A stretch of 64,000 nt of DNA. Source: Sedimentisphaerales bacterium (GTDB lineage: Bacteria; Planctomycetota; Phycisphaerae; Sedimentisphaerales; SM23-30). Of this stretch, positions 1 to 64,000 are shown piece by piece (within the stretch, counting starts at the first letter, position 1; each line of letters opens with the position of its first letter). The stretch lies in the NCBI GenBank assembly GCA_963666285.1, contig OY762711.1; one strand, written 5' to 3'. Both the position numbers and the translations under genes were made by a program. The notes under the pieces were generated by a model that was not told the origin of the DNA, did no database searches, and saw nothing but the letters and a program-made list of their open reading frames with translations.

Positions 1-2
1 TT

Positions 3-467
3 GCTTTAGGGGCTCTGCAGGATATGGCGGTAACATTGACTAACCCCAGGGGCATGGTCGATTCAATCGAATCTCTTGCATTAAAAGACGGTTCGTATGT
101 GAATGATAATAAAATGCCCGTTGGGCTGGTACCTTCCACTGCTGCTGCGATAGTTATGCTTGATATCCTGGTTGGCAAAGTCACTCAGGCTTCCATAGAT
201 TGGTTAAAGAGCTGTTATTGTCCTGAAGGAGGCATGGCGGCTGTTCCCGGCGGCACTCCTGACCTTCTCAGTACTGGGGTAGGTTTGTTTACCCTGGCAT
301 ATACCAAAACTGATATCGAAAATATGAAGTATGATTGCAGCAGGTTTGTTGATGCTTTAATGCAGGATAATGGCGGATTTTGCGGTAGTAGCGATGATAA
401 AACTACTGATTGTGAATATACTTATTACGGCCTTTTGACAAAAGGTATTGTTAATTCTAACAGTTGA
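3..467 (+). CDS. Prenyltransferase/squalene-oxidase repeat protein, C-terminal part (5'-truncated by window edge)
   Basis: Frame is open from base 3 (ALGALQDM...). Repeated GG(F/M)...D...T motifs: EGGMAAVPGGTPDLLSTG and NGGFCGSSDDKTTDCEYTYYGL. Confidence 0.75.
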   Translation, partial: ALGALQDMAVTLTNPRGMVDSIESLALKDGSYVNDNKMPVGLVPSTAAAIVMLDILVGKVTQASIDWLKSCYCPEGGMAAVPGGTPDLLSTGVGLFTLAYTKTDIENMKYDCSRFVDALMQDNGGFCGSSDDKTTDCEYTYYGLLTKGIVNSNS

Positions 468-477
468 ATTTTGAAAA

Positions 478-3057
478 ATGCCTGATAAGAGAAAAGTGAC
501 ATATCATTATGCCGGAAGGCTGGGGAATACTTTAGGGTCTTTTGGACGGTCATTATTTATCGTTTATGTCTTTATTTCCTTTTTTCCTTATCTGTGTCAT
601 GGTCAGTGGCGTGTTCCGAATGCTGTTTTATGTTATCAGATCGAACAGGATTTTGGTAAGGCCAGGCTGCCGGACGTACCTGTCCATAAGGTAGTACCTG
701 AGTACAAAGACTCTTCCCGGAATTTTTATACCGCACCTCAGGAAGGTAAAAATGTTTATAACTATGTTGATGGCGTTCATTATACCTATTTCCTGGCAAT
801 GAACGGAAGCGGCAAAGTTGAATATAAAATGTCAGGCAAGTATGATAGGTTTGTCGCTGCGGTTGGCTTGGAAGATGGTGCTGATGCTTCGGCAAAAGTT
901 AAAATTACGATATTGTCAAACGACAAAGAGATTTACAGCTCTGAGCAGATTTCAAAATATAGTAAATCGCTGGAAATCAATGTCAAAATACCTGTTGAAT
1001 GCAAAGTCTTAAAGCTGGTTACAGATCTTACTGGTGGCAGGGCTCGGACAGTATGGGCCAATTCCGGTTTTACCCTCAGAACTCAGGCACCTAAAGTTGC
1101 TCAATGTGAATTGTATGTTCCTGATGAATTTGGCAATAATTTTGATGTCGCTATTCTATCGCCGGCGGGCCAGCAGGTGCCAAGCCGGGTTTGCAGCGGC
1201 TATCCTCATAGGCCGCTTAAGGTGCAATTTGATACAACCGCTGGTGGGTTAAGTAATTATTTTGCCTATATTACCCCTATTGAAGGCAAACAAGGTAAGC
1301 TGGACAATCTTTGGTATGGCAAAGGGGGATTGACTCTTGAGACCAGGATACTGGAAAAAGATAAAGATCGTTGTGATAAACTGCCGGGGTTCGTAGAAGC
1401 ATGGAAAAACGATTCCTGGATAGTTGATTCTGTGTTTATCGAGGGTATTTTCCATTCCTGGCCGGCTGTTGGACTCGATTATGGTCATGAACTGTTTAAC
1501 CAAAGGGGTTCTTCGTTCGGTCAGTATTATTATATAGGTTATTTTCAGGTCGAAGAAGCTGGTGAATATTCTTTTGCAACCTGCTCCAGGTGGCCGTCTA
1601 CCGTATTTATCGATGACAAATTTGTCGTACATTGGCAGGGTAGGCATGATTTTCATGGCGGCAGAAGGTGTGAGTATAACAGTACGGTAAATCTGGTACC
1701 CGGAATTCATAAAATTGAATATATGAATTTCAACAAGTGGGGCGAGCAGTATGTAATCTGTGCCTGGCGAAAAGGTAGTGATGTATTCCGTATAATGACC
1801 GGTTGCGATTTTATTCCTCAAGCATATTATAAGCCTGTAAAAGTATTTGCTAAAGATGCTGTTGCATATAAGAACACCTTTTCATGGAATATTATTGATG
1901 ACATTAGGATAGATGCCGGTGGACCGGCCATTGTTGCGGTTAAGTTTGAGGTGATACCTGCAAAAAATCTTGAGGAACCGGAGTATCGGTGGGAGTTTGA
2001 CGATGGTATCATCGCAATGGGCGAAACCGTCGAACATGTCTTTATTAAAAAAGGGCTGCACAAGGTTAAGCTGAGTGTTAAAGACGGCGGTAATGTTTTG
2101 TACAATACCGAGCAGTCGATAAATGTTGATATAGCAAGAAATAAGCTCTTCAATCATGCCAGGACCGCTAGTTTATTTGGCAATATTGTATCGATAGGGT
2201 ATCTCAGTCATGTGAAAATATCTGATCTTATCTCTTTTTATAGTTTTGTCGATGAGTATGGTTCCGAACAATGGAAAAAACTTGCTTCTGAAGCTATCTG
2301 CCTAAAAAAAGATGAAGAACTGGAGTTTGCACAGCATCTTGATTTTTATGTTAAATTTATTCTTTATCTGGAATCGATCGAAACGGCTCGATATGACCTG
2401 GCGGTTATTCTTGCAGGGAGAATTCTATCTTCTGTAGAGGCAGACAGTTCCAATGCAAAGGACCTGCGGCTTATCTATATGAGATTATTGCTGGACTATT
2501 TAGGTGACTATACGGAAGCCAAAAAACAGGAGCAGTTATTGCCGGCTAATCTTGATTTCAGCCGACAAAAACAGCTTGAGGTAATCAGGGCTGAGTTACA
2601 GTTGGCAGGCCCGGATGATATACCTCAGCTGAAATTTAGCAAACCACTAGGTAGTGCTTTGGAACTGGAAAAGCTGAAAGTGCGTATTGCCGCCGATCTA
2701 AGGTTTGCCGATCAGTGTTCCGAAAGTGAGGATCGCTATGTAATACAGCAGGGGATTGGCAGGTTAAATGATATCCTGAAAGATGATCCGTCTTATATCA
2801 TTGACGCTGATTTTAACCTCATTCGTCTAAAATTATGGCAGGCGGCCCAAGGGTGGGCCCAGCTTTATTTTATTGCTAAACGCTGCGAAAGATTAGAAAT
2901 ATCAGATGTTTATGAACCGGAATTGTTGGGGTTCCAGGTAAAGGCTCTTTTTGAATCCGGAAAAACAGAGTTGGCTGAAAAAGTACTGCAAAGGTTAAGA
3001 GCCGATTGGCCCTATAGTGTCGAAACGGCAAAAGCTGCTGAATTACTTCGTAAATAG
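478..3057 (+). CDS. Secreted multidomain protein: NPCBM/NEW2-like, PA14-like, PKD and C-terminal helical/TPR-like domains
   Basis: N-terminal hydrophobic stretch; YDRFVAAVGLED...VWAN (NPCBM-like); GYFQVEEAGEYSFAT...VFIDDK...LVPGIHKIEY (PA14-like); YRWEFDDG...EHVF...VKLSVKD (PKD). Confidence 0.65.
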   Translation: MPDKRKVTYHYAGRLGNTLGSFGRSLFIVYVFISFFPYLCHGQWRVPNAVLCYQIEQDFGKARLPDVPVHKVVPEYKDSSRNFYTAPQEGKNVYNYVDGVHYTYFLAMNGSGKVEYKMSGKYDRFVAAVGLEDGADASAKVKITILSNDKEIYSSEQISKYSKSLEINVKIPVECKVLKLVTDLTGGRARTVWANSGFTLRTQAPKVAQCELYVPDEFGNNFDVAILSPAGQQVPSRVCSGYPHRPLKVQFDTTAGGLSNYFAYITPIEGKQGKLDNLWYGKGGLTLETRILEKDKDRCDKLPGFVEAWKNDSWIVDSVFIEGIFHSWPAVGLDYGHELFNQRGSSFGQYYYIGYFQVEEAGEYSFATCSRWPSTVFIDDKFVVHWQGRHDFHGGRRCEYNSTVNLVPGIHKIEYMNFNKWGEQYVICAWRKGSDVFRIMTGCDFIPQAYYKPVKVFAKDAVAYKNTFSWNIIDDIRIDAGGPAIVAVKFEVIPAKNLEEPEYRWEFDDGIIAMGETVEHVFIKKGLHKVKLSVKDGGNVLYNTEQSINVDIARNKLFNHARTASLFGNIVSIGYLSHVKISDLISFYSFVDEYGSEQWKKLASEAICLKKDEELEFAQHLDFYVKFILYLESIETARYDLAVILAGRILSSVEADSSNAKDLRLIYMRLLLDYLGDYTEAKKQEQLLPANLDFSRQKQLEVIRAELQLAGPDDIPQLKFSKPLGSALELEKLKVRIAADLRFADQCSESEDRYVIQQGIGRLNDILKDDPSYIIDADFNLIRLKLWQAAQGWAQLYFIAKRCERLEISDVYEPELLGFQVKALFESGKTELAEKVLQRLRADWPYSVETAKAAELLRK

Positions 3058-3115
3058 CACCCTAAGTAATCCGGCTGGGCATTTTCTATAAAGGCGGGTA
3101 TTGGTTTTGAGTCAA

Positions 3116-3976
3116 TTAAAGATCGCCGCTATTATCACGTTTAGGCAGCAGAAATTCTGCTTCCGGCCATAGCTTAAATACATCTTCTTTATCGGATGCT
3201 ATAATAGTATCAAAATCTCGATCGAGATTATCTTTCTGGTATATTAACTGGTGGTCTTTACTGTAATATATATTCTGTGTCATTCCCCTGAAATTAGCTT
3301 GAACTGCATAACCGTCTGGGTGCTCAGATCTGACATATGATGGGATAGTTTCCAGTTCACCGGGGCTTACTGGAAAGTTAATTACCTCAATTCCAGCTAG
3401 TAATGTAAAATCCAGTTGAGTGTTGTACCGCTGAACTCCTATCGAGGAATATATGTCCAGCATGAAAGGAGGAATAAGATTAGCATGGAAGCTTATTGAC
3501 GAAGCGTCAACAATCGTGCCGTTGATAATGTATTTCATACCTTCATCCGGATTGTAGGTTATGTCTAATGCTTTTGGTGTTCCATTGTCACTGATTCTTT
3601 CGTGTTGGCTCCATGTATTTGTATTGTTTGATATGCGCCATTCATTTATGCCGTAGTATTTATGGTCTGTCAGTCGGGTTATCTCTATACCCATTAGATA
3701 GTTATCTTTCCAGTAGTGCTCATAATACTTGTAGCCGACCGGCTCATCGTTATTATTGTACAGGATATAATATTGAGAATAATTCTCAAATGGGATAAAT
3801 TGATCCAGCCCGGACTCTCTTATCGATGAAAGTAATTTTTTAACGTTTGATGCACCCTGTTTGGTCGAGACATACCATTGTGCCAGCCCAAGCGTTATCA
3901 GCAGCGTAACTGCAAGGGCGATAGTTGATTTTGTCGGACTGTATTGCCCGGGATTTGAGTCAGTTCTTTTGAACAT
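3116..3976 (-). CDS. Hypothetical membrane-anchored/exported protein
   Basis: 286-aa ORF with one N-terminal TM segment; no family recognised. Confidence 0.7.
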   Translation of the reverse strand: MFKRTDSNPGQYSPTKSTIALAVTLLITLGLAQWYVSTKQGASNVKKLLSSIRESGLDQFIPFENYSQYYILYNNNDEPVGYKYYEHYWKDNYLMGIEITRLTDHKYYGINEWRISNNTNTWSQHERISDNGTPKALDITYNPDEGMKYIINGTIVDASSISFHANLIPPFMLDIYSSIGVQRYNTQLDFTLLAGIEVINFPVSPGELETIPSYVRSEHPDGYAVQANFRGMTQNIYYSKDHQLIYQKDNLDRDFDTIIASDKEDVFKLWPEAEFLLPKRDNSGDL

Positions 3977-4048
3977 AATAGTATTGTTTGTTCTGGAAGC
4001 TTTAGGTTTTAGTTATTACCTTATCAAAGTGCAAGGTATATCTATAAT

Positions 4049-4084
4049 AAAAAAAGCCGCCTCATAGCGAGACGAGGCGGCTTT
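4049..4084 (-). terminator. Intrinsic terminator of the symporter gene
   Basis: AAAGCCGCCTC-N10-GAGGCGGCTTT stem; the A-run at 4049-4055 gives a U-tail on the minus strand. Confidence 0.8.
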
Positions 4085-4108
4085 GAACTTTTTAATTACT
4101 TCTGTCTA

Positions 4109-6541
4109 TTACCAGAAGATAATGTAAAGAATTACGGTCATAATACAAACTACGATACCCCAGAACTTGGCTGAAGCAGAAGAGGTTACGTCCATATTTT
4201 CGTTAACCGGAAGAACTACAGCTTCTTTTTCCGGTTTCAATATTGTCATGATTCCAATAACAGCCAGGCAAATACCAAAGCAAAGTGCCATTCTATTCAG
4301 GAACGCCATTTCAGCAATAGTATTAAGAATACCTATACTCTTAAGACCGGGAACACTAGGACTGAACTTAAACAGGCCGTAAAGGAATACATTCAATATG
4401 ATACCAAGGGTACCGGCAAATTTTGGAGTTCTTGGAACCAGCAGGCCAAAGATAAATACCGCCAGTATACCTGGTGACAGGAATCCTTGGAATTCCTGGA
4501 TGAAGTTAAAGATACCGCCTAGCTTAGGACTGCCGAGCGTTGGGGCAATGAGCATAGCAATCAGCACAAATACGATTACGCAAACTCGACCAACTTTGAT
4601 AAGTGCATCCTGCTGTGCGTCCTTCTTGATCTTCGCAAAAACGTCCATTGTAAAGATGGTTGATGCTGAGTTCAGCATTGATGCCAGTGAACTGACAACT
4701 GCTCCGAAAATCGCGGCCAGAACGAAACCTTTCAGACCGTTTCCTACTGGTAGAAGCTTCTTGATCAGTGTTGGGAAAGCGGCGTCAAAGTCATAGCCGA
4801 CAAGTTCAGATGACAACTTGTAAACTTCTTCATTTGCATCTGCTTCGGCAATATTAACAAAGATGCTGTTGACTTTGGCCAGCTCCAGTTTGTCATCGAT
4901 TGCAGGAATTATTTCGCCATCCTTAAGGTCCAGGGCATCTTTTATGATCTCTGACATTTCTTTGTTAAGTTTGGTTGCGTGAGCTGCAACAATTTTACTG
5001 TAATCTGATGCAGTTGGAGATTCTATCGGGTCGCTAACGACATCTTTTGCCAACTGGATAGCGTTTTTAGCGACTATCTCTTTTGTTATTTCAGGATAGA
5101 TATCAGCAAACGCTTCTTTGAATTTTATGATTTCTGTTTTGTGTGAATCATCAGAGCTGAAAATATTCATGAATTTTTCCAGGAAATTCTGTTCAGTATC
5201 TAAGTACATAGCCAGTAATTCTGATGATTTAATATCTCCTGCGTTATCGGCGATATCATTATTGAACTTGACCAATGCCGCTGGGTCAGCAGGGATTTCC
5301 TTTTCCTGGTTTGTCAATTTCAGGTTAAATGCAACAAGCTCTTTAACCAGCTCCGGTTCTGTTTTGGCAAAATCCTCATTAAAGACATAGATCATTTCTT
5401 CTTTAGCGGCAAATTGGGCCTTGACGCTATCGTTGAAATAATTGTTTACCAGCTCTACGCCTGATCGGTTTCGGTCAACAGCCAGGTCGCCCAGATGGGT
5501 ACTGAACAAGTTGAACGCGAGAATACCGGGGATTACAACTACAAATGGAATAATCAGTTTTAGGAATGCGGCAAATACTACACCTTTCTGGCCTTCTGCC
5601 AGCGATTTCGAGCCTAGAGAACGCTGCATGATATACTGGTTCAATCCCCAGTAGAAGAAGTTAGGAATCCAGAGGCCGATTACCAGTGCTGTCCATGGGA
5701 TAGAAGCGTCATCTGCTCCGCGAACCATGTGAAGCTTACCGTCCGGAAGTTCGGCTTTATTCAATGCGATAAACCTGTCAATAGGTCCGGCATCGGTTAG
5801 TTGCGGTGCGGTAAGTTCGGAGTTTACTGATGTTTTAATCAATTCTTCAGGTGCTTTATCTGCCAGCATATTAAAAGCAAAAATGGCAATAATGACACCG
5901 CCGAGAACCAGGGCTGAACCCTGGAGCAGGTCGGCCCACGCACAGGCCTTCAAACCGCCTACAAATACGTAAATAGCAGCCAGGGTACCAATGATCCAGC
6001 AACCCACGGTAATATTTCCAAAATCAAGACCGAAAAGGTTGATACCGTCAAAGTTTACACAGATAACTTTTGCTCCTGAGTAAATTACTGAAGCGGTCGG
6101 TACACCAACGAGAATTACAAGAGTTGCAGCAGCCATTACCCAGCGGGCGATAGGGCTGAAACGATGTTCCAGGAATTCGGGAATTGTATAGATACCACAC
6201 TTGAGAAACTTCGGCAGAAAGACGAATGCTACTACTACCAGCGTAATAGCCGCCATCCACTCGTAACTCGCAATCGCCATACCAAGCCAGTCAGCGGCTT
6301 GGCCCGACATACCGACAAACTGTTCGGTTGAAATATTCGCAGCAATAAGAGAGAAACCTACCAGCCACCATGTAAGGCCGCGGCCTGCCAGGAAATAATC
6401 TTCACTTGTCTGGCTTTCATGCTCTTTGTTACCACTTTTGATAAAGCCAACAGCAAGAACGGCAGCTATAAATGCTATAAACACAAGTATATCAGCGATG
6501 CCGATGACTTTAGCCTGTTCAGCTAACAAGAATTCACACAT
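4109..6541 (-). CDS. Sodium:solute symporter (SSS/SGLT family, probably sugar) with large soluble insert
   Basis: DYFLAGRGLTWWLVGFSLIAANISTEQFVGMSG, YTIPEFLEHRF, YWGLNQYIMQRSLGSKS, SSLASMLNSASTIFTMD. Confidence 0.92.
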   Translation of the reverse strand: MCEFLLAEQAKVIGIADILVFIAFIAAVLAVGFIKSGNKEHESQTSEDYFLAGRGLTWWLVGFSLIAANISTEQFVGMSGQAADWLGMAIASYEWMAAITLVVVAFVFLPKFLKCGIYTIPEFLEHRFSPIARWVMAAATLVILVGVPTASVIYSGAKVICVNFDGINLFGLDFGNITVGCWIIGTLAAIYVFVGGLKACAWADLLQGSALVLGGVIIAIFAFNMLADKAPEELIKTSVNSELTAPQLTDAGPIDRFIALNKAELPDGKLHMVRGADDASIPWTALVIGLWIPNFFYWGLNQYIMQRSLGSKSLAEGQKGVVFAAFLKLIIPFVVVIPGILAFNLFSTHLGDLAVDRNRSGVELVNNYFNDSVKAQFAAKEEMIYVFNEDFAKTEPELVKELVAFNLKLTNQEKEIPADPAALVKFNNDIADNAGDIKSSELLAMYLDTEQNFLEKFMNIFSSDDSHKTEIIKFKEAFADIYPEITKEIVAKNAIQLAKDVVSDPIESPTASDYSKIVAAHATKLNKEMSEIIKDALDLKDGEIIPAIDDKLELAKVNSIFVNIAEADANEEVYKLSSELVGYDFDAAFPTLIKKLLPVGNGLKGFVLAAIFGAVVSSLASMLNSASTIFTMDVFAKIKKDAQQDALIKVGRVCVIVFVLIAMLIAPTLGSPKLGGIFNFIQEFQGFLSPGILAVFIFGLLVPRTPKFAGTLGIILNVFLYGLFKFSPSVPGLKSIGILNTIAEMAFLNRMALCFGICLAVIGIMTILKPEKEAVVLPVNENMDVTSSASAKFWGIVVCIMTVILYIIFW

Positions 6542-6739
6542 TACGCAACTCCTAACAACAATAATTAATTTGTTTTAATGGCTTTTTATGAGATATAAAA
6601 GCCATTATGACTACAATACTATCTATATTTAAATGATTATGCAATAATACTTATATATGGCCGAAATGCTAGTTTTTTTTCAAAAATAATACCCGGGCCA
6701 ATTGATGAATGTAAAAAATATATTAAAAAAAATACAAAA

Positions 6740-6767
6740 TTGACATATGGCTGTAAGTCTATATTTT
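6740..6767 (+). promoter_or_regulatory. Candidate sigma70 promoter
   Basis: TTGACA (6740-6745), N16, TATTTT (6762-6767); the -10 box is weak. Confidence 0.4.
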
Positions 6768-6849
6768 AATTGCAGTTATGTGGACGTTAGTCGGGCTCGG
6801 TCCGATATAAAAGGTGTATATTATAAAAAAAAGATTTTCTGTATGAAAT

Positions 6850-7017
6850 AGCGGCTGCGACCGATATTGACATAGCCTGACGACAAAGGTTGAACAACGG
6901 AATGGTCAGACCACAGGCGACAAACTATGGATTTCCGGATAAAACGTGTAAGCAGAAAACACCCTTACCCGGGACGTGAGACCGACTATTCTGGCCGATG
7001 TCGGTCTCGTTTTTTTT
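6850..7017 (+). ncRNA. Candidate structured leader/sRNA upstream of ubiE (family not recognised)
   Basis: GC-rich island in AT-rich DNA. Stems CATAG/CTATG, CCTG/CAGG, GTAAG/CTTAC and TTCCGG/CCGGGA; ends in a strong terminator. Confidence 0.45.
6978..7017 (+). terminator. Intrinsic terminator about 60 nt upstream of ubiE
   Basis: GAGACCGAC-N13-GTCGGTCTC, then G and T8. Confidence 0.8.
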
Positions 7018-7076
7018 AAAGCAATATATAGGATACAGACAAAGAGAATATCTTTTATTTTCAACAAATAAACCTT

Positions 7077-7781
7077 ATGAGCGATACGTTAAATCAAAAA
7101 AAAGATATTGCCTTTGCCTTTGATAATATATCCGGCAGCTATGACAGGGCCAATCGTTTTATTTCACTTGGTATGGATTTGAGATGGCGAAAAAGAATGA
7201 TGTCACTAGTGCCTCTTAACCGGCCCCTGCATATGCTTGATATTGCCTGCGGTACTTGCGACAGTGTGATCGTTGCGGTAAAGGAGCGAGATAATATAAC
7301 AAAACTGGTTGGACTTGATGCTTCCGAAGGGATGCTTACCGTTGGCAGAGAGAAACTAAAACACAAAGGAATCGATAATGTAGAACTTATAAAGGGTGAT
7401 ATGCAGGCTCTTCCTTTCGAAGATCATACCTTTGATATAGTTTCTATAGTATTTGGTTTGAGAAATGCCCCTGATACGGCAAAAGCTGTTAGTGAAGCTG
7501 CCAGGGTGGTCAAGAAGGGGGGCAAATGTTTGTTCCTGGAATTTTCCATGCCTGATAAAATGATTTTCAGAGCGTTTTACTATATTTACCTCCGATTTCT
7601 AATGCCGGTATTGGCATTTATGGTATCTGGTAAATATTCTGCGTATAAATATCTTTTTAATTCAGTCAATGAGTTTTACAGGCCGGACGAGATCTTAAAA
7701 ATGATGCAGGAAGAATGTCTGGAAAGTAAAGTTATTTCGATGGCAGGCGGGACTGTATGGCTCTATGAAGGAGTGAAGTAG
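7077..7781 (+). CDS. ubiE: Ubiquinone/menaquinone biosynthesis C-methyltransferase (UbiE/MenG)
   Basis: FDNISGSYDRANRFISLGMDLRWR, LDIACGT, GLDASEGML, LPFEDHTFDIVSIVFGLRN, LEFS, AYKYL. Confidence 0.9.
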   Translation: MSDTLNQKKDIAFAFDNISGSYDRANRFISLGMDLRWRKRMMSLVPLNRPLHMLDIACGTCDSVIVAVKERDNITKLVGLDASEGMLTVGREKLKHKGIDNVELIKGDMQALPFEDHTFDIVSIVFGLRNAPDTAKAVSEAARVVKKGGKCLFLEFSMPDKMIFRAFYYIYLRFLMPVLAFMVSGKYSAYKYLFNSVNEFYRPDEILKMMQEECLESKVISMAGGTVWLYEGVK

Positions 7782-7822
7782 TTTTTTATGTGATGATTTA
7801 CCGGACAGACAGAACAGAGATG

Positions 7823-9832
7823 CTAGTAATTGGGATAAAGTTTAATTTTATCTTTGTCGAGTCTTGCTTTAGTTGCGTCATGTTTTTGGCTGATAGTCAT
7901 TGTGCTTCTTCCGATGACGAGTGTTGTTTTGGGGATTATAAAACTTTTAACGGTAATCGTGATTGCGTCAAGGTCTTCTGCAAAAGCTTTTTCTTTTAAT
8001 GCCTCAATTTTCTCTTTGTAGGTATCAATCGTGTTGAGTATTTTCTTGATTTCCTTTAAGGTTTTTATAATGTACTCTTTTTGTGATTCCGGCAAATGGT
8101 TTATCATATCGATTGTATTGGCATTGTTGAAATCCAGGTTTACACTTTTCTGCTTGGCAACTACTTCAGATTGCAAATGAGAAATTACAGTTTCGCTGTT
8201 GGTTATCTGGCTATTGATTTCCTGGTCAACACCGCAAGAAATTATTGTTTCTTCCGTGATATTACCAACTGAATGTAACTCGGCGTTGCCAAGGGCAGAA
8301 ATTCTGCTGCCGATAATTGCTCCTCGTTGCTTACTTGTAACTCCACGACCTAGTACTAAAAGGTCTCCTCTTACAGAAATCCTTGAGCCGTGAATGTATC
8401 TTTGTATTGTCAAATCTCCGGAAACTCTGATGTTTGCATCCTGAACATAACCGATGTCGGCATTTTCTTTTACGTAAAGTAGCCCTTTCTTGCAAAATAC
8501 ACCTTTATTGACAATCAGATTTCCGCATCTGACTGTAACATTATTTTCGATAGAACCTTTGACTATCAGGTCATTTTTACATTCTACCGTAAAGCCGCTT
8601 AAGATATTACCGTTGATAATTATTGAGGAGCCCTTATAAATATTTCCTGTATTCGGTCCAACGTCGCCGTTTATGTGCAGTACATCTGATACAGAAATTC
8701 TATAATTATTATATATGAGGCACCCTTCTTTTTCTGCAAACAGGCTGACAGTTCCGTTTATCTCTTCATATCTTATGTTTTCTCCAACTGAAATATCTCT
8801 GTTTTTTCCCTTATGAGTATTGATGATATTCCCATAAACATCTTTGCCGGGAACTCCGTCTATAGCCGGTGTTATTTTGGCCAGCAGCTCACCCTGGCTG
8901 ACCATGGTATATTGTGCCATTTTCATATAGTCAGATATACTTAAGTCTTCTTGCATTTTTGGTTTTTCAGTATCTGCATATATCTTAATCGTTGCATTCT
9001 GGCTTGGTATAGGGCTTATTCCTTTGGAAACAACAAGATGCTCTACGATGTTATTCTCGGCTTCTAATAATTTTAGATGTTCCATCACCGAGTATAAATC
9101 CATGCAGCCGAGTTCGGGTATTATCAGATTCTGATGCTCTCTGGCATAATAGTTGAGTAAGGCTTGATAATCCGTGGTTGATTTCATTGGCATCAAGGTT
9201 AAAGAAAGCCTCATTCTATCGCTGGAATATTGGAAAGGGGATACGATATGCAGCCTCATGTTTTCGTCAATTACCAGGTATCCATCTGTATTGGCATGAA
9301 ATAAAACTGAGTTTGCTGATTCTGTAATATCTACATTTTCGCCGGGTTTAAGTACAACAGGAATGTTCTGCCGCTTTATCTTATCGCCATAAATATTTTC
9401 ATGGTCTGCAAAAATTACCTGGCAGATAAGTGAATTTTTCTTAATAAATCTTGCCTGGAAATCTGCCTCCACCTCTTCATCAGTTGAATTATATGCCGTG
9501 TATGCTTTTCTCGCTGAATCTATTTCCTTCATCAGGTCGGATGTAGAGATAGTATCATTATCAGCGAATATTATCTCGTTTTTAACTTTTGCTTTTGCTA
9601 CCACCAGGTCTTCGATCGGATCTCCGGTAAGGTTGGAGTGCTCCACAGCGATCTCTATTGCCATGGTGTCAATATTTGACAAAATGCCATTTGCAGCTAG
9701 GATGGAAATAACATCGTCAATGGTTATCTTTTCGCCAAAAACGTTTTCTGCTGCTAAATGGTTAATTGTTGCGATGCTTCCTTCGGGATCGCATTCAATA
9801 TTTTTCTGAGAGCCTGCTCTCATCAATGACAT
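7823..9832 (-). CDS. FapA/DUF342 family protein
   Basis: VSQGELLAKITPAIDGVPGKDVYG; LHINGDVGPNTGNI...IIINGNILSGFTVEC beta-helix-like repeats; C-terminal coiled coil. Confidence 0.8.
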   Translation of the reverse strand: MSLMRAGSQKNIECDPEGSIATINHLAAENVFGEKITIDDVISILAANGILSNIDTMAIEIAVEHSNLTGDPIEDLVVAKAKVKNEIIFADNDTISTSDLMKEIDSARKAYTAYNSTDEEVEADFQARFIKKNSLICQVIFADHENIYGDKIKRQNIPVVLKPGENVDITESANSVLFHANTDGYLVIDENMRLHIVSPFQYSSDRMRLSLTLMPMKSTTDYQALLNYYAREHQNLIIPELGCMDLYSVMEHLKLLEAENNIVEHLVVSKGISPIPSQNATIKIYADTEKPKMQEDLSISDYMKMAQYTMVSQGELLAKITPAIDGVPGKDVYGNIINTHKGKNRDISVGENIRYEEINGTVSLFAEKEGCLIYNNYRISVSDVLHINGDVGPNTGNIYKGSSIIINGNILSGFTVECKNDLIVKGSIENNVTVRCGNLIVNKGVFCKKGLLYVKENADIGYVQDANIRVSGDLTIQRYIHGSRISVRGDLLVLGRGVTSKQRGAIIGSRISALGNAELHSVGNITEETIISCGVDQEINSQITNSETVISHLQSEVVAKQKSVNLDFNNANTIDMINHLPESQKEYIIKTLKEIKKILNTIDTYKEKIEALKEKAFAEDLDAITITVKSFIIPKTTLVIGRSTMTISQKHDATKARLDKDKIKLYPNY

Positions 9833-10737
9833 TCCTCCAGGAGTTTGTCAATATCACTGATTAAGTGTTCTGTTTTATCTACCAGCCTGTATCTTTGAAG
9901 GGCGATCCGGAGAATTATGGTAAGTGTTTCAAATATACTGTCATTGTTAATATATATATCATCAGTTGAATTATAAATAACAATAGCATATATTATTCCA
10001 TTGTGTGTTATTGGTATTGCACTTATGCCGTTCTCATAATAATTATCATTAGTAACTTGCACGACGTTTATTACTTTTGTTAAGGCTTCACTATTTTTTA
10101 TTTCAGAGCTGGAGTAAGTATTATAAGATGTTTCGCCGGGTATAATCAGGCTTATATGTTTGGTGCAGAGTATGTAACTCAGGAAATCCACAATGTTGTG
10201 TAAGAACGTATTGATAGGGATACCGTCCAGTAATTGTATCAGCAGGTCGTTATAGTTTTTGAGGATATATGTTCTTTGCTGAACTTTTTCTTCAAGATTC
10301 TGATTTAAGTTCTCTAACTCTTCATTCTTAAACTTGAGCTCTTCAAGTAACTTAAGATTATCCATATTGAGTTGATAATAGTCTATACCGCTCCTGATCG
10401 TCATTACTAAATCGTCATTATTCCACGGTTTCAAAAGGTAACGCCACAGCAAACCGCTGTTGATGGCTTCTATTATCATTTCAACTTCTGAAAATCCTGA
10501 TAAAAGTATTTTAATCGAGTGCGGAGAAAGTTCACTTGCTCTTTTCAGAAGTTCAATCCCATCCATACCAGGCATTAGAACGTCTGAAATGATCATTGCT
10601 ACGCTTTCATTTTCCAGGACTTCAAGTGCTTCGCTGCCGCTTTCTGCCGTTATTATATTATATGGCTCTTTTCTCAGTACAGCTGTTAGTGAGTCCAGGA
10701 TACATTTTTCATCATCAACAAATAGTATATTATGCAT
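9823..10737 (-). CDS. Response regulator receiver protein with coiled coil and C-terminal GAF-like region
   Basis: ILFVDDE, ISDVLMPGMDG, LLSG, YLLKPW. Overlaps the start of the DUF342 gene by 10 nt. Confidence 0.85.
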   Translation of the reverse strand: MHNILFVDDEKCILDSLTAVLRKEPYNIITAESGSEALEVLENESVAMIISDVLMPGMDGIELLKRASELSPHSIKILLSGFSEVEMIIEAINSGLLWRYLLKPWNNDDLVMTIRSGIDYYQLNMDNLKLLEELKFKNEELENLNQNLEEKVQQRTYILKNYNDLLIQLLDGIPINTFLHNIVDFLSYILCTKHISLIIPGETSYNTYSSSEIKNSEALTKVINVVQVTNDNYYENGISAIPITHNGIIYAIVIYNSTDDIYINNDSIFETLTIILRIALQRYRLVDKTEHLISDIDKLLEECH

Positions 10738-11143
10738 GGATGTCTCGCTTTTGTTTTACTAATTTATGTATTAGTGTGGTTAGTTAGTAATGTAGTTCCA
10801 ATAATAAGCCATTTTTAGAAAAGCATTTTCTCTCGTTCAGATATTCAAGTATTTTTAACATCCGTTTTTATTAAATATTGTATTGTTATTTACGTTTTTA
10901 CCGGACCTTATCAATAAATTCGCCCAATTTAATCAATATAGTATATCGACTATAATGATACCGCTGTTTAGTTGTCATGTATGTGTAGGTCAAAGAGATT
11001 GCTGTAGTTATTGGACATTCATAAAGCTTAAAACATAGTGCTTAATGAATGCTTAATAGTGAATTCTGCTTGATTTTGTTGGATGGTATGAAGAGAAAAA
11101 CCAAATTATGCGCAAAATGGTTGGGAAATAGCATAAAAAACGC

Positions 11144-11172
11144 TTGTCATTGTTGCTTTGTTATGCTAATAT
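11144..11172 (+). promoter_or_regulatory. Candidate sigma70 promoter for the Gfo/TIM-barrel operon
   Basis: TTGTCA-N17-TAATAT with extended -10 TG at 11164-11165. Confidence 0.55.
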
Positions 11173-11394
11173 TGTGACCAATCTGTTGTTTAGAAAAGTA
11201 TTGAATTTCAAGCATGATTCGCAAGTTAATATGAAACCTTTATTTACAGCATTTACTATCACTCATTTTTTAAAGTATGCAATTCTTTAAGTTTTTACTA
11301 TGATTTATGTATGATTTACTGAATATAAAATATTTGTTTTCATATTTATAATTTTTTTCTATGTTTGATTGTAACTTCGATTGGAGGCTTAACT

Positions 11395-12564
11395 GTGCTT
11401 AACAGAAAATTAATTATGGGAATGGTGGGCGGTGGCCCTGGTGCTTTTATTGGTGAAGTTCATCGTAAAGCAGCAAGACTTGATGGTCAGATAGAAATTG
11501 TTGGCGGTGCCTTTGATATCATGCCGGCTAAGAGCAGGCAAATGGGCAAGGAATTGTTCGTTGATCCTAAACGGGCATATAGCAGCTATCAGGAACTGAT
11601 TGAAAAAGAATTGAAATTGCCGGAAGGTGAGCGGATGGATTTCGTCTCTGTCTGTACGCCGAATAATTTCCATTTTCCAATCGCGAAAGCTTTGTTGGAA
11701 GCCGGTTTTCATGTTATGTGTGAAAAACCGATGACTCTGACAGTGAAGGAAGCTCGTGACCTGGTTAAAATCGTCAGGAAAAGTCGAAAAGTATTTGGTT
11801 TAATGCATAATTATACCGGGTATCCAATGGTTAAACTGGCGAAAGATATGATTAAAAAAGGCGAAATCGGCAAGATTCGCAAGGTGGTTGTTCAATATCC
11901 GCAGGGATGGCTGGCAACTGCATTAGAGAAAACTAAAAATCAGCAGGCTTCCTGGCGTACTGATCCTAAACAAAGCGGCGGTTCTGGCTGTGGCGGTGAT
12001 ATTGGTACTCATGCAGAAAATCTGGCAGAATATGTCACTGGTCTGAAAATGACTGAGATTTGTGCGGAACTTACCTCTTTTGTGCCTGGCAGAAAACTTG
12101 ACGATGATGTTAACTGTTTAGTTAAATTCAATAACGGTGCTCGCGGTGTGCTGCATGCCAGTCAGGTTTCTGTTGGTGAAGAAAATAACCTGGCAATCTG
12201 GGTTTATGGCGAAAACGGTGGCCTGGAATGGCATCAGGAGCATCCAAACTATCTGTATGTCAAGGCTATGAGTGGCCCTGAGCAGGTATGGAAACGCGGC
12301 AATGATTATGTTGCGGCATATAGCCCGGCAGCTGCTCGTTGTTCTCGTCTGCCGTCCGGTCATCCTGAGGCATTTATCGAGGCTTTTGCGAATAATTATC
12401 TTAACTTTGTTGATGCTGTTCGCTGTAAAATCGCCAGGGTTAAGCCGGATCCGCTATATCTGGATTTCCCAAATGTAGATGACGGTTTACGCGGTATGCT
12501 TTTCATTGATACGATTCTTACCAGTGCTAAGAGCAAACAAAAATGGACAAAGTTTAAAAAGTAA
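11395..12564 (+). CDS. Gfo/Idh/MocA family NAD(P)-dependent oxidoreductase (cytoplasmic)
   Basis: GMVGGGPGAFIG, VCTPN..H, CEKP, GDIGTHA. GTG start at 11395 follows GGAGG at 11383-11387. Confidence 0.9.
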   Translation: MLNRKLIMGMVGGGPGAFIGEVHRKAARLDGQIEIVGGAFDIMPAKSRQMGKELFVDPKRAYSSYQELIEKELKLPEGERMDFVSVCTPNNFHFPIAKALLEAGFHVMCEKPMTLTVKEARDLVKIVRKSRKVFGLMHNYTGYPMVKLAKDMIKKGEIGKIRKVVVQYPQGWLATALEKTKNQQASWRTDPKQSGGSGCGGDIGTHAENLAEYVTGLKMTEICAELTSFVPGRKLDDDVNCLVKFNNGARGVLHASQVSVGEENNLAIWVYGENGGLEWHQEHPNYLYVKAMSGPEQVWKRGNDYVAAYSPAAARCSRLPSGHPEAFIEAFANNYLNFVDAVRCKIARVKPDPLYLDFPNVDDGLRGMLFIDTILTSAKSKQKWTKFKK

Positions 12565-12658
12565 AACTTAAAAACGGCCTTAAATTCAATTTTATTATAT
12601 GTAAGTTGTTTTTTGAGATAAACAGAGAAGAACATTGTTTAACTAAGGAGATATTTAT

Positions 12659-13651
12659 ATGGCAAGACCAGTAACACTATTTACAGGGCAATGGGCAGAC
12701 CTTACTCTTGATGAATTGGCAGCAAAGATGGCCGAGATCGGTTATAACGGTCTTGAGCTTGCTTGTTGGGGTGACCATATGGATGTTTTTCAGGCTGCCG
12801 AAGACCTGGATTATTGTAAAAAGCAGAAAGCGATTCTTGACAAATATGGATTGAAACTTTTTGCTATCAGTAATCATTTAGCCGGTCAGCTGGTATGCGA
12901 TTTGAATAATGACAGTCGCTCAGATATGTTTGCACCGGAAGATTGTGCCGGCGATGCTGAGAAAAAACGGGCCTGGGCTGTTGATGCCATGAAAGCTACT
13001 GCTAAAGCTGCTAAAAATCTCGGTGTTAGTGTCGTAAATGGTTTTACCGGGTCCAGTATCTGGCATCTTCTATACAGTTTTCCGCCGGTAAGTGATCAAA
13101 TGATTGATGATGGTTTCAAGTTCTTTGCCGATATGTGGAACCCGATCTTTGATGTTTTTGATGAATGTGGCGTTAAATTTGCCCTGGAAGTTCATCCTAC
13201 TGAGATTGCATTTGACATTGTTACTGCTAAGAGAGCTTTGGCTGCTGTTAATAATCGTGAGACATTCGGCTTTAATTTCGATCCTAGTCATCTTCACTGG
13301 CAGATGGTGTGCCCGGTGCGGTTCATACAGGAATTTTCTGACCGGATCTATCATGTACACATGAAAGATGCTGCTCGTCAGTTGGATGGTTATACCGGCA
13401 TTCTTGGCTCTCACTTGAATTTTGGCCAGCCGAATCGCGGTTGGGACTTCCGTTCGCTTGGACGCGGCGGAGTTGATTTTGAAGAAATTATTCGCATGTT
13501 GAACTTGATTGGCTATGCCGGTCCGCTTTCCGTTGAATGGGAAGATTGCGGCATGGAAAGGTTCCATGGTGCCAAAGAAGCATGTGACTTCGTTAAGAAA
13601 ATGGATTTTGCGCCTTCAAATGTTCAGTTTGATGCAGCGTTTGATAAATAG
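12659..13651 (+). CDS. Sugar phosphate isomerase/epimerase-type TIM-barrel protein (IolE/MocC-like)
   Basis: TLFTGQWADL, FALEVHP, FNFDPSHL, HVHMKD, LSVEWED; AAGGAG RBS. Confidence 0.9.
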   Translation: MARPVTLFTGQWADLTLDELAAKMAEIGYNGLELACWGDHMDVFQAAEDLDYCKKQKAILDKYGLKLFAISNHLAGQLVCDLNNDSRSDMFAPEDCAGDAEKKRAWAVDAMKATAKAAKNLGVSVVNGFTGSSIWHLLYSFPPVSDQMIDDGFKFFADMWNPIFDVFDECGVKFALEVHPTEIAFDIVTAKRALAAVNNRETFGFNFDPSHLHWQMVCPVRFIQEFSDRIYHVHMKDAARQLDGYTGILGSHLNFGQPNRGWDFRSLGRGGVDFEEIIRMLNLIGYAGPLSVEWEDCGMERFHGAKEACDFVKKMDFAPSNVQFDAAFDK

Positions 13652-13729
13652 TAAATATTTTTAAGCAAATATTTACCAGAAGTAATTTTAGTATATTATA
13701 ATTTTAGTAAAGTAATTGCAAAGGTATCT

Positions 13730-13763
13730 GCTGATGGAAAATTCGTTTTCCATCAGCTGTTTT
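13730..13763 (+). terminator. Intrinsic terminator
   Basis: GCTGATGGAAAA-TTCG-TTTTCCATCAGC followed by TGTTTT. Confidence 0.75.
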
Positions 13764-13939
13764 CTACAAAAAGCAAACCTCACAAAATGCCTGCCAGTTG
13801 TAAAGAGAATTAGTAATAAGCAATATGTTTATTGCATTTAGTATAAATATTAATTCTTATGCCTTATATTTTATTAATGCAATAATTGCGTATGCATAAT
13901 AGTAACTGCTTATTTATTGTAGTAGTTATTTAACAGTTA

Positions 13940-14137
13940 ACTTTCGCAGTTTTTGAGCTGTAATAACGAAGTGCCTTTGGGTTAATCGCCTGAAAGGGCC
14001 TTCTGCAGCACTTTGAATTAAATATACTTTCGAGAAATAGCTCGGAAATACAATTAAATGTAATGTTTTTTCATTCACAAGGCCTTGTTCCGGCCTTTGC
14101 GTGTAATGTTGAACAGTAAAAAGTGCGATACCGCACT
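13940..14137 (+). repeat. Structured non-coding repeat, copy 1 (198 nt), ending 21 nt before a Tat dehydrogenase start
   Basis: Aligns with 23188-23364; conserved stems AAGGCC/GGCCTT and AGTGCG/CGCACT. Confidence 0.9.
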
Positions 14138-14158
14138 AACATATAGTAGATATTTAAC

Positions 14159-15469
14159 ATGAGTAAAAACAAAATAACTAGAAGAGAGTTTTTCTGTAGA
14201 GCAGCAGGTTATGCAGCTGGGGCTGCAATTTTCCCAACTATACTTCCCGTTTCTGCTTTAGGTGGCGACGATAATGTGTTGCCCAGCAATCGTCTGCAAG
14301 GTGCCCAGCTTGGTTGCGGCGGCATGGGAACCGGCAATATGCGTGGTTTTCTGAATTATAAGGAATTGCAGATTGTAGCTGTTTGTGATGTCGATAGAAA
14401 ACATGCTGAGCGGGCAAAGCGATACGTAGACGATAAATATGGCAATTCTGATTGTCGTATATACAGTGACTATCGTGAGATGATCGAAAAAGAAAGTCTC
14501 GATATTATCAGTCAGGCCTTACCGGATCACTGGCATGCAAAAAGTGCTGTTGATTGTGCTCGTAAAGGCATAGATATGTACGGCGAGAAACCGCTGTCAA
14601 GAACCATTGCCGAAGGACGCGCGATATGTGACGCCGTCAAAAGACATGGCATTGTCTGGCAGACTGGCAGTTGGCAAAGATCTGTAGCCAATTTCCGACG
14701 GGTTTGTGAGTTAATTCGGAACGGGCGTCTGGGTAAAATCTCTCATGTGGAAGTTGGTTTACCGGACGGAAGTCCTGGACCGGATAGAAAATTATTGCCG
14801 GTACCGGATTATTTCGACTGGGATATGTGGCTTGGACCGGCTCCTTGGCGGCCGTACCAGGATTTTGGAGAGGGGAGCCCTCATTACTGGTGGAGACATT
14901 TTCTGGACTATTCCGGCGGTAAGCTTACCGACTGGGTTGGCCATCATGCTGATATTGCTCACTGGGCACTTGGTTTTGATGAGACCGGACCTGTTGAGAT
15001 AGAAGGTAAAGGTTCGTATCCGACCAAAGGTATTTATGATGTGCCTTTTGAATATGATTTTGTCTGTACCTATGCTGATAAAACAACGATCAGGGTTGCC
15101 AATAAAGGTCTTTTGCCAAAAGGGCAGGGCGTTTGCTTCTATGGTGAGAACGGCTGGATATTTATTTCACGTTCAGTACTTGAAGCTTCCGACCCGAAAA
15201 TATTGCAGGAAAAAATTGGGGCAAATGAGATTAAATTATATAAAAGCGGAGATCATAAACGTAATTTTATAGATTGTGTAAAAAGCAGAAAAGAGACTGT
15301 TACCCCGGCTGAGACTGCTCATCGTTCGATTAGTGTCGGACTGCTCGGCGAAATTGCGATGCTGACAGGCAGGAAACTTAAGTGGAATCCTGAAAAAGAA
15401 TTGTTCGTGGGTGACCAGACAGCAAACAGATATTTAATGAGGTCGTATCGTAGCGGCTGGACTCTTTAA
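14159..15469 (+). CDS. Tat-exported Gfo/Idh/MocA oxidoreductase
   Basis: TRREFF signal; GCGGMG, LPDHWH, GEKP, QTGSWQRS, WDMWLGPAP. Confidence 0.9.
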   Translation: MSKNKITRREFFCRAAGYAAGAAIFPTILPVSALGGDDNVLPSNRLQGAQLGCGGMGTGNMRGFLNYKELQIVAVCDVDRKHAERAKRYVDDKYGNSDCRIYSDYREMIEKESLDIISQALPDHWHAKSAVDCARKGIDMYGEKPLSRTIAEGRAICDAVKRHGIVWQTGSWQRSVANFRRVCELIRNGRLGKISHVEVGLPDGSPGPDRKLLPVPDYFDWDMWLGPAPWRPYQDFGEGSPHYWWRHFLDYSGGKLTDWVGHHADIAHWALGFDETGPVEIEGKGSYPTKGIYDVPFEYDFVCTYADKTTIRVANKGLLPKGQGVCFYGENGWIFISRSVLEASDPKILQEKIGANEIKLYKSGDHKRNFIDCVKSRKETVTPAETAHRSISVGLLGEIAMLTGRKLKWNPEKELFVGDQTANRYLMRSYRSGWTL

Positions 15470-15523
15470 AATATAAGGTTTAATCGAAGAAGGTTTAGAT
15501 AAAAACTAAAAAGAGGTGGCATA

Positions 15524-16864
15524 ATGTCTGAAAAGAAATTAAACAGGCGGTCATTTATCAAGAAAGCATCTGCGGTTTCGGCTGTGGCTGGTCTTCCATT
15601 TATTATTCCATCATCAGTTCTGGGAAAGGATGGAGCTGTTTCGCCAAGTAATCGGATTACTATTGCTCAAATTGGTTGTGGTGGCATGGGAACCGGCAAT
15701 ATGAACAGCTTTCTCAATTTAAATAATAATGCTTTGCAATTTATTTCTGTTTGTGATGTTGCTAAAAACCATGCGGCTAATGCTAAAAAGTCAATTGACA
15801 ATAAGTATGGAAACAGTTCCTGTAGAATTTACGGTGATTTCCGGGAAATGCTGGAAAAGGAAGATCTCAATTGTGTAAGCCATGCCTTGCCCGATCACTG
15901 GCATGCTCCTGTGGCTCTTGCCTGTGCTCGTAAGGGGATCGATATGTATGGCGAAAAGCCTTTCGCCCGATCTATTAAAGAAGGGCGGGCGATGTGCAAT
16001 GCTATCACTCAGAATAATCTTATCTGGCAGACCGGCAGCTGGCAAAGATCGGTTGCTCATTTTCATAAAGGGGCTGAATTAGTCATCAATGGCAGAATTG
16101 GCAAGGTTGAATATGTAGAAGTCGGCTTGCCTAATGGCGATGCCGGTGGCGGACCGCAGGTTTGCCTGGAGCCTGCTCCTTCTGGTTTTGACTGGGATAT
16201 GTGGCTTGGGCCGGCTCCTTATCGGCCTGCCCAGAATTTCAACGGTAAACTGAGAAAAGATGGTGGTAACGGACCCCACTGGGACTGGCGATGGATCCTG
16301 GATTATTCCGGCGGGCAAATGACCGATTGGGCCGGACATCATATTGACATTGCCCATTGGGGACTCGGCCTGGAACGCACGGGACCTGTTGAAATAGAAG
16401 GTAAAGGCAAATACGCTACCGGCGGGATCTATGATGTGCCTTTTGCTTACGATTTCAATTGTAAATATGCCAATGGTGTTACTATGCGGGTTGCAAATGC
16501 AGCTGCATTAACTCATGGAATGGGAGCCTGCTGGTATGGTGAAAAAGGCTGGATACATGTTAGCCGGGGTGGATTGAATGCTTCGGATCCAAAAATATTA
16601 AAAGAGAAGATCGGTCCTGGTGAGACATTGCTTTATAAGAGCTACAATCATCATGAGAATTTTATTGATTGTGTTAAAACCCGTAAGGAAACTATTGCCC
16701 CTTCCGAAGTAGCGCATCGTTCTATCAGTGTCGGATTGCTCGGTGAAATTGCCATGCAGACCGGTCGGAAGTTGAAATGGGACCCTGCTAAAGAAGTTTT
16801 CGTTGGCGATGCTGGGGCTAACAGTATGCTCATGCGGCAATATCGCAGCGGCTGGGGAATATAG
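15524..16864 (+). CDS. Tat-exported Gfo/Idh/MocA oxidoreductase, tandem paralogue of 14159-15469
   Basis: NRRSFI signal; same motifs; long near-identical stretches such as AHRSISVGLLGEIAM. Confidence 0.9.
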   Translation: MSEKKLNRRSFIKKASAVSAVAGLPFIIPSSVLGKDGAVSPSNRITIAQIGCGGMGTGNMNSFLNLNNNALQFISVCDVAKNHAANAKKSIDNKYGNSSCRIYGDFREMLEKEDLNCVSHALPDHWHAPVALACARKGIDMYGEKPFARSIKEGRAMCNAITQNNLIWQTGSWQRSVAHFHKGAELVINGRIGKVEYVEVGLPNGDAGGGPQVCLEPAPSGFDWDMWLGPAPYRPAQNFNGKLRKDGGNGPHWDWRWILDYSGGQMTDWAGHHIDIAHWGLGLERTGPVEIEGKGKYATGGIYDVPFAYDFNCKYANGVTMRVANAAALTHGMGACWYGEKGWIHVSRGGLNASDPKILKEKIGPGETLLYKSYNHHENFIDCVKTRKETIAPSEVAHRSISVGLLGEIAMQTGRKLKWDPAKEVFVGDAGANSMLMRQYRSGWGI

Positions 16865-16948
16865 ATTTAGTTTATAAATGTTTGTATCTAAAATAAAAAA
16901 AAATAACGTTTTGCTTTGCAGAATATACATATAAGAAAAGTTAATATT

Positions 16949-19900
16949 ATGAATAAGATAAAAAGAATTATAAGTCTGGCGGTTTTGATAGTTTTTATTT
17001 CATCTCTTAATGTATTTGCGGTCACAGAAGATGAGGTTGCAAAAATGCGGGAAGCTATTCCGGCCAAACCGGTAGTTAAACCTGCTAAAGCCCGCAAAAT
17101 GCTGATGTTTGATTTGTGTATTGGTTTCAAACACAGCAGCATTCCATATTGGGCTCAGGCAATTGATATTATGGGAGAAAAAACCGGAGCCTTTTCTGTC
17201 GAGCATAGCACGGATATGACAGTGTTTTCTGATGAAAATCTGAAACAATACGATGTGATTTGTTTTAATAATACTACAAGTCTTGATCCGACTCCGTCCC
17301 AGAGAGAAGCCATATTGAATTTTATCAGGTCCGGTAAAGGTATCGTTGGAATTCACGCTGCCGCTGATAATTTTAATAACTGGGAAGAGGGCAAACGTCT
17401 GATGGGTAATATTTTTACCGGTCATCCCTGGACTTCAGGCGGGACCTGGGCTTTTAAGATTACTGAACCGGATCATCCGCTGACAAAGTCTTTTGAAGGT
17501 AAGGATTTCAAGCTAAACGACGAAATTTACCGTACCGACCCGCCTTATTATGACAGGACCAGGCAGCGGGTACTGGTAAGTCTTGACCTGTCGGACCCTG
17601 CCACCAAAAATGCCGGCGGGGTAAAACCTTCTGATATAGATACAGGCATAACATGGATTAAACGAGTTGGTAAAGGCCGTTTGTTCTATTGTTCTCTTGG
17701 CCATCAGCATCATGTTACCTGGAACAAGCCTATTTTAGAGCATTATCTTGCGGGTATTCAGTATGCGATTGGTGATCTGAAAGTGGATGATAGTATTCCC
17801 GTTGTTGAAAGTGCCAGATCTGCTGAAGCTATTGAACTATTGAATATGGTTAAACAGTACGACTGGGATAAAAATCAGGAACCATTGCACAAAATGACCC
17901 TGTTTGTTAGAGATTGCCTGAACAATCCGATTGATGCAAAAATGGTAGAGACAAAACTTCTGGAAGTCTTAAATTCTGATGTCAACATTGCTGTTAAAGA
18001 TTATATCTGTCGCCAGCTAGCTGTAGTTGGCTCCGAGGTTTCGGTTCCACTGTTGGCAGGTATGCTGTCTGCTCCTGAAACCAGTGATATAGCAAGATAT
18101 GCCCTGGAGAGAATAAATTCAGGAGATGTAGATGTTGTTTTGTTTGAAGCATTAAAAAATACTGAGAACGATAAAATCAAGTCCGGCGTAATTGCTTCTT
18201 TGGGGGTGCGTAAATATACAGACGCTATTGCTGAGATAAAGAAATATTTGAATAGTGATAACGAAAATCTTGCTGTTTCTGCTGTGTATGCTTTGAGTGT
18301 GATTGGTAATGAAGCGGCGGCTGACGCTTTACTTGAGGCACAGCCTAAAGTTGCTAAAGAACGTGTCTTTGATGCGTTACTTGCCTGCGGCCAGAAAATC
18401 GCTCACACTGGAGATGTTGAAAAAGCTTCTAAAATATACAGTAAGGTATATCGTCTGAGCAAAGATGACACTATTCGTAAGGGTGCTTTTATCGGCTTGA
18501 TAAAAACTGATAAGGCAAATTCTTCTGCTATGATTAAAGGTGCTATCGAAGGCGATGATGTTGCAATGCAAAAAGCTGCTATCCAGACTCTGTCTCAGGT
18601 CGAAGATAAAAGCCTGTTGCTGACTATAGCTGGTTCGTTAAAGAGTTTTTCCGATGATGCCAAGGTCCTTATTATGGCTGCTTTAGCAGAGAACTCCAGC
18701 AGGGTTGGAGAAGTTCAGGTACTTGAATTTATCAAAAACAAGTCACAGGCTGTTAGAATTGCCGCATACGATGCTCTGGCGAAAATTGGTACTGTTAAGT
18801 CTGTCAGCAGCCTGGCTGCTGCCGGTGCCGAGATCCGGGACAGGAAAGAAAAAGATGCTGCCTTGGAAGCTCTTTTTTCAATGCCGGGCAAAGCTGTTGA
18901 TAATGAAATATTGAAACTGATCATTTCTGAAGATAATGCCGGAAAAGAAATGGTTGTTATTGAATTGATAAATGCTGCGGTAGCCCGTCAGGTGGAAGGC
19001 CTTTCTGATGTGTTATTTACTGCCACCCAGAGTTCAAGCCGTCGTGTTGTTGTTGCCGCTGTAAAGTCGCTCATGACTACTGCCGGTGCTGAAGATGTGA
19101 CCGCTATGGTTGAACTGCTGGCTGATAAACCTTCTACCAATACAGAGAATGCTTTAACCGTTCTGGCTGATCGACTGGATGATAAAGCAGAGCTGATAGC
19201 AAAGATAGCTGCCAGGTATAAGTCTCTTAATAACGCTCAGGCAAAGAGCTCGTTCTTGAAGGTTATGGGCAGGCTTGGCGGTGATGAAATAGCGGTAATC
19301 CTGAAGGCTGAATATGCTTCCTCTGATGCGGCACTCAAAGAGGCTGCCTTCAGAGCTATGACTGAATGGCCGGGAGCTGACTTTATTGCTAATATGAAGA
19401 GCCTTGCTGTCAGTGGCAAAGATGAAAAAACCAGGATCCTTGCTTTACGCGGTTACCTGAAGATGATTCGGGAGCATGGTGGAAAAGACAGGGGCAAAAA
19501 AATCATCGATACTTTTAAGATGGCGGAGCGAGAAGAAGAAAAACGCATGGTTATTGGAGCGATGGGTGATTTTGCCAGTAAGGATGTGTTTGAGTTCCTT
19601 ATAAATAATATGAACAATTCAAACTTTAAGGCAGAAGCTGAGATTAGTATTGTTAATGTTGCAAAAGTTCTGGCTGGCCGCTGTCCTGAAGTGGTTCTGC
19701 ACACTATGCAGCAGATAATTGATAGCAATGCCGGTGATAATGTCAAGAAGGGGGCCCGGGAAGTTATTGATAAAATCAATAAGATGGGGGCGTTCATCGT
19801 TGACTGGAAAATATCCAAAGCTTATTCTGACAATGGCATGAAATGCAAAGAGCTGTTTAACAGGGCTTTTGCTCCGGAAAGAAATGAAGGAAGCTGGAAG

Positions 19901-20251
19901 CAGGCAATAGTTTCTGATGATGGCAAAATTGACATGGACCAGGCCGAAGCAGGCGACAGTCTGGTGGCTTATCTGAAAACTGTGATTATCAGTTCTGTTG
20001 ATCAGGAAGTAACCTTGTCTATGGGCAGTGATGATGGTATGAAGGTTTGGTTAAACGATGAAATAGTACATGCTAATAATGTTGAAAGGGGACTTACCAG
20101 GGGTTCGGACAAGGCGAAAGTTAAACTGAAGAAAGGTAGAAATGAGCTGTTTGTCAAAATAACACAGAATTCCGGTGGTTGGGCGTTTTGCCTGGAAATT
20201 CAACAGGCTGACGGAAAAAGAGCTCAAAATATTGAAGTGGACTCAGAGTAA
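16949..20251 (+). CDS. Exported ThuA-like domain + HEAT repeats + C-terminal beta-sandwich (PA14-like)
   Basis: Signal peptide; FKHSSIP, GIVGIHAA, DEIY, RLFYCSLGH (ThuA-like); long ARYALERI/VRIAAYDALAKIG HEAT region; GSDDGMKVWLND C-terminus. Confidence 0.8.
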   Translation: MNKIKRIISLAVLIVFISSLNVFAVTEDEVAKMREAIPAKPVVKPAKARKMLMFDLCIGFKHSSIPYWAQAIDIMGEKTGAFSVEHSTDMTVFSDENLKQYDVICFNNTTSLDPTPSQREAILNFIRSGKGIVGIHAAADNFNNWEEGKRLMGNIFTGHPWTSGGTWAFKITEPDHPLTKSFEGKDFKLNDEIYRTDPPYYDRTRQRVLVSLDLSDPATKNAGGVKPSDIDTGITWIKRVGKGRLFYCSLGHQHHVTWNKPILEHYLAGIQYAIGDLKVDDSIPVVESARSAEAIELLNMVKQYDWDKNQEPLHKMTLFVRDCLNNPIDAKMVETKLLEVLNSDVNIAVKDYICRQLAVVGSEVSVPLLAGMLSAPETSDIARYALERINSGDVDVVLFEALKNTENDKIKSGVIASLGVRKYTDAIAEIKKYLNSDNENLAVSAVYALSVIGNEAAADALLEAQPKVAKERVFDALLACGQKIAHTGDVEKASKIYSKVYRLSKDDTIRKGAFIGLIKTDKANSSAMIKGAIEGDDVAMQKAAIQTLSQVEDKSLLLTIAGSLKSFSDDAKVLIMAALAENSSRVGEVQVLEFIKNKSQAVRIAAYDALAKIGTVKSVSSLAAAGAEIRDRKEKDAALEALFSMPGKAVDNEILKLIISEDNAGKEMVVIELINAAVARQVEGLSDVLFTATQSSSRRVVVAAVKSLMTTAGAEDVTAMVELLADKPSTNTENALTVLADRLDDKAELIAKIAARYKSLNNAQAKSSFLKVMGRLGGDEIAVILKAEYASSDAALKEAAFRAMTEWPGADFIANMKSLAVSGKDEKTRILALRGYLKMIREHGGKDRGKKIIDTFKMAEREEEKRMVIGAMGDFASKDVFEFLINNMNNSNFKAEAEISIVNVAKVLAGRCPEVVLHTMQQIIDSNAGDNVKKGAREVIDKINKMGAFIVDWKISKAYSDNGMKCKELFNRAFAPERNEGSWKQAIVSDDGKIDMDQAEAGDSLVAYLKTVIISSVDQEVTLSMGSDDGMKVWLNDEIVHANNVERGLTRGSDKAKVKLKKGRNELFVKITQNSGGWAFCLEIQQADGKRAQNIEVDSE

Positions 20252-20379
20252 AAAATAGTTTATTATTGTTCAAATTGACAGTTATTAGTTCTGTTAATAC
20301 TGAATATCAACAAGTAACAAATAAATATCAATTTTATAATAGTGCAATTTTAGCAGAGTTAGAAATGTGAGGTTTTGAA

Positions 20380-21726
20380 ATGGAAAAAGGTATGAATCGC
20401 AGAAATTTTATTAAATCAGCATCATTCGGAGCTGCTGCGTTCAGTATTGTGCCTTCCACTGTGTTTGGTGCCGAGGCTCCCAGTAATAAGCTTAATATCG
20501 CAGGTGTTGGTGTTGGCGGCATGGGCCACGGCAATCTGAGAGCAATGAAAAGTGAAAATATCATTGCCCTTTGCGATGTGGACTGGAAAAAAGCCGGTGG
20601 TACTTTTAAGGAATATCCTGACGCTAAACAGTTCAAGGATTACAGGGTTATGCTTGATCAAATGGGTGACCAGATTGACGCTGTTATGGTTGCGACACCT
20701 GATCATACTCACGCTTGTGTGGCTTTGGCCGCCATGGAACGCGGTAAACATGTCTATGTCCAAAAACCGCTTACCAAATCTGTTTACGAAGCTAGATTGC
20801 TCACCCAGGCTGCTCATAAATATAATGTTATTACCCAGATGGGTAACCAGGGACACAGCGGAGAAGGTATTCGCCTGATCTGCGAATGGATCTGGGATGG
20901 TGCTATTGGTGATATCCGTGAAGTGCATGCCTGGACCAACAGGCCTATCTGGCCGCAGGGGCTTAAACGGCCTACTGATACTCCTCCTGTTCCGGATTAT
21001 CTGGACTGGGATTTATTCTTAGGTCCGGTTGAAGGTGTTCCATACAATCCTGTTTATCATCCATGGAACTGGCGTGCCTGGACTGACTTTGGTACCGGGG
21101 CCCTGGGCGATATGGCATGCCATATCCTCGACCCTGTATTCTGGGCGTTAAAACTGAAGTATGCCTCTAGTGTTCAGGGTTCGTACGCTTACGGCTATTA
21201 TGAAGGAAAGAGAATCGGTTTCGAAGATACCTTCCCGGTTGCTTCAAAAATCCATCTCGAATATCCTGCCAGGGAATCTATGCCGGCTGTTAAAGTCAAT
21301 TGGTATGATGGCGGAATTCTTCCTGAAAGACCTGCTGAACTGGAATCCGGCAGAAGAATGGGTGATTCCGACGGCGGTGTAATTTTCGTAGGCGACAAGG
21401 GCAAGATAATGTGCGGCTGCTATGGAAAGAACCCGCAGATTATCCCTTATAGCGAAATGAAAAAGTATAACAGACCTCCGAAGACATTAGAGCGGGTTGA
21501 AACCAGCCATGAGATGAACTGGATCGAAGCTATCAAGAATAATAAACAGGCCAGTTCAAACTTTGATTATGCCGGTCCGTTTACTGAAATGGTATTGATG
21601 GGTAATCTCAGCCTCTATAAACCAGGTCATAAACTGGAATGGGACGGCGAAAAGATGGAAGTCACCAATTACCCTGAATTAAATGCATTAGTTAACCCTG
21701 CCAGGAAAGCCGGCTGGGAACTATAA
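20380..21726 (+). CDS. Tat-exported Gfo/Idh/MocA oxidoreductase (glycoside 3-dehydrogenase-like)
   Basis: NRRNFI signal; GVGGMG, ATPDHTHA, VQKPL, QMGNQG, GTGALGDMACH. Confidence 0.9.
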   Translation: MEKGMNRRNFIKSASFGAAAFSIVPSTVFGAEAPSNKLNIAGVGVGGMGHGNLRAMKSENIIALCDVDWKKAGGTFKEYPDAKQFKDYRVMLDQMGDQIDAVMVATPDHTHACVALAAMERGKHVYVQKPLTKSVYEARLLTQAAHKYNVITQMGNQGHSGEGIRLICEWIWDGAIGDIREVHAWTNRPIWPQGLKRPTDTPPVPDYLDWDLFLGPVEGVPYNPVYHPWNWRAWTDFGTGALGDMACHILDPVFWALKLKYASSVQGSYAYGYYEGKRIGFEDTFPVASKIHLEYPARESMPAVKVNWYDGGILPERPAELESGRRMGDSDGGVIFVGDKGKIMCGCYGKNPQIIPYSEMKKYNRPPKTLERVETSHEMNWIEAIKNNKQASSNFDYAGPFTEMVLMGNLSLYKPGHKLEWDGEKMEVTNYPELNALVNPARKAGWEL

Positions 21727-21761
21727 ATAAATTTTGTAACATTTGTTTGAGGAAAAGAAGT

Positions 21762-23168
21762 ATGAAACGTTTATTTTCATTATTGCTTGTATTATTGTCA
21801 GCTCAATTGCTTTGTGCCGACAGCCTGAAACAGCACCCGCAGCCTTCTGCTTATGATGGTTGGCGATTGGGTGTTCAATGCTGGTCATTCAACAGGTTCA
21901 CTATGTTTGAAGCTATTGATAAAACCAGGGAACTTGGCTTGAACTATATTCAGGCTTTTCCCGGCCAGAAAGTATCTAAGGATCTGGACATGGGTTTTGG
22001 CCCTGATCTTAACGCCGAGCAGCGTGCCATGGTTAAGGCAAAGCTTGCTGATGCCAATATACAGGTTCTCGCCTTTGGCGTTACCGGCATATCCAAAAAC
22101 GAGGTCGAGGCTAGAAAGCTTTTTGATTTTGCCAAAGATATGGGCATTAAAATGATCGCTTCCGAACCGGAATTTGACCAGTTTGATTTGCTTGACAAAC
22201 TTTGCCAGGAATATCAGATTAAGCTTGGCATCCACAACCATCCTAATCCTAACCGGTACTGGAATCCGGATACAGTATTGAAAATGTGCCAGGGCCGCAG
22301 TAAATGGATTGGTGCCTGTACTGATGTTGGCCACTGGGTTCGCAGCGGGCTTGATCCTGTAGAATGCCTGAAAAAGCTGGAAGGCAGAATTCATGATGTG
22401 CATACCAAGGAAATTGAAGATGGACATGATGTAGTCTGGGGTACCGGACAGGGCCGCATGAAAGGTATTCTTAAAGAGTTGAAACGTCAGGGCTACAAAG
22501 GTACTTTTACCGTTGAATATGAATATAACTGGGATAATAACGTACCTGAAATTCGTAAATCTGCTGAATATTTTGATACAGTTTCTTCTGAACTGTTCCC
22601 CGGCGGCTGGCATAATCTGTTTGCTGCTGACCTGTCAAATGCTGACTACAAGGAAGGCAGCTGGAAGATGGCTGATGGTGTCCTGGAAAGGACCGGCAGC
22701 GGTGATGTCTGGACCAAGGGCAAATATTCTGATTACATCTTGGATTTCGATTTCAAATTGGATAAAGGTACAAATAGCGGTGTTTTCCTGAGGGCGGCAG
22801 AACATACATGGCTTCCTTGGCCGGAAGTACAGGTTGAAGATTCGTTTGGTAAAGGTATCAACAGGCATCTTTGCGGTGGTATTTATGATATCTCTGCTCC
22901 TAAGGTGAACTCTGTTAAGCAGCCTGGCCAGTGGAACCATATGTCCATTATGGCAGATGGCAGTGATATCAGCGTCGTCCTTAACGGCAAGCTGGTAACT
23001 GATATCGACCTTAACGACTGGACCACGGCTGGCAAAAATCCTGACGGCAGCGATAATAAATTCAAAAATATTGCTTATAAAGATCTGCCTAGAACCGGCT
23101 GGATTGGCTTCCAGGATCATGGCTTTGTTGTCTGGTATCGCAATGTAAAAATTAAAGAGTTAAATTAG
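21762..23168 (+). CDS. Exported fusion: TIM-barrel isomerase/lyase-like domain + DUF1080 (3-keto-disaccharide hydrolase/lyase family)
   Basis: Signal peptide; LGVQCWSF, GIHNH, DVGHWVRSGLDP, VEYE; then NSGVF, EVQVED, GQWN, GWIGFQDHG, YRNVKIKEL. Confidence 0.88.
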   Translation: MKRLFSLLLVLLSAQLLCADSLKQHPQPSAYDGWRLGVQCWSFNRFTMFEAIDKTRELGLNYIQAFPGQKVSKDLDMGFGPDLNAEQRAMVKAKLADANIQVLAFGVTGISKNEVEARKLFDFAKDMGIKMIASEPEFDQFDLLDKLCQEYQIKLGIHNHPNPNRYWNPDTVLKMCQGRSKWIGACTDVGHWVRSGLDPVECLKKLEGRIHDVHTKEIEDGHDVVWGTGQGRMKGILKELKRQGYKGTFTVEYEYNWDNNVPEIRKSAEYFDTVSSELFPGGWHNLFAADLSNADYKEGSWKMADGVLERTGSGDVWTKGKYSDYILDFDFKLDKGTNSGVFLRAAEHTWLPWPEVQVEDSFGKGINRHLCGGIYDISAPKVNSVKQPGQWNHMSIMADGSDISVVLNGKLVTDIDLNDWTTAGKNPDGSDNKFKNIAYKDLPRTGWIGFQDHGFVVWYRNVKIKELN

Positions 23169-23187
23169 TAAGTAATTATTGTGATTT

Positions 23188-23364
23188 ACTTTCGCAGTTT
23201 TTAAGTTGCAGAAATCGCCTAAAAGGGCCTTCCTGCAGCACTTTGAATTAAATATACTTTTGAGAATCAGCTTGTAAATACAATTAAGTGTATAGTTTTC
23301 ATTCACAAGGCCCCTATAGGCCTTTGCGTGTAGTGTTGAATAGTCAAAAGTGCGAAATCGCACT
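23188..23364 (+). repeat. Structured non-coding repeat, copy 2 (177 nt), ending 26 nt before a Tat dehydrogenase start
   Basis: Aligns with 13940-14137 and fills almost the whole intergenic gap. Confidence 0.9.
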
Positions 23365-23390
23365 GGTGTAAAAAAACAAAAGGTACAATT

Positions 23391-24743
23391 ATGCAGAAAG
23401 ATTTGAACAGAAGACAATTTTTTCAGGCTACGGCTGCTCTTGGTGCGGGTGCATACCTGACCGGTAAAGCCTATGGTGCGGATAATAATGATAAAGATGT
23501 TATAAATGTTGCCCTTTTAGGTGTTGGTACCCAGGGCCAGACATTGATGGATGCCATTCTCAAGAAAAAAGATAAGAGCGTCCGCTTTGTTGCCGTTTGT
23601 GACATCTGGGATGTTAACAGAAAACGTGCCCAGAAGCAGCTAAAGGCTTACAGCAAGTATATGGGATATCGCTATGCCGGGTATTCCGATTATCAGGAAA
23701 TGCTTGATAAGGAAACCGATCTGGATGCTGTCATCGTTGCTACCCCTGACTTCTGGCATGCCCCTCATACCATAGCTTGCCTGAATAAAGGCTTGCATGT
23801 TTACTGCGAAAAAGAAATGAGTAACACCCTCGAAGGTGCCCGCAAAATGGTCGATGCCCAGAAAGCTTCCGGTAAGCTTCTCCAGATCGGTCATCAGCGT
23901 CGTAGTAATCCTAGATATGTTCATTCCTATGAAAAACTGCTCAAAGAAGCTAACCTGATCGGTCGCATTACCGGTGTTAACGGCCAGTGGAACAGAAGCC
24001 GCCAGTCTTGTGAAGATTTCGGTTGGCCGGAAGGTACCGATATTCCGGAAGCTACCCTGAATAAATACGGCTTCAAGGATATGAAACAGTTCCGTAACTG
24101 GCGCTGGTATAAAGGGCTTGGCGGCGGACCGATTGTTGACCTTGGCAGTCATCAGATTGATATCTACAGCTGGTTTATCGGCAGCAATCCAAAGAGCGTT
24201 ATTGCTAGCGGCGGTGTCGATTACTGGGGTCATGAATGGTATGACAATGTTATGGCCATTTATGAATATGAAACCAAGGAAGGCGGTATTGCCAGGGCGT
24301 TCTATCAGACTACAACAACCAATAGTGCCAACGGTTATTTCGAAAGCTTTATGGGTGATGAAGGTACTCTGATGATGTCAGAAACCGGTGCTCGCTGTGG
24401 TATTTACCGTGAAGCATGGGTTGATGAAAAGAAATGGGAACCTTGGGTTGGCAAGGGATATATTGCTGCCCCTGAGGAAAAGAAACTTGTCAAGGAAGAA
24501 GAAAAGTCTGTTTTGAATGTTGAACCTAGTCCGACTCCTCCTAAGTATGGAATTCCGCTGGAGTTTAGTGACCCGTTCCATCAGCCGCATCTGTTTAACT
24601 TCTTCAATTCGATACGCGGCAAGGAAAAACTGAACTGCCCGGGTGAGATCGGTTATGAAACCGCTGTTACCGTTCTGAAGGTTAACGAAGCGATCGAAAA
24701 AGGCACACGCCTTGAGTTCAAACCTGAAGAGTTTCATGTTTAA
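23391..24743 (+). CDS. Tat-exported Gfo/Idh/MocA oxidoreductase
   Basis: NRRQFF signal; GVGTQG, ATPDFWH, variant CEKEM, QIGHQRRS, DLGSHQID. Confidence 0.9.
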   Translation: MQKDLNRRQFFQATAALGAGAYLTGKAYGADNNDKDVINVALLGVGTQGQTLMDAILKKKDKSVRFVAVCDIWDVNRKRAQKQLKAYSKYMGYRYAGYSDYQEMLDKETDLDAVIVATPDFWHAPHTIACLNKGLHVYCEKEMSNTLEGARKMVDAQKASGKLLQIGHQRRSNPRYVHSYEKLLKEANLIGRITGVNGQWNRSRQSCEDFGWPEGTDIPEATLNKYGFKDMKQFRNWRWYKGLGGGPIVDLGSHQIDIYSWFIGSNPKSVIASGGVDYWGHEWYDNVMAIYEYETKEGGIARAFYQTTTTNSANGYFESFMGDEGTLMMSETGARCGIYREAWVDEKKWEPWVGKGYIAAPEEKKLVKEEEKSVLNVEPSPTPPKYGIPLEFSDPFHQPHLFNFFNSIRGKEKLNCPGEIGYETAVTVLKVNEAIEKGTRLEFKPEEFHV

Positions 24744-24814
24744 TTGATAATTTATTAACTGTATAAATTATGCTGCCTTGCTCGTTTAATTGCGGGCAGG
24801 GCAGTAAAAAATAT

Positions 24815-26641
24815 ATGATGAAAATATTTAATTTAATAATAGTAGTATTTTTTGTCGGTACTGCTTTAGCTTCTTCTGAAGAGGGGGTGATGGTTGGTGA
24901 AGGCAACGATGCCAATCGCAGTTCCCCGGTCCATCTGTTCAATCTGAAAGATGAAGCAGGTTTGGTTATTAGGGCCGATAGCGAAAAGCAGCAGCCGTTT
25001 TCTACCAAAAAAACTTGTGGTGAATGTCATAACTACGATGAAATATCAAAAGGCTGGCATTTTAACGCACATGATACCGAAGTTGATGCCGGTCGACCCG
25101 GTGAGCCCTGGGTATTGGTTGACAGCATTTGCCGCAGCCAGATTCCTGTAACTGCTCGTGGTTGGCAAGGTACTTTTGCCCCACAGGATGTCGGCATTAC
25201 GCCATGGCTGTTTCTGAAGAAATTCTATAGCCACTTCCCCGGCGGCAGCTATGGTGAGATGGAGGCTGACAATCCCGAGGAAGGTATTCGACAGGGTATC
25301 AGCGGCATGTACGAGATAAATTGTCTCGCCTGTCATAATCGCTCTTCGTACGAAGATCAGAGCCTGGCTGCTATGCAGGTTGCCCGTCAGAATTACCGAT
25401 GGGTGCCGACTGCTTCCAGTGGCTTGGCTACCGTTGAAGGGCTCGCTTCCAGTCTGGATGACTTCTATGACCCCGAATTTGACGAAGGCGGCATAGAAGT
25501 AACTTACAGGCAGGGGATATTCGACAAAGAAGATAAAGTCCTTATGGATATTGGACTGCCGGAAAATGACAGTTGTTATTTCTGCCATTCCAATAAAGAC
25601 CTGTCTGTTTCTTCTGAGATGGAGTGGACTCGCGACCAGGATGTCCACTTGCATAGCGGGTTGAATTGTATCGACTGTCATAGAAACGGCGATGACCATA
25701 TGATCACACGCGGCTTTGAGCATGAAGGGTTAGCCGGCACGCTGTCGTGCGAAGGCTGCCATATCGCAGATCATAATGGCGGCAAACCGATAGCAAACCG
25801 TCTCGGTGCCCCTGCTCCCGAACATGCTGGTATTCCTCCGATTCACTTCGAAAGATTATCATGTACCGCATGCCATTCCGGCAACTGGCCCGAAGAACAG
25901 GCCGGACAGCTTCGTACCGCTAGAATTCACAAGACTGCTCTGCATGGCCAGCATAATATGAACCAGAGACAGCCCCACATTTACGGCCCGGTTCTTATGA
26001 GAGGAACTGATGGCAAAATTGCTCCTCACAAACTTTTCTGGCCGTCCTACTGGGCTGATGCTTCCGGTGAAGATATTTCACCAATCAATCCCGAAAAGGT
26101 TCTGGAGTCTGCCGGTGATATCTTAAAGGAAGAGGTCGAAAAACAGAATGACTGGCGCCCGTTAACTGATGAGCAAATTACCGCTGTTCTAAATAAACTG
26201 CGAAATGGCGAAAATGCCCCGGTCTATATTGCCGGCGGAAAGATGTATAAACTGGCTGCCGGTGATAAGCTGGAAATTTCTGAACCTGTTGCCGCTCAGC
26301 CATATGCCTGGCCTATGGCTCATGATGTCCGACCGGCCGAGCAGGCCTTAGGCGTAAACAAATGTGCCGATTGTCATGATAGCAAGTCGTCATTTTTCTA
26401 TAGCGAGCTTCCTGTTGATGGTCCGCTCGTTGCCCAGGGCGGTCAGCAGTTTATAAATATGATCGATCTCCAGGGGCTTGATAAACGTTATATGGCTGCT
26501 TTTAATGCCTCGTTTATTTTCAGGCCAATGTTGAAATTTGTTGCTTTTGGTTCCTGCGGACTGATAGCTCTTGTCGTACTCGCATATGTCCTCAAGGCGA
26601 TTGCTGCTGTTACCAAAGCCGGTACAGAGGAGGTGGAATAA
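24815..26641 (+). CDS. Multihaem cytochrome c (7 CxxCH), exported, with C-terminal TM anchor
   Basis: CGECH, CLACH, CYFCH, CIDCH, CEGCH, CTACH, CADCH; signal peptide from MMKIF; hydrophobic C-terminus. Confidence 0.88.
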   Translation: MMKIFNLIIVVFFVGTALASSEEGVMVGEGNDANRSSPVHLFNLKDEAGLVIRADSEKQQPFSTKKTCGECHNYDEISKGWHFNAHDTEVDAGRPGEPWVLVDSICRSQIPVTARGWQGTFAPQDVGITPWLFLKKFYSHFPGGSYGEMEADNPEEGIRQGISGMYEINCLACHNRSSYEDQSLAAMQVARQNYRWVPTASSGLATVEGLASSLDDFYDPEFDEGGIEVTYRQGIFDKEDKVLMDIGLPENDSCYFCHSNKDLSVSSEMEWTRDQDVHLHSGLNCIDCHRNGDDHMITRGFEHEGLAGTLSCEGCHIADHNGGKPIANRLGAPAPEHAGIPPIHFERLSCTACHSGNWPEEQAGQLRTARIHKTALHGQHNMNQRQPHIYGPVLMRGTDGKIAPHKLFWPSYWADASGEDISPINPEKVLESAGDILKEEVEKQNDWRPLTDEQITAVLNKLRNGENAPVYIAGGKMYKLAAGDKLEISEPVAAQPYAWPMAHDVRPAEQALGVNKCADCHDSKSSFFYSELPVDGPLVAQGGQQFINMIDLQGLDKRYMAAFNASFIFRPMLKFVAFGSCGLIALVVLAYVLKAIAAVTKAGTEEVE

Positions 26642-26642
26642 T

Positions 26643-27290
26643 ATGTTTGAAACAATTTCATTATTACTTCTGGTAATTGTTTTCGGCGTTATTTTTATCC
26701 ATTATATGGTTGTCCCATGCGGCTGTAAGCCGGAGCTGACAATTGGTGGATTGATAATACTGAATATTAAAAATATTCTTAAACTTATTTTTACCGGTGA
26801 GAAAAAATGGCTTGTTCGACTGCGTGTGCTGGCGTTTTGGCTCGGTGCTTTTTCGTTTGCGATTTTGTTCCTTACCGGTTTCACTCCGCTCGTCTCTGGT
26901 GTCAGGCTTCAAGGCTATTTGCTCATGCTTCACGCTACCTTCGCACCGGTATTTCTCGTTTGTGCTATGGTCGTTGTGCTCGGCGGGGCGGCTCAATATT
27001 GCTTCACTGCCAAAGATGGTGAAATTCTCTCCAAACCTGCCGAATATAAAGGCGGTCTGGGCGGCATTCTCACCGACACCGGCATAGCGGCCAAGGCGTG
27101 TTTCTGGATTCTCGCTATAATGACACTGCCGCTTACTCTTTCTATGGTATTGAGTATGCTGCCCTTGTTTGGCACTGACATGCAGGAGTTTCTTTTCGAG
27201 GCTCATCGCTGGTCGGCCCTGATTTTCGCCGCTTTCGCGATTTTTGAGCTGTATATTCTGTTGAGATTACAGATTTTAAGTATAGATTAA
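26643..27290 (+). CDS. Cytochrome b/b6-like (FdnI-type) polytopic membrane protein
   Basis: About 5 TM helices with in-membrane His (LLMLHATFAPVF, EAHRWSALIF); GAGGAGG RBS; starts 1 nt after the cytochrome c stop. Confidence 0.65.
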   Translation: MFETISLLLLVIVFGVIFIHYMVVPCGCKPELTIGGLIILNIKNILKLIFTGEKKWLVRLRVLAFWLGAFSFAILFLTGFTPLVSGVRLQGYLLMLHATFAPVFLVCAMVVVLGGAAQYCFTAKDGEILSKPAEYKGGLGGILTDTGIAAKACFWILAIMTLPLTLSMVLSMLPLFGTDMQEFLFEAHRWSALIFAAFAIFELYILLRLQILSID

Positions 27291-27360
27291 ATACATGTAA
27301 CTCATTGTTGAATACTAGGTTAAGAATGATATATTCGTCGCAGGTATGTACAATTTAAAT

Positions 27361-27389
27361 TTGACATTATATGGCGTTGGAGTTATCAT
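27361..27389 (+). promoter_or_regulatory. Near-consensus sigma70 promoter upstream of the MFS operon
   Basis: TTGACA-N17-TATCAT. Confidence 0.7.
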
Positions 27390-27651
27390 GTTTTAAAATT
27401 TCTTATGTAAATATTTGTCATGTTTAAGTTTATATAGAAATATCGCAGCATTATGAAAAAAACTCAATTGTTTATTCTTACTGAATATGGGGACTAAAGA
27501 TAGAATTGTATAAGATTTGTTGTAAGTTTGTTATTGTGCTAATTCAATGCTGATTTACCTGGCGACATGATTATAGGATGAAGTGAAATATAAATGCCAT
27601 TTGCGATGGCGCAGTCGTTGTAGAATAACTAAATAATTTATTTTAAGGAGA

Positions 27652-28974
27652 TTGGTTTTGGTTACATTTGTTGCACTTATGAGTACGTTTGGGCTTGGAA
27701 TGTGTTTTTCATTACTTGGGTCTATCAGTGTCAAGTTAATGCCGAGACTTAATATTGACCAGGGTAAATTTGGTAACCTCATTTCCGCCTTTATGTTTTC
27801 CTGTCTGGTTGGATCGTTGGTTACTGGAGTTGTATCAGACAAAATCGGTTATCAGCCTGTAGCTGTTATTGGTTTTTTCCTTACTGTTGCATGTATTCTT
27901 ATCCTGGCCTATGGCAAAACATATACAACTGTTGTCCTTCCTTGCCTATTGCTCGGTTTTGGTGCTATGGCTATGAATACTGTAGGTAATGTAATGGGGC
28001 CGAAGGTCCTTTTCAATGGTGAAAATCCTGCTGCCGCTAACAATTTGGTTAATGTTTTCTTTGGTTTAGGGCTTTTCCTTACTCCTATGATTGTCAGCTT
28101 CTTTTTCAATAAAACAACATATGAAAAGGCAGTATCAATATTAGCAGTTCTGTTACTTGTTCCTGGTGTTCTTGCTCTTATTGCAACTGATTATCCCAAA
28201 AGTGCTGGAAATGCCTTCTCTTTCAGCAATTCTGTTAATCTTTTATCAGAGCCGGGAGTTATTATTGCGGGATTATTGCTGTTCTGCTATATCAGTCTGG
28301 AATCTACTTTTTGTAACTGGCTGCCTTCTTTTGGTAAGGAAGTTGTAAAATCTGAAAATCCTGATATCGAAGAACAAAAAGCTGACGTTTCTGGTCAGAG
28401 TTTACTTTCCCTGTTTGCTATTGCTATGATGGCTGGGCGACTTGTTACCAGTTTTGTAGTTAAAACTGAAATTGGTCACTATTTTATTGCCGGTGCCGCT
28501 GTGGTTATGCTTGTTGTTATCTTTATGATGACTAATACAAAGAGTGGTGCTGCCACTAAAATAGCTGCTTTAATTACTGGTTTCTTCTTTGCCCCTTGTT
28601 TTCCTACAACCGTTGGAGTTACTTTTTCCAAGTTTTCTCCTGATGTTCATGGTACTATTTTTGGTACTATATTTGCCGTTGGGCTGGCCGGTGCTGTTAT
28701 CGTGCCTAATGCGATTGGTAAATTATCTAAAGGCGGCAGTATTCAGAAGAGCCTGAAACTTCTGCTGCCTCTTTGTGTCGGTCTTATTATTATGGCATTG
28801 GTTCTCGGTAATATCGGTGACGCTGAAGCAAAATCAACAGATGAAGTCAAAGCTGCTGATACAACAACTGTTATAGATGATACCAAGGCTATTTCCGAAG
28901 AAGCCGCGACAGCTGTTAATGAAGCTGCTGCTGATCTGACCGAAGAAGCTGCTGAGCAGAATAAAGAAGAATAA
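27652..28974 (+). CDS. MFS transporter (fucose/glucose permease-like) with acidic C-terminal tail
   Basis: 12 TM pattern, GVVSDKIG motif A, YISLE, MMAGR, FPT. RBS spacing favours a TTG start at 27658. Confidence 0.88.
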   Translation: MVLVTFVALMSTFGLGMCFSLLGSISVKLMPRLNIDQGKFGNLISAFMFSCLVGSLVTGVVSDKIGYQPVAVIGFFLTVACILILAYGKTYTTVVLPCLLLGFGAMAMNTVGNVMGPKVLFNGENPAAANNLVNVFFGLGLFLTPMIVSFFFNKTTYEKAVSILAVLLLVPGVLALIATDYPKSAGNAFSFSNSVNLLSEPGVIIAGLLLFCYISLESTFCNWLPSFGKEVVKSENPDIEEQKADVSGQSLLSLFAIAMMAGRLVTSFVVKTEIGHYFIAGAAVVMLVVIFMMTNTKSGAATKIAALITGFFFAPCFPTTVGVTFSKFSPDVHGTIFGTIFAVGLAGAVIVPNAIGKLSKGGSIQKSLKLLLPLCVGLIIMALVLGNIGDAEAKSTDEVKAADTTTVIDDTKAISEEAATAVNEAAADLTEEAAEQNKEE

Positions 28975-29038
28975 AATACAATTTGTGTAGTGTTTTAATA
29001 ATTAGAAATGTAACTTTTAAACTTTTCAGGAGAGATGT

Positions 29039-29896
29039 ATGAAAAAGTTTGTTGTATTGAATCTTGTTATGTTGATGGCCCTGATCGCAGGCTGTGAGAA
29101 GAAATCGGACTCTTCTGATGAGCCTGCTGTTTCGGATAACGCCAAGACCGCAGTACCGAAAGATACTGAACCGGCTTCTCCCGCCGGTGCCCTGACCGAC
29201 GCGGTAGCAGACGCTGCTGATAAGGCAGAAGACGCTGTAAAAGCTGTCGAAGATAAAGTCGAAGCCGAAGTAGAAAAAGCTGTTGATACAGCTAAAGCGG
29301 CTGCTGATCTTGTACCGCTTGAACTGGAACTGCCGGCTCCTATGTTTGTCGGTACTCCGGAAAACCTTTCTGGTATCGACAATCTCGAACCAGACAGCAA
29401 ACAGGCTCGTCCGCCGTTTTTGGTACCGGCCGGTGTAGCTAATATCTCCAGGGGCAAAACTGTAACTGCTTCTGAAATGGATCCTATCATGGGTACTATT
29501 GATATGATCACTGACGGTGACAAGGAAGCTACTGAAGGCAGTGTTGTTGAACTGGGACCGTTCGAGCAGTGGGCACAGATCGACCTCGGCGAAGCAAAAG
29601 AGATTTATGCGATCGTGGTCTGGCATTTCCATAAGACAGCGAGAGTTTATTTTGATGTTGTCGTACAGGTTTCTGACGATCCTGAGTTTATCACCGGAGT
29701 TACTACTCTGTTCAATAACGATATCGACAACTCGCTCAACCTGGGTGCCGGTAATGATATGCACTATCTTGACAAGGCCGAAGGTAAACTTATTGACGGT
29801 AAAGGCACAAAAGGACGCTATGTCCGTCTTTACAGCCAGGGCAACAACCAGAACGACTACAGCCACTATATCGAGGTTGAAGTTTTCGGTAAATAA
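29039..29896 (+). CDS. Lipoprotein with Ala/Asp-rich linker and discoidin/F5-8 type C (galactose-binding-like) domain
   Basis: Lipobox LIAGC; NISRGKTVTAS, ITDGD, WAQIDLG, RYVRLY, EVEVFG. Confidence 0.8.
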   Translation: MKKFVVLNLVMLMALIAGCEKKSDSSDEPAVSDNAKTAVPKDTEPASPAGALTDAVADAADKAEDAVKAVEDKVEAEVEKAVDTAKAAADLVPLELELPAPMFVGTPENLSGIDNLEPDSKQARPPFLVPAGVANISRGKTVTASEMDPIMGTIDMITDGDKEATEGSVVELGPFEQWAQIDLGEAKEIYAIVVWHFHKTARVYFDVVVQVSDDPEFITGVTTLFNNDIDNSLNLGAGNDMHYLDKAEGKLIDGKGTKGRYVRLYSQGNNQNDYSHYIEVEVFGK

Positions 29897-32413
29897 ATGC
29901 ATAAGAAGATTCTTTGTATAATCTTATTAGCTGTTTTGCTTACCGGCGCTGCTTTCTTTCGCTTTTGGCGGCTGGCAGATCGCCCAATGCATACAGATGA
30001 AGCGGTTCACGCAAAAAAAATGGGCATCCTTCTGGAGGAGGATGCCTATTTTTATAACCCGGACGAGTACCATGGTCCGACTCTTAATTATTCTACCTTG
30101 ATTATTGCCGCACTTCGCGGCGAAACTACTTACCCTTCACTTACCGAGACTACTTTGCGTGCTGTTCCGGCAATATACGGTCTGCTGCTCTGCCTTACTC
30201 CGCTGTTTTTCCTACGTGATATGGGCAAAAGAGCGGTATTGTTGTGCGTTGCTCTTATCGCCTTTTCGCCTGCCTTTACTTATTACAGCCGGTATTATAT
30301 CCAGGAAACCCTGCTGATCTTCTACACGGCATGTTTTCTCGGCTGTCTCTGGCACTGGCTGCGAAATGGCCGTTTCTGGTGGGCCTTCTTCGCCGGGATT
30401 AGCCTTGGACTGATGCATGCTACCAAGGAAACCTTTGTCTTTTCTCTTGTCGCTCTTGTTCCGGCTTTGCTTTATTATCGCTTTATCGACAGCAGGACCG
30501 GTCCAAAAACAATAAAACTATCAGGTATATTTGCCCTGATAATTTCTGCTGCTGTTATTTCTGCGGCCTTCTTTTCTTCTTTCGGCACCAACCCTCACGG
30601 CATAATCGATTCTGTTACCACCTATGCCAACTGGGCTGCTCGTGCCGGTGACCATAGTATCCATAGCCATCCATGGTATTATTACCTCGACCTTATCACC
30701 TGGGTAGAATTCTTTGAACCTCTCTCCTGGAACGAAGATGTAATACCTGCTTTTGCGATTTTTGGCCTTTGCATTGCCTTCCGCTATAATTCTGTAAAAA
30801 AATACAGCCTTATCCGTTTTATTTCGATTTATACCTTTGTTCTTATGCTCATATATTCAGTTATAGCATATAAAACGCCATGGTGTATGCTTGGTTTTCT
30901 TTATGGAATGGTTTTGATTGCCGGTTTTATGGCAGCTAAACTTACCGAAGAAATCTCTGGCAAATTATCTTACATTATCATTTCCCTGATCATTCTGTTT
31001 TGTGCTTTTGTCAGTCCTGTATTTCAAGCCTGGCAGCTAAACTTCAAATACTATGCCGACCAGACCAATCCGTATGTATACGCCCATACCGGTAATGATA
31101 TTTTCGCTATGACAGATGCCGTCGAAAGGGCGGTCAAAGCCTCCGGGGATGAAAATTCATCTGTTTATGTTATCTCCGATGACTGTAACTACTGGCCGTT
31201 TCCCTGGTATCTGCGCAAACTGAAATCTGTCGGTTTCTGGAACAAAATCGACAATTCCGTTTGCAAGGCTGCCATCGTTCTTGCCCGGGCAGACCACGAG
31301 CAGCAATTGCTCAACACGCTCTATTCTGTTCCACCGGCCGGTCAGCGAAATCTCTATGTACCTTTGTTTGACAGTCGTCTGGAGCTTCGCCCCGGAGTTG
31401 AATGGCGGGGATATATTCGTAAACAGCTATGGGACAAAATGCAGGCTCCTAAAAATAAAGAGGTAATTGTGCAGCCAAAAGATGAAAATTCTGAAGTTAA
31501 ACCACAGGTTAGCAAAGACGATATTCCAAATCTGATGAAATTCAGCCATGAGGCGATGCATACTAATTTTGCTATCTTTATCCAGGATGATCGCGGAACT
31601 TATTCCGGCAGGGCGGCACGCGCAGCCTTTAACGAAATTGACAAACTCGAAGCCCAGCTTAGTAAATTTATCGAAAACAGCGATGTCAGCAGGATAAACA
31701 ATCTTTCTCCCGGTGATTCAGAACTTGTCGATATAGACACTTTCAAATGCCTGCAGATTGCTCAAGAGGCTAAGATTCTGTCAAATGGTGCCTTTGATAT
31801 TACCCTTGGCGATGTCTTTCAAGCCTGGAAAAACAAGGAACCGGAAAAGGCAAAAGCACTTTTCGATGCCAAACAAACCGGTCAGCCCCTCGAATTTGAC
31901 CCGGAAGCATATACCGTTACTGTTCTAAAAGATGGTGTTACTATCGACCTCGGCGGCATAGGCAAAGGCTACGCTATCGATAAAATCGCTGAAGTTCTCA
32001 AAGAATGGGGCATCAAAAAGGCACTCATCCACGGCGGCTCCAGTTCTGTCCTTGCTTTAGATCCGCCCAAAAATTCTCCCGGATGGCCGATTACCCTATC
32101 CCACCCGGAAACCGGCGAAACTGTTGACAGGCTGAACCTGGCTAACGAAGTTATCAGTTGTTCCGGCATGCGATATGGCCGTCATATCATCAATCCGGAA
32201 ACCGGTATCCCTGTGACAGATCGCCAGTTATGCTGGCTCCGTACCAAACAGACCGCTGCCCTGGCCGATGCCTTATCGACAGCCGTTATGATCATGCCGG
32301 AGGATGATGTCAAACTGTTAATTGAATCCGTACCCGATATCTCTATCAAAATATATCCAACAGAAAACGCCGACCTTAATGTTGAACCGATAACTTTTGG
32401 CATCTGGCAATAA
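29897..32413 (+). CDS. Fusion: GT-C/PMT-like membrane glycosyltransferase (TIGR03663/Agl23-like) + ApbE FAD:protein FMN transferase
   Basis: RPMHTDEAVH, YHGP, YYSRYYIQE, ATKET, YKTPW, NPYVYAHT, YWPFPWYLR; then AMHT, SRIN, GAFDIT, DLGGIGKGYA, SCSG, HIINP, ADALSTA in one uninterrupted ORF. Confidence 0.85.
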   Translation: MHKKILCIILLAVLLTGAAFFRFWRLADRPMHTDEAVHAKKMGILLEEDAYFYNPDEYHGPTLNYSTLIIAALRGETTYPSLTETTLRAVPAIYGLLLCLTPLFFLRDMGKRAVLLCVALIAFSPAFTYYSRYYIQETLLIFYTACFLGCLWHWLRNGRFWWAFFAGISLGLMHATKETFVFSLVALVPALLYYRFIDSRTGPKTIKLSGIFALIISAAVISAAFFSSFGTNPHGIIDSVTTYANWAARAGDHSIHSHPWYYYLDLITWVEFFEPLSWNEDVIPAFAIFGLCIAFRYNSVKKYSLIRFISIYTFVLMLIYSVIAYKTPWCMLGFLYGMVLIAGFMAAKLTEEISGKLSYIIISLIILFCAFVSPVFQAWQLNFKYYADQTNPYVYAHTGNDIFAMTDAVERAVKASGDENSSVYVISDDCNYWPFPWYLRKLKSVGFWNKIDNSVCKAAIVLARADHEQQLLNTLYSVPPAGQRNLYVPLFDSRLELRPGVEWRGYIRKQLWDKMQAPKNKEVIVQPKDENSEVKPQVSKDDIPNLMKFSHEAMHTNFAIFIQDDRGTYSGRAARAAFNEIDKLEAQLSKFIENSDVSRINNLSPGDSELVDIDTFKCLQIAQEAKILSNGAFDITLGDVFQAWKNKEPEKAKALFDAKQTGQPLEFDPEAYTVTVLKDGVTIDLGGIGKGYAIDKIAEVLKEWGIKKALIHGGSSSVLALDPPKNSPGWPITLSHPETGETVDRLNLANEVISCSGMRYGRHIINPETGIPVTDRQLCWLRTKQTAALADALSTAVMIMPEDDVKLLIESVPDISIKIYPTENADLNVEPITFGIWQ

Positions 32414-32523
32414 GTTGGGTAGAATTATTAATTGACAATCAATTTGATTCTGTGTTTTTTTAACAGTTCGATATGCAAAGCTTTTAGAACAGGCCGCGTC
32501 AGCGGACACCATATTTACCCTGA

Positions 32524-32580
32524 CTAATACCCAATACCTAATAACTAATACCTCTCAAACTGACCATCTGTCAGTTTGAG
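32524..32580. repeat. Heptamer tandem (CTAATAC-like x4) + REP-like palindrome, copy 1
   Basis: CTCAAACTGACCATCTGTCAGTTTGAG at 32554-32580; overlaps the GT2 stop codon. Confidence 0.85.
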
Positions 32581-33311
32581 TTATTTATTACTGTCCTGAA
32601 TGTCCTCTTCAGCCACACAATATCTTTCAGTATTTTATAAATCTCTTGTGACGGCTTCAACCTGCTGTCCAGGTCGCAGGTCCAGTTAATAGGAAATTCA
32701 CTTATACTGCACCCTTCAGATAATGCCAGTAAGATAATCTCGACATCAAACATAAAACTGTCTATTTTACTCTGGCCGTACAGCTTTCTTGCTATATCGC
32801 CATTATAAACCTTAAAACCGCATTGTGTATCTGTCAGGTTGCCCAGCTTTTTGATATCATGGATCAGGAACCAGTGAAACATTTTCGAACATAACTTGCG
32901 GTAAAAACTCTGTGGCCGGTTAATATGGCATTCTGACAGCTTTCGCGACCCGTGAGCTATCTGGCAATCTCCGTTGCGGATAAGTTCCAGCCCCAGGTTG
33001 ATCTCATCAAACGGTACACAGCATCCGCTATCGGCAAAAGCGGCATACACACCCTTGCTCGCTATCATGCCTTCTCGAACGGCGCAGCCTTTACCCATAT
33101 TTTTCTCAAGTGTGATTACCCGGCATTCTGATGCCACTTTTTCGCCTGAACTTTTAGCCGATTCGCTCGTGTCGTCGCTGCTCCCATCGTCAACAATGAT
33201 AATTTCACCCTCAATATTATTTTCAGACAAATATTTATCCGCTTTAATAATATCGAGATGGATTTTGTGCTGTTCGTTTAATGCGGGTATTATTATTGAC
33301 AGTTCAGGCAT
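32571..33311 (-). CDS. GT2 glycosyltransferase, polyprenol-phosphate glycosyltransferase (DPG/DPM synthase-like)
   Basis: SIIIPALNE, IIVDDGSSDDT, NMGKGCAVREG, FADS, DTQCGFK, FDVEI. Confidence 0.88.
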   Translation of the reverse strand: MPELSIIIPALNEQHKIHLDIIKADKYLSENNIEGEIIIVDDGSSDDTSESAKSSGEKVASECRVITLEKNMGKGCAVREGMIASKGVYAAFADSGCCVPFDEINLGLELIRNGDCQIAHGSRKLSECHINRPQSFYRKLCSKMFHWFLIHDIKKLGNLTDTQCGFKVYNGDIARKLYGQSKIDSFMFDVEIILLALSEGCSISEFPINWTCDLDSRLKPSQEIYKILKDIVWLKRTFRTVINNSN

Positions 33312-33530
33312 GGATTATCCTTACAATACTTTTATCATTATTGTTATACCAATTATACATATATAATTAAGTTTAACAACAATTATCCCAACTATTAAGA
33401 GACTCAATCTGTATAAACTGTAGGCAGACAATCGCAAAAGCTAATAAGATGAAATACCCGTCTAAGATAGAATGCCACCTTGCGAAGCTTTTAAAATAAC
33501 CTCAACTCTTCAGTCTTAGTTTTTCACTTA

Positions 33531-34895
33531 TTACAGGTCGTATTCCTTAATCTTCCTGTATAATGTTCGCTCGCCGATACCCAGCATCTTTGCCGCCTGC
33601 TCGCGGTTGCCGTTCACCATCTCCAGTGTACGCTTTATGGCTGTCTTCTCCAGCTCTGTCAGGTTGATTCCCGCCAGGTTATTCAGCTCTACTTCGGTGC
33701 CGGTATTCTCGTGGATTTCAATCGGCAGGTCGGTTATATCCAGCAGCTCGGAATCTGCCAGTACTACCATCATCTTAACACAGTTTCGCAGTTCGCGTAC
33801 ATTGCCAGGCCATTCATAGCTCTTTAAGATCCTCATCGCCGATGGTGTAAAACCCTTCACGTTTCGATTCTCAGTTTCGGCAAATTCTTCCACGAAATGA
33901 TTCAGCAGCAACGGGATATCTGCTCTTCGCTCCTGCAGCGATGGTATCTGGATATTTACCCCGCGAATACGATAGTACAGATCCTGCCTGAACTCTTTTT
34001 TCTCGATCATTTCTTCCAGGTTCTGGTTGGTTGCACTTATTATCCGCACATCAACCTGCGTTCCCTTGGTTGCTCCCACAGGGATTACAACCTGGTCTTC
34101 CAATACTCTCAGCAGCTTCGCCTGCATATTCTGCGGCATATCGCCTATCTCATCCAGAAACAGCGTGCCGCCGTCCGCCATCGCAAAGAAACCCTTACGT
34201 TCTGTCTCTGCCCCGGTAAATGCACCCTTAACATGACCAAACAGCTCACTTTCCAGCAGGGTATCACTCAGACCCGCACAGTTTACCGGCACAAAAGGAC
34301 CATTTTTACGCGGTGAATTATAGTGGATAGCCTCTGCACACAGTTCCTTACCGGTTCCGCTTGGCCCTTGCAGCAATACAGGAACACTAGAATCTGCCGC
34401 ACGGTTCAGTTTATCCAGTACCTTCAGCATAGCAGGGGACTCACCAATCACCCCGGCAAAGTCAAATTTCCTTTCCAGCTGATCCTGCAGCCTGCGGTTA
34501 GTTCGTTCCAGCTGTATCTTCTCTGCCGCACGATTTACCACCGCTCGCAGCATATCCAGGTCAATTGGCTTTGGGATATAGTCGTATGCGCCTTCTCGTA
34601 ACGCTTCTTTACAGGTTTCTATCGAGCTGTGTGCTGTTATCAGCACCACCGCACAGGAACGCTCGCTGCCCGATACTTCCTTCAATATCTCAAGACCGTC
34701 AATACTGCCGCCCAGCCTCAGGTCGGTTACAATTACATGCGGGTCACCCAGTCTGAATATGTCCAGACCTTCCTCACCGCTTGTTGCAATCGTAAGCTCA
34801 TAGCCCTCTCGCTCCAGTGCTTCGGCTAGTGCCTCGGCATGAGCTTCTTCGTCTTCTATTATCAATACCGGTATTGTTGTATCTCTTTTTGTCAT
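33531..34895 (-). CDS. Sigma54-dependent response regulator (NtrC/AtoC family; REC-AAA+-Fis HTH)
   Basis: GPSGTGKE, ESELFGH, GAFTGA, LFLDEIG, WPGNVREL, LGIGERTLYRK. Confidence 0.95.
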   Translation of the reverse strand: MTKRDTTIPVLIIEDEEAHAEALAEALEREGYELTIATSGEEGLDIFRLGDPHVIVTDLRLGGSIDGLEILKEVSGSERSCAVVLITAHSSIETCKEALREGAYDYIPKPIDLDMLRAVVNRAAEKIQLERTNRRLQDQLERKFDFAGVIGESPAMLKVLDKLNRAADSSVPVLLQGPSGTGKELCAEAIHYNSPRKNGPFVPVNCAGLSDTLLESELFGHVKGAFTGAETERKGFFAMADGGTLFLDEIGDMPQNMQAKLLRVLEDQVVIPVGATKGTQVDVRIISATNQNLEEMIEKKEFRQDLYYRIRGVNIQIPSLQERRADIPLLLNHFVEEFAETENRNVKGFTPSAMRILKSYEWPGNVRELRNCVKMMVVLADSELLDITDLPIEIHENTGTEVELNNLAGINLTELEKTAIKRTLEMVNGNREQAAKMLGIGERTLYRKIKEYDL

Positions 34896-34899
34896 AGCT

Positions 34900-35775
34900 C
34901 TATTTATTGTGTTTTACCAGCGGCAGGTTAATGGCAAAGCTCGTTCCTTTGCCGGGCTCGCTGTGTAAGGTAATATTACCATTCATTTCTTCTATTATTC
35001 TGCGGCATGTCGGCAGCCCCAGACCTGTTCCGCCCGAACGGGTCGTAAAGTACGGGTCGAATATCTTTTCCTGGTTTTCATCGGTTATCCCCGGTCCGGT
35101 ATCAATGATTTCTATATGCAAATCATCTCCGTCAGGCATACTTTTTATAATGAGCTCGCCGCCGCTTTCAGACATCGCCTGGGTGGCGTTGATAAACAGG
35201 TTAAGAATTGCCTGCTTAAAATGTGCGGCGTCTATTTTGCACAATGCCTTGTCCATGCCGATACTTCGACGTATCTGAACGTTCTTTGTGGTTGCCTGTG
35301 GCTCATAAAAGTCTATCAGGTCGTCCAGAACTTCATTTACGTCCTGTTCCGATAGATGCAGCTCCATCTTCCCCGCATACTGCATAAAATCATTCAAGGT
35401 ATCGCTTAATCGATCACTTTCGCCGGTAAGTGTCTTTATTTTGCGTAGTTGACGACGGAATTTCTTTTCCGGTTCCGTAATCAGCGAAAAATCAAATCCA
35501 TCTTCAACACTGCCGTCCTTCAAAAGGTATTCGATATCTTCATGCAGCAGCTGCAGGTTTACCTTTATTATAGACAATGGGTTACGGATCTCATGGGCCA
35601 GGTTGCTTGTCAAATCGCCCAGGTTCGCCATTTGCTCGGCCTGCTTCAGCCGGTCGCTCAGCTGGCGGCGGGTTTCTTTCAGTCTGCTTATATATCTCCC
35701 GGCATAACGGCTTCCTGCCCAGAAGCCGCCGAGCGAGCCGACAATTATTCCTAATAAGATATATATAGTAGTCAT
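34900..35775 (-). CDS. Sensor histidine kinase with single TM and no evident sensory domain
   Basis: AHEIRNPL, NLFINA, DTGPG, IFDPYFTT, GTGLGL. Confidence 0.93.
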   Translation of the reverse strand: MTTIYILLGIIVGSLGGFWAGSRYAGRYISRLKETRRQLSDRLKQAEQMANLGDLTSNLAHEIRNPLSIIKVNLQLLHEDIEYLLKDGSVEDGFDFSLITEPEKKFRRQLRKIKTLTGESDRLSDTLNDFMQYAGKMELHLSEQDVNEVLDDLIDFYEPQATTKNVQIRRSIGMDKALCKIDAAHFKQAILNLFINATQAMSESGGELIIKSMPDGDDLHIEIIDTGPGITDENQEKIFDPYFTTRSGGTGLGLPTCRRIIEEMNGNITLHSEPGKGTSFAINLPLVKHNK

Positions 35776-35983
35776 AGTTTCCGTAACATATTAATCGCAA
35801 AATGCCCTTTTTTCAAGCAGAATAACACTCAACCAAAACCGCTGGTGAACTGCAATTATACGGTCAATCATATGGTTTTTAACGATAAACGTCCTATAAC
35901 CTTGCTAATTGAGCTTATTTTATTTTTTTTTAGCCCGGATTGAAGTTTTTTTCACCTTTGAGACGCTTTCAAGGCTGACCGTT

Positions 35984-36053
35984 TCGTCACAATCGTTACA
36001 GTTATACCGGGATAATCGTTACAGTCGGCTCGACATTTGAAACATTCGTTACA
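35984..36053. promoter_or_regulatory. Four direct repeats TCGTYACA in the divergent HK/TPR intergenic region
   Basis: Copies start at 35984, 35993, 36016 and 36046; two share the 12-mer AATCGTTACAGT. Confidence 0.55.
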
Positions 36054-36272
36054 AGTGGAACTTTTGCAAGGGCTGAGTTATCAAATCCCCATTTTCAGTG
36101 CTGAAAACGCTGTTTTTTTTTATTAAGGGTACATACTTACCTACCGATAGATTCTCTGGACAGGGGAGTTAAAAAAAGCTTATGCTTCTTGAAGCTTAAG
36201 CGACTTGTTCAAAAACCAGGCAAAGGGAAGAGGAAAAAAGTAGAAAGCATCCAGGACAGGAGAAAAGAGAAT

Positions 36273-37952
36273 ATGAGTTTTGCTTTAGAATTGTTGGGTA
36301 AAGGTCTGGAAGAAGATTTAATGCGGTTTATTCTGCCGTTTGCAAATCCTCTTTCAAACGACGACCTCGAAATGCTTCAGGAAGCAATAGACAAACAGCC
36401 AAATCATATTGCCAACCAGTTGCGGCTGGCAATCCATTTCGTACAGAGTGGCAGTAATGACAAGGCTGAACAGGTCTTTGATGCTATCTTGAAGTACAAC
36501 CCATCGCATCTGGATGCTCGTCTTGCCAGGGCTTCTATGTATGCAGCAGGCGGTGAAATCGATAATGCTGTTAATCAGTTGGAAGAAGCTAGAAAACAAT
36601 TCCCTGATGATGTGAGAGTTCTCTACGGCATCGCGCATTGTCTTGAACGCGAAGGCAAAATTGATGAAGCTGTAGAATATTATACCAGGGTTGCCGGCGC
36701 AAAAAGCTATCTCAAAGAAGCCTGGGAGCGACTGGCTGCTATTGAACTTCGCAGGGATAATTTACCTAAGGCTATCGAATATTGCTGTGAACTGAGAGAG
36801 CGATTCCCGGAAGATTCTTGGTTTTATATGATTCTTGGTCAGCTCTATTTTGCCGTTGAAGATTATGAACAAGCCATGGAAAGTTTTGAAAGAGGGCTTT
36901 TGATAGAGCCGGAAAACTTTGATGACCGCGATGATGACGTCGAAGCTCTTGTTAGAGAAGGGCAGTTTGAACAGGCGATTGAGCTTGTCAAGATGGCTAT
37001 CGAAGAAGAGCATGGCTCTTTCCCGACTACTTTTGTCAGGCTTGGTGATCTATATTGCCAGATAGGCTCCGATCAGCATGCGGTATTGTCTTATAGCCGG
37101 GCATTGGAAATCTATCCTGGATACCTTGAAGCTGCTGTTAAGCTTGGCACCCAGCATATGAGAATGCACCGTTATTACAAGGCGGCGGAATCATTTAACA
37201 ATGCTGTTGAGATTAACGATAGAATCGTCGCGGCCTATATTGGCCTCGGTGCTTCCCAGTTCCTCGCCGGTCGTCCGGAAGCTGCCGAAGATACCTTTGA
37301 TCTCGCTTGTGCGCTCGAACCAAATACCAACCTGCTGTTTGCAGAGATTAACCGGTTGCATATTAAGCTTGCCATTCAGAATTCTGAAATAAGCGATATT
37401 GACGAAAGTCAGGTCGGTTACGATGGCAAAGATCTGCTTGATATCCAGTTTGCCCGTTACAGACGAGGTTTGGATGAATGGCCGAATAAAGCCGAGCTGC
37501 ATTATAACTATGCTTTGCTTCTCAGGGGCAAAGGGATGGTTGACAATGCGATCAGGCATTATGGCAGGGCTCTTGAGACTAACCCGTCTTTCCAGCGTGC
37601 CCGCTTCAAGCTTGGGTTGGCTTTGCGTGAAAAGAAAAAATACCAGGAAAGTACTACCGAGTTTATAAAAGGTATGCAGATCAGTAAGGAACATTGCGAG
37701 CTCCATTATAAGCTTGCCCTGATGTACTGTGACAAGCTCCAGTTTGCATTAGCGGTTGAACATGTTGAAACTGTTCCCGATGCGATGGATGTCGGCATTA
37801 GTCTAGGTGCAAATATCAACCTGGCTCTGCAAAATATGGGACTGGTCAACAGGGCAGAGGCTACCTGGCGTACCGTGTGTGAACTGGACCCGCAAAGTAC
37901 TCTGGCATTCCATTCGCAGAGAAAAGGACATCTCAGTCACAATAGTCAGTGA
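36273..37952 (+). CDS. Tetratricopeptide repeat protein
   Basis: Many TPR-like units (e.g. AELHYNYALLLRGKGMVDNAIRHYGRALETNP); ATG at 36273 after AGGAG. Confidence 0.9.
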   Translation: MSFALELLGKGLEEDLMRFILPFANPLSNDDLEMLQEAIDKQPNHIANQLRLAIHFVQSGSNDKAEQVFDAILKYNPSHLDARLARASMYAAGGEIDNAVNQLEEARKQFPDDVRVLYGIAHCLEREGKIDEAVEYYTRVAGAKSYLKEAWERLAAIELRRDNLPKAIEYCCELRERFPEDSWFYMILGQLYFAVEDYEQAMESFERGLLIEPENFDDRDDDVEALVREGQFEQAIELVKMAIEEEHGSFPTTFVRLGDLYCQIGSDQHAVLSYSRALEIYPGYLEAAVKLGTQHMRMHRYYKAAESFNNAVEINDRIVAAYIGLGASQFLAGRPEAAEDTFDLACALEPNTNLLFAEINRLHIKLAIQNSEISDIDESQVGYDGKDLLDIQFARYRRGLDEWPNKAELHYNYALLLRGKGMVDNAIRHYGRALETNPSFQRARFKLGLALREKKKYQESTTEFIKGMQISKEHCELHYKLALMYCDKLQFALAVEHVETVPDAMDVGISLGANINLALQNMGLVNRAEATWRTVCELDPQSTLAFHSQRKGHLSHNSQ

Positions 37953-38046
37953 TAAGATTTTTTGATTGAAATTGATACCAAACTTTTCTCTTTGTTAGAG
38001 TTTGGTTTAACGAACCATTAGCTTTTTTGTACCACAATTCTTTTTG

Positions 38047-38080
38047 AGGGTCGGCAATTTAAAACTGCCGACCCTTTTAT
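38047..38080 (+). terminator. Intrinsic terminator after the TPR gene
   Basis: AGGGTCGGCA-N9-TGCCGACCCT followed by a T-rich tail. Confidence 0.85.
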
Positions 38081-38125
38081 TTTAATCAAACCAATTATAT
38101 ATTGAAAACTCTATTTTGCGTCAGC

Positions 38126-38201
38126 TGTCTTTATAAAAAACTAATCTGAGTTAAAATTAGTTTTGTTTTTATGATTATCCGAAAGATATTTGATCTTTGA
38201 A
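38126..38201. repeat. 76-bp degenerate direct repeat of 43215-43290 (IS481-like end fragment)
   Basis: Ungapped alignment, 59/76 identical by hand count; both copies begin TGTC. Confidence 0.75.
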
Positions 38202-39401
38202 GCGGTTGGTCATAGGATTTCAAAAGAAGTGAGCCAGAATTCTACTGTAACTTCATATAATGAATATTGTTACAGTGGTGACCGGATTATTGCTGAGTAT
38301 GAAGACCTTGATAGTGACAGTTTCTGTGATGAATTAGCCAGAAAATATATTTATGGTCTGGACATTGATGAACCGATATGTATGATTGTTTATGATGCCT
38401 CAGGGATTGAAGATGGTCTATATTTCTACCATCAGGATGCCCTGGGCAGCGTAATAGCTCTTTCAAAATATGATGAGATTAATGGCTATGCCTCTGTAGT
38501 TGAAAAATACGATTATACCCCGTTTGGCCTTACTACTATCTACTCCCCAGGAATCAATGGAATATGGGGAGATTCAGATGATTTAGATGATTTGACAGTT
38601 TCAAATTATGGTAATCCTTATCTTTTCACAGGTAGAAGATGGGACCAGGAAACCGGCAAATGGGATAGTACAGCAGGACCATCAGGAAAATGGGTTGCTG
38701 ATACAGGGTTGTATTATTATCGTGCCAGGACATATGCTCCTGAATTCGGCAGATTCCTCCAGCCTGATCCTATTGGTTATTCCGATGGCATGAATATGTA
38801 TGCCTATGTCGGCAATAATCCAGTTGGATTTGTTGATCCGATGGGTACTAGTAGGGAGTATTTGAGATTTTTTAGAATAAAGCCAGCATCTGTTCTAATT
38901 ACTGCAACAGAGAGTGGTAATAAAACTCGTCTCAAATTAGTTAGTGCGACTGACATTGTCAATACGATGGAGAAATCTAAAGCATCAGGCGACAAAATAA
39001 CATATTTTGAGTATATTGGTCATGGAGATACTAGTGGTGGTGGTTTATCTGTTAATCAAAAAGATGGCCTACCTACTGGTATTTGGACTTTTGATTACGA
39101 CACTTATGCAATAAGTGATACAGAAAATGTTGATGTTTCGCATATGAACTATAATATTAATGATTTGGCGAAATTGATCAATGATGCTTTTGTTAGTGAT
39201 CCAACAATGATTTTAGGAGGATGTTGCACAGCAAAAGGTGACAACAGTATTGCATATATATTAAAAAAGATATTACCAAGTGCAGATATCTATGGTTACG
39301 ATGACATTGCACAGATAAATACTATACTTGATAAACACCGCCCTAAAGAAGAAACAGGCACAAAGTACATTAAAGTTGGAGCTGACAAAAAATGCGAATA
39401 A
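38190..39401 (+). CDS. Orphan (N-terminally truncated) Rhs core + C-terminal toxin domain
   Basis: YHQDALGSV, YDYTPFG, NPYLFTGRRWD, GLYYYRARTY, RFLQPDPIG...YVGNNP...DPMG. No convincing start or RBS. Confidence 0.88.
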   Translation: MIFEAVGHRISKEVSQNSTVTSYNEYCYSGDRIIAEYEDLDSDSFCDELARKYIYGLDIDEPICMIVYDASGIEDGLYFYHQDALGSVIALSKYDEINGYASVVEKYDYTPFGLTTIYSPGINGIWGDSDDLDDLTVSNYGNPYLFTGRRWDQETGKWDSTAGPSGKWVADTGLYYYRARTYAPEFGRFLQPDPIGYSDGMNMYAYVGNNPVGFVDPMGTSREYLRFFRIKPASVLITATESGNKTRLKLVSATDIVNTMEKSKASGDKITYFEYIGHGDTSGGGLSVNQKDGLPTGIWTFDYDTYAISDTENVDVSHMNYNINDLAKLINDAFVSDPTMILGGCCTAKGDNSIAYILKKILPSADIYGYDDIAQINTILDKHRPKEETGTKYIKVGADKKCE

Positions 39402-39820
39402 AAATCTTTCTTTTAATTACGTCACTAATTTTATTGTTTGTGATTATTATGGTTGTATTTAATGATGCTGATAGTATATATAAACATAGAGTCGATGGAA
39501 CCAAATTTTCATTGTATTATCTGCGTTCAATGATTATATGTTATAATAAAGAAGAGGGCATTTATCCTAAGTCGCTTGCGGAAATGCAAAATTATTTCAA
39601 TGAGAAAAAAACTAATTCATTTAGAAATAATAATAGTGAATATATATCAAGTAAAGATGGTTGCGACAAAGAGTTTGATTCTCTAGATGGCAATGGTGGG
39701 TGGTATTATGATAATAATACAGGGCTTGTTAAGGTAAATATTACTAAGCCTGTAAATTATTATTTGCAATCCAAATCTTGGTTTTGTAGTAGTGATGATG
39801 AAATACCAAGTGAGTGGTAG
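39392..39820 (+). CDS. Putative immunity protein with N-terminal TM
   Basis: Overlaps the Rhs stop; AT-rich; position typical of a cognate immunity gene. Confidence 0.55.
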   Translation: MRIKIFLLITSLILLFVIIMVVFNDADSIYKHRVDGTKFSLYYLRSMIICYNKEEGIYPKSLAEMQNYFNEKKTNSFRNNNSEYISSKDGCDKEFDSLDGNGGWYYDNNTGLVKVNITKPVNYYLQSKSWFCSSDDEIPSEW

Positions 39821-39857
39821 ATAAATCAGCAAGAGATAAATTAAAGGTGTCTGACAC

Positions 39858-40060
39858 GAATGGCGGTAGATTAAGGGAATTAAAGCTAAAAAGCCTCCAT
39901 GAACGATAATGGAAATATCACAATACTATTATCGAAACGGAGGCTCATATGTCTGAAAAGGATTTCGGCAAAAACAGCATCAAAGCTTTAAGAATTCACC
40001 AGAAACTTGAATCATCTATCCTTAATTCTATCCGCAAAGTATTACCAGGCTCTATAATAC
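39858..40060 (+). mobile_element. Possible IS4-family left-end remnant
   Basis: End-like GAATGGCGGTAGATTAAGG; hairpin AGCCTCC...GGAGGCT sequesters an RBS before ATG 39949; short ORF (...NSIRKVLPGSII) reminiscent of a transposase N-terminus. Based on recall, not a search. Confidence 0.35.
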
Positions 40061-40075
40061 GAAAGAAAATAGATA

Positions 40076-40960
40076 ATGAAACGAACAAGTTATAAAGATG
40101 ATGATATGCAATTTGAGATATTGAGCTATTCAGATAAAAAAGTTGTGTGGGTAGATTCAGATAGAATTCAAGAGTGTATGGATTATTGTATAAAAAAGTC
40201 ACTTGATGGTGTGGCAATTTCTCCTCATAAAAATTATAAAAAAAATGATATAGATTTTTTAGCTAATTATCAAGAAGATATTTCTTGTGTTATTATTCCT
40301 TCAGGGAGTGATATTGATATTTCCGTATTAACAAAAATGGATAAATTGCATTGTGTTTCTTTTTCGGGCAATAAACAAGAATTAGATTTTTCAAATAGCA
40401 AATTAGAGCAAATATATATAGAATGGCATAACAAGGTTAAGTTGCCTGAATCCTCTTATTTATTAAAGAAGCTCTATTTGATGAACTATAAGCCGAAAAT
40501 TAAAAACCTGTCATTACTTGGTGAATACCCCTCTTTGGTAGAATTAAGTCTTCGGCAAGCAATAATCAATTCTCTTGAAGGATTAAACAAACTTAAATCG
40601 CTGAATTGGTTACAGGTTGCGCATGTTCGAAATATTGAAACCCTTGAAGGACTTGAATCTAGTTCTCTTAAATGTTTAGAAATTGATACTTGTAAAAAAA
40701 ATACAGATTTTGAAAAAATAGCAAGATTACGTAATCTTGAAAAACTAATATTGTCAAATTGTGGGAAAATTCCAACCTTAAAATTCATTTCAAAAATGAA
40801 GAACCTGAAATTTCTTTCTTTTGAAAATAGTGAAATTGTTGATGGAGAACTTAGCTATTGCCTTGGACTGGATTATGTTGGTTTTAACAATAAAAGACAT
40901 TATACACATACTTTCGAACAGTTTGAAAAAAATAAAACTAATATTAATTTTTTTGACTGA
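40076..40960 (+). CDS. Leucine-rich repeat protein (orphan immunity-like)
   Basis: LxxLxL repeats (LKKLYLMN, LVELSLRQ, LEKLILSNC, LKFLSFEN). Confidence 0.8.
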   Translation: MKRTSYKDDDMQFEILSYSDKKVVWVDSDRIQECMDYCIKKSLDGVAISPHKNYKKNDIDFLANYQEDISCVIIPSGSDIDISVLTKMDKLHCVSFSGNKQELDFSNSKLEQIYIEWHNKVKLPESSYLLKKLYLMNYKPKIKNLSLLGEYPSLVELSLRQAIINSLEGLNKLKSLNWLQVAHVRNIETLEGLESSSLKCLEIDTCKKNTDFEKIARLRNLEKLILSNCGKIPTLKFISKMKNLKFLSFENSEIVDGELSYCLGLDYVGFNNKRHYTHTFEQFEKNKTNINFFD

Positions 40961-41447
40961 ATGTATTGATAATGTTTTTTCTGTTTTGCTTTTAAGTCAT
41001 TAAGGAATGATAATATTAGTTGGAATAGAATGAATTATTACTTTGTAATTGTCCTTCAATTTTAAATATACATAGTGATTTGGGGAATGGGGCAGCTATG
41101 GCTCACGCTGCGATAAGCAAGAAAGGATGCGAGTAATATGAATACTATGAATGGTTGGATTAAGCAGATGTACTGGTTCAGCGTGAACTGGACAAATCCG
41201 TTTCCAATTTAATAGACTTTACGTCTTGATTTTAACAACATGTTTTGCCTTCGGCAAGGCTTTATTTTACAGGTTTTTTAAGGCATTACAAAGCTCTGAA
41301 TGATCTTTGAAAATGGTGGCAGCGTGCAACCACCACCATAACGACAATTCGTCGCTCAGTTCCGGCTATCCCTGGCAGGTTGCACCTCTGCAGAGCCTGC
41401 TTCCGTTTCGCCGGACAAATGCATTATCAATTACATCATTCAAACTG

Positions 41448-42311
41448 TCAAGCTGATTTCCGTTTCTGTTTTCGGGCTGCTCTGGCTGCTTCCAGCTTCC
41501 TGTCACGTTCGGCATGGATCGCCTCGGCTCTACCCTCAAGCTTATCAATCGGAGTAATATAACCTATCGCACTATGCAACCGTTTATTATTATAATGGTC
41601 AACAAAGTCTGTTACCAGACGCCGACCATCTTCCAGAGATAACGGCGTTTTTGGTCTAATACAGGTACTTTTGATAGTTTTATGATACCTTTCCAACTTA
41701 CCATTACTCTGTGGATAATACGGCGAGGTTCTTACATGTGTCATGCCGCTGAGCCTGATATATTCCTTGAAGTCTTTCGATATAAACTGCGGTCCATTGT
41801 CAGAGATAATCCTAGGGTTTTCATCCGGGAACTTCTCCCTGGCTTTCTGCAAAATTATCTCTACATCGTATTCTTTCATTGCTTCACGGATCTCCCAGTG
41901 AACAATATAACGGCTGTAGCCGTCCAGAATACTGCACATGTAGTAAAACGTGCCGCAAATATTGAGGTAAGATATGTCTATATGCCAATGGTCATGAGCC
42001 TGTATCGGCTGAACAAAACCGGTGCCTTTCTTGCTGGCTTTACGGTTCCACCTGTCCATATACCCGGCATCTTTCAATACCCGATATACGCTGGAAGGAC
42101 TTACTGCTACAATATCGGCATCCATCATCATATAACACAATCTGCGATAACCTTCTTTCGAATATCGGCGGAAATAATCTATTATCGTCTGTCTCTCGGC
42201 TTCGGTCAGCCAGAAATCTCTCGGTATCAGACCATTATGCTCGTTTTCCATGCCGTATCGCTTCTTCCAGTTATAATATTTACTGCGGGATATGCCCAGC
42301 CACTTTATCAT
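41448..42311 (-). CDS. IS3 transposase OrfB (DDE), reached by -1 frameshift from OrfA
   Basis: WHIDISY, SDNGPQF, PQSNGKLER, YNNKRLHSAIGY; the -1 frame is open back to the A8 run. Confidence 0.92.
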   Translation of the reverse strand: MIKWLGISRSKYYNWKKRYGMENEHNGLIPRDFWLTEAERQTIIDYFRRYSKEGYRRLCYMMMDADIVAVSPSSVYRVLKDAGYMDRWNRKASKKGTGFVQPIQAHDHWHIDISYLNICGTFYYMCSILDGYSRYIVHWEIREAMKEYDVEIILQKAREKFPDENPRIISDNGPQFISKDFKEYIRLSGMTHVRTSPYYPQSNGKLERYHKTIKSTCIRPKTPLSLEDGRRLVTDFVDHYNNKRLHSAIGYITPIDKLEGRAEAIHAERDRKLEAARAARKQKRKSA

Positions 42312-42400
42312 GACCTTGGCAACAATTTCAGTTCGGTTGGTCCAGTAGCCTACATAGTCAACTACCTGATCACGAACATCAGGTTCAGCCCAGGAACCAT

Positions 42401-42724
42401 TTAGTCCTCGCCAAGACTTTTTTTTAGCTTGATATGTGACTCCATAATCTCGGCAATTACTTCATCCTTTTGAGTTATCTTTGCCTGAAGTTGTGCATTT
42501 TGACGCTCTAATCGTTTATCATAAGGAACTTTTCGGCTCTTGGCCTGTTTTGTAAATGCCGCAGCTCCATTTTCAAAAAACTGCTTCTGCCAATTGTAAA
42601 ATACATTAGGATTTAGACCGATTCGCTCGCATATCTCTGACACCGGAACGTTATCAACCAAATGCTCTTTGAGTAACTTTACCTTCTCTTCTGCTGAATA
42701 ATTCTTACGCTTTGCCATGTACAT
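42401..42724 (-). CDS. IS3 transposase OrfA (HTH)
   Basis: RKNYSAEEK, VSEIC, FYNWQKQF; A8 slippery run (T8 at 42418-42425 on +). Confidence 0.9.
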   Translation of the reverse strand: MYMAKRKNYSAEEKVKLLKEHLVDNVPVSEICERIGLNPNVFYNWQKQFFENGAAAFTKQAKSRKVPYDKRLERQNAQLQAKITQKDEVIAEIMESHIKLKKSLGED

Positions 42725-43214
42725 TTCCTTTCTGCTAGACTATACTAACAATAATTCAGGAAATGTCCAATTCCAACTGAAGCAATACACAGATAGTATA
42801 CACCCTTTTCTTTTTTACATTAATTACGTTAGCTTCCGTTGTATTTAGAAAATACGAGGGAGCATATGATTTGAATAATGAAAAGTGGATTATTAGTATT
42901 TCAGCATGTGTTTTGATAGAAATATTAAATCAATTTTTTTTTAATTCACCTCGCAAGGAAATGAAAAGAATTATTTTTCTCTAATATTTTCATGTGCATT
43001 GGGAATATATGTTTATTTTGTCTTAAAAGATTATAATTCCAATAATGTCGAAGACGTTAATAAAAGTGATTTTCTAGTTGCAGATTGGTTGAGATTTACT
43101 TTTCTTTGGCTGTTTGTAAGTTTTATGCTTGCTTGGTATGGTTTCTTAACAGATATTCGTTTTTTAATGTTGAGTGGTAAATATCAAAAAAAATAGACAA
43201 TTATGATAAGTTGT

Positions 43215-43520
43215 TGTCGTCCTCAAAAACTAATCTGAGGCAAAATTAGCCTGGAATTTATGAATATTTGAAAGAAATATGCTCTTTGAAAAGTTGATAT
43301 TGCTAGTGGAAGCTAGAGAAAATAATGAAAGATTTCAGAATATTGCTCAAATTATACTATATGGGCGTACATTCTCCGTATGGTTGAATTACCATTGAGT
43401 ATATATCAATAATCAAGCAGCTCTGTTGTAAACGTGATGCAGGCCGCCAAGTATTGGCTTTTTGAAGATTTTGCCTTCAGTTTTGATAGGTCTACCTTAT
43501 TGTACTAGGTATGCTACTTT
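43215..43520 (-). mobile_element. Degraded integrase-core (IS481-like) element: transposase 3' end and right end
   Basis: Minus strand 43457-43413 reads PILGGLHHVYNRAA*, a typical transposase C-terminus; terminal TGTCGTCCTCAAAAAC at 43215. Confidence 0.6.
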
Positions 43521-43538
43521 ATAGCATATTGATTTAGT

Positions 43539-43567
43539 TTGCTTTTCTTTTTGGTATAAGTTAAAAT
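43539..43567 (+). promoter_or_regulatory. Candidate sigma70 promoter
   Basis: TTGCTT-N17-TAAAAT. Confidence 0.5.
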
Positions 43568-43611
43568 TTATTGTATTGAAACTGCTATTATTACAAGGCA
43601 ATTAAGCATTT

Positions 43612-44214
43612 ATGACAGAAAATAAGAAGCCAACTTGTTATGTTATTGCAGGGCCAAATGGGGCTGGCAAGACTACTTTTGCAATGAAATATTTACCGGG
43701 CATTGCTGGCTGTAATAATTATATAAATGCTGATTTAATAGCTTATGGAATATCTCCTTTGGATTCTGTTGCTGTTCAATTGGAAGCAGGGCGAATATTC
43801 TTAAATGAAGTATATAAGAATATTGAAAAGCGAGTAGATTTTGCCTTTGAAACTACTCTTGCTGGTCGCAGTTATATAAAACTGTTGAAGAAGTTAAGAG
43901 AAGAAGGATGGAATATTGTTTTATTCTTTCTATGGATTCCTGATGCAGACTTTTCCAAGGATAGGGTCAGGCAGCGTGTGGAAGAAGGAGGGCATGATAT
44001 TCCTGATGAAGCGATATATAGAAGATATCCCAGGATTATGAATAATTTGCTTAATGTTTATATTCCTTTGTGTGATAAAATAACCTGCTATAATAATTCA
44101 AATCCTGAGCCTGTTTTGATTTTTGAGATAAATGAAGTGGGTTCAAATATAATTGATAATAATATTTATAATGAGATTATCAGGTGTTCAAATGATTTCA
44201 AAAGAACCAAGTAG
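43612..44214 (+). CDS. Zeta-toxin-like P-loop kinase/ATPase (COG4185-type)
   Basis: IAGPNGAGKTT, INADLIA, FAFETTL, RVRQRVEEGGHDIP...RRY. Confidence 0.88.
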   Translation: MTENKKPTCYVIAGPNGAGKTTFAMKYLPGIAGCNNYINADLIAYGISPLDSVAVQLEAGRIFLNEVYKNIEKRVDFAFETTLAGRSYIKLLKKLREEGWNIVLFFLWIPDADFSKDRVRQRVEEGGHDIPDEAIYRRYPRIMNNLLNVYIPLCDKITCYNNSNPEPVLIFEINEVGSNIIDNNIYNEIIRCSNDFKRTK

Positions 44215-44371
44215 AATGTCTTTAGAGGGCTTAGATTGTCTAAAGAAGGCTGTATTAGAAGAGCTTAGAAAGAAGGCTCTCCTGGGGCAGTATGCTATTA
44301 TAAGCCGTAATGGCAAGGCATGCCGAGTACCTGCTGAAGAGGCTCTTAGGATTGCTGAGGGTAAGAGCTAG
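44192..44371 (+). CDS. Small protein overlapping the ATPase gene (putative antitoxin/partner)
   Basis: 59 aa, LKKAVLEELRKKALLGQYAIISRNGK; 23-nt overlap with the ATPase gene. Confidence 0.6.
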   Translation: MISKEPSRMSLEGLDCLKKAVLEELRKKALLGQYAIISRNGKACRVPAEEALRIAEGKS

Positions 44372-44494
44372 CCTTGTCTTGACTATTTCTTTTAGATAAC
44401 ACTCTATTTGTGAATGACCTATTGAGAGATATTCAATTTTGTTCTGCTCACTAAAAAAATTAGAATTTCATTCACCTGGAACAATCATTACATC

Positions 44495-44513
44495 CCCTGA
44501 GTTTATCGAAGGG
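44495..44513. repeat. REP-like motif CCCTGAGTTTATCGAAGGG
   Basis: Resembles the widespread CCCTGAGCTTGTCGAAGGG-type intergenic repeat (from recall); single copy here. Confidence 0.4.
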
Positions 44514-44527
44514 CTGCGGCTTTCTTC

Positions 44528-44585
44528 CCTTATGCCTTATCCCTTATCTCTTATGCCTCTCAAACTGACCATCGGTCAGTTTGAG
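44528..44585. repeat. Heptamer tandem (CCTTATS-like x4) + REP-like palindrome, copy 2
   Basis: Perfect CTCAAACTGACC-ATC-GGTCAGTTTGAG at 44559-44585. Confidence 0.88.
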
Positions 44586-44599
44586 TATAATCTGTTATT

Positions 44600-45139
44600 T
44601 CAACAATGTTTCTTGCTGCCAAAAAAAGTCAGGCATATTACCAGCATACCCGCAGATATACCAAGCAGCCAGTTTTTCGTCTGCTCTTTGTTTAATATTA
44701 TCCTGGCATATTTACCCCAGAACGGGAGTTTCTGCTCTTTGGGAAAGTCATCTGCTGCGAGCAAAACGGCATAATTAATATCCTGCCATTGCCGTTCCGG
44801 CTGACTGCCTTGCTCTTCTGCTTCTGAATCTTCTGATGTGATGTAATTCAGTGTTATCCGAGCCGCTCTTTTTACTATGGCTTCGTTATCCAGGTTTGTC
44901 AGCAGTTCTGATTGCTGGTCGCGTATTTCTATTAGTTTGCTGTTTTTGTATTTCTGGATCTCTAGTGCCCGCGCATCTGCATAATGGCGGTCTATTTGGC
45001 CTGCCAGTAATACAATTGCCGCAGCTGCCATTGCTGCTGTCCCGCAGATATAAAATGCCAGATTCTGGATAAAAACTCCCAGATCATGCTTGTATTTCAT
45101 TTTTTCTGATTCATTCATCTGCACTATTGTCATATACAT
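44600..45139 (-). CDS. Membrane protein with TM-coiled-coil segment resembling FtsB/DivIC, plus a second C-terminal TM
   Basis: TM, then heptads ending LDNEAIVKRAARITLNY. Confidence 0.5.
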   Translation of the reverse strand: MYMTIVQMNESEKMKYKHDLGVFIQNLAFYICGTAAMAAAAIVLLAGQIDRHYADARALEIQKYKNSKLIEIRDQQSELLTNLDNEAIVKRAARITLNYITSEDSEAEEQGSQPERQWQDINYAVLLAADDFPKEQKLPFWGKYARIILNKEQTKNWLLGISAGMLVICLTFFGSKKHC

Positions 45140-45283
45140 TTTTTATTTTGTGTCGTTTTTTTATGGTCCTGTTTGTAAAGCTTTATGTCGTAATAAATTA
45201 CAGCTTTAATAAGCAGTTTGAACTATTGTTTTAGCCTTTAAAACAAGGGCCGCCGCTGGCGGGCAAACTCCATTAATATCTTC

Positions 45284-45306
45284 CAAACTGACTATTGGTC
45301 AGTTTG
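45284..45306. repeat. REP-like palindrome, copy 3
   Basis: CAAACTGACTATTGGTCAGTTTG. Confidence 0.85.
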
Positions 45307-45340
45307 AATATTTATCGGCTATAAGTTATTACTACAGTTA

Positions 45341-45396
45341 ACTATTGCAGTTTTTATGTCGCTAAAATCGCCTAAAATAGCCTTCCTGCAACACTT
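45341..45396 (+). repeat. Partial (5' third) copy 3 of the structured non-coding repeat
   Basis: ACTATTGCAGTTTTT...AAATCGCCTAAAA..GCCTTCCTGCAACACTT matches the start of copies 1 and 2. Confidence 0.75.
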
Positions 45397-45532
45397 ATGT
45401 ATCTTCTATGGAGTATTGTAATCGATAAAATGTTTTTTTTGAAATCTTTTTGCTATGGCATCGACTTAAACATTGGCTGGCGAAGGTCGCCGGTTAAACT
45501 TTGGAAAAAAACTGTTTTTAAGGAGATATATT

Positions 45533-46399
45533 ATGTTTAAGAAAATGTTTAAGTCCAGTGTATTATTGTGTTTAGCTGTTTTCCTTGTTGCCGTCCTGTT
45601 GTTCGGCCCTCATGCTATGGACTACGTTCGCGGCACCGTAAATCATATTCAGAGAGGTGTTGCCAATAATGTTCCTATCGATTTTGAGCTGGAACGGGCA
45701 AAAGACATGCTCGAAGAGATTATCCCTGAGATGCGTGCCAATGTTAAACTCATCTCCCAGGAAGAGGTCGAAATTGCCGCACTCAAAACTGAAATTGACA
45801 GCTCTGTCAAACCGCTTGCCATGGAACGCCAGGCCATTGAAAACCTGAACCAGCAGCTTTGTCTCCACAAGGCCAGCTATCAGGTTGGCGGCCATCAGTT
45901 CACCAGGCAGGAACTTACAGATGATCTGGCCAGGAGATTCGAACGCTTCAAGGAATCTGAAATGGTCAGACAGAGTAAGGAAAAAATGCTCAAAATTCGT
46001 GAAAAATCACTTTCTAACGCTATAAAGACCCTCGAAAATACCAAGCAGAACAAACAGCTTCTTGAGAATAAAATCGCTTCTCTGGAAAGTCAGTATCGCC
46101 TGATCCAGGCATCTTCTGTTGGCACAGAATATAGTATCGACAATAGCAAAATATCTCAGACCGAGAAACTTATCGGGCAGATCAAGAAACGCCTCGATGT
46201 TGCCGAACGTGTTCTGGCTAATGAAGGAAAATTCCTGGAATCTAAGACTACTGCCGAATTTACTGTCGAAGATGCTGTTAATGAAGAAGAGCTGATCGGA
46301 CAGATTCGTGACTATTTCAATAGTGATGAACCGGCCGACGAGCAGCTCAATACTAACTCTGCGGTTCAGGAAGCTATTGTGGTTGCCGAGGTTCGGTAA
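45533..46399 (+). CDS. PspA/IM30-like long coiled-coil protein with N-terminal signal/TM
   Basis: Strong AAGGAG RBS; VPIDFELERAKDMLEE followed by extended heptads. Confidence 0.6.
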   Translation: MFKKMFKSSVLLCLAVFLVAVLLFGPHAMDYVRGTVNHIQRGVANNVPIDFELERAKDMLEEIIPEMRANVKLISQEEVEIAALKTEIDSSVKPLAMERQAIENLNQQLCLHKASYQVGGHQFTRQELTDDLARRFERFKESEMVRQSKEKMLKIREKSLSNAIKTLENTKQNKQLLENKIASLESQYRLIQASSVGTEYSIDNSKISQTEKLIGQIKKRLDVAERVLANEGKFLESKTTAEFTVEDAVNEEELIGQIRDYFNSDEPADEQLNTNSAVQEAIVVAEVR

Positions 46400-46606
46400 C
46401 CACAATGCCTCTTTATAGTTGTACCTCTGGTAGTTTTTGTGTAAAATATCGTGTCGCAATGGGTTAGATTTTTTAGTTTTAATTGCTAATATCAATTTAA
46501 GAAATTTAATATTGAGTTTAGAGTATGTTTCAGATTTAAAATAGTTATGAGCCAAAGGCCAATACATTAACTCTACACTCTTCACTTAGTTCTTCACTCT
46601 ATTATT

Positions 46607-48115
46607 ATGTATCTTATTCGGTTAAAACAAGTTAAGCAGGCTTTCGATGCCGGAAACATTGATCAGGCATGCCAAATGCTCACCTCTGATGACTATCTCT
46701 GTCAGCGGAAAGAGGGCAAAGAGCTTCTGAACAAGCTTGCCGATGCATTTATTTTGCGAGGCAATAGCCATCTTGATTCCGGTAGATATCTTCAGGCCCG
46801 CCTCGATTGCGATAATGCCAAAAAGTGCAATATCGATAACACGGGTATTATTGTGTTAGCCGATAGCATTGAGGCTGCCGAAAAAGCTAGCTTGAATCGC
46901 CAGAGACATAACGAGGTTAATCTCATGGAAGCTAGAGATCACCTGCAGAACGGCAGGCTTACTATGGGGATGAAGATTATCGATGATAATGAAAGTATGC
47001 CCGGTGCTTCTCTGCTGCGTAAACAGGCACAGCTGCGTCAGCAGCAGCTTCAGGACATCGCTGATAAACTGAAAATCGCTTTGGATAATAACGATACAGA
47101 CTATGTCCTGCAGCTCATCGCCGACCTTAGCGACCGCGAAATGACCTCTGGTAAAATGACAGCACTTGTCAAATCCGCTCGCGATATGGTTCTGGCCCAG
47201 ATCAAATCTGATTTCGCAGCCGGTCGTCTTGCCAGGCTCGTCGCTTTACTCGAAAAGTCTAGGGTTATTACCGCCGATTCGATTGAGTTTGCCGAATGGC
47301 ACGAACTTTTGAACTGCTATCGACAGGCATCAGAATATATCGAATCCGGCAATTATCGTAAAGCTCTTCAGTTGCTGAACCGGGTAAAGTCTATTGTCTC
47401 TGATGCTGACTGGCTCAATAAACTGTTGGATAGTGTCGAACGTGCCATAGATGCTATTGATGACATCCAGTTAAATACTCCGGTTCTAAAAAACAGTAAT
47501 CTTAGTCAGGCTAAACCGGCCCCTGATAAAGTTCGGGCCGCCAGGCCTGCTCCGGTTAAGGAAGTTGTCAAGCAGACTATGGCTAATAAAATATTGAATA
47601 TTGATGGTGCCGGTTCTTATATGCTTTTTATCAGTGATAAAATTACAATTGGTCCTGTCAGCTCAATCGAAAAGAAAGATATCGCTATTATTGCATCGTC
47701 CAATTCACCCCTTATCGAAATTCATAAAGACGAAGATGACTATTTCGTTCGGGCTGCTTCCGGCGAAATTATCGTAAACGGAAAAAAACATAAAGAAGCT
47801 TTACTGAATAATGGTGACAAAATAGCTGCTTCGGACCGGTCATACGTAAAGTTTAACCGGGCCAATCCGGCTAGTTCTACTGCGATTATCGACTTGGCTG
47901 GTGTTCGCCTTCCGCAGGCTGATATCACTGCGGCGATTATGGCTGATAATGAAATTATAATCGGCTCGTCTCCTTCAGCCCATATCAAATGCAGAAACTG
48001 CAAAAGCGATATAGTATTGAAGGTTAATGCAAATGGCGGGCTCGAAAAAGACGGCCTGGAGCTTATTTCAGGTACTAATGTGGAATATGGTAATGTAAGG
48101 TTGTGTCTGGTATAG
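46607..48115 (+). CDS. Helical/TPR-like N-terminus + C-terminal degenerate FHA-like beta domains
   Basis: LNIDGAGSYMLFISDKITIG...IIVNGK...LLNNGDKI, and a second unit IIIGSSPSAHI. Confidence 0.6.
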   Translation: MYLIRLKQVKQAFDAGNIDQACQMLTSDDYLCQRKEGKELLNKLADAFILRGNSHLDSGRYLQARLDCDNAKKCNIDNTGIIVLADSIEAAEKASLNRQRHNEVNLMEARDHLQNGRLTMGMKIIDDNESMPGASLLRKQAQLRQQQLQDIADKLKIALDNNDTDYVLQLIADLSDREMTSGKMTALVKSARDMVLAQIKSDFAAGRLARLVALLEKSRVITADSIEFAEWHELLNCYRQASEYIESGNYRKALQLLNRVKSIVSDADWLNKLLDSVERAIDAIDDIQLNTPVLKNSNLSQAKPAPDKVRAARPAPVKEVVKQTMANKILNIDGAGSYMLFISDKITIGPVSSIEKKDIAIIASSNSPLIEIHKDEDDYFVRAASGEIIVNGKKHKEALLNNGDKIAASDRSYVKFNRANPASSTAIIDLAGVRLPQADITAAIMADNEIIIGSSPSAHIKCRNCKSDIVLKVNANGGLEKDGLELISGTNVEYGNVRLCLV

Positions 48116-48271
48116 GTGCCAGGTGTAAGGTTATATTTAACAAGGAAACATTATTATGGGTGTAAATGTTACCTTGCCAAGCTTTAAAACCTGGTTGCAT
48201 GACAGCACCTTAACTTATATCTTGTTACGGCAACTGTGCTGACAGTTGCAAAATTGTGAAAGACGAATAAT

Positions 48272-51200
48272 GTGATGGAGCATTTTATATATCAACATGG
48301 TGACCGCCCCTTAGAGGGCTATACAATCCAGCGGGCTGCCGGCCGCGGTGGTTTCGGCGAGGTATATTATGCCATAAGCGATTCCGGTCGGGAAGTTGCC
48401 CTGAAGGTGGTCAATAATTACGAAACGATCGAGCTGCGGGGCATTACCCAGTGCATGAACCTCAAAAGCCCGCATCTGGTTTCGATTTTTGATGTCAAAT
48501 ACAATGAAGCCAATAAGCCATTCGTTATTATGGAGTATGTCTCAGGTCCTTCATTGCGAGATCTGCTGGACCAGGCTCCCAGCGGGCTCGGCGACCAGAA
48601 GGCGGCTTTCTTCCTACGTGAAATTGCCAAGGGGCTTAGTTATCTGCACGAATGCGGCATAGTTCACCGCGACCTCAAACCCGGCAATATATTCTACGAA
48701 AACGGATATGTCAAAATCGGAGACTACGGACTTAGCAAAGCTATCAAGCATGGCTATAATAGTAACCAGACTATCACTGTTGGTACTGTTCACTATATGG
48801 CACCGGAAATTGGTGCCGGCAATTACGACAGCTCGATCGATATTTACGCGCTGGGCTGTATGCTCTATGAGATGCTCACCGGCAGCGTTCCGTTTTTTGG
48901 CAGTTCGCCCGGCGAAGTATTAATGAAGCACGTTTCTTCTCAGCCGGACCTTACCGATATCGATCCAACATTTGCCAGGGTCATTACTAAAGCTCTTGCT
49001 AAGGATCCTAACGAACGTTACCAGACTGTCCAGGAAATGGTCGAAGATGCCTTTGGCCAGGAACATATCAAAAACAGCGTCTCCCAGTTCAGGGCTGATG
49101 ACCTTTCTATGATCGCCGGTCAGGTCGCCCAAAAGATCAAAGAACGCCAGACCAGCCAGACTCGTCAGGCATCTGCCCAGCCGTCTCCGGTTGAACCTGA
49201 ACCTGCCCGGTCGGAAGATAAACGTGATTTTACCGAGCCGGATCTGCCCGAAGAAATCAACCTTTCGCCTGAAAAGGCTTTTCGGATCAAAGTACGAAAA
49301 TATGACAGGTTCTCTATCTTGGGCCGGTTATTTTCCAGTGTCATTCCAATTATCATGATGATAATTGCTTTTGCCTTTTTAATCTCCGGCATGAACCTGA
49401 GTCATTTTTATGGTATCGGTGATGGCGATGATAAACTTCTGCTGATCTTTTGTCTTGCTGCTATGCAGATTGGTGCTCTTACCGGACTTTTCTCCGGTAA
49501 CAGGCTGATTGCCGGCAAAACCAGCGATCCTGTATTAAAGAATTTCGCCAGAATTGTGCCGGCTGTTCTCCTGGCAAACTTATTTGTCTTTCCCGGCTAT
49601 ATTGATGACCCGGAATCGTTCGGCCCGGTAGTCGGCATACCATCTTGCGCCCTAATTATGCTGGCATTTATGGAAAAGAAACAGTGGCTTTCTCCCATGA
49701 GAAAACGGCAGATTGACATTGGCCATATCTTTGGCAATTGCATTTTAATGTGTATCTTGGCATTGTTTGTTCCTCGTATGGTCGGGCTGAATTTCGAATC
49801 AGTACAGTTGTATTATGCCATCTGTCTGTTTGCCGGGGTATCTTTATCTGCCCAGATTATTGCTCCTTTTATCGAACCGGCTGATCGCCAGGCATTCGAA
49901 ACCGACGATACCAACTATGCCGCTGTGTGTAATAAAAGGCTTCATCACGACTCCAGGGGCCAGGCCCTTCAACCCGACTGGCTAAAGGGGCTCTGGCGTG
50001 CCGTTTCCGGGCTGCTGTTGACTACTGCCATAGTAATGATTTTTGTTGCTGATGAGTGTAATTACGGAAGTGATTGTGATTTGGCGGTTGCATTTTGTGT
50101 GGGTGCTTTTATCTTGTTCTTTGCCTCGCTCAGACCGTCTTTCTGCAAATATTATAAAGGGCTCGGCAAAAGCCTGGTTAAGCCGCTTATACTTATGATT
50201 TCATTTGCCGCCTCATATATTGGCTTTTTTGGCATGATCATTATGAATGAGGGCGCGTTTTTGTTATTTGCTATCCCAGGCATCCTGATCTTCTGGATAG
50301 CTCTGTTCATGCCCGCACGCATATTCGATACCGCTGCCGACAAATCAGGACGAGCCTTTGCTGCCAAAAAAGAAAATAGCCCAAACGCCTATCCCCATCA
50401 GAAAATTATGCCCAAACCGGACTGGCTCAAGGCTACCTGGTATTCGATTTCGGCCATTCTCTTTTCCCTTATGGTATCACTATATATTGCCATTGGCTTT
50501 TCCGGTGAAGAGGATTTTTGCATTAGTATGGGAATTGCCGCTAATATACTGTTTATCTATTCTCTGTTCTATACCTTATCCGGCTCTTACAAGGGACTCG
50601 GCAAGAGCCTGATAAAGCCGGCATTGTTAATGTTTCATTTTGCTGTTGCACATTTATTTTTCACTCTGCTCGCTCTCTCTGGCCAGGAAGAATTTACCGC
50701 CGGTGCTGTCCCGGCAACTATCTTGTTCATTGTCGTTCTCTTTATGCCCGGCAGGGTATTCGATACCGCTGCTGAAAAATCCTCGCGATTAGCTGCTTCT
50801 GCTTTCAGACATAATAGAAATATAAATACCTCAAAAATATCTACATCTAAACGTGGCGTAGCTCTTCTGTTAAGCTTCATTCCTTTAATGTCAGGTTTTG
50901 TCGGCCCTCATGGTATCCATCGGTTTTATGTCGGAAGAATCGGTACCGGTATTCTATGGCTGGTTACAGGCGGGCTCTTTGGGGTTGGCCAGTTGATTGA
51001 TATAATTATGATTCTTACCGGCAGTTTTACCGATAAAAACGGTAAACCGCTCCTGATTTGGTGGAATGAAGAGCCTACCCCTGAATATTATGAAAAGGCG
51101 GCTCATACCCGCCATACCGGCATAAATAATAATAACAATTTCGCCGATAATGTGATGAATGATGTCAGAAGTACCGTTGAGGATATCAAGGAATCTGTTC

Positions 51201-51892
51201 GCTCTGTTACTGCTTCGGCAAAAGAAAAAGTAGCTACTGTAAAAGAACAGGTTGACAATAACGAATTTGTCGAAGATAGAAAGCAGAATGGCGAATGGTT
51301 CTCTCATGGTTCAAACTATTCAACTTACCGTGAACCGATGCGGCCTGGTGCTGCTCTACTGCGGCTTATCGGCTTTGTTTTCCTGTTAATATCTACTGTT
51401 GCCGCATTTGCCTGGGCTGCCAGGCTTCCGATTATTGTAAAAAATATTCCTGATATCTCTTCCGGCATTGATACAGAGCTCGGCGGCCCTCAGATGTGGA
51501 TGTTTATGGATAAAATCATCGTCATTATTATGATTACCGCTATGCTGCTTTCGATGCTCTTTACCTCGCTCGGCCGCAAGCATAAAAACGGTTGGCATAT
51601 GCTGCGTGGCATCATTAGTATCGGAATGGTTGCCATCGTTGCCAATAGCTGGGCTGGTATTACAGATTCCAAACTGAACAATAATTTACCGATGTTCTCT
51701 CCCAGCGGGCGTATTCCAAACGATATTATGAATTTATTCTTTAACTCTCTGCCTTCTGGCGAAGGGTTGATAACTATATTAGTCTTGGCGGTTATTGCTA
51801 TTGTGCTTTTTGCCTGGCCCGCCAGGAAACCGCAGCCTCAGCAATTTGAAAATATCTTCAGGGGCAGCGAGACTGTAGGCAATGGAAACTGA
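48272..51892 (+). CDS. Hanks-type Ser/Thr kinase with very large polytopic membrane region and TM2 domain
   Basis: [35 protein letters not shown]; many TM helices; [30 protein letters not shown] (TM2). Confidence 0.92.
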
Positions 51893-51919
51893 AACTGAGT
51901 ATTTCCAAGTTGAAGAAAA

Positions 51920-53326
51920 ATGGATGTGATTACTATGATGATAGCACCTAAAGGAATAATTATGGCACCTTTATTTATACTATTGATTTTATTATTACTC
52001 GTCGGCTTGATCATTCTTATCATCAAAAAGCCGAAAGTTTTATTACCTTTTCTTATTGTTGGATTGATCTTAATTGCTGTTATGTTCTTTGGCTATTCAG
52101 TTAAGGTCCCGGATGCCAGGCATTCTCAGCCGTCCGCTTCGGTTGTTGTTCAGTCGCCGGACACTGCCGCTGCTGCTCCTGTCTCGTTTCCCGATATCTG
52201 GAAAACCGGCATAGAAACCGAATTCGAAGTTGCTGATTATACCTCTATCGAAGCCGCCGCCGCCGGGCTTGCCAAAAAGATAGCTTTAGAGGGTTATTTG
52301 AACGACGCTATCAAAAATAACGGCCCAGGTGAGGTTAAATTCCTGACCGATATCCAGGTTTGCGGTGAAATTAACACCGGCATAGCAGATAATATGACTG
52401 TACTCGAAGCTGCCGCCGATTCTTTCAGAAAATACGCCGCACCTTCGATAGATTCTGAACAGGCTCCTGGTATTGTTTCTGGTGTCGAACCTGTAAAAGT
52501 CACTGTCAGTCCCGCTATCCCTGCCAACCCGCTTTGGGGCGCCAAAAACGGGGCGGTACTGGTAAAGATTACCGCACGGATTAACAATTCAAACGAAATC
52601 GATAACGCTCTCACTCGCCACGGAATTTTATCCATGCAGGTTCAGGCCAACAGTTACCAGCTCGACAATTCCGCCGCTTTTTCAGAAGCCAACTGGCTTG
52701 TTAAACCGGAAAATTTCGCTCGGCGTATCCATCCCAACAATACCTGGCTTATCGGCTATTCGCAAACCGCATGCAGCGACCCAGCCGAAGCTCGCAGCCA
52801 GGCAATTGACGATGCCGCACTCAGGATCGCTAAAAATTTCGGCTCTGATATTACCTTTGACAAATCCGACATCAGCAGGTTGAGTCTCATCAAGGACACC
52901 TATACCCAGAAGCTAAGGGGCAGCCAGGGCGATATATATCGCACCGCCGTTCTCATCAGCGGCCAAACTTCTGTTATTAGCAACAATTTGACCGCTTTAC
53001 GCAATTCTCATACACAACAGGTAACTACAGAACAGGTACATAGGCAGAACAGCATCCTTTCCGGTTGGGCCTCTATCGCAATCCTGGTCGCTGCTATTTT
53101 CCTCAGCTATTTCCTGCTCGATTTCGTCACAAAGGGCTACTACAAGGGCCGGCTTGTCCTGGTTCTTATCGCACTCGCCGTTCTCGGCATAATTGCAATT
53201 GTGTTTATCAGCCGCCAGAGAGCCGGAATTATGGCCTATAACAATCACACGGTCAATCACTCCGTATACGGTCAGGTAGATGAAAACAATATGCCTTTCA
53301 AACTGACCATCGGTCAGTTTGTGTAA
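51920..53326 (+). CDS. Hypothetical membrane protein (N- and C-terminal TM pairs around a soluble domain)
   Basis: Hydrophobicity pattern; starts 27 nt after the kinase stop. Confidence 0.7.
   Translation: MDVITMMIAPKGIIMAPLFILLILLLLVGLIILIIKKPKVLLPFLIVGLILIAVMFFGYSVKVPDARHSQPSASVVVQSPDTAAAAPVSFPDIWKTGIETEFEVADYTSIEAAAAGLAKKIALEGYLNDAIKNNGPGEVKFLTDIQVCGEINTGIADNMTVLEAAADSFRKYAAPSIDSEQAPGIVSGVEPVKVTVSPAIPANPLWGAKNGAVLVKITARINNSNEIDNALTRHGILSMQVQANSYQLDNSAAFSEANWLVKPENFARRIHPNNTWLIGYSQTACSDPAEARSQAIDDAALRIAKNFGSDITFDKSDISRLSLIKDTYTQKLRGSQGDIYRTAVLISGQTSVISNNLTALRNSHTQQVTTEQVHRQNSILSGWASIAILVAAIFLSYFLLDFVTKGYYKGRLVLVLIALAVLGIIAIVFISRQRAGIMAYNNHTVNHSVYGQVDENNMPFKLTIGQFV
53299..53321. repeat. REP-like palindrome, copy 4 (inside the last codons of the ORF)
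   Basis: CAAACTGACC-ATC-GGTCAGTTTG. Confidence 0.88.
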
Positions 53327-53625
53327 ATATTAAAACACGAGCAGAATGAAATCTGCCTTAAGCGGAGCGAGTCACCTTATAATTATTGGTGTGAATTCGT
53401 GTCCATCCTATGAACCGGAGCATTTCAAGTTGTTTTTCTTCTTTTTTACATTTTTATCAAATTTCCTGGGTTTTTGCCCCTGTAGCTTCGTCGCCTCGGC
53501 GTCAGCTCTCACCCAAACATGGGCTGATGCCGATGGCGTAAGAAGTTACAGGGGCTAACCCTGTTAGCTTTTGAGCTGAGGCAGAGGCCTCATATTTTAT
53601 TAACTGAGCTGCTTTTGGCAGGCAT

Positions 53626-53773
53626 TCAACGACCTAACCTCCTATTCGTACTCACCTTATTCGGCGGCACATTAAACTTTATACAGACCGTAACTCCCAT
53701 TCTTCGTGACGAGGTTTTAAGTAAACTTAAACTTCAATTGACATTCACCGGGATCTTACGGCATAGTCGCTCA
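53626..53773 (-). ncRNA. Predicted bridge/seek guide RNA of the IS110 element
   Basis: Closing stem plus two guide-hairpin-guide units whose unpaired segments match the target and the donor junction (see findings). Confidence 0.65.
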
Positions 53774-53792
53774 GCCTTTATTATATTGTCTT

Positions 53793-54851
53793 CTATGCAG
53801 CCTGATTTATCATTTCTGCGTTAAACATCTCGCCTGTCTTCAACATGGCTCTCATTATCGATGTTAACTTACGTGCTACCGCAACTATCGCTATCTTTTT
53901 CCTGCCGTCCTGACCGGCCATGACCCGCTCATAAAACTGCCTTATCGCCGGGCAAAACCTCACAACACGCCAGCTTGACTCACATAATGCCCATCGCACT
54001 ACCTGCGGACCATGCTTGCTGATATGTCCCAATCTGCGAGTCGAACCGCTCTCATCCAGCTTTGGCGTTAAGCCAAAGTAGGCACTGTATTGCTTATAGT
54101 TACTAAACCTGTCTATATCATCTGTATAAGCAAGCATCGCCTCAGCTGTCCTTGGACCAACCCCGGGAATACTCATCAATAATTCAGCTCCAGGATTATC
54201 TTTTATCTTCTCATCCAGTCTGGCTGTTATCTTATCTCTTTGATTCTCCAGTAATTTTAACTGTTCAAGTAAATCTTCCAACTGAAGACTCCACAGTACA
54301 TCTTCTTTTGACTTTGTTAAGCTCTCCATCCAGACTCGATTCTTCTTGCTCCACCAGGTGCCTTTATGCTCTGGCACTAAATAGCCATTGCTCTTTATCA
54401 ACGCTCTTATCTGATTCTTGGTCTGACCAACTTTACGTACCGTCTTCTGGCGATGCAATATCATCTGACGCCATTGCCTTACCGCCTTATCTGGCATATA
54501 AACACTTGGCAATTCATCAATACTGTACAAAATTGCCATCTTACGCGCATCTATTCGATCGTTTTTCTTATTGGTACGATATATCCAGGTAGCTTTGGTG
54601 GGATTCACTACCTTCACTTCATCCACCAGGTCAACTATCTGATCATATATCCAACCGGCCAAACCGCTAACCTCAAACGCCACAAATACCTTATTCTTCT
54701 TAGACTTATGCTTTATCAAAAAATCTTGCAAACTGCCAATGTCAGGAGGTAATGTCGCGTACTTCTCTGTACCATTTTCATATACCATTGAAACTGTTTT
54801 CTTGCTATCCATATCTAATCCGATATACTTAATCATAACTGGGGCCTCCAA
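53793..54851 (-). CDS. IS110-family DEDD recombinase/transposase
   Basis: IGLD, AFE, KNDRIDA (DEDD); LMSIPGVG, GLTPKLDESG (catalytic Ser), AIVAVARKL. Confidence 0.95.
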   Translation of the reverse strand: MEAPVMIKYIGLDMDSKKTVSMVYENGTEKYATLPPDIGSLQDFLIKHKSKKNKVFVAFEVSGLAGWIYDQIVDLVDEVKVVNPTKATWIYRTNKKNDRIDARKMAILYSIDELPSVYMPDKAVRQWRQMILHRQKTVRKVGQTKNQIRALIKSNGYLVPEHKGTWWSKKNRVWMESLTKSKEDVLWSLQLEDLLEQLKLLENQRDKITARLDEKIKDNPGAELLMSIPGVGPRTAEAMLAYTDDIDRFSNYKQYSAYFGLTPKLDESGSTRRLGHISKHGPQVVRWALCESSWRVVRFCPAIRQFYERVMAGQDGRKKIAIVAVARKLTSIMRAMLKTGEMFNAEMINQAA

Positions 54852-55363
54852 TAAGGTTTATTGTTTGTGCTTCGAGCACGTTTAAAATAGGACGTCGTAT
54901 TATATTATACTCGATCCTGAATTAACCGGGAGGCTCCGGTTACCATAGCTTATTCGTGGTTTAGCTCTTTTATATTTTCTTTTTACATTTTTTGTGTATT
55001 TCATGAAAAAGTTTCACCCACCGCAGACTGACCGGTGTTTATCGCGGTTAAATTCCAGGCATTTTCATATTGTTTTCTCCTGAACTTCCGTTTAAAATCT
55101 CTTTTCGGTTAAGAATTTCCAATTTTGCACAAGGCGTTAAAATTCAACATTTTACCCCTAAATTACTTCTTCGCCGTGATAGCTCCGTAAGCGTCCGTGG
55201 CCGTTTACAGCCTTTCGCTGCCTGCCGCGCTGCCTCCGTTCGACGGCGTTTAACGTCGTAAAGAGGCCAAAATTCGGCTTTTTCGCTGTTTTGGTAGCAC
55301 CAGTACTGAACATTACATTAAAATAATTCTACTCAATAGCAAACTCAATTTTCCTTCCATTAT

Positions 55364-55396
55364 AAAAAGGCCTACCCAGGTTCTGGACAGGCCTTT
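55364..55396 (-). terminator. Probable terminator downstream of the adhesin-like gene
   Basis: AAAGGCCT...AGGCCTTT stem with inner CCAG/CTGG; the A5 run gives a U-tail on the minus strand. Confidence 0.6.
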
Positions 55397-55539
55397 ATGT
55401 AAAAGGAAAAAATCAAATTATGTAGTCTGACATATACTTACTATCTAGTCATTCAGCAAACCAGCATGGTTTGCTCATTTCCGAGCGATAGCGCGGCCTG
55501 TTCCAGGCTTTGCCTAGTGCAAGCTGTGCAACCTCTCAT

Positions 55540-57681
55540 TTACAACTTCAGCATCTTTAACAGATCGGCATTACCAAGCGAGCCTAGCGAAGTTACGCCA
55601 GACGATAAAGCTAAGTTGTTTATCACCGGCGTAGGATCTATTGCATTAATAACAGTATAAGATTTCGACATACTCGCAACAGTAACACCACCCTGAGATA
55701 TCGCAACACCCGCGGTTACTGAACCAACCGTACCGGCAATGGTCGTAAAGTCTACTTCTTCAGGCATCGCAAACTCTATATCCTGATCACTTAAACTGTT
55801 AGCCGCTAAGTTGGTATCGTTAGTAGAATTCAAAACTGCATTTAATACATATTCTAAATCCAGCTCTAAATCACTACTATCATCCGAAAGACTTTCTACT
55901 CTGCCATAACCATCTAATGACAATACCAGGTCATATGCGGCATTAAGAGAAGCATAATCGTGATCAATATCGTCCTTGTCACGGTTAACATTTGCTATCG
56001 ATTTTATTCTCGATCTATACGTAATATTTTTATTATCATTAACTTTATGATTTATTGTCGCTACATTTTCATTACCAGCCCCAACCAACTCTGGTTTGGT
56101 ACTATCATCCCCTGTAGAATGCCTGCTTTTTGAATCGGACGCATGATTCTTTTCTCTAACATGCTCACCTTCTGAAACCTCTTCTGATGGTTCCCCATGG
56201 CCCATCGGACCATGACGATCTGGAGCCATCTGAGTTCCTGTTGTCACATTATGATCGTAAATTCCATGGCGATCTATATGTCCGGGAAACCTGCCTGGTT
56301 CGTCCATAGGCATATCACTAAGAACTGCCCCTTCTCCAAAAGTTACAGGCATTGGCCGTCCTGGCCCCGCATTGGAGCCAATTACATTTGGAAACGCAGG
56401 AAAACCTGGCATAATTATAAATTCGCCTTCTTTTGGCATCATAACCATTGGATTAAAATCATTTGGTATAATACCAAATGGTAGCGGCACAAACATATCG
56501 TCACCTGGTAATAAGCTCTCATCTTCAGGAGGAGGTGGAACAAGCCCTTCCGGCTGAAGAGGTGGAACCAGGATATCTGAAGTAAAATCTTCTACTAAAC
56601 CGCTATCGGGATCGGTGCCTATAAAATCAATTTCTCCAGCTTCAAAACTGTCAACATCAACACCTGGCTCCGTACCTGCAGGATCCATTATTACATCATT
56701 ATTATAAACATCCCCTGCATCAGAAGTTGCATCATCATCAACAGAATCATTTGAATTATTATCTGCCGGCTCCTCGATCATACTGTCTATTGGCATAACA
56801 ACAATCGTACCGATTGACATATTACCGTTACTGTCGACAATTGTATATGATATCGTATCTGCCTCATTGAAATATGCCGGCCTGATATAGACTGTCCGGC
56901 CAAGATAATCTGATGATATATAGCCAGTTGCTGGTTTATCAATTGTCACCAACTGTATTTCATCACCATCAGGGTCATAATCATTTGATATTATACCATC
57001 CAGAACCACTGTACTGCCTTCATATAGAATCATATCATTTACAGCTACTGGTGCATCTTCTACCGGGCTGATGTCTATTGTTACCGTTGCAATACTTGTT
57101 CCGCCTGATGTGTCTGAAACAGTATACGTAAATGAATCAGTGCCATAATAATCCTGGGACGGTGTATATACAAATGTTCCATCCCCAGAATCAACAACAT
57201 TACCATGCTCCGGCTGAGTAACAGAAATTGTACTCAGATCAGAAATGTCTATATCAACATCATTTACAAACATATCTGTAAGCATAACAGAGGTATCTTC
57301 TTCTGTAACATAACTGTCATCAAAAGTTTCAACAGATATATTTTCATCATTTAAAACATCCACTCCTTCAATACCATGAGAAAACATTGCCAACAAATCT
57401 ATTTGTTCTCCTGTTTCACGAACAAGTTCTTCAACTCGGTCAAGAATATCTAATGGAGAATGATCGTTGCTGTTGAACATAAGTATATCATCAGCATTTG
57501 ATACATCTTTTAATGTTTCAGAACTATTTAATGTTTCATCAACAAGAGCAATATCCCACCCTGAAGCGTTTAGTAAATGACGTATCTCAAGAGCTTCGAT
57601 ACTCAGCTTATGACTAAGCTTGCCGGATGCTATCTCTTCTGTTGTTCTATTTAATTGTTTTGCTTTTCTATTTTTTCTCAA
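55540..57681 (-). CDS. Acidic surface/adhesin-like protein: LEPR-xLL motif, partial DUF4347-like region, two Ig-like (Big_9/cadherin-like) repeats, Pro-rich linker
   Basis: IEALEIRHLL; AMFSHG; QPEHGNVVDSGDGTFVYTPSQDYYGTDSFTYTVSD; DAPVAVND...NDYDPDGD. Confidence 0.75.
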   Translation of the reverse strand: MRKNRKAKQLNRTTEEIASGKLSHKLSIEALEIRHLLNASGWDIALVDETLNSSETLKDVSNADDILMFNSNDHSPLDILDRVEELVRETGEQIDLLAMFSHGIEGVDVLNDENISVETFDDSYVTEEDTSVMLTDMFVNDVDIDISDLSTISVTQPEHGNVVDSGDGTFVYTPSQDYYGTDSFTYTVSDTSGGTSIATVTIDISPVEDAPVAVNDMILYEGSTVVLDGIISNDYDPDGDEIQLVTIDKPATGYISSDYLGRTVYIRPAYFNEADTISYTIVDSNGNMSIGTIVVMPIDSMIEEPADNNSNDSVDDDATSDAGDVYNNDVIMDPAGTEPGVDVDSFEAGEIDFIGTDPDSGLVEDFTSDILVPPLQPEGLVPPPPEDESLLPGDDMFVPLPFGIIPNDFNPMVMMPKEGEFIIMPGFPAFPNVIGSNAGPGRPMPVTFGEGAVLSDMPMDEPGRFPGHIDRHGIYDHNVTTGTQMAPDRHGPMGHGEPSEEVSEGEHVREKNHASDSKSRHSTGDDSTKPELVGAGNENVATINHKVNDNKNITYRSRIKSIANVNRDKDDIDHDYASLNAAYDLVLSLDGYGRVESLSDDSSDLELDLEYVLNAVLNSTNDTNLAANSLSDQDIEFAMPEEVDFTTIAGTVGSVTAGVAISQGGVTVASMSKSYTVINAIDPTPVINNLALSSGVTSLGSLGNADLLKMLKL

Positions 57682-58075
57682 TAGTCTTACCTCTGCTATC
57701 CATTGATATTTAGATACTTACAATTTATTATGCGTTCATGCAATGAATATCTGTATTAAAAGATTAATATTTAAAAAGATAATTTCAAAATCGTCATAAT
57801 ACTATTCCTAAATTACCTGGACGACATTGGCTGTATAACTGCTATTAGCAATACAAACAGCCTAAAAAAACAGCCAGAGGTCCTATAATTTCAATTTGGC
57901 ATTGAATCTTAACCATCAAACTTCTTTGATATGATTAACTTTTTTTTAATAAAACACAGCATAATACGCCCAATAACTATGAAACATTTGTCATAAATTC
58001 ACCCACCAGGCCATTATAGCACTCTTGTTGCGTAATAATATAAAGGCAAACATTAGCAAAACCGATAGGCAAGAT

Positions 58076-60547
58076 ATGATTAAAATTAAAATAAATCCGT
58101 CTTTTGCCATAAGCCTGGAACTGGCTCTAATTGCAATGAGTATATCATCACTTATATTCACTGTCGGTGTATTGCCTAAAGAGCAGCAAAAAGAACAACT
58201 GTGGATAAACCAGCACAGTAAAGCACTTGCAGTGCAGTTTTCATTGGCTATACAGACTGGTAACGAAAAAACAATCCAGAACCTCGTAGATTTATCGTTA
58301 AAACAGTACCCTAAACTGCAATCAGTTGCTGTTAAAGTTAATGATATAACCGCAGTCGAAACAGACGGTCATGATGAACTCTGGAATAAAAAATCTGAAC
58401 AGCAAAAACAAAAAACCAATATAACTTTTGAAATTCCCAGACCCAAAAGTACACCTGTTGAACTCCAACTGTGCTATGTCCCTGACGAAAAAAAATGGTA
58501 TCAGACCGATAGCTTCAAATTGGGAACATCAGTCTTATGCGGAACATTTGTTTTATATCTAATTTTAATCCGAAAAATGCTGAAAAAAGCCATTGAATCC
58601 GGAGGGCAAAATAATTCGGAACAGGTTAATGAAATATTTAACACAATGACAGAAGCAGTAGTTGTAATCGATGACAGAGAGAAAATATTACTGGCTAATA
58701 ATGAATTTCTTAAACTTACTGAAAAAAGTTTTGATAAAATAAAAGCTGAACCACTTAACAGCTTTAACTGGCAGGATCCGCCGGAAACTATGCCTTGGAC
58801 AAACGCCCTTCAGGAAAAAGAAGGTATCCGAGGAATCCAGCTATCTGTAAAACCTGAATCAGGCGATAATAAAATACTTATCGTAAATTCTACTCCAATA
58901 AAAGATAATGATGAAAATATTAGCGGTATTATGGTTACAATGAATGATGTAACCAAACTACATAAGCAAAATGAGAAAATTAAGGAGGCGATGGTTGAAC
59001 TCAAAAAGAACCATCAGAAAATCCAGGCTCAAAATGCCATCCTTAAGCAAATGTCTATGCAGGATCCTCTTACTGGATGCCTTAACCGCCGGGCATTTTT
59101 TGAAACATTTGACAAGGAATGGAACGGCTCAAAACGATATGGATATGATCTTAGCTGTATAATGCTGGATATAGACTTTTTTAAGAAAATAAATGACACA
59201 TACGGACATTCAAAAGGTGATGATGTTCTTAAGACTGTTTCTAAACTAGTTATAGAGAACGTAAGAAAATCTGACCATGTTTGCCGCTATGGAGGCGAAG
59301 AATTCTGCATTCTTATGCCGCACACAAACATTGAAGCCGCGGTTACAGCTGCAGAAAAAATCAGGTTATTAGTAGAAAGCAGCTTACCAAGCCAGATAAA
59401 TACAACTATCTCAATGGGTGTTTCCGCTGGAAGTTTAGATGCAGCAAGCCCTCAAGAATTAATTGACCAGGCTGACAAAGCACTATACCACTCCAAAAAC
59501 AACGGCAGAAACCAATATACAAGGTGGGACAGGCTGCCTTTAGAAGAGCTGAATAACAATAATTTGAAAGTGGAAAATCCAGTTATCTCAAAGGATGATG
59601 CTCGAAGATCAACATATCTGGAAATCCCTTTCCAGGCCGTAAACGCTCTAATCAGCGCTTTGGAACAGAGAGATGCCATGACCGGCCTCCATTGCCGAAA
59701 AGTTGCTGATTTATGTGTGTCATTAGCAAGAGGGCTTTTGAATCAATTCGACCTGTATGTTCTTGAAGTTGCTGCTCTACTGCACGACATCGGGAAAATT
59801 AGTGTACCAGATTCAATATTGAATAAGCCGGCAGCTCTAACATCTGAGGAGCTTGCAATAATGAACTATCACATCCAGAAAGGTGCCCAACTTCTGGAAG
59901 ATACCTTCCACTCAACGGAACTCACCGGTATTATTAAATATAAAAGTACCTGGTATGGCGGCACACCTGATAAACCGGAACTACCAAAAGGTGAAATGAT
60001 ACCAATGCGGTCCAGGATAATTTTTGCTGCTACAGCATTCGACTCAATTACCAGTTCAAGCAGCTACAGACAGGCTCGCACCCCACAGGAAGCTATTGAA
60101 GAGATGAAAAATAATTCTCCTAAGCAGTTCGATCCGGTTATTGTCGCAAGACTTGCTGAAATAGTATCAGCAAAAAGCGAACACAGAGCTATCGCTGAAC
60201 AAAACGAAAACGACATCAAAGCTCTGAGAATTGGTCTTGAAATTGAAAAGCTCATATGTGCTATTGAAGCTGAAGATTTCTCCCTAATGAGTGAGCTCGC
60301 TGCAAACCTAGCAAAAGATGCAGCCAAACTTGAGATCCCCGAAGTGTCTGAACCTGCCGCAGCTCTTGGCGATTCTATCAAAAAGGGTTTGCATATGGCC
60401 GATATTTTACCAATGGTAAACAGCATCATAACTGAATGCACTCATCAAAGTGAAAAGTTGATAAGGAATGCCGGTTTTGAAATTCAGGCAAAAGTAGAAA
60501 AAGAATTTGCACAATCTAAAAATGGCAAGTCTGATGATTCAAAATAA
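58076..60547 (+). CDS. Membrane diguanylate cyclase: 2 TM, PAS, GGDEF, degenerate HD-GYP, Hpt-like tail
   Basis: DPLTGCLNRR, DIDFFKKINDTYGHSKGD, RKSD I-site, RYGGEEF; LLHDIGK...DSILNKP. Confidence 0.9.
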   Translation: MIKIKINPSFAISLELALIAMSISSLIFTVGVLPKEQQKEQLWINQHSKALAVQFSLAIQTGNEKTIQNLVDLSLKQYPKLQSVAVKVNDITAVETDGHDELWNKKSEQQKQKTNITFEIPRPKSTPVELQLCYVPDEKKWYQTDSFKLGTSVLCGTFVLYLILIRKMLKKAIESGGQNNSEQVNEIFNTMTEAVVVIDDREKILLANNEFLKLTEKSFDKIKAEPLNSFNWQDPPETMPWTNALQEKEGIRGIQLSVKPESGDNKILIVNSTPIKDNDENISGIMVTMNDVTKLHKQNEKIKEAMVELKKNHQKIQAQNAILKQMSMQDPLTGCLNRRAFFETFDKEWNGSKRYGYDLSCIMLDIDFFKKINDTYGHSKGDDVLKTVSKLVIENVRKSDHVCRYGGEEFCILMPHTNIEAAVTAAEKIRLLVESSLPSQINTTISMGVSAGSLDAASPQELIDQADKALYHSKNNGRNQYTRWDRLPLEELNNNNLKVENPVISKDDARRSTYLEIPFQAVNALISALEQRDAMTGLHCRKVADLCVSLARGLLNQFDLYVLEVAALLHDIGKISVPDSILNKPAALTSEELAIMNYHIQKGAQLLEDTFHSTELTGIIKYKSTWYGGTPDKPELPKGEMIPMRSRIIFAATAFDSITSSSSYRQARTPQEAIEEMKNNSPKQFDPVIVARLAEIVSAKSEHRAIAEQNENDIKALRIGLEIEKLICAIEAEDFSLMSELAANLAKDAAKLEIPEVSEPAAALGDSIKKGLHMADILPMVNSIITECTHQSEKLIRNAGFEIQAKVEKEFAQSKNGKSDDSK

Positions 60548-60550
60548 GAT

Positions 60551-60585
60551 AACTCAAACCAGCGTATTAAAAGCTGGTTTGAGTT
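60551..60585. terminator. Hairpin between convergent genes (bidirectional terminator candidate)
   Basis: AACTCAAACCAGC-N9-GCTGGTTTGAGTT. Confidence 0.7.
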
Positions 60586-60598
60586 TACATTCTATAAT

Positions 60599-61915
60599 TT
60601 AACGTTGTTTCTGTCGTCGAGACTGACTTTCACGCATAGACTTCCTTTGGTAGTTCCAGTTTTCACCTTCAAGGTTTTCTGCATCATCCCTGTTTTCCTC
60701 GGCATAGGATTTCAGCTTTTCACTACCAAGTGTACTGTAATTATCATTCAAATAGCCAAGATTATAATTCAACATCTGTTTGGCTTCCTGTACTTTACCG
60801 GCATCTCGTAATTCGAGAGCTTTTTTGTTGTTCAGAATAGCTATTTGCTCGACAACATCAGCAAACATCTTTTTGTTTACACTTGCATCAGATTCTTCCT
60901 TGGATTCAGAAAAAGTTATCTGGGCAGCTATCCCGCTTTTGCCGGGCTTATCTGTCAGCATATCAAGATAATTGATTCTGGCCAGGGCAAGCTCACGAAC
61001 CTTATCTACCTCATGAGCAGGAACCTCAACCTCCAGAATCACATATTTTTCATGTTCGCCGTAGATGTTATTGATCTCAACAGAAGCTGTACGGCCGCTA
61101 ATATCACCTTCCCTTCCAAGCAAGCGAACAGGACGCATACCTTCACCGCAAATAATCTCAATCTTCACATCCTGGGCAACTACCGATAACGCTCTGCCAA
61201 ACTCATGATCAAACACAGACGCAAGCTCGTCGGCATCTTCGGCGAAATAATGCCCGCCATCACTCTTTTCTGCCAGCCTGCACATCAGGTCTTCATTATA
61301 CCCAAGTCCCAGGCCAATTGTCGTAACTGAAATACCTTGATCGACCAGCTTTGCCCCCAGCTTACCAAGTTCCTCAGGTGTTTCCGGACCCACGTTTGCA
61401 AGACCATCGCTCAGTAAGACAACACGATTAACATATTCCCTGGACGAAAACTTTTTTACCTCCTCAGAACCGGTCTTAACACCATCGTACAAAGCGGTCG
61501 AACCACCGGCACTTATCTGCCTTATCTTGTTGATTACCATCTCCCGGTCGGTCATTTTTGTTGCAGGCACAAGTACTCTGACCTGACTGTCATATAAAAC
61601 TACAGATACAATATCACTCGATTTTAAACGATGCAATGCCAGGATGGCTGCTTCTTTAGCTTTCTGAATCTTTTCTCCGCTCATAGAACCGGACTTATCA
61701 ATGACTATCGCAATATTTACCGGACAACGTTCTTTCTCCTGTTGTACATGACAACCGGTAAGTCCCACTCGCACATAAGCTGTTTGCTTCTGGCCGGCTA
61801 AAAGAACTGACCTATCCGACTCAATTTTCAAGTCAATCGAATCTGCCAGGCTAAAAGAGGCAGTTAAAATAAGCGACGTCAGCAAAAACATTATCTTGTA
61901 ATATAAATTCTTCAT
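60599..61915 (-). CDS. Exported VWA-domain protein (YfbK-like)
   Basis: Signal peptide; MIDAS DKSGS, GGST, LLSDGLANVG, GLGLGYNEDLM. Confidence 0.9.
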   Translation of the reverse strand: MKNLYYKIMFLLTSLILTASFSLADSIDLKIESDRSVLLAGQKQTAYVRVGLTGCHVQQEKERCPVNIAIVIDKSGSMSGEKIQKAKEAAILALHRLKSSDIVSVVLYDSQVRVLVPATKMTDREMVINKIRQISAGGSTALYDGVKTGSEEVKKFSSREYVNRVVLLSDGLANVGPETPEELGKLGAKLVDQGISVTTIGLGLGYNEDLMCRLAEKSDGGHYFAEDADELASVFDHEFGRALSVVAQDVKIEIICGEGMRPVRLLGREGDISGRTASVEINNIYGEHEKYVILEVEVPAHEVDKVRELALARINYLDMLTDKPGKSGIAAQITFSESKEESDASVNKKMFADVVEQIAILNNKKALELRDAGKVQEAKQMLNYNLGYLNDNYSTLGSEKLKSYAEENRDDAENLEGENWNYQRKSMRESQSRRQKQR

Positions 61916-61943
61916 AGTATTTCCTTTCCTGTTTTTATTAACC

Positions 61944-63638
61944 TTATTGCCAGTAATAATGCCATTTATAATCCAGTGTTATATCCTGTCCGGGAGCAAG
62001 TTCAATTTCCCAGCTAGCCCGTCCAACACTATTGAAATGATACCACCACCATGGCCAACTGCACCAGTTCCACCAGAATGGCAGGCCATCTTCAAAAATC
62101 AGACCATCATAAGAATGTCCTAATTGCATGATCTCACCTGATTGACCTGCTTCATCCATATTACCAAGAACCGATCTCTTAATAAATACTTTAACCATCT
62201 TATCACTATAGTTAGTCAACTTAACATCACCAACCATATTGACCTTGGAATAGAAATCATAATTCCATTTTACAGCCTTATCTTCTATGCCTTCCTGTTC
62301 ATTGCCGCTTTTAACCTTGATATTAACAGCTGTAGTAATTTCCAAGTCACCTTCGCCGCCAATCGGGGTATATTTCATCATGCTTTGAGATAGCACCATA
62401 CCATCTTTTAGAATCGTAGCCGGTGCTGTTGTTAGCGGATACTCTGCTTTGTTATCCAGCCGAACCTTGTGAATCACCTTCGGGGCATAAAACTGCTTGG
62501 CAATCTCTAAATGCTGCTGACTGTTGAAATTTCTGCGCATCTCAAACGGAGGCTGAAAACTGATATCTACAGTATAAATATCGGCATAGCTAAGCTCGTA
62601 TTCAGCTATTGGTATTACCATCCGCTCTCCTTTTTTAAGATTTAGATTATCCAGCGAAAAAACAAACATATCTTCACTTGTGCCAGAACCTTTCAATTCC
62701 GGGCCAAGCTCAACTGATTCTTCGTTTTGCGGTTGATAAAAATCATTATCGAATCCACTATAAGCTACCTGCGACATAATAGAATTTGAAAGCATCATAG
62801 AAGTACGGTTGTTGTCATATCTATTCATACGCCTCGATAACTCAGCAGTGGTTTCTTTGAGAGAAATTGGATCAACCATATCCTTGAATGCAAAACTTGG
62901 CACTCCCACAACCAGATGTGCCTTAACATTATTCAGGTCAATAAGTTCGTTTACTATTGTACCCTGCAATTTAACTATAGCTTTTCCTTTACCATCAATC
63001 TCGATACGATAACCAGGGATCCATCGCAGGCCCTTCTGGACATATGCCATACCGATATTTGCTTTTTGTATAGCTGAACTTTTATGCTTCAGTTTAATTG
63101 TCATCAAATTCTGCATTTCTGTTACAGTCTGATCATATGTCGGCATACCCAGGAATGTCACATTCTGTATCTGACTAATTTTAACTGCTTTTGTACCTTC
63201 CCGCTGTTTCAGCAACACAATCTGATCGCTCAGTATCTTTACAATTTCCGCTTGATACGCCTGTTGAAATGATTGTTCCTTCACTAATATCGGGTTATTG
63301 ATATTAAGTTTGAGTAATTCAATAAGATTTGCGACTGTCTGGTTATTCTTCACCTCATTTTGACCGGCGATTACGCACTGAATTGCATTATCCGGGTCTG
63401 CTGAATAAGCCCAGAAAGTACCAAGTACAGGCTGGGGCAGCTCATCAAGGACAATATCACCGGATTCGTTAGGCTGAATATATCCTTCATGCAAAACAAA
63501 TGAATGACCATCCTTAAATACCGTTATCTCTTTAACGGGAAGCTTATCATATACCCTCTCAACATTTGCGGCTTCTAACAGACAGCTCATTAGAAATATT
63601 TTCAAAACTATGGTCATAGCTATTTGGGTGCCTTTCAT
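61944..63638 (-). CDS. Exported DUF4139/DUF4140-like protein with Trp-rich C-terminal insert
   Basis: ITVFKDG start, GLRWIPGYRI, IVNELIDL...LVVGVP, WEIELAPG; LPFWWNWCSWPWWWYHFN. Confidence 0.65.
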   Translation of the reverse strand: MKGTQIAMTIVLKIFLMSCLLEAANVERVYDKLPVKEITVFKDGHSFVLHEGYIQPNESGDIVLDELPQPVLGTFWAYSADPDNAIQCVIAGQNEVKNNQTVANLIELLKLNINNPILVKEQSFQQAYQAEIVKILSDQIVLLKQREGTKAVKISQIQNVTFLGMPTYDQTVTEMQNLMTIKLKHKSSAIQKANIGMAYVQKGLRWIPGYRIEIDGKGKAIVKLQGTIVNELIDLNNVKAHLVVGVPSFAFKDMVDPISLKETTAELSRRMNRYDNNRTSMMLSNSIMSQVAYSGFDNDFYQPQNEESVELGPELKGSGTSEDMFVFSLDNLNLKKGERMVIPIAEYELSYADIYTVDISFQPPFEMRRNFNSQQHLEIAKQFYAPKVIHKVRLDNKAEYPLTTAPATILKDGMVLSQSMMKYTPIGGEGDLEITTAVNIKVKSGNEQEGIEDKAVKWNYDFYSKVNMVGDVKLTNYSDKMVKVFIKRSVLGNMDEAGQSGEIMQLGHSYDGLIFEDGLPFWWNWCSWPWWWYHFNSVGRASWEIELAPGQDITLDYKWHYYWQ

Positions 63639-63706
63639 TCTTGGTTACTCCTTGTAAAGTTAGATGGTTAATATTTCATCGCTTTCTTTCACTTAATTAT
63701 ACGACA

Positions 63707-63859
63707 GTAACAAGCAAAACGTGTGTCAAAGGTATGTAACAAATACAAGTTAGAGTTTTACATAAAAGTTACATTTGCTTTATCGCTACATATGGTATAA
63801 TCTAGTAGCTGATTAGCTCTTATTTACACATATGTGACATAGGTAACAGAAATGTAACA
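63707..63859. promoter_or_regulatory. Divergent promoter region with GTAACA/TTACAT repeats and an extended -10
   Basis: TTACAT at 63758 and 63769 and GTAACA at 63843 and 63854 (11-bp period); further GTAACA at 63707 and 63736; TGnTATAAT at 63793-63801. Confidence 0.5.
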
Positions 63860-63871
63860 GGAACAAAATAG

Positions 63872-64000
63872 ATGGGCTCTAGACATAACATTCTTGTCGT
63901 TGAAGATGAACCGAAAATCCGGGATGGGTTAAAAGATTTCCTGGAATTTCATGATTTTTCAGTAACAGTCGCAACAGATGGCTTGGAAGCAGAGCGGTCA
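63872..64000 (+). CDS. Response regulator, N-terminal fragment (runs off window)
   Basis: MGSRHNILVVEDEPKIRDGLKDFLEFHDFSVTVATDGLEA. Confidence 0.85.
   Translation, partial: MGSRHNILVVEDEPKIRDGLKDFLEFHDFSVTVATDGLEAERS

Follow-up and report, generated by a model that had tools for sequence, protein, structure and literature searches.

The window, which is the whole 64,000-nt stretch of DNA that was analysed, carries an intact IS110-family element of 1,547 bp on its minus strand at 53407-54953 (Table 1). The recombinase gene was taken to start at the ATG at 54836, as in the database protein; the open frame extends to a TTG at 54851. An N-terminal DEDD domain (PF01548) and a C-terminal Tnp domain (PF02371) with the conserved Ser-Gly were both found. 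Residues D8/E55/D93/D96 and the stretch GLTPKLDESG, with S263, were invariant or nearly so in 115 homologues. Insertion was oriented and site-specific, with no target duplication beyond the shared core (four copies, five exact empty sites), as is characteristic of IS110 members.

Table 1. Positions of the element, its predicted RNA and the target repeat (window positions unless a contig is given).
Feature	Position	Strand	Basis
Whole insertion sequence, 1,547 bp including one AT copy at 54952-54953	53407..54953	-	
IS110-family recombinase, 347 aa	53793..54836	-	PF01548, PF02371; NF033542 above cut-off
3′ non-coding region (right end), 386 nt, predicted to encode the guide RNA	53407..53792	-	fold z -5.0
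Right subterminal inverted repeat, 3 nt from right end	53410..53421	.	sequence
Left subterminal inverted repeat, matching over 12 bp apart from a 2-nt insert, 7 nt from left end	54933..54946	.	sequence
Putative -35-like hexamer TTGAAA	53423..53428	-	17 nt from TAAGCT, which forms only at the circle junction
Long hairpin between guide RNA and right end	53467..53560	-	fold; look-alike on contig C4
Predicted bridge/seek RNA, two loop units, approximate ends	53621..53779	-	single-sequence and consensus folds
Left target guide UGUCAAU, covering target positions 3-9 with position 7 mismatched	53737..53743	-	covaries with flanks, positions 2-7, 47 elements
Right target guide CACGAAG, pairing with positions 14-9, its final G facing position 8 unpaired	53702..53708	-	covaries at positions 10-14, 47 elements
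Target-loop handshake bases AA, facing donor positions 7, 6 (TT)	53700..53701	-	AA in 51/52 RNAs
Left donor guide AGUUUA, covering donor positions 3-8 with a single G-U wobble	53673..53678	-	covariation at positions 5, 8, 48 elements
Right donor guide AUAGGAG, pairing with positions 14-9, its final G facing position 8	53639..53645	-	matches conserved right end
Donor-loop handshake bases GU, G complementary to target C7	53637..53638	-	pairing there in 42/47 elements
Host dispersed intergenic repeat with phased ATTCGTG units, left part	53330..53406	+	same sequence before empty and filled sites; limits approximate
Target left half and core (CGTGTCC-AT)	53398..53406	+	sequence and copy comparison
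Target right half (TCGTG)	54954..54958	+	sequence and copy comparison
Insertions of IS110 families B and C	C1:714499, 716543, 909037, 915070, 3961188, 4023985, 4653017, 6009883; C1:3804253, 5397364, 6012049		

The limits of the element, its copies and its empty sites could be observed directly. Removal of 53407-54953 rebuilt the target as an earlier sequence-only reading had proposed, giving GAATTCGTGTCC-AT-TCGTGGTT with two ATTCGTG units 10 nt apart. All four copies in the genome were 1,547 bp long, with 0, 0, 1 and 10 differences, and shared identical ends, as that reading expected. The flank that it predicted for the other copies, GTGTCCAT^TCGTG, was found at three of the four (GTGTCCAT followed by TCGTGG) and not at the remaining copy (GTATCCAT^CAGTG; GTATCCAT followed by CAGTGG). 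After in-silico removal of the copies, the genome contained eight TGTC-N-AT-TCGTG sites, N being C in all, of which three were filled and five empty. Contig depth was ~100 within the element compared with ~29 in the flank. A related-strain contig from an independent sediment run crosses the locus without the element, with 13 other letters instead and a depth of ~3 (3.2); the element at 53407-54953 is therefore an insertion. This element-free allele is a variant of the repeat and differs from the exact empty site. The circle junction was absent from the contigs of four runs; such contigs drop rare forms, and the result counts neither for nor against a circle.

In its anatomy the element is of the IS1111 type. 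The recombinase (347 aa, GLTPKLDESG) falls within the 330-350 aa and GL-P----S(t)G of that group, non-coding sequence extends for 386 nt downstream of the gene compared with 117 nt upstream, and in the predicted RNA the top-strand match lies 5′ of the bottom-strand match. The subterminal inverted repeats are perfect over 9 bp, or over 12 bp with a 2-nt insert, and leave extensions of 7 nt on the left and 3 nt on the right. The repeats described for IS1111 elements are 7-17 bp long, mostly 11-13, and leave 7 nt on the left and 3 nt on the right (PMC11187229). A TTG at promoter-like 17-nt spacing occurred in 40 of 43 rebuilt junctions, all of them reconstructed. At two related loci (L123, L126) the right end of the element family lies directly before a left end, as tandem copies, and in a third (L036) the right end is duplicated.

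Of 3,047 candidates from a protein search, 845 were homologues at E<=1e-30, labelled mainly as Planctomycetota bins and as sediment or water metagenomes. The best of seven named IS110-family proteins compared was ISLin1 (29% identity, E 2e-41); ISEc11 had 27%. In a tree of 28 proteins, seven of them named and with long branches, the lineage joined paralogue B and other Planctomycetota proteins (97/96). It fell outside the tight cluster of ISEc11, IS5708 and ISShdy1, joining it at a poorly resolved fork, and apart from ISSfl4 and ISEc32. Among the matches listed from the best 5,000 plasmid records, none exceeded ~31% over most of the length, and no relatives were found by a single-protein scan of genome contigs or an alignment scan of viral contigs.

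Both folds of the 3′ region contained the arrangement that the sequence-only reading had described, a loop closed by CCGUAA/UUACGG around a hairpin, followed by a second hairpin unit. The single-sequence fold gave the closed stem with its inner hairpin and the second unit (z -2.0; -5.0 for the whole region). The consensus fold of 46 relatives gave two stem/internal-loop/hairpin units, with changes on both sides in 17 of 30 pairs. Two Rfam matches were weak, far below the gathering score, and were disregarded. A 74% identical look-alike of the 53467-53560 hairpin occurs at C4:42547-42660, just downstream of a gene, where the element is absent.

Guide segments were numbered by the IS621 scheme, with the window plus strand as top. 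All four that had been proposed lie where they were placed, namely UGUCAAUU at 53743-53736, CACGAA at 53708-53703, AGUUUA at 53678-53673 and AUAGGA at 53645-53640. In the 7/8 match to the target that had been given for the first, the eighth base lies beyond the core, whereas the left guides of relatives stop at the core. In the window copy this guide mismatches its target at positions 1, 2 and 7. Among 5,000 dinucleotide shuffles of the 386-nt region, the target-guide pair occurred in one, the donor-guide pair in 122 and both in order in none. Because the shuffle patterns were chosen after the fact, the test across homologues outweighs this one. At the fourth copy the right target guide was matched at only 3/5 positions, and it is mainly the left guide that matches; a half-match preprint offers a published explanation that would fit. 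Allowing wobble, 36 genomic sites matched the guides, which are short; three were filled and the 33 others empty.

Relatives were drawn from the alignment of 115 homologues, from which 160 loci were fetched. Those at ~50% identity or more (57 loci) were combined with the window copy, and one without an RNA and five duplicates were removed, leaving 52 distinct RNAs, 47 with each flank. Ends were nearly the same as those of the window copy, while flanks varied. The covariation of target guides with flanks, which the sequence-only reading had named as a check, was directly evident in these 47 distinct relatives. Right target guides matched their own flank at 4.15 of 5 positions, compared with 2.74 when shuffled (n = 47), and left target guides at 4.53 of 7, compared with 2.72 (n = 47); neither value was reached in 20,000 permutations. 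The register of the left guide was set from the hairpin, blind to the target; this superseded an earlier test with the best register per pair, in which the contrast was weaker (5.74 vs 4.64). The signal was limited to positions 2-7 and 10-14. The left guide of L134 and the flank of L036, with its duplicated end, look mis-set by these rules and were kept as scored, and several relatives showed one-base slips between guide and flank. For most relatives a single insertion is known.

Donor guides gave a sparser signal. The left donor guide matched position 3 in 48/48 elements and covaried with the end at positions 5 and 8 (P = 0.003 and 0.002, n = 48), with few independent events, and it pairs poorly in many relatives. 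A no-bulge register for this guide was rejected, with 0/48 matches at two positions. The right donor guide was constant and equal to the conserved right end; its constancy is no test, because it was part of the search pattern. All covariation P values overstate the evidence because the elements are kin. The proposal of a new programmable recombinase holds in that this is a new, unnamed member of a described class; judging from the natural covariation, the protein would be programmable.

The AT core that had been proposed applies to the window copy and does not extend to the lineage as a rule. Over 42 elements the cores at the left-end and right-end junctions were AT/AT in 33, CT/AT in four, AT/CT in three, CT/CT in one and CT/TT in one, so that position 8, the first core base, was unequal at the two junctions in 8/42 and the T alone was constant. 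T9 was found at 47/47 left-end junctions; at the other junction the search pattern imposed it. In 50/52 RNAs a G of the guide faces position 8, and in most members this conserved G is unpaired because the core is AT rather than CT. The arrangement of IS621, a shared CT core with which both right guides pair, does not hold here. A left-end C occurred in seven elements; since six of these form one clade, position 8 at the left end is inherited along with the element. In elements with a right-end C, rebuilding the site, judged by eye, brings back the repeat's own period. The published IS621 model has top-strand cleavage after position 9 and repair of mismatches in the bottom strand (PMC11208158, PMC13626964), and the first core base is stated to be less conserved (PMC11208158). 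The unequal position 8 and the G opposite it fit this model.

The IS621 mechanism includes two bases beyond each right guide that, once strands have been exchanged, pair with the other DNA at its positions 7 and 6 (PMC11208158, PMC13626964), and we looked for such handshake bases here. In the window copy, the donor-loop G pairs with target C7, the sole place within the guide's paired span where the left guide mismatches, and the target-loop AA faces donor TT. The constancy of this AA (51/52) was partly fixed by the search pattern. The donor-loop base paired with target position 7 in 42/47 elements, compared with 35.2 expected (P = 1e-5, kinship ignored); 38 pairs were U:A, two G:C and two C:G, with five mismatches. 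This base changed three times on the tree, and in each lineage the target base followed, in 4/5 scorable non-U elements. At donor-loop position 6 there was no pairing signal (9/47 vs 14.4 expected). The handshake of bridge RNAs was thus found at position 7, in three lineages, and not at donor-loop position 6. By eye, paralogue C showed pairing at all four handshake positions, and paralogue B and ISEc11 at the two target-loop positions only, their donor-loop pair not being Watson-Crick.

It was considered whether, at position 7, the handshake base takes precedence over the left guide. Relatives were split, and dominance is not claimed: in eight elements with a conflict, the target followed the handshake in four, the guide in two and neither in two as scored, and these last two look mis-registered and would side with the guide. 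All eight strict sites in this genome carry C at position 7 and so offer no contrast. In the text of the papers covered, mostly open ones, no report was found on handshake pairing in IS1111-type elements; the predicted cores of three IS1111 members in Extended Data Fig. 10c of PMC11208160 could bear on novelty.

The target is a dispersed repeat, as the sequence-only reading held, and three of the four copies occupy an identical site in its 10-bp-phased units. The repeat continues on the right side of the element at 54954-54970, and pairs of TTCGTG at 10-nt spacing occurred 35 times in the genome, compared with 0.17 expected. Across the lineage, a heptamer recurred at 9-11 nt across the insertion point (at least 6/7 bases) in 17/41 rebuilt sites, compared with 1.0% of 6,806 control positions; several other relatives had different, non-periodic sites agreeing with their guides. 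Two further IS110 families insert into the same ATTCGTG unit: family B (nine copies, 34% identity, core TT) and family C (three copies, 23% identity, core CA, opposite orientation). They use different registers of the unit and have readable guides, and by eye both paralogues show the four-guide layout and target-loop handshake of the window element. A connection between the repeat and GxxExxY genes was looked for and not found: the genome gave 0 matches to PF13366, and among the matches listed for the flanks of 41 loci there was none to the motif. In the literature covered, again mostly open papers, there was nothing on point for this lineage in Planctomycetota or for the phased repeats.

One family B copy (C1:3248919-3250487) lies within a spacer of a CRISPR array with 36-nt repeats; the 29-nt spacer consists of three phased TTCGTG units. 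We take this array to be Cas12a-like. A different gene, for a transposase-like protein of 427 aa, adjoins empty target repeats at two loci (C1:514338-515621 and 5988788-5990071).

Taken as a whole, we put the probability at about 0.88 that this is a recently mobile IS110-family element with IS1111-type layout, guided by a two-loop RNA to a phased repeat. By analogy with known IS110/IS1111 biology, we infer that the RNA is expressed, that a circle forms and that the chemistry proceeds as follows. The circle junction would create a promoter for the recombinase gene and the guide RNA downstream. Loop 1 would pair with the two target strands, the target being read against the orientation of the element, and loop 2 with the two strands of the joined ends. 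The top strands would then be cut after position 9 (T) and swapped by the DEDD/serine recombinase, and the handshake bases next to the right-hand guides would pair with the strands coming in, AA with donor TT and the G with C7 of the target. Position 8 would be free to differ between donor and target and would remain with the left half-site. The target, one unit of the 10-bp-phased intergenic heptamer repeat, would be a harmless multi-copy landing site.

The role of the guides could be smaller if target choice depended mostly on repeat context, that is on phased units, local structure or a bound protein, with guides only partly specific. Only three of the 36 wobble-matching sites are filled, and all three are in the repeat; the fourth copy, despite two mismatches, sits in a similar phased repeat; and there are the one-base slips in several relatives. 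The three filled sites are, however, among the eight best Watson-Crick matches, so pairing alone explains them, and L026, L027, L132 and L143, with other guides, lie in non-periodic, exactly matching sites. This explanation is unlikely. It is hardly credible that the guides match by chance or as relics and that the protein itself encodes the site preference: single guides of 6-8 nt were each found in 6-93% of shuffles, but their ordered co-occurrence was found in 0/5,000, and the covariation runs position by position over 47 elements.

The part played by the second loop is a separate matter. The target loop alone might be the active short RNA, the protein reading the ends at the subterminal inverted repeats and the second loop being part of a precursor or minor. 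For ISEc11 a target-only RNA of 70-100 nt was more abundant and sufficient, and families may differ in mechanism (Siddiquee et al., PMC11187229). Here the donor guides are short, and both the poor pairing of the left one and the occurrence of the pair in shuffles would agree with this. Yet the second unit is kept in 52 RNAs, the right donor guide equals the conserved end, the left one changes together with the end, and the target is followed by the base next to the right donor guide. A target-only RNA thus seems quite improbable, and two-loop guidance is the reading that we retain.

With ISEc11, ISPa11 and ISKpn4 (PMC11187229) the element shares a DEDD recombinase of 330-350 aa with GL-P----SG, a long downstream non-coding region, subterminal inverted repeats with 7- and 3-nt extensions and a top-strand match 5′ of the bottom-strand match; its promoter-like junction hexamers may correspond to their junction promoter. 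A dispersed repeat is also the target of ISPa11, there REP (PMC11187229). The element differs from the ISEc11 group in its recombinase (27% identity to ISEc11, outside its cluster), in the insert within the inverted repeat and in its target, a phased direct heptamer repeat with no REP palindrome or attC site. The right end of ISEc11 (L183:1418-1690), examined by eye, has a donor loop and target-loop handshake bases in the layout of the window element. ISLin1, from Leptospira, falls apart from the lineage in the tree, for which seven named elements were compared, and its long non-coding part appears to be upstream.

Like IS621 and ISCro4 (PMC11208160, PMC11208158, PMC13626964), the element has two loops with left and right guides, T9, a G opposite position 8 and the handshake beside the right guides. 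Unlike these, its RNA lies in the right end, the target is read opposite to the element, the core is AT and not CT, and the recombinase gives a weak sequence match over the C-terminal half only. Predicted RNA-guided insertion into a multi-copy intergenic repeat is shared with the REP/BIME-targeting elements IS621 and ISPpu9 (PMC12288879); the differences are another class of repeat and three unrelated families on one repeat in this genome.

In itself the element is an unremarkable case of a kind first reported in 2024, and its relatives are unusually clear natural evidence on guide function. What they may add beyond the known is the handshake and core evidence in a lineage with a right-end RNA. 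A wider proposal, to which we would give even odds, is that the unnamed lineage (845 proteins, E<=1e-30), mostly environmental, is specialized on the widespread heptamer repeats of 9-10-bp phase and works by the complete two-loop mechanism of the IS621 type, with a handshake and a single-T core. If so, it would be natural evidence, against a view based on seekRNAs only, that right-end (IS1111-type) RNAs need the donor loop, and an example of a bridge recombinase joining sites with just one base in common. IS110/IS1111 RNA-guided recombinases are under development as genome-editing tools, and the two founding papers disagree on the use of the donor loop in the IS1111 type. The lineage offers a testable natural case, with a donor-loop base that follows the target and donor/target pairs whose first core base is unequal. 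It also makes plain that several unrelated guided elements share the phased heptamer repeats of environmental bacteria as landing sites at the same time.

The surroundings of the insertion contain other repeated DNA. Just left of the target repeat (53290-53330) contig depth rises about tenfold with many loose ends, which marks another multi-copy element where the upstream gene ends, and to the right of the element (55168-55251) there is another multi-copy stretch with variant contigs. Upstream, at 46607-53326, an operon-like run unrelated to the element comprises genes for a TPR protein, for a membrane Ser/Thr kinase carrying a TM2 domain and for a membrane protein of 468 aa.
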